A stretch of 20,385 bases of DNA. Source: Candidatus Hadarchaeota archaeon. Lineage in GTDB: Archaea > Hadarchaeota > Hadarchaeia > Hadarchaeales > Hadarchaeaceae. How positions within the stretch are numbered: position 1 is the stretch's first letter; each line of letters starts with the position of its first letter. Below the pieces are notes generated by a model, which made no database searches, had not been told where the DNA came from, and saw only the letters and a list, made by a program, of their open reading frames with translations. Where the stretch lies: positions 1 through 20,385 of the forward strand of contig JBFMBF010000020.1 in assembly GCA_040755315.1 (NCBI GenBank), read 5' to 3'. A program made the translations under genes and the position numbers. Shown in pieces: positions 1-20,385 of the stretch.

Positions 1-530
1 GCTTCGCCTTTCTCCTTCAGCGCCCCTTCCGGCTTGCCTTTTTCCGGCTTCTCGGCCTTTCCAGCGGCCTCTTCTCTCATTCTGATTTCCTTCCGCTTCA
101 CCCCTACCACCAGCCCCTTCCTGCCGGTTGTCTTGGTGTGCTGCCCCCTCACGGGAAGGCCAAGCTCGTGCCTTATTCCCCTCCTGCTCCTCATGCGGCG
201 CTCTCGCCCTATGTCTCCTCTGACGGCTATGTCGATGTCACCGCCTATGAGGTGGACGTTTCCCCCGTCTTCGTAGTCTTTTCTCCTGTTTGCTATCCAG
301 ACTGGCATCCCGTTGCCTATCGGATCTTTCATGATTTCCTCCAGCTTCTTTATGTCCTCGCTGGAGAGGCTACCAAGTTTCGCAAACGGGTCTATCCCCG
401 CGACGTACGCCACTGCCCTGGCGTAGGCGAAGCTAATCCCCTTCAGGTCATAGAGGGCCATCTGGACCGGCCGCTCTCCGCTCAGGTCCTTCCCAGCTAT
501 CCTGACTATATGCTTGAACTCTTCTGGCAT
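1..530 (-). CDS. rps13: 30S ribosomal protein uS13 (3' end runs off the window)
   Basis: Manual minus-strand translation from ATG at 530: MPEEFKHIVRIAGKDLSG...RRGIRHELGLPVRGQHTKTTGRKG, the uS13 signature, then a K/E-rich tail. Missing from the ORF track because no stop lies in the window. Confidence 0.96.
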   Translation of the reverse strand, partial: MPEEFKHIVRIAGKDLSGERPVQMALYDLKGISFAYARAVAYVAGIDPFAKLGSLSSEDIKKLEEIMKDPIGNGMPVWIANRRKDYEDGGNVHLIGGDIDIAVRGDIGRERRMRSRRGIRHELGLPVRGQHTKTTGRKGLVVGVKRKEIRMREEAAGKAEKPEKGKPEGALKEKGE

Positions 531-566
531 CTAAATCCCAAACCTTCTCTAATTTGGTTTGGGCGC

Positions 567-575
567 CTTATTAAG
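567..575 (-). promoter_or_regulatory. putative TATA box of the rps13 operon
   Basis: CTTAATAAG on the minus strand, about 40 nt upstream of the rps13 ATG. Confidence 0.4.
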
Positions 576-586
576 ACGTTCGCAAG

Positions 587-597
587 TGGCGCCGGGG
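587..597 (-). other. possible tRNA-Ser 3'-end relic (att-like)
   Basis: Minus strand CCCCGGC-G-CCA resembles the acceptor 3' strand, G discriminator and CCA of archaeal tRNA-Ser. No intact T-arm or cloverleaf upstream. Confidence 0.3.
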
Positions 598-644
598 AGG
601 TGCCGAACTCCGGATTCAGGACACCAAAACTATCTTGCGCTGCT

Positions 645-935
645 TCAAATTTTTTGACTTTTCTTCATTCCAACTACAACCATACTTACGATGCCGTCTT
701 CGATTTGGAGTATGGCCCTGAACCTTCCAACCCTCAGCTCAAGCCCCTTATCGAGTCTTCTGAATGGACGCACATCTGCCATGCCTGTTTCCGCAAAACG
801 TGAAAAGGCTTCAGTTATTTGCATGGCCTGTTTTTCCAAGTAGATCTTGCTTATTTTTCTAAGATCGTCTAGCGCTCGCGTCGAATAATTTAGCTTAAGT
901 GGATGCCACTTTCTTAAGCCACTTTTTGAACTCAT
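645..935 (-). CDS. RelE/ParE-family toxin
   Basis: LKLNYSTRALDDLRKI...DVRPFR...LELRVGRFRAILQIEDG fits the RelE/ParE pattern. Overlaps the upstream RHH gene. Start uncertain (ATG 935 or GTG 941). Confidence 0.75.
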   Translation of the reverse strand: MSSKSGLRKWHPLKLNYSTRALDDLRKISKIYLEKQAMQITEAFSRFAETGMADVRPFRRLDKGLELRVGRFRAILQIEDGIVSMVVVGMKKSQKI

Positions 936-1170
936 TGTCACTCATCTTCAGTACATTATCCCAATTAATTCGGTCGGCTGGGATTTTTGGCAAGTTTGCA
1001 GCTTCATCGATTTCTGCCGTGCTGATTTCATCGATGTCTGGAACCTCCGGAAGTTCTTTCCGTACAAGCCTGCGGATAATGCAGTCATAGCTCTCCCCCT
1101 TGCGCCCCAGTTTTGACAGTCTTCTGACTGTACTTGGCCGAACTCTTATTGTTGTGTTTGCTCTTTCCAT
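895..1170 (-). CDS. ribbon-helix-helix antitoxin
   Basis: TTIRVRPSTVRRLSKLGRKGESYDCIIRRLV is an archaeal RHH pattern, followed by an acidic segment. ATG 1170 lies about 25 nt below a TATA box (leaderless). Confidence 0.8.
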   Translation of the reverse strand: MERANTTIRVRPSTVRRLSKLGRKGESYDCIIRRLVRKELPEVPDIDEISTAEIDEAANLPKIPADRINWDNVLKMSDNEFKKWLKKVAST

Positions 1171-1171
1171 C

Positions 1172-1209
1172 GTATACAATGTATACATCGTTATTTAAAT
1201 CATTTTCGG
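1172..1209 (-). promoter_or_regulatory. TA promoter (BRE-TATA) with palindromic operator
   Basis: Minus strand CGAAAATG-ATTTAAATAA. Perfect palindrome GTATACA-A-TGTATAC at 1172-1186 between TATA and ATG. Confidence 0.75.
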
Positions 1210-1214
1210 AATTT

Positions 1215-1236
1215 ATGCTGTGTTGCATAACTCCCC
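1215..1236. repeat. IS terminal inverted repeat, transposase 3' side
   Basis: ATGCTGTGTTGCATAACTCCCC. Confidence 0.88.
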
Positions 1237-1262
1237 GACATTTGCCCGATTTTCTTTCTCCC

Positions 1263-2236
1263 CTATGCTTTCAACCCATCACCCCACGGTGACCTCCCGG
1301 TTGAATCGTACTTGAGAACAGCGTTGTAGAACAGGAACTTCATGACCACCTCCTTGAACATGTTTTTTCGCTTCGTGGCTACAACGTATTCACCGGCGAG
1401 CCTCTTCACCGCCGAGAAGTTCCCCTCCACGCGCCAGCGGTACCCATGGCGGTATTTGTTTCTCCATTTCTTGTATCCCATCTGCCTGTACTCGCGGACG
1501 TGCTTTTTCCTCAGTGGGCACCCCCTTAAGCGCGTGCTGGCGTTCTCATGGATCTTGATGGCCGGCGTTATCCCCCGTTCGTCCAGAGTATTGAAGTTGT
1601 CCCTCGTGTCGTAGATTCCGTCGGCGTTCACCTGCGCCACCCTGCCACCCTTCGCTCGGACGTTGTGCGCTGCCTCCTCCACGAGTGACTCGAACTCGTT
1701 CTGGTCCCCCACGCTCTCGTCCGTCACCTCGATGGCCACACACTGCTTCTCGCCTTCGTCCACCGCGACGTGGACTTTGATCCAGCCGCGGTGCACCTTC
1801 CACACCTTGCGCATCCACTCTCCACGGTTCGAGACCTTTATCCCGGAGCCGTCGAGGGACACCACCACTTCCTCCCCCCGTGGTCCAGCAGCGTTTCCGT
1901 TATTTGCAACTTGAGGGCGTTCACCCGCCTGCAGATGGTGGAGTAGTCGGGCACCTCTATCGAAACGAACCTGCACAGGCCGCGAACGAGGCCCTCCAGG
2001 CCGCGGTAGTCCACGCTGAGCATGACGTGCACGAATCCGAGAAAAGTCATGAGCGACTCCGGGTACTCGAACGGGGCGCCGACCTTGCCCTCGTTGAGGC
2101 CGCCCACGTCCTCCGCCCAGGACTCGAGGAAATCGAGGTTCAGGTACATCTCGCCCCGTTTCACGAGCCGCTCGTTGTACTCCCTCCAGTCCCGCCTGTC
2201 CTCGTAGCGGCCCCACCTCTTCCTCTTCGGGGCCAT
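1263..2236 (-). pseudogene. IS5/IS903-group DDE transposase with a 1-nt frameshift
   Basis: N-part (DWREYNERLVKRGE...PDYSTICRR) and catalytic part (SLDGSG, NADGIYD, RWRVEGNFS) are in different frames. One extra G in the G6 run at 1874-1879 would give a 324-aa ORF. Confidence 0.88.
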
Positions 2237-2250
2237 GGTGTTCTACTCCC

Positions 2251-2409
2251 TTATTTTTCCAGCCTCACAGCCCTCACTCGCTTCCGCTTCCAGTCGACGG
2301 GGAGATATACCCTACTGGAGTTCCCACTTGGCATGGCCACCTTTTCCACCACCTCGTAGCCCAGCATCTCTATCTTCATGGGCTGTTCGGCTACTTTCTT
2401 CCTTGCCAT
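2251..2409 (-). CDS. DUF2080-family transposon-associated small protein (52 aa)
   Basis: Manual translation MARKKVAEQPMKIEMLGYEVVEKVAMPSGNSSRVYLPVDWKRKRVRAVRLEK. The EK-V-PSGNS-RVYLP-DW motif is characteristic. Below the ORF-track cutoff. Confidence 0.88.
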   Translation of the reverse strand: MARKKVAEQPMKIEMLGYEVVEKVAMPSGNSSRVYLPVDWKRKRVRAVRLEK

Positions 2410-2414
2410 GTATA

Positions 2415-2446
2415 TAGCTACAATGTAGCTACTTATAAGACTTTCG
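2415..2446 (-). promoter_or_regulatory. IS internal promoter with palindromic operator
   Basis: Minus strand CGAAAG-T-CTTATAAG, directly followed by the perfect palindrome TAGCTACA-A-TGTAGCTA (2415-2431). ATG at 2409. Confidence 0.75.
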
Positions 2447-2448
2447 AT

Positions 2449-2470
2449 GGGGGGTTATGCAACACGGCAT
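2449..2470. repeat. IS terminal inverted repeat, promoter side
   Basis: GGGGGGTTATGCAACACGGCAT, reverse complement of 1215-1236 with 2 mismatches. Confidence 0.88.
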
Positions 2471-2483
2471 CGCCACCAAAACC

Positions 2484-2512
2484 TTTTTAAATAGCTGTAG
2501 TTTAACTGTAGT
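2484..2512 (+). promoter_or_regulatory. TATA box plus CTGTAGT direct repeats
   Basis: TTTTTAAATA at 2484-2493. CTGTAGT at 2495-2501 and 2506-2512, 11 nt apart. Confidence 0.55.
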
Positions 2513-2535
2513 GCTAGTGAGGTATAACTGGAGGG

Positions 2536-2715
2536 ATGAAGTTGGACGGAGAGGATGGAGGAACACTGCCTTCCGAGAAGAACTGCGTTGCGTGTGGTAG
2601 GCGAGGTTACTACCTAGAGAACGGGCTCTGTTTGGATTGTATCGAGGCCGAACTCAGGAGGAGCTTCACGCATTCAGGCAACGGCCTCTTCAAGGGGGGC
2701 TTCGGTGCCAGCTGA
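2536..2715 (+). CDS. small CxxC...CxxC zinc-finger protein (59 aa)
   Basis: Manual translation MKLDGEDGGTLPSEKNCVACGRRGYYLENGLCLDCIEAELRRSFTHSGNGLFKGGFGAS. GGAGGG and TATA upstream. Overlaps the next gene. Confidence 0.7.
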   Translation: MKLDGEDGGTLPSEKNCVACGRRGYYLENGLCLDCIEAELRRSFTHSGNGLFKGGFGAS

Positions 2716-2890
2716 AAAGAAGGCTGAAATCCGTGTGTTCCTCGACGGCATTCACCTCAGGATCATAGACGACCTGATCGGCACTATCGGCGCCAACAGG
2801 AGCGAGGTTGTGCGCATGATGGTCCACGATTGGGTGGAAAACAAACTGGGCTTCGAAGGCCTGATGAAGTACAAGAAAAAGAAAAGCTAA
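2705..2890 (+). CDS. CopG-like ribbon-helix-helix protein
   Basis: EIRVFLDG...IIDDLIGTIGANRSEVVRMMVHDW is an RHH pattern. GTG start after AAGGGGGG. Confidence 0.78.
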   Translation: MPAEKKAEIRVFLDGIHLRIIDDLIGTIGANRSEVVRMMVHDWVENKLGFEGLMKYKKKKS

Positions 2891-2913
2891 CCACCTCCTC
2901 AAACCCAGCCTCC

Positions 2914-2955
2914 GGGTGGGGGACCAGGAAATGCGAAGTAATGGGTCCCCCACCC
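2914..2955. repeat. perfect 12-bp GC-rich hairpin
   Basis: GGGTGGGGGACC (2914-2925) pairs with GGTCCCCCACCC (2944-2955). 18-nt loop. Lies between convergent genes. Confidence 0.85.
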
Positions 2956-3605
2956 TACCGCTCACGTCGCCTGTGCCTGTGGAGGAGAAGTCTCTGGAGG
3001 AACCTCCACAGAAGGCTCGGGAGAGGGAGGGTCCGCCCCAAAGCTGATGGCCCTCCCTTCCTTATTCCACTCAAAATTGAGTCCACGCTAGTATCACACT
3101 CAAGCTCAGTGAACGCGAGGCCTATCTCATCGCCGCGGTGAGCATCGGAACCGCCGACGCCTGGGATCCCGTGCTTTTCCGCGAACCTCCTCGCCAAGCT
3201 GTTTGCGGGGAAGATGGCCCTGCCGTTGAGAACCTCCATCGCGTCGAACTTGGCCTTGTAAATGAGGCTGGGGTTCCGCCCGATGATGAAAGGATGGGCG
3301 GCTATCGCGATGCCTCCCTGCTCCCTTATCCTCGCGACAGTCTCCGCGGGAGAGAGCCCCCTTGGCACCAGCTCACTGACGCCAAGAGCCACGATGTGGC
3401 CGTTTGAGCTAGAGATCTCGGCAGCCGGGATAACGATGAACCCCTTCCCAGAGAGCTTCCTGGCCTCCCTGTGACCGGCGATTGTGTTGTGGTCCGCGAT
3501 GGCAAAGCCGTCCAGACCTTTCGCCTTGGCGAACTTCACAGCCTCCTTTACGGTGCAGTAGCCGTCGGAGGAGTGAACCGTGTGGACGTGGAGGTCTAGC
3601 TTCAT
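2955..3605 (-). CDS. PHP-domain metallohydrolase
   Basis: DLHVHTVHSSDG, IADHN, AAHPF and GGSDAH metal motifs. Start reset to MKLDLH (ATG 3605). Confidence 0.92.
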   Translation of the reverse strand: MKLDLHVHTVHSSDGYCTVKEAVKFAKAKGLDGFAIADHNTIAGHREARKLSGKGFIVIPAAEISSSNGHIVALGVSELVPRGLSPAETVARIREQGGIAIAAHPFIIGRNPSLIYKAKFDAMEVLNGRAIFPANSLARRFAEKHGIPGVGGSDAHRGDEIGLAFTELECDTSVDSILSGIRKGGPSALGRTLPLPSLLWRFLQRLLLHRHRRRER

Positions 3606-3671
3606 AATATCCAAATTACCTGCGCCCAGACTGGTTTTTACCTTTCCCCGGCCGCTCAGCAAAACCTACGG

Positions 3672-4106
3672 TCAACCCTTCCAGCTCGTTATTTTTTCAC
3701 AGTCGTAACATTTGCCGTTGTGGATGCAGATGGTCCCACCGCATCTGGGGCAACTCCATTTTCCCTGCTCCTGCGACAGAAACCTTCCAACGCCATGATT
3801 TTTTATAAAAATCAGGTTTTCAACGAGGCTGACGTTGTACCTTGTTCTGTAGCGATTATCCACGCGTCCAAGCTCATAACAAGGCATGTCTTTGCACTCA
3901 AAACAGAATTTTACCTCGCCATCCCGAAGCTTGGCGCACCGCCGTTTGAGAAAAGCGCAGAGTTTGTTTCGCGGACGGCAGCCAGCGCAGTGGACTATCT
4001 TCCCCCGCTTTTTTGACAATTGCCTGGAGTACGCCAGATATCCGCTGCAAACGTTGCAGTTCATGCCACATGGGGCGACAAGTTCTGCTTTGAATTTCTG
4101 ATCCAC
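3672..4106 (-). CDS. DUF3795-family Cys-rich protein
   Basis: APCGMNCNVC...CAGCR...CFECKDMPC...CPRCGG...CYDC pattern. Confidence 0.85.
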   Translation of the reverse strand: MDQKFKAELVAPCGMNCNVCSGYLAYSRQLSKKRGKIVHCAGCRPRNKLCAFLKRRCAKLRDGEVKFCFECKDMPCYELGRVDNRYRTRYNVSLVENLIFIKNHGVGRFLSQEQGKWSCPRCGGTICIHNGKCYDCEKITSWKG

Positions 4107-4122
4107 AACATCACGTTGGCAG

Positions 4123-5958
4123 TCACATGACCTTGGAGCCTGACGCCAGCGGCCTGTCCAGTGTCAATATCGAGACTTTGTCCCCATCCACGGCTGCGAG
4201 CAACATCCCGTCCGACTTTATGCCCCTTATCTTCGCCGGCTCCAGGTTGACGACGACTACAATCTGCTTCCCAATCAAGTCCTGGGGCGAGTACTGGTCG
4301 GCCACTCCCGCGACAAGCGTGCGGGTTTCTTCGCCAATCTGCACATCCAGTTTCAGGAGCTTGTCGGAGCCCGACACTCGCTCGGCCGCACTGACCTTCC
4401 CGACCCTCATGTCCACTTTTTTGAAGTCTTCCATCGAAACCAACGCCTCCGACCTGCCTGAACTCTTCTCCTCCGCTTTTTTAAATATCGGCGATGGGGT
4501 CCCTATTTCGTGGCCCGGCCTGATGCCGAAGCTTTTCGCCTGCGACCATGATTCTACCTTCACTCCCAGTTGTCTGGCCAGATTTTCAGAAGTTTCGGGG
4601 AGGAACGGCGCGAGCGCCACGCAAAGCGCCTGAACCAGGTTCGCGCAGTTCAAAATGCAGCTCGCGGCCTTCTCCGGCTCCTTTTTAATCACGTCCCACG
4701 GCTTTTGGGACTGGAAATACTCGTTGCCCCGCTTCGCCAGCGAGATTATCTCATCAAGGGCCTGTGTGACCTTCAAATCCTCCAAAAGTCTTTCCGCTCT
4801 TTCCAGCCTCTCTCGCGATTCAGACTCAAGTTTTTCGTCTATCTCGCCTTCCGAGATTTTTCCGCCGTATCGGGTTTTGGTGAAAGTCAGAACCCTGTGA
4901 ACAAAATTCCCCAGAATGTCGGCGAGCTCGTCGTTCAGTCTAGTGCGTATGCCATCCTCTGAGAAGCTACCATCCTGGCCAAACGATATCTCACGAACCA
5001 AAAAGTACCTGAGCGCGTCAACAGGATACGTTTTTATTAGATGAAGGGGGTCAATCAACACGCCTCTGCTTTTACTTAATTTTTCCCCTTTGTATGTGAC
5101 AAAACCATGGATGAAAATCTTTTTTGGAAGCGAAAGGCCGAGGGAAAGTAGCAGAGAACGCCAAATGACGCAATGATGCCAGCTTATGTCTTTACCAATC
5201 AAATGTACATCTGCCGGCCAAAATTTATCGAACTTTTCAGCAGGATAATCTATCGTGGTCAGATAGTTGGCTAGCGCATCTACCCACACGTATAGGACAT
5301 GTTTTTTGTCTATTGGCAACCGGATTCCCCAGTCAAAATCCGTCCTTGAAACACAAAGGTCTCTCAAAGGTTCTTTCAGCCGGTTTAAAATTTCTTTCCG
5401 TCTGCTTTCTGGCTGGATAGAATCTGGGTTTTGTTCGATGAAATGCACGACTTTATCTCTATACTTGCTCATCCGAAAGAAATAACATTCTTGTGTTACC
5501 AGCTCAACTTTTTTGTTATGGACGGGACATTTTCCATCTGTCAACTCGTCATCAGAGTAGAATGTTTCGCATTCAGTACAGTATTGGCCCTCATAAAACC
5601 CCTTGTAAATGTCTCCCGCCTGATGAAGCGTCCCGAATACGGATTTGACGACTTTTACATGCCGCGCTTCTGTAGTTCTGATAAAATCGTCATAAGAAAT
5701 GTCCAGTTCATCCCAAAGTTCCTTGAACTTGTTTGACATTGAGTCAACAAATTCTTTTGGATTTTTTCCAGCTTTTTCAGCGCACCTTTGTATTTTTAGA
5801 CCATGCTCATCGGTGCCGGTGCTGAAATGCACCTCGAAACCTTGGAGCCTCTTAAATCTGGCGATGACATCTGCACAAATCTTCTCGTATGCATGACCAA
5901 GATGCGGAACCGTCGAGGGATAATCAATCGCGGTCGAAATGTAAAATGATTTTTTCAT
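4123..5958 (-). CDS. metG: methionine--tRNA ligase with C-terminal tRNA-binding/dimerisation domain
   Basis: HLGH, GTDEHG, YVWVDAL and KLSKS motifs. C-terminal Trbp111-like domain (VDMRVGKV...VVVNLEPAKIRG). ATG 5958 follows SD GGAGGATG. Confidence 0.97.
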   Translation of the reverse strand: MKKSFYISTAIDYPSTVPHLGHAYEKICADVIARFKRLQGFEVHFSTGTDEHGLKIQRCAEKAGKNPKEFVDSMSNKFKELWDELDISYDDFIRTTEARHVKVVKSVFGTLHQAGDIYKGFYEGQYCTECETFYSDDELTDGKCPVHNKKVELVTQECYFFRMSKYRDKVVHFIEQNPDSIQPESRRKEILNRLKEPLRDLCVSRTDFDWGIRLPIDKKHVLYVWVDALANYLTTIDYPAEKFDKFWPADVHLIGKDISWHHCVIWRSLLLSLGLSLPKKIFIHGFVTYKGEKLSKSRGVLIDPLHLIKTYPVDALRYFLVREISFGQDGSFSEDGIRTRLNDELADILGNFVHRVLTFTKTRYGGKISEGEIDEKLESESRERLERAERLLEDLKVTQALDEIISLAKRGNEYFQSQKPWDVIKKEPEKAASCILNCANLVQALCVALAPFLPETSENLARQLGVKVESWSQAKSFGIRPGHEIGTPSPIFKKAEEKSSGRSEALVSMEDFKKVDMRVGKVSAAERVSGSDKLLKLDVQIGEETRTLVAGVADQYSPQDLIGKQIVVVVNLEPAKIRGIKSDGMLLAAVDGDKVSILTLDRPLASGSKVM

Positions 5959-6020
5959 GCAATCATCCTCCGAAACGCTTGCCAAACGCATATTGGAGTG
6001 GCCGTGTGGAACTTCGCCAA
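5955..6020 (-). other. putative 21-aa upstream ORF coupled to metG
   Basis: GGTGATAGC-TTG start gives MAKFHTATPICVWQAFRRMIA. Its TGA overlaps the metG ATG (ATGA). Confidence 0.4.
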
Positions 6021-6121
6021 GCTATCACCACTCCACTTGTATAGGCTGAACAATTTAAACGGCGCGGATGGTCCTTGGTTGAGTTTTATAACAGCCTGAT
6101 TTCATTTATGTTGGTGATAAA

Positions 6122-7426
6122 TTGGCCGACATAATCATCAAGGGGGGGCACATCCTGACAATGGACCCCCACAGGCGATTGATCAAGGGCGGCGCGGTTG
6201 TAATATCAGACGGCAAGATTTTGTCAGTTGGGGAAGAGACAAAAGAAAAGGCGGACACCGTGATTGATGCAAGTGGGAAAGTTGTGCTGCCCGGCCTGAT
6301 CAACTGCCACACGCACCTTGCTATGACGCTGCTCAGAGGGGTAGCCGATGACATGGAGTTGATGCCGTGGCTGAAGACAACAATCTGGCCACTTGAGAAA
6401 CACCTCACTGCTGAAAGGGTGTACGCGGGGGCGTTGCTCGGTTGCCTAGAAATGATAAAGTCCGGTACAACATGCTTTGCTGACAACTATTTCTTTATGG
6501 ACGAGACCGCGAACGCTGTTGAAAAATCCGGAATTAGGGGGGACCTTTCCCACGGCATAATAGAACACGGCGACCCAAAAAAGAGGGAATCTGAACTCAG
6601 GATTGGCGAGCAGCTTGTGAAAGACTGGCACGGCAAGGCAGGTGGCCGGCTAACAACCAGATTTGGCCCGCACGCACCCTACACATGTTCTCCTGAATGT
6701 TTGACCAAGGTGAAAGAGCTGGCGAAAAAACACAAGGTCGGGATTCACATCCATGTGGCGGAGAGCCAGGACGAGACAAAACAAATAACCGAGAAATACG
6801 GCAAGCGCCCGGTGGAACACTTGGACTCCATTGGATTCCTTGGCCCTGAGATTCTTGCAGCCCATTGTGTTTGGCTTAATGAAAAGGAAATCAAGGTTCT
6901 GCACGCCCGCGGGGTGAAGCCAGTCCACAACCCCGTAAGCAACATGAAGATCGGCTGCGGCGTTTCTCCTGTCCCAGAGATGCTGAAGGCTGGGATACCG
7001 GTTGCTTTGGGGACGGACGGGGCGGCCTCAAACAACTCGCTTGACATGATTAACGAGATGAAGTTCGCCGCGCTCCTGAACAAGGTGCACAAGCTGGATC
7101 CGACCGTGATGTCTGCCTACTCGGTGCTGGAGATGGCAACAATTAATGGAGCGAAGGCTTTGCGGCTGGAAAAGGAAATCGGTTCAATCGAGGTTGGGAA
7201 GAAGGCGGACATCATAATCGTGGATTTACACAAACCACACCTGACGCCGGCACATAATGTCGTCTCGCATCTGGTCTACTCCGCTGTTGGAGAAGATGTT
7301 GACACAACTATCGTCGACGGAAAAATACTCATGAAAGGCCGAAAAGTGCTGACGCTGGAAGAGGAAAACGTCATTGAAAAAGCTCAAGAAGCCTCGGACT
7401 CAATGGTAAAGGAGGCCGAAAAATGA
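6122..7426 (+). CDS. mtaD: MTA/SAH (5'-deoxyadenosine) deaminase, amidohydrolase family
   Basis: [28 protein letters not shown] and [10 protein letters not shown] motifs. TTG start after GGTGAT. Directly upstream of ahcY. Confidence 0.9.
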
Positions 7427-8682
7427 ATTTTAAGGTCAAAGACATCAGGCTGGCCCCAGGGGGCAAGCGAAGGATGGACTGGGTGCAGGAACACATGCCC
7501 GTCCTCGCGGAAATAAGGCGGGAGCTTTCGAAATCCAAGCCTCTGAAGGGGCTGACTGTCGGGGCCGCGCTTCACACGGAGGCCAAGACAGCGATTCTCG
7601 TCAGGACGCTTGTGGCGGCCGGGGCGAAGGTCGCAATAACAAGCTGCAACCCACTGTCAACAAAGGACGATATCGCGGCGGCACTGGCGAAGGAAGGAGT
7701 GAACGTCTACGCCTGGAGAGGGGAGACCACGAAGGAATACTACTCAAACTTGAACATGGTTCTTGACTACAAGCCCGAAATTTTGGTTGACGACGGGGCG
7801 GACCTGATCACACTGGTCCACACCAAGCGCACGGAGCTGCTGGGCAAGGTGATTGGCGGCTCCGAGGAAACGACCACCGGAGTCATCAGGCTGAGGGCAA
7901 TGGAGCGCGAGAGGAAGCTGAAGTTCCCGGTGGTGGCCGTGAATGACTCCCCATCAAAGCACTTTTTTGACAACCGCTTCGGGACGGCCGAGTCGACCCT
8001 GCAGGCGATAATGACTGCCACAAACACCCTGATAGCCGGAAAGAGGTTCGTAGTAGTCGGCTTCGGCTTTGTCGGCAAGGGCATAGCTTCAAGGGCTAGG
8101 GGGATGGGTGCGAAGGTGATTGTTGTGGAGACAGACCCGACCAAGGCTCTGGAGGCCACGATGGACGGCTTTGAGGTGATGCCGATGGACGATGCCGCGA
8201 GGAAAGGCGAGATATTTGTCACGACCACGGGCAACATCAGGGTCATCCGCGTCGAGCACATGAAGAAGATGAAGGACGGGACAATTCTCTGCAACTCGGG
8301 ACACTTCAATGTTGAAATAGACATCCCGGGGCTCGAGAAGGCTTCGGTCTCAAAGAGGGAAGTTCTGGAGGATGTGAAGGAGTACAAGCTGAAGGACGGG
8401 CGGAGGATTTACCTGCTGGCTGACGGACGTCTAGTGAACCTTGCTGGAGAGCGCTCGTTGGGCCACCCGATGGAAATCATGGACATGAGCTTCGCGCTGC
8501 AGGCGATGAGCGCCGTCTACCTGGCGGAGAACCGTGGGAAGCTCAAGCCGAAGGTCTATGAAGTTCCGGCAGAAGTTGACAGAAGGGTGGCGGAGCTGAA
8601 GCTGCAATCGATGGGGGTCAGGCTTGAAAAGCAGACGCCGGAACAGAAAAAGTATCTCGAGTCCTGGCTTGAAGGGACCTGA
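7423..8682 (+). CDS. ahcY: adenosylhomocysteinase (probably S-inosylhomocysteine-preferring)
   Basis: [34 protein letters not shown] and GHP motifs. ATGA overlap with mtaD. Confidence 0.97.
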
Positions 8683-8698
8683 TTTTAAAAATTTAAGA

Positions 8699-8804
8699 GC
8701 CGCGGCCACAATATGGATTTGGGAGGGTTAGTTTCAATCACAACCCTGGAGGGGTTCAGTTGTAGACCTTATCATCGTCCCCTCCCGCTTCTTTTCATCG
8801 CGGC
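8699..8804. ncRNA. candidate structured non-coding RNA
   Basis: Several 6-7 bp complementary segments in an intergenic region, plus C-box-like and D-box motifs on the minus strand. Strand and family unknown. Confidence 0.3.
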
Positions 8805-8833
8805 AGCGGCCCTTTGTAATTCAAATGTCCGGC

Positions 8834-9118
8834 TCACTGCTTCGGCTCGCCGATTCTCAGAGACGCGTAGAAGCCGTGGTCCTTGGACGCCCCGAAGTTC
8901 ACCCACAGGCTCCTGTTCTCGTCGATTTTCACGCGGATGGAGTTGGGGTAGGGCTTCCCTTCAGGCCAGTCGACGTACCCGTTCGGGAGGACAAGCGAGA
9001 ATGTGCCTTCCTTCACGGGGATGCTGACGGTGTATGGGTCCTTCTCTGCTCTCTTTGAGACGACCCTCAGCCTTGATGTGCTGCGAGTTTCTATTGGCTT
9101 CTCCAAACTTTCAACCAT
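8834..9118 (-). CDS. hypothetical protein (94 aa)
   Basis: Perfect SD GGAGGTGA 5 nt before ATG 9118 and a TATA box upstream. Family not recognised. Confidence 0.8.
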   Translation of the reverse strand: MVESLEKPIETRSTSRLRVVSKRAEKDPYTVSIPVKEGTFSLVLPNGYVDWPEGKPYPNSIRVKIDENRSLWVNFGASKDHGFYASLRIGEPKQ

Positions 9119-9177
9119 TTTCTTCACCTCCTTTTTGTTTCTTCACAGTTCTCCCGCCGAGCTTTTGGGTGAACCGG

Positions 9178-9187
9178 CTTTATAAAG
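9178..9187 (-). promoter_or_regulatory. TATA box of the 94-aa gene
   Basis: Palindromic CTTTATAAAG about 60 nt upstream of the start. Confidence 0.6.
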
Positions 9188-9261
9188 GAGAAAACAACGC
9201 GTATTCGCCACGCTCCAGCGGGGAACCCAAAATTTTTTAAATTGCTTAAATTCCAACCGAG

Positions 9262-10518
9262 CTAAGAACCAGCCCTGAACCTCAGAATCGCGGCGACCCC
9301 GCTGAACGCTAGTTGGAGTTGCTTCCCCTCGTCAGTCTCGGTCGATATGAACTCCGCTCGCGTGTTGAACTTCTCGGCAAGGTCAAGCAACTCTCTCACA
9401 ACATCTTTGCTCTCGACAACGCTTAGCCTGGCCTCCCCGCAGCTCGGGCACTTCTGCTCGGACAGCACCCTTTCATGCTGCGCGACATCGGCGACAATCT
9501 CTTGGAACTCGTGGCCGCACGACTGGCATCTCGTCCTCACGATGCTCCGCCTGACGCTCTCGGAAATCAGCAGGATGTCCACCGCCCCAAGCTCCAGCGC
9601 GCGCTTTACATTTTCCTCCCCGTAAACTGCGAGGCCCCTCCCCGCGACAAGCTCCTCGAGGAACTTCTGCATGATGGTTTTCTCTTTGAGTATGCCTAGG
9701 TCCTTTATCACCTCCCCGGACTTGTTGACCAGCTCCTTGATACCCTGCTCGTCCGTGTAGCCCGTGTCGAAAACCCCCGCCACCTTCTTCGCGATGTCGT
9801 CCCTCAGATAACCCTCCTTCAGGAAATCCTCCTTCATCGGCCCCGGCCCGCCAACCAAAATCACCTTCAGGTCCGGAATCTGCGAGAATACATTGTTCGC
9901 GGCCTCTCCCACCCGCGTCTTGTATTCATCGACAGCTATCTCATGGAGGCGCTCAAAACGCCTCGCCGACTGCCCCCCCTTGCTGTGTTTGCCGGGTGCC
10001 CCCGAGGTGATCTTCCTCACTACCTCCGCGTGCTTCCCCCTCAGGGTGCCGATAGTCGCCTCCTTCCCGTCTATCAAGAGAAGTCCAATCGTCTCCTTTA
10101 TCTCAAGCATCTCCTCCAATGGTTTAAGCACAAACTCCTGGTCGCAGCGGTACATCCGCGTGGTTATCGGTTCCGGTGGCTCCACCCAGTAGAGCTGGAT
10201 GTCGGTGTAATCGTCTCTGCCCGCCACGTTGCCAGCGAATATCGCCATCCCGTGCGGCGGCGGCTTCCTGTTGGTTTCCGTGTAGTTGCGAAGGAACTGG
10301 ATGACCCTCTCCAAAGCGCCGAGGACGTTTTTCCTCGTGTTCTTGGACTTTATGTTAGAGGCCGTCCCTTGCTCGTCCCTCAACTGCTGCATGACCTTCG
10401 CCATGTCAAAGTCGGGCGGGATGTAGACTGTGATGAGTTCCGTCCCTCGCCCCCGAAAGTCCTTGAGGCTCTCGAGCAGCCTCTTGAACTGGTAGACCGA
10501 TTTAACATCTGTCGACAT
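9262..10518 (-). CDS. prf1: archaeal peptide chain release factor aRF1
   Basis: GTELIT, NIKS, YRCD and GGQS motifs, plus a C-terminal Zn ribbon. Start reset to ATG 10518. Confidence 0.97.
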   Translation of the reverse strand: MSTDVKSVYQFKRLLESLKDFRGRGTELITVYIPPDFDMAKVMQQLRDEQGTASNIKSKNTRKNVLGALERVIQFLRNYTETNRKPPPHGMAIFAGNVAGRDDYTDIQLYWVEPPEPITTRMYRCDQEFVLKPLEEMLEIKETIGLLLIDGKEATIGTLRGKHAEVVRKITSGAPGKHSKGGQSARRFERLHEIAVDEYKTRVGEAANNVFSQIPDLKVILVGGPGPMKEDFLKEGYLRDDIAKKVAGVFDTGYTDEQGIKELVNKSGEVIKDLGILKEKTIMQKFLEELVAGRGLAVYGEENVKRALELGAVDILLISESVRRSIVRTRCQSCGHEFQEIVADVAQHERVLSEQKCPSCGEARLSVVESKDVVRELLDLAEKFNTRAEFISTETDEGKQLQLAFSGVAAILRFRAGS

Positions 10519-10545
10519 TTTACCAAAGTCTAGTCCACCGACGCG

Positions 10546-10554
10546 GTTAATAAC
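10546..10554. promoter_or_regulatory. possible bidirectional TATA element (prf1/pyrH)
   Basis: GTTAATAAC pseudo-palindrome in a 58-nt divergent gap. Confidence 0.5.
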
Positions 10555-10576
10555 ATGACTGCAAAGAGTTCTGGGG

Positions 10577-11266
10577 ATGAACTTGAGAGTCACGATAAAT
10601 CTTGGAGGCTCGGTGTTCGCACCTGAAAAGCCTAAAGCTGAGGTCATCCAGAAGATGGCCAACGCCGTCCGTGAACTCAGGTCGCAGAAACACGAGGTGC
10701 TGATGGTCGTTGGGGGAGGCGGGCCCGCACGCGAGTACATAAAGGAGGCGAAGAAGATGAAGGTCTCCAGAACGGAACTGGACAAGATCGGCATTGACGT
10801 CACTAGGCTGCACGCCCGCATGTTAATCACCGCTTTGGGAACAATGGCCGAGCCGGAGCCGCCAACCACTGTAGAGGCTGCAGCTAGGGCGGCCATGACA
10901 AACAAGGTGCCGGTGATGGGGGGAACCACCCCCGGCCAGACAACCGATGCGGTAGCCGCTGCGCTATCGAAGGTCAGCGGCTCGGACTTTCTTGTCATCT
11001 TCTCAGATGTTGGTGCCGTTTTCAACAGGGACCCGAAGCTTGACCCAAAAGCAAAAAAAATAGAAAGGATGACTTCAAAGATGCTCGTTGACATGGTCGG
11101 GACAGAAAAGCTGGAACCAGGAATGCAGACAATCATCGACCCCGTGGCCGCCAGAGTCATAGAGCGCTACAAGATAAAGACAATCGTGCTCGGAGAGTCT
11201 GAGATAAATAGGCTGCCGCTAATACTGAGTGGTGCCGAACACAGCGGGACCACGATAGAAGGATGA
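10577..11266 (+). CDS. pyrH: uridylate kinase, archaeal type
   Basis: LGGSV, VVGGGGPAREYI, DKIGIDVTRL, PGQTTDAVAA and DPK motifs. Confidence 0.95.
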   Translation: MNLRVTINLGGSVFAPEKPKAEVIQKMANAVRELRSQKHEVLMVVGGGGPAREYIKEAKKMKVSRTELDKIGIDVTRLHARMLITALGTMAEPEPPTTVEAAARAAMTNKVPVMGGTTPGQTTDAVAAALSKVSGSDFLVIFSDVGAVFNRDPKLDPKAKKIERMTSKMLVDMVGTEKLEPGMQTIIDPVAARVIERYKIKTIVLGESEINRLPLILSGAEHSGTTIEG

Positions 11267-11270
11267 GAAA

Positions 11271-11465
11271 ATGGTCGAAGAACACAAGCACTGTATAGTC
11301 TGCGGCAAGGCGACCGCGCCTGACAAGCTGATATGCTCGCCTTCGTGCGATCATCTACTTAAGGAACAACAGAAGCGCATGAAAAAATCTAGGACAATAA
11401 TGCTGGTGCTTTTCATCGTGATGTTCATGGTGATAATGCTCTCTTCGATGCTCAGGGCACCTTAG
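11271..11465 (+). CDS. DUF2116-family Zn-ribbon membrane protein
   Basis: HKHCIVCGK...CSPSC, a basic linker and a C-terminal hydrophobic helix. Follows pyrH. Confidence 0.85.
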   Translation: MVEEHKHCIVCGKATAPDKLICSPSCDHLLKEQQKRMKKSRTIMLVLFIVMFMVIMLSSMLRAP

Positions 11466-14125
11466 CTTGAAATCAGGAGGGTGACCGGCGGGTTCTGAAG
11501 GGAAACTACCTCAACCTTGCGCCCCGCCACCTTCGTTTCCCTGACCAGCTCAACGTCTTCTGGAAGCAGCTTGATGGTTTTTTCGCCAATTTTCAACGTT
11601 GCTTCACCAGTCGCAAGCTGCCTGGAAATCTCTTCAAAATCCGCCTTACCTAGGGCCTCTCCCACAAGCCTCGCTTGGTCTTTGAGCCTCGGGCCGAGCT
11701 TTGAGAGGTTTGGAAAGATGGACACCACCCGCTCGGAAAGCTCGGGTGCCTTTGTGACCACGCGGAAATTTCCAATCTTCATTGTCTTGGCCACGTCCTC
11801 CGAGATTTCACGCAGCTTCTCCGCAAGCTTTTTGTCCCGGGTGTGGGCCTCGACCACTGGCAGCGCTTGGCTCAAAGCCATCTTACGGCTGGATTTGAAC
11901 TGCCTGATTTCACTCACGAGGATGTTAATCATTGTGCCCAGCAACTCCGCTTTTTCATCTATGAACTCCTCCTCAGCCTCTGGCCAAGCTGACACATGAA
12001 TGCTCTTTTGCTCAAGCTCTCCTGCAAAGTAGGCCTGGTACACCTCTTCCGCAAAGTGTGGGACGAAGGGGGCCAGAAGCTTAACTGATGTCAGTATCAC
12101 CTTGCGCAGGACAAACCTCGCGGCGTCCGCGCTGGGGTCGTTCCCGTACAGCCGATGCTTGACCTCCTCAATGTACATGTCGCAGAACTCGTGCCATATG
12201 AAGTCCTGTGTTTCGCCTAGGGCCCGGTTGAATTGGAAGTTTTCTAGCCAAGCCGTGACATCTTTGACCAGCCTGCTCAGACGGCTGAGTATCCAAAGGT
12301 CTGCCGGCCTGAACTTCTTCTTGGGCTCGAGCTCTCCTGCCCCGGAGATGTGCTGCGCGGCGAAGCGGGTAGCATTCCAGAACTTTCTCATGAACCTGTG
12401 CCCGAACTCCACGTCCTTCCAGCTGAACGGGACATCCGCCCCGGTTGACGCCCCAATTGCTGCCCACTGGCGGAGGGCGTCTGCGCCGTACTTCTCTCGC
12501 GCCTTGGTGCTGTCGACATAATTTCCAAGCGATTTGTGCATCGCTCGCCCATCCGTCCCAAGAACCATCCCGTTTACGAGCACCGTCCTGTATGGCGTCT
12601 CGCCAAGCAGCGCCAGGTGGCGGACCATCAGGTAATAGTCCCAGGTTCTTATGATGTCCGTCCCGTTTGGCTGCAGGTCTGCCGGGAACAGGCGACGGTC
12701 CAGCTCTGGCCATCCGGCGTGGGCCGCTATGGTTATCGAGCTGTCCATCCAGGTGTCGAGCACGTCATGCTCTGGCTCGAAGTCTTGGCCTCCGCACTTG
12801 GGGCACTTCTCGCTCATTGGCCTGTCTTTCACTGGGATTACCGGCAGCTGTTTTTCATCCGCGACTATCGGCTCCTTGCAGCTAGAGCAGTACCATGCGG
12901 GAATAGGAGTGGCAAATATTCTCTGTCTTGAAATGACCCAGTCCCAATCCATCGACTTGACCCAGTCCGTGAAGCGCGTCAGCATGTGCTCCGGAGCCCA
13001 CTTCACCTTCTTGGCCTCCTCCAGCACCCGGTTGTTCATTTCAATCACTCGCATGAACCACTGTGGCCTTGATAGAATCTCTACCGGGGTTTTGCACCTC
13101 CAGCAAACTCCCACGCTTTGCGCCAGCTTCTCCTGGCTTTCGACAAGGCCGGCCTTCTCCAGGTCTTCCAGGACAGCCTTTTTGCTTTCTTCGACCGTCA
13201 TCCCTGCGTACTGCCTGGCGGCTTGAGTCATGCGCCCCCTCTCGTCCAGAAGTCTAACGACTGGCAGCTTGTGCCGCTTCACCCACCTGACGTCCGTCTT
13301 GTCACCGAAAGTGCAGACCATCACAACCCCCGTCCCGAACTCCGGGTCGACCTCTGGGTCCTCTATCACTTCGACAACCTGGCCGAAAGGCGGAACCTCA
13401 ACTTTCTTTCCCAGAAGCGCCCTTTGCCTTTCATCCTTCGGGTTTACTGCGACAACAACGCACGCTGGGAGGAACTCCGGCCTTGTGGTAGCTATTTTTA
13501 CAAAATCGCCGCCTACCAGCTTGAACTTTATGTAGCTGAGGACAGTTTCCCTGTCGCCGTACTCCACTTCAGCATCGGCGATGGCGGTCTCGCACCTCGG
13601 GCACCAGTTGACCGGGTGCTCACCGCGGTAAATCAGCCCTTTTTTGTAGAGCTGTACGAAAGAAAGCTGAGTCTTCCCGTAGTAGCTCGGATCCATCGTG
13701 CGATACTCGGTTGACCAGTCTATCGAGAATGCTAGGCTGTTCATCTCCTCCCGCATGTGGGCGATGTTCTCCTCGGTCAGCTTGACGCAGAGCTCCCTGA
13801 ACTTCTCGGCTGGGACATCCCCCTTCCTGATGCCGTAGCGCTTCTCGACCTGGACCTCGGTGGGAAGGCCGTGACAGTCCCAGCCCTGCGGGAAGAGGAC
13901 ATTGTACCCGCTCATTCTCTTGTAGCGCGCGACGATGTCAAAGTAGGTCCAGTTGAGGGCGGTGCCCATATGGAACTCCCCGCTCGGGTAGGGGGGAGGG
14001 GTGTCAATCACATAAGTCTGGCGGCCTTTGTCGTCCCTGTCAAATTTGTGGACTTCCCACTCACCCCACTTTTTCTGCCACTTCGGCTCGACTTTCAATG
14101 GCTCGTAATCCTTCGCAACCTCCAT
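11462..14125 (-). CDS. valS: valine--tRNA ligase, archaeal type
   Basis: IDTPPPYPSG, GWDCHGLPTE, WCPRCETAIA, ATTRPE, GTGVVMVCTFGD, WDWVISRQR and DVLDTWMDSS motifs. Confidence 0.97.
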   Translation of the reverse strand: MEVAKDYEPLKVEPKWQKKWGEWEVHKFDRDDKGRQTYVIDTPPPYPSGEFHMGTALNWTYFDIVARYKRMSGYNVLFPQGWDCHGLPTEVQVEKRYGIRKGDVPAEKFRELCVKLTEENIAHMREEMNSLAFSIDWSTEYRTMDPSYYGKTQLSFVQLYKKGLIYRGEHPVNWCPRCETAIADAEVEYGDRETVLSYIKFKLVGGDFVKIATTRPEFLPACVVVAVNPKDERQRALLGKKVEVPPFGQVVEVIEDPEVDPEFGTGVVMVCTFGDKTDVRWVKRHKLPVVRLLDERGRMTQAARQYAGMTVEESKKAVLEDLEKAGLVESQEKLAQSVGVCWRCKTPVEILSRPQWFMRVIEMNNRVLEEAKKVKWAPEHMLTRFTDWVKSMDWDWVISRQRIFATPIPAWYCSSCKEPIVADEKQLPVIPVKDRPMSEKCPKCGGQDFEPEHDVLDTWMDSSITIAAHAGWPELDRRLFPADLQPNGTDIIRTWDYYLMVRHLALLGETPYRTVLVNGMVLGTDGRAMHKSLGNYVDSTKAREKYGADALRQWAAIGASTGADVPFSWKDVEFGHRFMRKFWNATRFAAQHISGAGELEPKKKFRPADLWILSRLSRLVKDVTAWLENFQFNRALGETQDFIWHEFCDMYIEEVKHRLYGNDPSADAARFVLRKVILTSVKLLAPFVPHFAEEVYQAYFAGELEQKSIHVSAWPEAEEEFIDEKAELLGTMINILVSEIRQFKSSRKMALSQALPVVEAHTRDKKLAEKLREISEDVAKTMKIGNFRVVTKAPELSERVVSIFPNLSKLGPRLKDQARLVGEALGKADFEEISRQLATGEATLKIGEKTIKLLPEDVELVRETKVAGRKVEVVSLQNPPVTLLISS

Positions 14126-14181
14126 CTTAATCCCTCAGGAAAATGTGGGTGAGACTTTAAATTGTTAGCCGTTGCTGGCCC

Positions 14182-15150
14182 TCAACGTCTTTTGTACTGC
14201 GGGGCAGGGAGGGGCGCGTCTATTTTCCTCAGCATCCCCTTCGCACCTACGTTCATGCTCTTCAGGACCTCCCTTGCCTTACTTTCTTTTGTGATCCTGA
14301 TGTGCTCAGTGGAAAACTTTAGCACGTCGGACAGGTGGCGCTCAGGCTTGAAGTTTCTGTCCCCCCAGTCAAAAATGGCACATATTTTTCCCGGCAGATA
14401 TCCTAGCTCATAGTCTCCATACGCCCTCGTGACTCTGAGCTTGCTTTCATCCGGCAAAATCGCCTCATTTTTCTTTCTGAACAGAAGATCGGTCCCGTTT
14501 CCAGCGAGGCCGAAAAGGCCCTCCGCGGCGAACAGGTGGATGCGGAAGCTCGGCCACCACTCCCTAAACCTCTCTTCCCAATCCAATAGTTTTGAACAGC
14601 CCTTCAAGGCGCCGGCAATCGTGAAAACAAACATGCCCTTCACGTCATAGTCCCTTTCTCTCAGCTCGCTTCGAGCCATGGCCATCGTTTGTCCAAGCGA
14701 AACCCCCGTGGCGATTGTGTCCCCCATGAACAGGAACCCGTTGTCGGGCAGGGCATCAAAGTTAGTGTAAAAGACATCCGCGCCGAACTCTCCTCCCGAA
14801 GTCCTGCGCCTTCTGACACCGACAAAACAGCGCGGAAGGTACCTGCCAAAAATTTGCTCAAAAGCTGCATCGAACTGGTAGCCAAGGCTCCCCCTCAAAA
14901 CAACTATTTCCCCGATTTGACTGGTCTTGATTTTATTCAATTGCGGGAGCAGGGCCCAAGCTGTGCGCAGGAACTCCTTGCTGCACTCAAGCGATAAATT
15001 TCTAAGAGGCATGCCGCAGACGAGCGGGTTGTACAGAATGCGGTGGGCAGAGGGCATGCAAAGAATATGGGTTGCCTTTGGAAGGGATTCATGCTTGACT
15101 CGGTACAGGCCAAAATCTCCGGCCCACTTCACCTTTTCAAGCTGTCTCAA
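14182..15150 (-). CDS. divergent type I phosphoribosyltransferase (UPRTase-like)
   Basis: IVVLRGSLG resembles UPRTase VPILRAGLG. LFMGDTIATGVSL resembles a PRPP-binding loop. Confidence 0.65.
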   Translation of the reverse strand: MRQLEKVKWAGDFGLYRVKHESLPKATHILCMPSAHRILYNPLVCGMPLRNLSLECSKEFLRTAWALLPQLNKIKTSQIGEIVVLRGSLGYQFDAAFEQIFGRYLPRCFVGVRRRRTSGGEFGADVFYTNFDALPDNGFLFMGDTIATGVSLGQTMAMARSELRERDYDVKGMFVFTIAGALKGCSKLLDWEERFREWWPSFRIHLFAAEGLFGLAGNGTDLLFRKKNEAILPDESKLRVTRAYGDYELGYLPGKICAIFDWGDRNFKPERHLSDVLKFSTEHIRITKESKAREVLKSMNVGAKGMLRKIDAPLPAPQYKRR

Positions 15151-15231
15151 TTAATCCCTGACTGACTTATTAATCTCAGGCTTTAAAACCCTCTTGGCCC
15201 ATGCTTTATTTTCCCGCAGTTCCCGAGCATT

Positions 15232-15462
15232 TCACATTGAGACAATCATGGAAGTTTCTGTGTACTTTATTCCACCCACGGCCTGTATCTTGCTGACCAC
15301 GACCTTGCCGATAGCCTCCAAGTTTTCTGCCTCTATCCTAGCCACGATGTCGAACCTTCCCGTAGTCGCAGCGGCGAACTTGACTCCGGGGAGTTTCTTT
15401 ATCTTCTCCAAAAGGTCTAGGGCTTTGCCGGGATCGGTGCGGATGTAAACTATCGCCTGCAT
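15232..15462 (-). CDS. stand-alone Lrp/AsnC ligand-binding (RAM) domain
   Basis: AIVYI...LPGVKFA...TGRFDIVARIE...IQAVGGIKYTETS. SD GGAGGTGG. No HTH. Confidence 0.9.
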   Translation of the reverse strand: MQAIVYIRTDPGKALDLLEKIKKLPGVKFAAATTGRFDIVARIEAENLEAIGKVVVSKIQAVGGIKYTETSMIVSM

Positions 15463-15591
15463 AAATCCACCTCCAACCCTACTTTTAGCTCATCGCTTAA
15501 AAATGTGGATAAATGAACAAAAATGTAATACTAAGCGGTGAAAAAAAGTTTGCCGAAAGGGTTAAAGGCGCAAAATGATACTTACAATAGT

Positions 15592-16014
15592 ATGAACGTT
15601 CGCGCGCCGAGGAAGGTTTCGTTTGCGTGTCAGAGGTGCGCTAGGTGTTGTGGGGACACTCCGCATCGAGGGCGAAGCGTGTATATGCTGGATGAAGAAG
15701 TAAAGACCATCACGCAGACTACCGGAATGGGGACCCCTGAGTTTGCCCAGCAAATATCGGGGATGAACAGCTACAAGTACAAAATGAAGAAGCGCAACGG
15801 TAAGTGTGTTTTCCTGAAGGATGGGGCCTGCAGGATTTACAGCGTGAGGCCGCTGGTCTGCCAGTTCTTTCCATTCGCCGTTAAGAAGTACAACGGGGAC
15901 TTTGTCTTCGAGATTTCTGACGACTGCCCCGGCATCGGTTTGGGAACCCACGTTGGCCCTGAGCATTTTAACAGAATGGTAGAAATAGCGGTCAAGAAGA
16001 TTCGCGATAATTAA
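15592..16014 (+). CDS. YkgJ/CxxCxxCC cysteine-cluster protein
   Basis: FACQRCARCC...CVFL...CRIYSVRPLVCQFFPF...CPGIG. Start reset to ATG 15592. Confidence 0.9.
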   Translation: MNVRAPRKVSFACQRCARCCGDTPHRGRSVYMLDEEVKTITQTTGMGTPEFAQQISGMNSYKYKMKKRNGKCVFLKDGACRIYSVRPLVCQFFPFAVKKYNGDFVFEISDDCPGIGLGTHVGPEHFNRMVEIAVKKIRDN

Positions 16015-16058
16015 TGAACTTCGAATTTGCTGTATGTAGTCAAAAGTTTCAAGAACCA

Positions 16059-16604
16059 TCAGAGGACGAAGACCGCCGCAGCCAAGACTGTCGACAACAT
16101 TCCCTCTTTTACAAGGGCTGTCTGGGTCATGTTTGTAGTCTTGACTATCTTTTTGGATATCTTCCACATCTGCTTCCTCTGGTCCCAGCTCTTGTCCGGC
16201 TCGAAAGGCAGGCCTAGCGCACTCGCGAGCATCGAAGCCGCCAAGTCCTCCGCATACTCCCCAGCCTCCTCAGCGGTCTGACCGAAAGCATGGTGCTCGC
16301 TGATGTAACCGTAAGTGTTTGTATCTGCCGGGATGGCGCAGCCTATGCTTGCGGAAATCAGGCGCCTCCGCTCGTCGCTGTCGCACCTAGCGAAAACTCC
16401 GAAAAGTATCTGCCCGGCCCTGAGGTGGCTCAGGCCTTCCTCCCTGGTTATTATTTTGCAACCGGGAGGGATTATGCTCGAAACGGACACCAAGTTGTAT
16501 TTTGCGATTCCCGCATTTTCCAGCGCATACTCAAAAGACCTCAGCTTGTCCTTGTGGTGGCCTACCCCACGCGTGAAAAACAGGTACCTCGGCACAAGAT
16601 TCAT
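16059..16604 (-). CDS. pdaD: pyruvoyl-dependent arginine decarboxylase
   Basis: FFTRGVG...SFEYAL.NAGIAKYNLVSVSSIIPP (Ser-Ser self-cleavage site) and YGYISEH. SD AGGAGG. Confidence 0.93.
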   Translation of the reverse strand: MNLVPRYLFFTRGVGHHKDKLRSFEYALENAGIAKYNLVSVSSIIPPGCKIITREEGLSHLRAGQILFGVFARCDSDERRRLISASIGCAIPADTNTYGYISEHHAFGQTAEEAGEYAEDLAASMLASALGLPFEPDKSWDQRKQMWKISKKIVKTTNMTQTALVKEGMLSTVLAAAVFVL

Positions 16605-16719
16605 CTTGTTTCCTCCTTAAATTCAACTCGGTCATAATTTTTAAACTTTTCCTATTGTTGTCTGACAGCATTTTTACGGCAAGTCTTTTTTAGGGCTCGC
16701 ATCAATCAATATTGGTGCC

Positions 16720-16992
16720 ATGGAGCCTATTCCTTACCTTGAAGAAGACGAAGAAGAAGAGGGGGAAGACTGGACGGAGAGCGTGCGGTTTGAGGTGGTT
16801 GATTTCATCCTCAGGCGCTACGGCACACTCCGAGCACAGGACATCGCCAAAATTTTGGGCTGGCGAGTCAGGGATGTTAACGGCGCGCTCCAGAACCTCG
16901 AGAAATGGGGGAAGGTGAAGCGCCTTAAGCTGGGCAAGACCATGGCCTGGACCGCATTGGAAGAGCGGGGCCAGTCCTCCATGTACTACTGA
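16720..16992 (+). CDS. small winged-helix protein with acidic N-terminus and C-terminal MYY
   Basis: LRAQDIAKILGWRVRDVNGALQNLEKWGKVKR is a wHTH pattern. Confidence 0.8.
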   Translation: MEPIPYLEEDEEEEGEDWTESVRFEVVDFILRRYGTLRAQDIAKILGWRVRDVNGALQNLEKWGKVKRLKLGKTMAWTALEERGQSSMYY

Positions 16993-17032
16993 GCGCTTTT
17001 ATTTCGGCGGGGACACCATCTAACTTGGTTGG

Positions 17033-17467
17033 ATGGTCAAAATGGTGGACATAAGCTCAAAGCCTGACGTTGCCAGGTCGGCCGTTGCCAGCGGGTTCAT
17101 CCGCCTGAAGCCGGAGACTCTCAAGAAAATTAAGGGAGGGGAGTTGCCGAAAGGGGATGTTTTGGCGGTCGCTAAAACAGCGGCGATTGTAGCGGTGAAG
17201 AAGACTCCAGAGCTCATACCTCTGACACATCCCATCCCGATAACTGGCGTTGGCGTCGAACTCAAACTGGAGGAAGGCGGCGTCAGGGCTACGGTCGAGG
17301 TGAAGAGCACCGGGAAGACTGGCGTCGAGATGGAGGCCCTCGCGGGCGTGTCGGCCGCCCTCCTGACGGTCTGGGACATGACAAAGGGGCTGGAGAAGGA
17401 TGAAAGCGGCCAGTACCCCACGACCGCCATTGATGAGATAAAAGTCCTGAAGAAGGTGAAAAAATGA
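17033..17467 (+). CDS. moaC: cyclic pyranopterin monophosphate synthase MoaC
   Basis: MVDISSK, KGDVL, LIPLTHPI, TGVEMEAL and WDMTK motifs. Confidence 0.96.
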   Translation: MVKMVDISSKPDVARSAVASGFIRLKPETLKKIKGGELPKGDVLAVAKTAAIVAVKKTPELIPLTHPIPITGVGVELKLEEGGVRATVEVKSTGKTGVEMEALAGVSAALLTVWDMTKGLEKDESGQYPTTAIDEIKVLKKVKK

Positions 17468-17979
17468 CTTACAAAAAACACCGAGCCGAGGCGCCCAAGA
17501 GCCTGGGGGTGGGTGTGATAGTCGTGAGCGACACAAGGTCGGCCGCCATGAGAGAGGGGCAGGACATCGACGTCTCTGGAAAAATAATTGAAACTGAAGC
17601 CAAGAAAATGGGCCACAAGCCGCGGCGAGTGATAATCCCCGATGAAGCCGACGAGATCAAGAGCGCTGTGAAAAAGTTCCTGAACGATAAAAAAATCAAC
17701 TCAATAATACTGACGGGCGGCACCGGGATGGCGAAGCGGGATGTCACGATCGAGACAGTGCAGCCGATGTACGATAAGGAGCTACCTGGGTTTGGGGAAG
17801 CCTTGAGGCGACTGGGTTACGAGCAGGTTGGGACTCCCGCCCTGCTGACGAGGGCTTCAGCCGGCCTGATCAAGCAGAGGCCTGTGTTTTGCCTGCCTGG
17901 AGCCCCGAACGCCGTCAAGACCGCCATGAAGCTGATACTCCCGGACCTGGCGCATGTTGCCAAACACGCGCGAGGCTGA
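17464..17979 (+). CDS. moaB: MoaB/MogA molybdopterin adenylyltransferase
   Basis: VSD, DVSG, TGGTG...RDVT, LPGFGE and FCLPGAP motifs. ATGA overlap with moaC. Confidence 0.93.
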   Translation: MTYKKHRAEAPKSLGVGVIVVSDTRSAAMREGQDIDVSGKIIETEAKKMGHKPRRVIIPDEADEIKSAVKKFLNDKKINSIILTGGTGMAKRDVTIETVQPMYDKELPGFGEALRRLGYEQVGTPALLTRASAGLIKQRPVFCLPGAPNAVKTAMKLILPDLAHVAKHARG

Positions 17980-17995
17980 CGCAGGTCGATTCTGT

Positions 17996-18023
17996 TCTGT
18001 TGATAAGATGTCTTACAAAAGCG
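17996..18023. other. dif/att-like tyrosine-recombinase site candidate
   Basis: TCTGTTGATAA-GATGTC-TTACAAAAGCG has an 11-6-11 layout with TAA-N6-TTA and sits at the core/accessory boundary. Confidence 0.4.
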
Positions 18024-18034
18024 TGGGCGGGTAG

Positions 18035-18196
18035 TTCCAGGAGACGATCAGGCGGAAGCTGGCGAGCCTGATGGAGTCGAACGGGGCGAGGCAGAAGGTC
18101 GTGACGGCGGGCGAGGTCAAGAGGCACATAGAGAATGGGTGGGAATACGTGGGGACGCTGCCTGACGGGACGGCCTTGGTCAAGCTGCCCGTTTGA
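18035..18196 (+). pseudogene. C-terminal remnant of an archaeal site-specific integrase
   Basis: FQETIRRKLASLMESNGARQKVVTAGEVKRHIENGWEYVGTLPDGTALVKLPV*. I recognise the QKVV...GWEYV.TLP.G..LVKLP tail from archaeal tyrosine integrases. In-frame TAG at 18032 and no catalytic domain. Confidence 0.65.
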
Positions 18197-18248
18197 GTTG
18201 ACCCTGACAAGACCAGGGTGCACATGAGGACTTGGCATGTTGATGACT

Positions 18249-19838
18249 CTACCGCCGCCTCAACCAGAAAACAACGACCACCAATGCTACAATGCCCGCC
18301 GTTAGCATGGCGATTTGGACTTCATCCAGCGGGAAGTTTTCGACCTGCAAGGTGATCGTCGTTTCATCTGAATACGCGCCGTTTGTGTAAAGAATTCTCG
18401 CCCTGACGGTGTTGGTGCCGTTTGGGACGCTCCGAGAGTTCCAGTCGTGGGACCAGTTGTTGACGTAGCGTGTTGTATTCATGGCATACTCCACTCCCCA
18501 TGGGTTGTATGCTGTTTCAGTCTGCAACTTCAGCGAGGCGGCGTTCACCCAGCCGCTTCCCCAGTTCAGCTGGACGGCTTGGACGGTGTCGCCGAGAGCG
18601 GTGCCGGTAAACTTGGCGGTGCCAGAGATTTTTAGATTATCAACAGGGCTCTCGATTCTAGGCGGAGGAGTACCGTAAGTGTATAAACCACCTGAAAAAC
18701 CACCTGTGACCGCTTCACCAACATAAACTTTATCATCAGCTATTACAGGAAGACTAGCTGCCATACTGCGTTGCCAAATCACTGCGCCGTTGTCTGAGGA
18801 CAACGCGAGAAGTTTTCTGCTTGCTGATGCTATAACAGTATTATCTGATACAACGGGCCCCATATGGCCCACGTAGTCGCCTTGGCTTTGATAACTCCAT
18901 ATCACAGAACCAGTCTCAAGAGATATGGAGTAAATTTCCCCATTTTCTGGAGCATAAGAGTAACTCCCGCCCCCGATAAAAAGTCTACTTCCAGCTATCG
19001 CTGGCGACGAACGTACTGGATAGTCAAGCAATGTCTTCCATATAATCTGGCCGGTATTGGCATCAAGTGCATGGACGGCCCATGTTTCGCCTTGTGATTG
19101 TCCAGAACCTATAAATACCACGCCATTGACAACCGCGGGAGTTGAATCGATGGTTCCGCCAGTCGAGTAACTCCATTTTAGATTACCATCCGCGGCATTC
19201 AAAGCGTAGAGTTTGCCATCCCATGAGCCAATGTATACTGTGTTGTCAACTACAGTAGGAGAAGCAGTATAAATCGTGTCGCCAGTTTGGAAGCTCCATA
19301 TTTCATTGCCGTTTGCCGCGTCAAGCGCGTGAACCTTGCCATCAGAGGAACCTACAAATACTTTTCCACCCACAACCACAGGAGATGAGTTAACCTCATC
19401 GTCGAGCTTTCGGCTCCACACCTCATCTCCGTTTTCGATGTTTAGAGCATAAATTATTCGCCCATTTTCTACTCCGCCACCCTCTGTTCCAAAATAAACC
19501 TTTCCCCCAACAACGGCAGGCGAAGAGGTGTGGACATCTCCATCAACTTCGTGTTTCCATATCTGCACTCCATTTTCTGCATCAAGCGCGTAGAACGCGC
19601 CTGCCCAAGAGCCGAAGTACACCATGCCATCAACCACCGCTGGCGAGTTCACAACCCCGCCCCCATCAAACTCCCAAAGCAAGTTGGGCGCCATCGGCAC
19701 TTTCGATGTCGTGTATCCTGTGTGCGCTTGGTCGTGCCGGTACATCGGCCAGTCTTCTCCAGACGCAACCCCAACCGATACAGCCAGCGCTACTGTCACC
19801 ACCAGAAAAGTTGGGAATATTTGGAATGTTGGTTTCAC
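18249..19838 (-). CDS. secreted PQQ/BamB-type beta-propeller protein with Ig-like domain and C-terminal membrane anchor
   Basis: Signal-peptide-like N-terminus, DWPMYRHD, and repeated SSPAV..G.VY.GS..G..YAL.A..G...W blades. Ig-like segment, then TM helix + RRR. GTG 19838 follows GGAAGTGA. Confidence 0.9.
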   Translation of the reverse strand: MKPTFQIFPTFLVVTVALAVSVGVASGEDWPMYRHDQAHTGYTTSKVPMAPNLLWEFDGGGVVNSPAVVDGMVYFGSWAGAFYALDAENGVQIWKHEVDGDVHTSSPAVVGGKVYFGTEGGGVENGRIIYALNIENGDEVWSRKLDDEVNSSPVVVGGKVFVGSSDGKVHALDAANGNEIWSFQTGDTIYTASPTVVDNTVYIGSWDGKLYALNAADGNLKWSYSTGGTIDSTPAVVNGVVFIGSGQSQGETWAVHALDANTGQIIWKTLLDYPVRSSPAIAGSRLFIGGGSYSYAPENGEIYSISLETGSVIWSYQSQGDYVGHMGPVVSDNTVIASASRKLLALSSDNGAVIWQRSMAASLPVIADDKVYVGEAVTGGFSGGLYTYGTPPPRIESPVDNLKISGTAKFTGTALGDTVQAVQLNWGSGWVNAASLKLQTETAYNPWGVEYAMNTTRYVNNWSHDWNSRSVPNGTNTVRARILYTNGAYSDETTITLQVENFPLDEVQIAMLTAGIVALVVVVFWLRRR

Positions 19839-19879
19839 TATCTCACTTCCAAAAACTTTAAGCATGCCAAAACATAAAG

Positions 19880-20258
19880 CTACCAGCCATAATGCCGTTT
19901 TAGCCATAAAATAACGACTACAACGACGATGAGAGCAAGGCCGGAAACCATGACCCAGTTGGGCGTTCCGGGTTCGGGCGCTGGTTTCGGTGTAGGGCCG
20001 TAGGCGTAGAGCCAGCCGTTTTCTGATCCCACATAAATCTTGCCGTAAGCGACGGCGGGGGACGAGCCGATGCTGAAATAGGTATAGAACTTTTGGATTA
20101 ATCCTCCGCTTTCGGCATTTAAAACGTAAAGATAGCCATCATTAGATCCAATGAAAACTTTCCTATCCGCCACCGCTGGAGAGGAATCCACATCGCCGCC
20201 AGTTTCATAGCTCCATACCACAGAACCATTTTCGGCGTTTAAAGCGTATACTTTTTTG
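19880..20258 (-). pseudogene. 3' fragment of a second PQQ/BamB-type propeller gene, interrupted by IS66
   Basis: Frame stays open beyond the ORF-track start (KKVYALNAENGSVVWSY) up to the IS end at 20259. Ends in a Pro-rich linker, TM helix and WLKRH. Confidence 0.85.
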
Positions 20259-20385
20259 GTACGTATTTAGCTTTTTGACCACGCCGTGACGAGCGCCTCT
20301 GATAGTGCTTGAGCTGGATCCAATCCGCGCAGCTCCCATGTCGCCAGCATCGTCATCATTGTCTCGTGGATGCTTGTGCCCTTCT
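20259..20385 (-). mobile_element. IS66-family (ISBst12-like) element, terminal part
   Basis: Terminal GTACGTATTTAGC overlaps the transposase stop codon, and sequence character changes abruptly at 20258/20259. Confidence 0.78.
20267..20385 (-). CDS. IS66-family transposase, C-terminus (partial)
   Basis: Manual translation KGTSIHETMMTMLATWELRGLDPAQALSEALVTAWSKS* fits the G...ET.M...ATW..RGL.P tail of IS66 transposases. Confidence 0.75.
   Translation of the reverse strand, partial: KGTSIHETMMTMLATWELRGLDPAQALSEALVTAWSKS

Follow-up and report, generated by a model that had tools for sequence, protein, structure and literature searches.

Introduction

Mobile endonuclease ORFs in fungal mitochondria create hybrid genes, and the accessible text of PMC3630166 describes such hybrids for atp6 of Allomyces macrogynus and for atp6, atp9, cox2 and nad3 of Glomus. 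There, the mobile ORF supplies the 3′ end of the gene and both ends persist. The Seg and Mob proteins of T4-like phages are free-standing homing endonucleases that carry out "intronless homing" (PMC2988022, in the portion available). No intron or intein is involved, the cut site may be far from the endonuclease gene, and long co-conversion tracts replace the neighbouring allele. The T4 enzymes are of the GIY-YIG or HNH class and act between co-infecting phages.

Xenologous replacement has its textbook example in the genes for aminoacyl-tRNA synthetases (aaRS) and is usually ascribed there to inhibitor resistance or drift. The parts of the archaeal reports available to us describe DPANN-to-host transfer of ValRS and TyrRS in Ignicoccus (PMC2614490), LeuRS forms in Halobacteriales, with mention of within-gene LeuRS breakpoints (PMC3436685), and DPANN-host transfer in general (PMC1175970, PMC7414124). 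Among methionyl-tRNA synthetases, MetRS1 family C has one knuckle and one zinc and MetRS2 has two knuckles, according to the accessible sections of PMC8165550.

The gene described here is metG of a Candidatus Hadarchaeota archaeon. It lies in a stretch of 20,385 nucleotides (contig JBFMBF010000020.1), the whole of which was analysed and is called the window below. The system to which it belongs resembles the fungal mitochondrial ORFs in that an endonuclease gene inserts, a foreign gene end is supplied, the displaced native end is left as a remnant and a working hybrid results, here known from sequence. The duplicated gene end of the Allomyces atp6 kind is found at metG as a native remnant plus a foreign copy, at the 5′ end. 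It differs from the fungal case in that the Hadarchaeota gene receives a 5′ end and loses about 1 kb, the whole catalytic module, on an archaeal chromosome and from donors of another phylum, the endonuclease usually being lost later. It shares with T4 homing the long replaced tract and probably the independence from introns and inteins and the distance of the cut site, but the metG element encodes an HTH-LAGLIDADG protein and sits beside an essential single-copy cellular gene. As in the archaeal aaRS replacements, divergent alleles are swapped among archaea with DPANN donors; those cases, as far as the accessible texts (PMC2614490, PMC3436685) go, are whole-gene displacements with no driver element, whereas in Hadarchaeota half a gene is replaced, in place and repeatedly, with an endonuclease and scars. 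Searches of the open-access literature gave no description of an endonuclease element at metG or of Hadarchaeota MetRS chimeras.

Results

The two halves of metG differ in composition

The window metG (4123..5958, minus strand), recognised as an ORF and by NCBIfam and Pfam profiles, encodes a chimeric MetRS of 611 aa and is the single copy found in an assembly of 1.21 Mb (50 contigs, 86.6% complete). The best matches that bear names assign the host to Hadarchaeota. The catalytic half, codons 1-336 (4951..5958, minus), comprises the Rossmann fold, a one-knuckle CP domain and the KMSKS domain. It carries the HIGH motif as PHLGH (residues 18-22; 5893..5907, minus), a single zinc knuckle CTEC...CPVH (C127-x2-C130...C144-x2-H147; 5518..5580, minus) and the KMSKS motif as KLSKS (residues 293-297; 5068..5082, minus). 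The C-half (4123..4917, minus) consists, by Pfam, of the anticodon-binding domain PF19303 and the C-terminal tRNA-binding/dimerisation domain PF01588 (residues 517-608), and contains the motifs LGNFVHR at 349, GNEYF at 411 and KPW at 419. A first-pass annotation had proposed that a bacterial-type catalytic half is joined to an archaeal-type C-terminal half at about residue 335/336.

GC content is 0.424 over 4954-5958 (N-half) versus 0.552 over 4123-4953 (C-half). The 60-nt rows counted by hand for the first-pass annotation proved exact, at 0.33-0.43 in the N-half (rows 5041, 5281, 5461 and 5701) and 0.47-0.60 in the C-half (rows 4261, 4561, 4681 and 4801). GC3 is 0.425 in codons 1-336 versus 0.69 in codons 348-611, a step that none of 1000 permutations matched, and the value for the N-half falls within the lowest 2.3% of the genome's 529 long ORFs.

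The junction was located with informative sites scored against six genus-mate type-B and 11 type-A proteins (the types are defined below). Up to codon 336, 109 of 111 such sites are A-like, and from codon 348 onward 46 of 51 are B-like, that is, like the type-B genes of genus mates. The crossover placed by these sites at codons 336-348 (4915..4953, minus) agrees with the earlier placement, and it lies approximately at the boundary between the KMSKS and anticodon domains, which we inferred by mapping residue 385 of type-2 MetRS, taken from the accessible part of PMC8165550, through alignments. The best GC3 change-point, codon 392, overshoots and is ruled out as the junction by the informative sites. 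A donor-derived middle segment (codons 336-391) is likewise ruled out, its best matches being genus-mate type-B proteins. Codons 348-391 (4786-4914, minus) are native by protein sequence, yet their GC3 is 0.48, well under that of the remaining C-half.

Crossovers in other lineages map to codons 315-324 (genome G016), 336-349 (G047 and G056) and 336-361 (G052), with three more less well bounded. In comparisons between genera, A and B alleles have a DNA identity of 0.68-0.71 over codons 316-365, versus 0.42-0.61 in the part that ends at codon 320; the rise after codon 316 is partly circular as evidence. Between G052 and G021, DNA identity is 95% over codons 392-611 versus 53% over codons 1-325, and the C-halves of this pair are 94% identical.

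The two halves have separate ancestries

With NCBIfam profiles, residues 1-335 scored 524 bits with PRK12267 versus 251 bits with PRK00133, and residues 336-611 scored 244 bits with PRK00133 versus 209 bits with PRK12267. Structure matches favoured MetRS1 structures for the N-half, and the best match of the C-half was 1rqg, which we take to be the Pyrococcus enzyme. The C-half is native to the genus.

Trees of origin were built from 39 named DPANN and bacterial MetRS1 sequences, 22 MetRS2 and 18 Hadarchaeota rows; all trees in this work, including that of EF-2, are quick trees with SH-aLRT support only. In the N-half tree, the type-A half is nested among Aenigmatarchaeota, Nanoarchaeota and other DPANN (support 95 and 97). 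With the knuckle columns removed, it grouped with MetRS1, with a support of 100 against 26 two-knuckle rows. Its closest named relatives outside Hadarchaeota are DPANN archaea (Aenigmatarchaeota and Nanoarchaeota; 60-66% identity), so that the term bacterial-type holds as a label for the MetRS1 family and fails as a statement of origin. The type-A clade of Hadarchaeota includes none of the named DPANN sequences; the direct donor is outside the sampled genomes.

The deepest split, with a support of 99, puts the anticodon domain with MetRS2 and apart from 31 bacterial and DPANN MetRS1 rows, and within Hadarchaeota the C-half of the window is sister to that of genome G002, matching the EF-2 tree. 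Separate phylogenies of the halves disagree, and AU tests rejected the N-half grouping on C-half data (p 5e-5, 1e-5 and 4e-5). With the profiles and informative sites, these trees bear out the claim of a chimera. A topology that keeps all one-knuckle rows together was compatible with the anticodon-domain data (p 0.53) and was weakly rejected by the full C-half (p 0.034). Among the best profile matches of the C-half (n=148), 51 of the 67 that could be classified were of the two-knuckle type; the other 81 were unclassifiable. Because the one-knuckle grouping is not or weakly rejected, we regard descent of the C-half from inside MetRS2 as likely only.

The window MetRS resembles MetRS1 family C (as characterised in the accessible sections of PMC8165550) in the profile of its catalytic half and in its single knuckle, which has all four zinc ligands; comparison with two-knuckle relatives revealed no second knuckle, which separates it from MetRS2. 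Unlike MetRS1, its anticodon domain does not group with the same MetRS1 but lies across the 99-support split (AU p 1e-5). The enzyme is a plain member of neither MetRS1 nor MetRS2.

Eight of the 39 MetRS1 rows, Aenigmatarchaeota-like sequences of type A (L049, L050, L053, L054, L059, L062, L063 and L076), also carry anticodon domains of the MetRS2 side and thus form a second set of probable chimeras. At one locus, L100, an endonuclease tail is kept before a gene similar to these eight.

Catalytic halves were replaced in place within Hadarchaeota

Of 66 genomes searched, 58 gave a metG match at E 1e-40; with one C-half fragment, 59 were typed. They comprise 32 of type B (one knuckle; GLDENS, AKDI), 18 of type A, the type of the window (one knuckle; TAIDYP, GKDI[SL]WHH), three of type C, five with two knuckles and one with a C-half only. 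The four catalytic-half types occupy one syntenic locus, mostly before the same PHP gene, which is found downstream of metG of all four types, and genes of all four types share the same amidohydrolase as upstream neighbour. In the window, by Pfam and synteny, this conserved and divergent upstream neighbour (presumably MtaD-like) is at 6122..7426 (plus), and the downstream neighbours, a DUF3795 gene and the PHP gene, are at 2955..4106 (minus). This genus, with three genomes, is the only one in which the DUF3795 gene (3672-4106, minus) stands between metG and PHP.

Type A occupies two families (eight genomes; the "old" type A) and occurs sporadically in ten genomes of seven genera in two other families, mostly with type-B congeners. 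The EF-2 tree (55 genomes) contains five sister pairs of unlike type, including the window genome (G000, type A) and G002 (type B), which pair with a support of 100. Type A requires one change on the N-half tree, eight on the C-half tree and ten on the EF-2 tree, and a C-half tree of 162 rows requires 29 changes of type. G002 and the window share 50% identity over residues 1-335 versus 79-87% over the C-half, and both flanks of the window metG are collinear with G002 at 80-85% DNA identity. The first-pass annotation had held that the catalytic half was replaced in place, and the trees of the two halves, the AU tests, the synteny and the sister genomes support this. That account is corrected in one respect: the displaced half had one knuckle (type B) and was not the archaeal two-knuckle form.

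GC3 of the C-half exceeds that of the N-half by 0.08 to 0.34 in all ten sporadic type-A genes, among which kin are not independent; the same difference is −0.16 to +0.05 in 29 type-B genes and −0.05 to +0.06 in eight old type-A genes. Type-A halves are 74-83% identical in amino acids to one another, yet they differ from the window gene at 42-69% of four-fold sites. With its intact motifs and as the sole metG found, the window gene is probably a working hybrid.

One genus (G027, G033, G036, G038, G063, G064 and G065) holds B, C and distinct two-knuckle halves on a single C-half clade.

A scar of the displaced gene lies upstream of metG

The feature extends beyond 4123..5958 to a stub upstream (5955-6034). 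Alignment with G001 and G002 identified, at 5988..6020 (minus), a decayed copy of the first 11 codons of a type-B metG with a TTG start and four amino-acid changes at otherwise conserved positions. With a profile of 32 type-B starts, this scar ranked first among 2,416,978 genome positions (30.9 versus 14.7 bits). It still ranked first when scored from position −9 on, and its last 24 bases alone, the coding part from the first Phe, ranked third in the genome. A general protein profile did not detect the decayed stub in the window. Further upstream, a TATA-like box (6059-6054) and a ribosome-binding site (6034-6025) of the old gene (6025..6059, minus) align with G001 and G002 and are native; these functional names follow the usual layout of archaeal promoters. 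A sigma-70 promoter scan of the window, with a model ill-suited to archaea, gave nothing useful.

The stub reads in frame through ten further codons to a stop at the new ATG. The resulting 21-codon leader ORF (5955..6020, minus) combines stub and spacer, and its stop overlaps the new start as ATGA, an arrangement in which translational coupling is possible. In the 29-base spacer (5959..5987, minus), which came with the new half, GGAGG at 5971-5967 forms a second ribosome-binding site; the spacer may hold the last bases of a lost endonuclease gene. Its likeness to endonuclease 3′ ends (the best of seven references) was not significant, being equalled by 10 of 297 background starts, and we do not count it as a remnant.

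The type-B scar upstream and the positive GC3 difference of the C-half over the N-half identify B as the resident and A as the incomer. These data indicate that the locus earlier held a type-B one-knuckle metG into which an A-type half came.

Some relatives carry an endonuclease gene between stub and new half

Genome G052 has a type-B stub of 34 codons and, after it, a 336-aa ORF, the stop of which overlaps the start of a type-A metG. In the product of this ORF, Pfam recognised HTH repeats and LAGLIDADG motifs, two of each, at scores above the cut-off. Its predicted fold (pLDDT 92.9) had PI-PfuI, I-DmoI and I-OnuI as best Foldseek matches; a sequence search of the PDB gave no match. The motif acids D133 and E224 are invariant in 66 endonuclease sequences. 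A metagenome locus, L224, has the same build, with a 24-codon type-B stub, the endonuclease and a type-A gene that is 84% like the start of the window's. In both, the endonuclease gene has its own reading frame and its own TATA box, and Pfam found no splicing domain in five endonuclease proteins. Four loci (L229, L233, L251 and L254) have in-frame fusions of the endonuclease to the MetRS N-terminus, in ORFs of 756-811 aa.

The 5′ end is assembled in nine of the sporadic type-A genes (that of G016 is missing), and five of these nine have endonuclease traces upstream, detected by profile in G052, G026 and G006 and by tblastn in G047 and G051. The gene is whole in G052, as in L224, and fragmentary in G026, G006, G047 and G051. 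In two of the nine (G007 and G056), the start is clean and lacks both a stub and a remnant. A stub in G043 is weak (E 2e-4) and was not recovered by the profile search. No traces were found upstream of 31 type-B and eight old type-A genes, a few of which have less than 800 bases upstream. The window and its genome contain no endonuclease gene or provable remnant; the window is probably a product of the cassette and is not the cassette itself. The empty alleles coexist with the occupied ones, as type-B sisters without the element, and the tract ends are sharp.

In 55 of 80 metagenome loci (duplicates included), the next gene after a member of the endonuclease family is metG, as it is in 53 of the 69 with 200 bases downstream; among the 39 best-ranked loci, this was the case in all 37 with downstream sequence. 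Besides G052's own record, 3 of 80 named loci have it before metG, with a remnant in a fourth. In 201 genomes of one Aenigmatarchaeota class, the best 5 of 25 matches precede metG, and in this class the endonuclease also precedes type-B-like and two-knuckle-like metG. Viral contigs gave one weak, partial match to the N-half and none to the endonuclease.

Stubs of metG were present upstream of the endonuclease at 11 of 42 loci, compared with 0 of 42 on the reverse strand and 0 of 21 at other targets. The remaining 31 loci have no stub, and at some (L231, L267 and L275) stub and new gene look alike in type. Most stubs end at codons 12-17; those beside the intact endonucleases of G052 and L224 end at about codons 34 and 24. 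Across 40 loci, endonuclease distances correlate with those of the N-halves (rho 0.34) barely better than with those of the C-halves (rho 0.29), which argues that endonuclease and N-half are no fixed travelling unit over long times. GC3 in 39 endonuclease-linked genes is higher in the C-half in 27 and lower in 10, which is suggestive only. Type B shares 62-65% identity with its nearest endonuclease-linked relatives, so B may have arrived likewise.

More distant members of the endonuclease family stand directly before other conserved genes (L212-L223, L268, L273, L285, L287, L289, L293, L297, L300, L320, L323 and L328), with no convincing stubs at these loci. By translation, we take these genes to be iscU/nifU, lepA, miaB, gatB/gatE, a LeuRS gene, a radical SAM gene and a hydrogenase subunit gene. 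In some DPANN loci, a small ORF, presumably ribbon-helix-helix-like, immediately precedes the endonuclease (L085:1791-1931; also L270, L279 and L288). In L068, a second ORF that is LAGLIDADG-like by eye lies about 1870-2540 bases upstream of metG on the opposite strand.

Discussion

Codons 1-336 of the window metG evidently stem from a DPANN-related type-A allele, and the remainder is native. In relatives, type-A halves arrive downstream of an HTH-HTH-LAGLIDADG gene, which was inserted behind the stub of the former start and survives whole, in fragments or not at all. The probable explanation, which we favour, is homing with co-conversion of the 5′ half of metG, followed by deletion of the endonuclease gene. 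The endonuclease would cleave the 5′ half of an endonuclease-free metG, and repair would copy the cassette into the resident locus. On the right side, strand exchange would resolve at the first stretch in which donor and resident are similar, codons ~315-360, so that the whole catalytic half would be co-converted. On the left side, the join might be illegitimate between lineages, or the stub might serve as homology among close relatives. With its target replaced, the endonuclease gene would then be deleted, and the window would keep the stub and the 29-base spacer. The ATGA overlap may let the old start feed the new one. For the window, the attribution to homing is drawn from its stub and from its relatives, since its genome has neither the endonuclease gene nor a provable remnant. 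The stages of replacement can be aligned within one phylum, from the empty allele through stub, endonuclease and new half, then fragments, then a bare scar, to a clean start, and this gradation points to a selfish driver.

Such a swap requires no host benefit, and selection by an inhibitor, which the first-pass annotation had suggested, is unneeded; we found no evidence for it, and the endonuclease cassette is the most likely driver. One could nevertheless envision that the type-A half benefits its host, perhaps by protection from a natural inhibitor of MetRS, and was spread by ordinary recombination with the endonuclease as a hitch-hiker. The C-half tree has at least eight gains or losses of type A, nearly all from B to A, and two clean replacements show no endonuclease trace. 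A and B differ at motifs that line the pocket (GTDEHG versus GLDENS, GKDI versus AKDI), and aaRS alleles can differ in inhibitor sensitivity, a suggested driver of replacement in the accessible text of PMC3436685. However, 32 of the 59 genomes, often those of sister species, still have type B, plain allele replacement does not predict stubs, and the endonuclease precedes many types of metG, as would be expected for a parasite of the locus. We think that host selection is unlikely for these reasons. The position of the junction had also been explained by the keeping of native tRNA recognition. The C-half is indeed native, but similarity between donor and resident accounts for the position equally well.

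Taken alone, the window, with its stub, foreign spacer, single crossover and absent endonuclease, would also fit neutral, homology-facilitated illegitimate recombination, in which DNA of a symbiont or relative was integrated by a homologous end at codons 336-348 and an illegitimate end after codon 11, with no cutting in this genome. The left junctions do differ among lineages, but recurrence at one gene in seven genera, and the presence of the same endonuclease family at five of nine such genes, would be left unexplained, and we consider neutral integration quite improbable. That two co-occurring genomes were joined in assembly is a concern with 50 contigs. Against it, the reading frame is intact across the junction, both flanks follow G002, the stub bears substitutions of its own, and the same build recurs in nine other genomes and many database proteins with crossovers at 315-385; an artefact of this kind is hardly credible.

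Homing with co-conversion may be part of a wider process, which we put forward tentatively and hold to be somewhat doubtful in its full extent: a natural gene drive that targets an essential gene of translation. A single endonuclease family would be a parasite of the metG 5′ end in DPANN archaea, in CPR bacteria and in Hadarchaeota, where it would have replaced the catalytic halves in waves (ancestral two-knuckle, B, then A, with C in one genus) from a low-GC DPANN reservoir, possibly symbionts, each new half being resistant to its carrier enzyme. If this is true, then the patchy pattern of MetRS1 and MetRS2 would be the work of a selfish element and not of antibiotics, and sister families may act at other core genes. 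The MetRS1 and MetRS2-side modules are exchangeable in nature at the boundary between the KMSKS and anticodon domains, which advises caution with whole-gene MetRS trees. The metG swap may also mark contacts between DPANN and their Hadarchaeota hosts.

Some other features of the window were noted. A DDE transposase is divided between two overlapping frames (1263-2236, minus; PF13737 and PF01609). Adjoining it, a ParE-like toxin gene, under the Pfam cut-off, and a DUF7557 partner (645-1188, minus) form a probable toxin-antitoxin pair. A 322-aa ORF (14182-15150, minus) that precedes valS has no Pfam match and has a counterpart in G001 with 63% identity.
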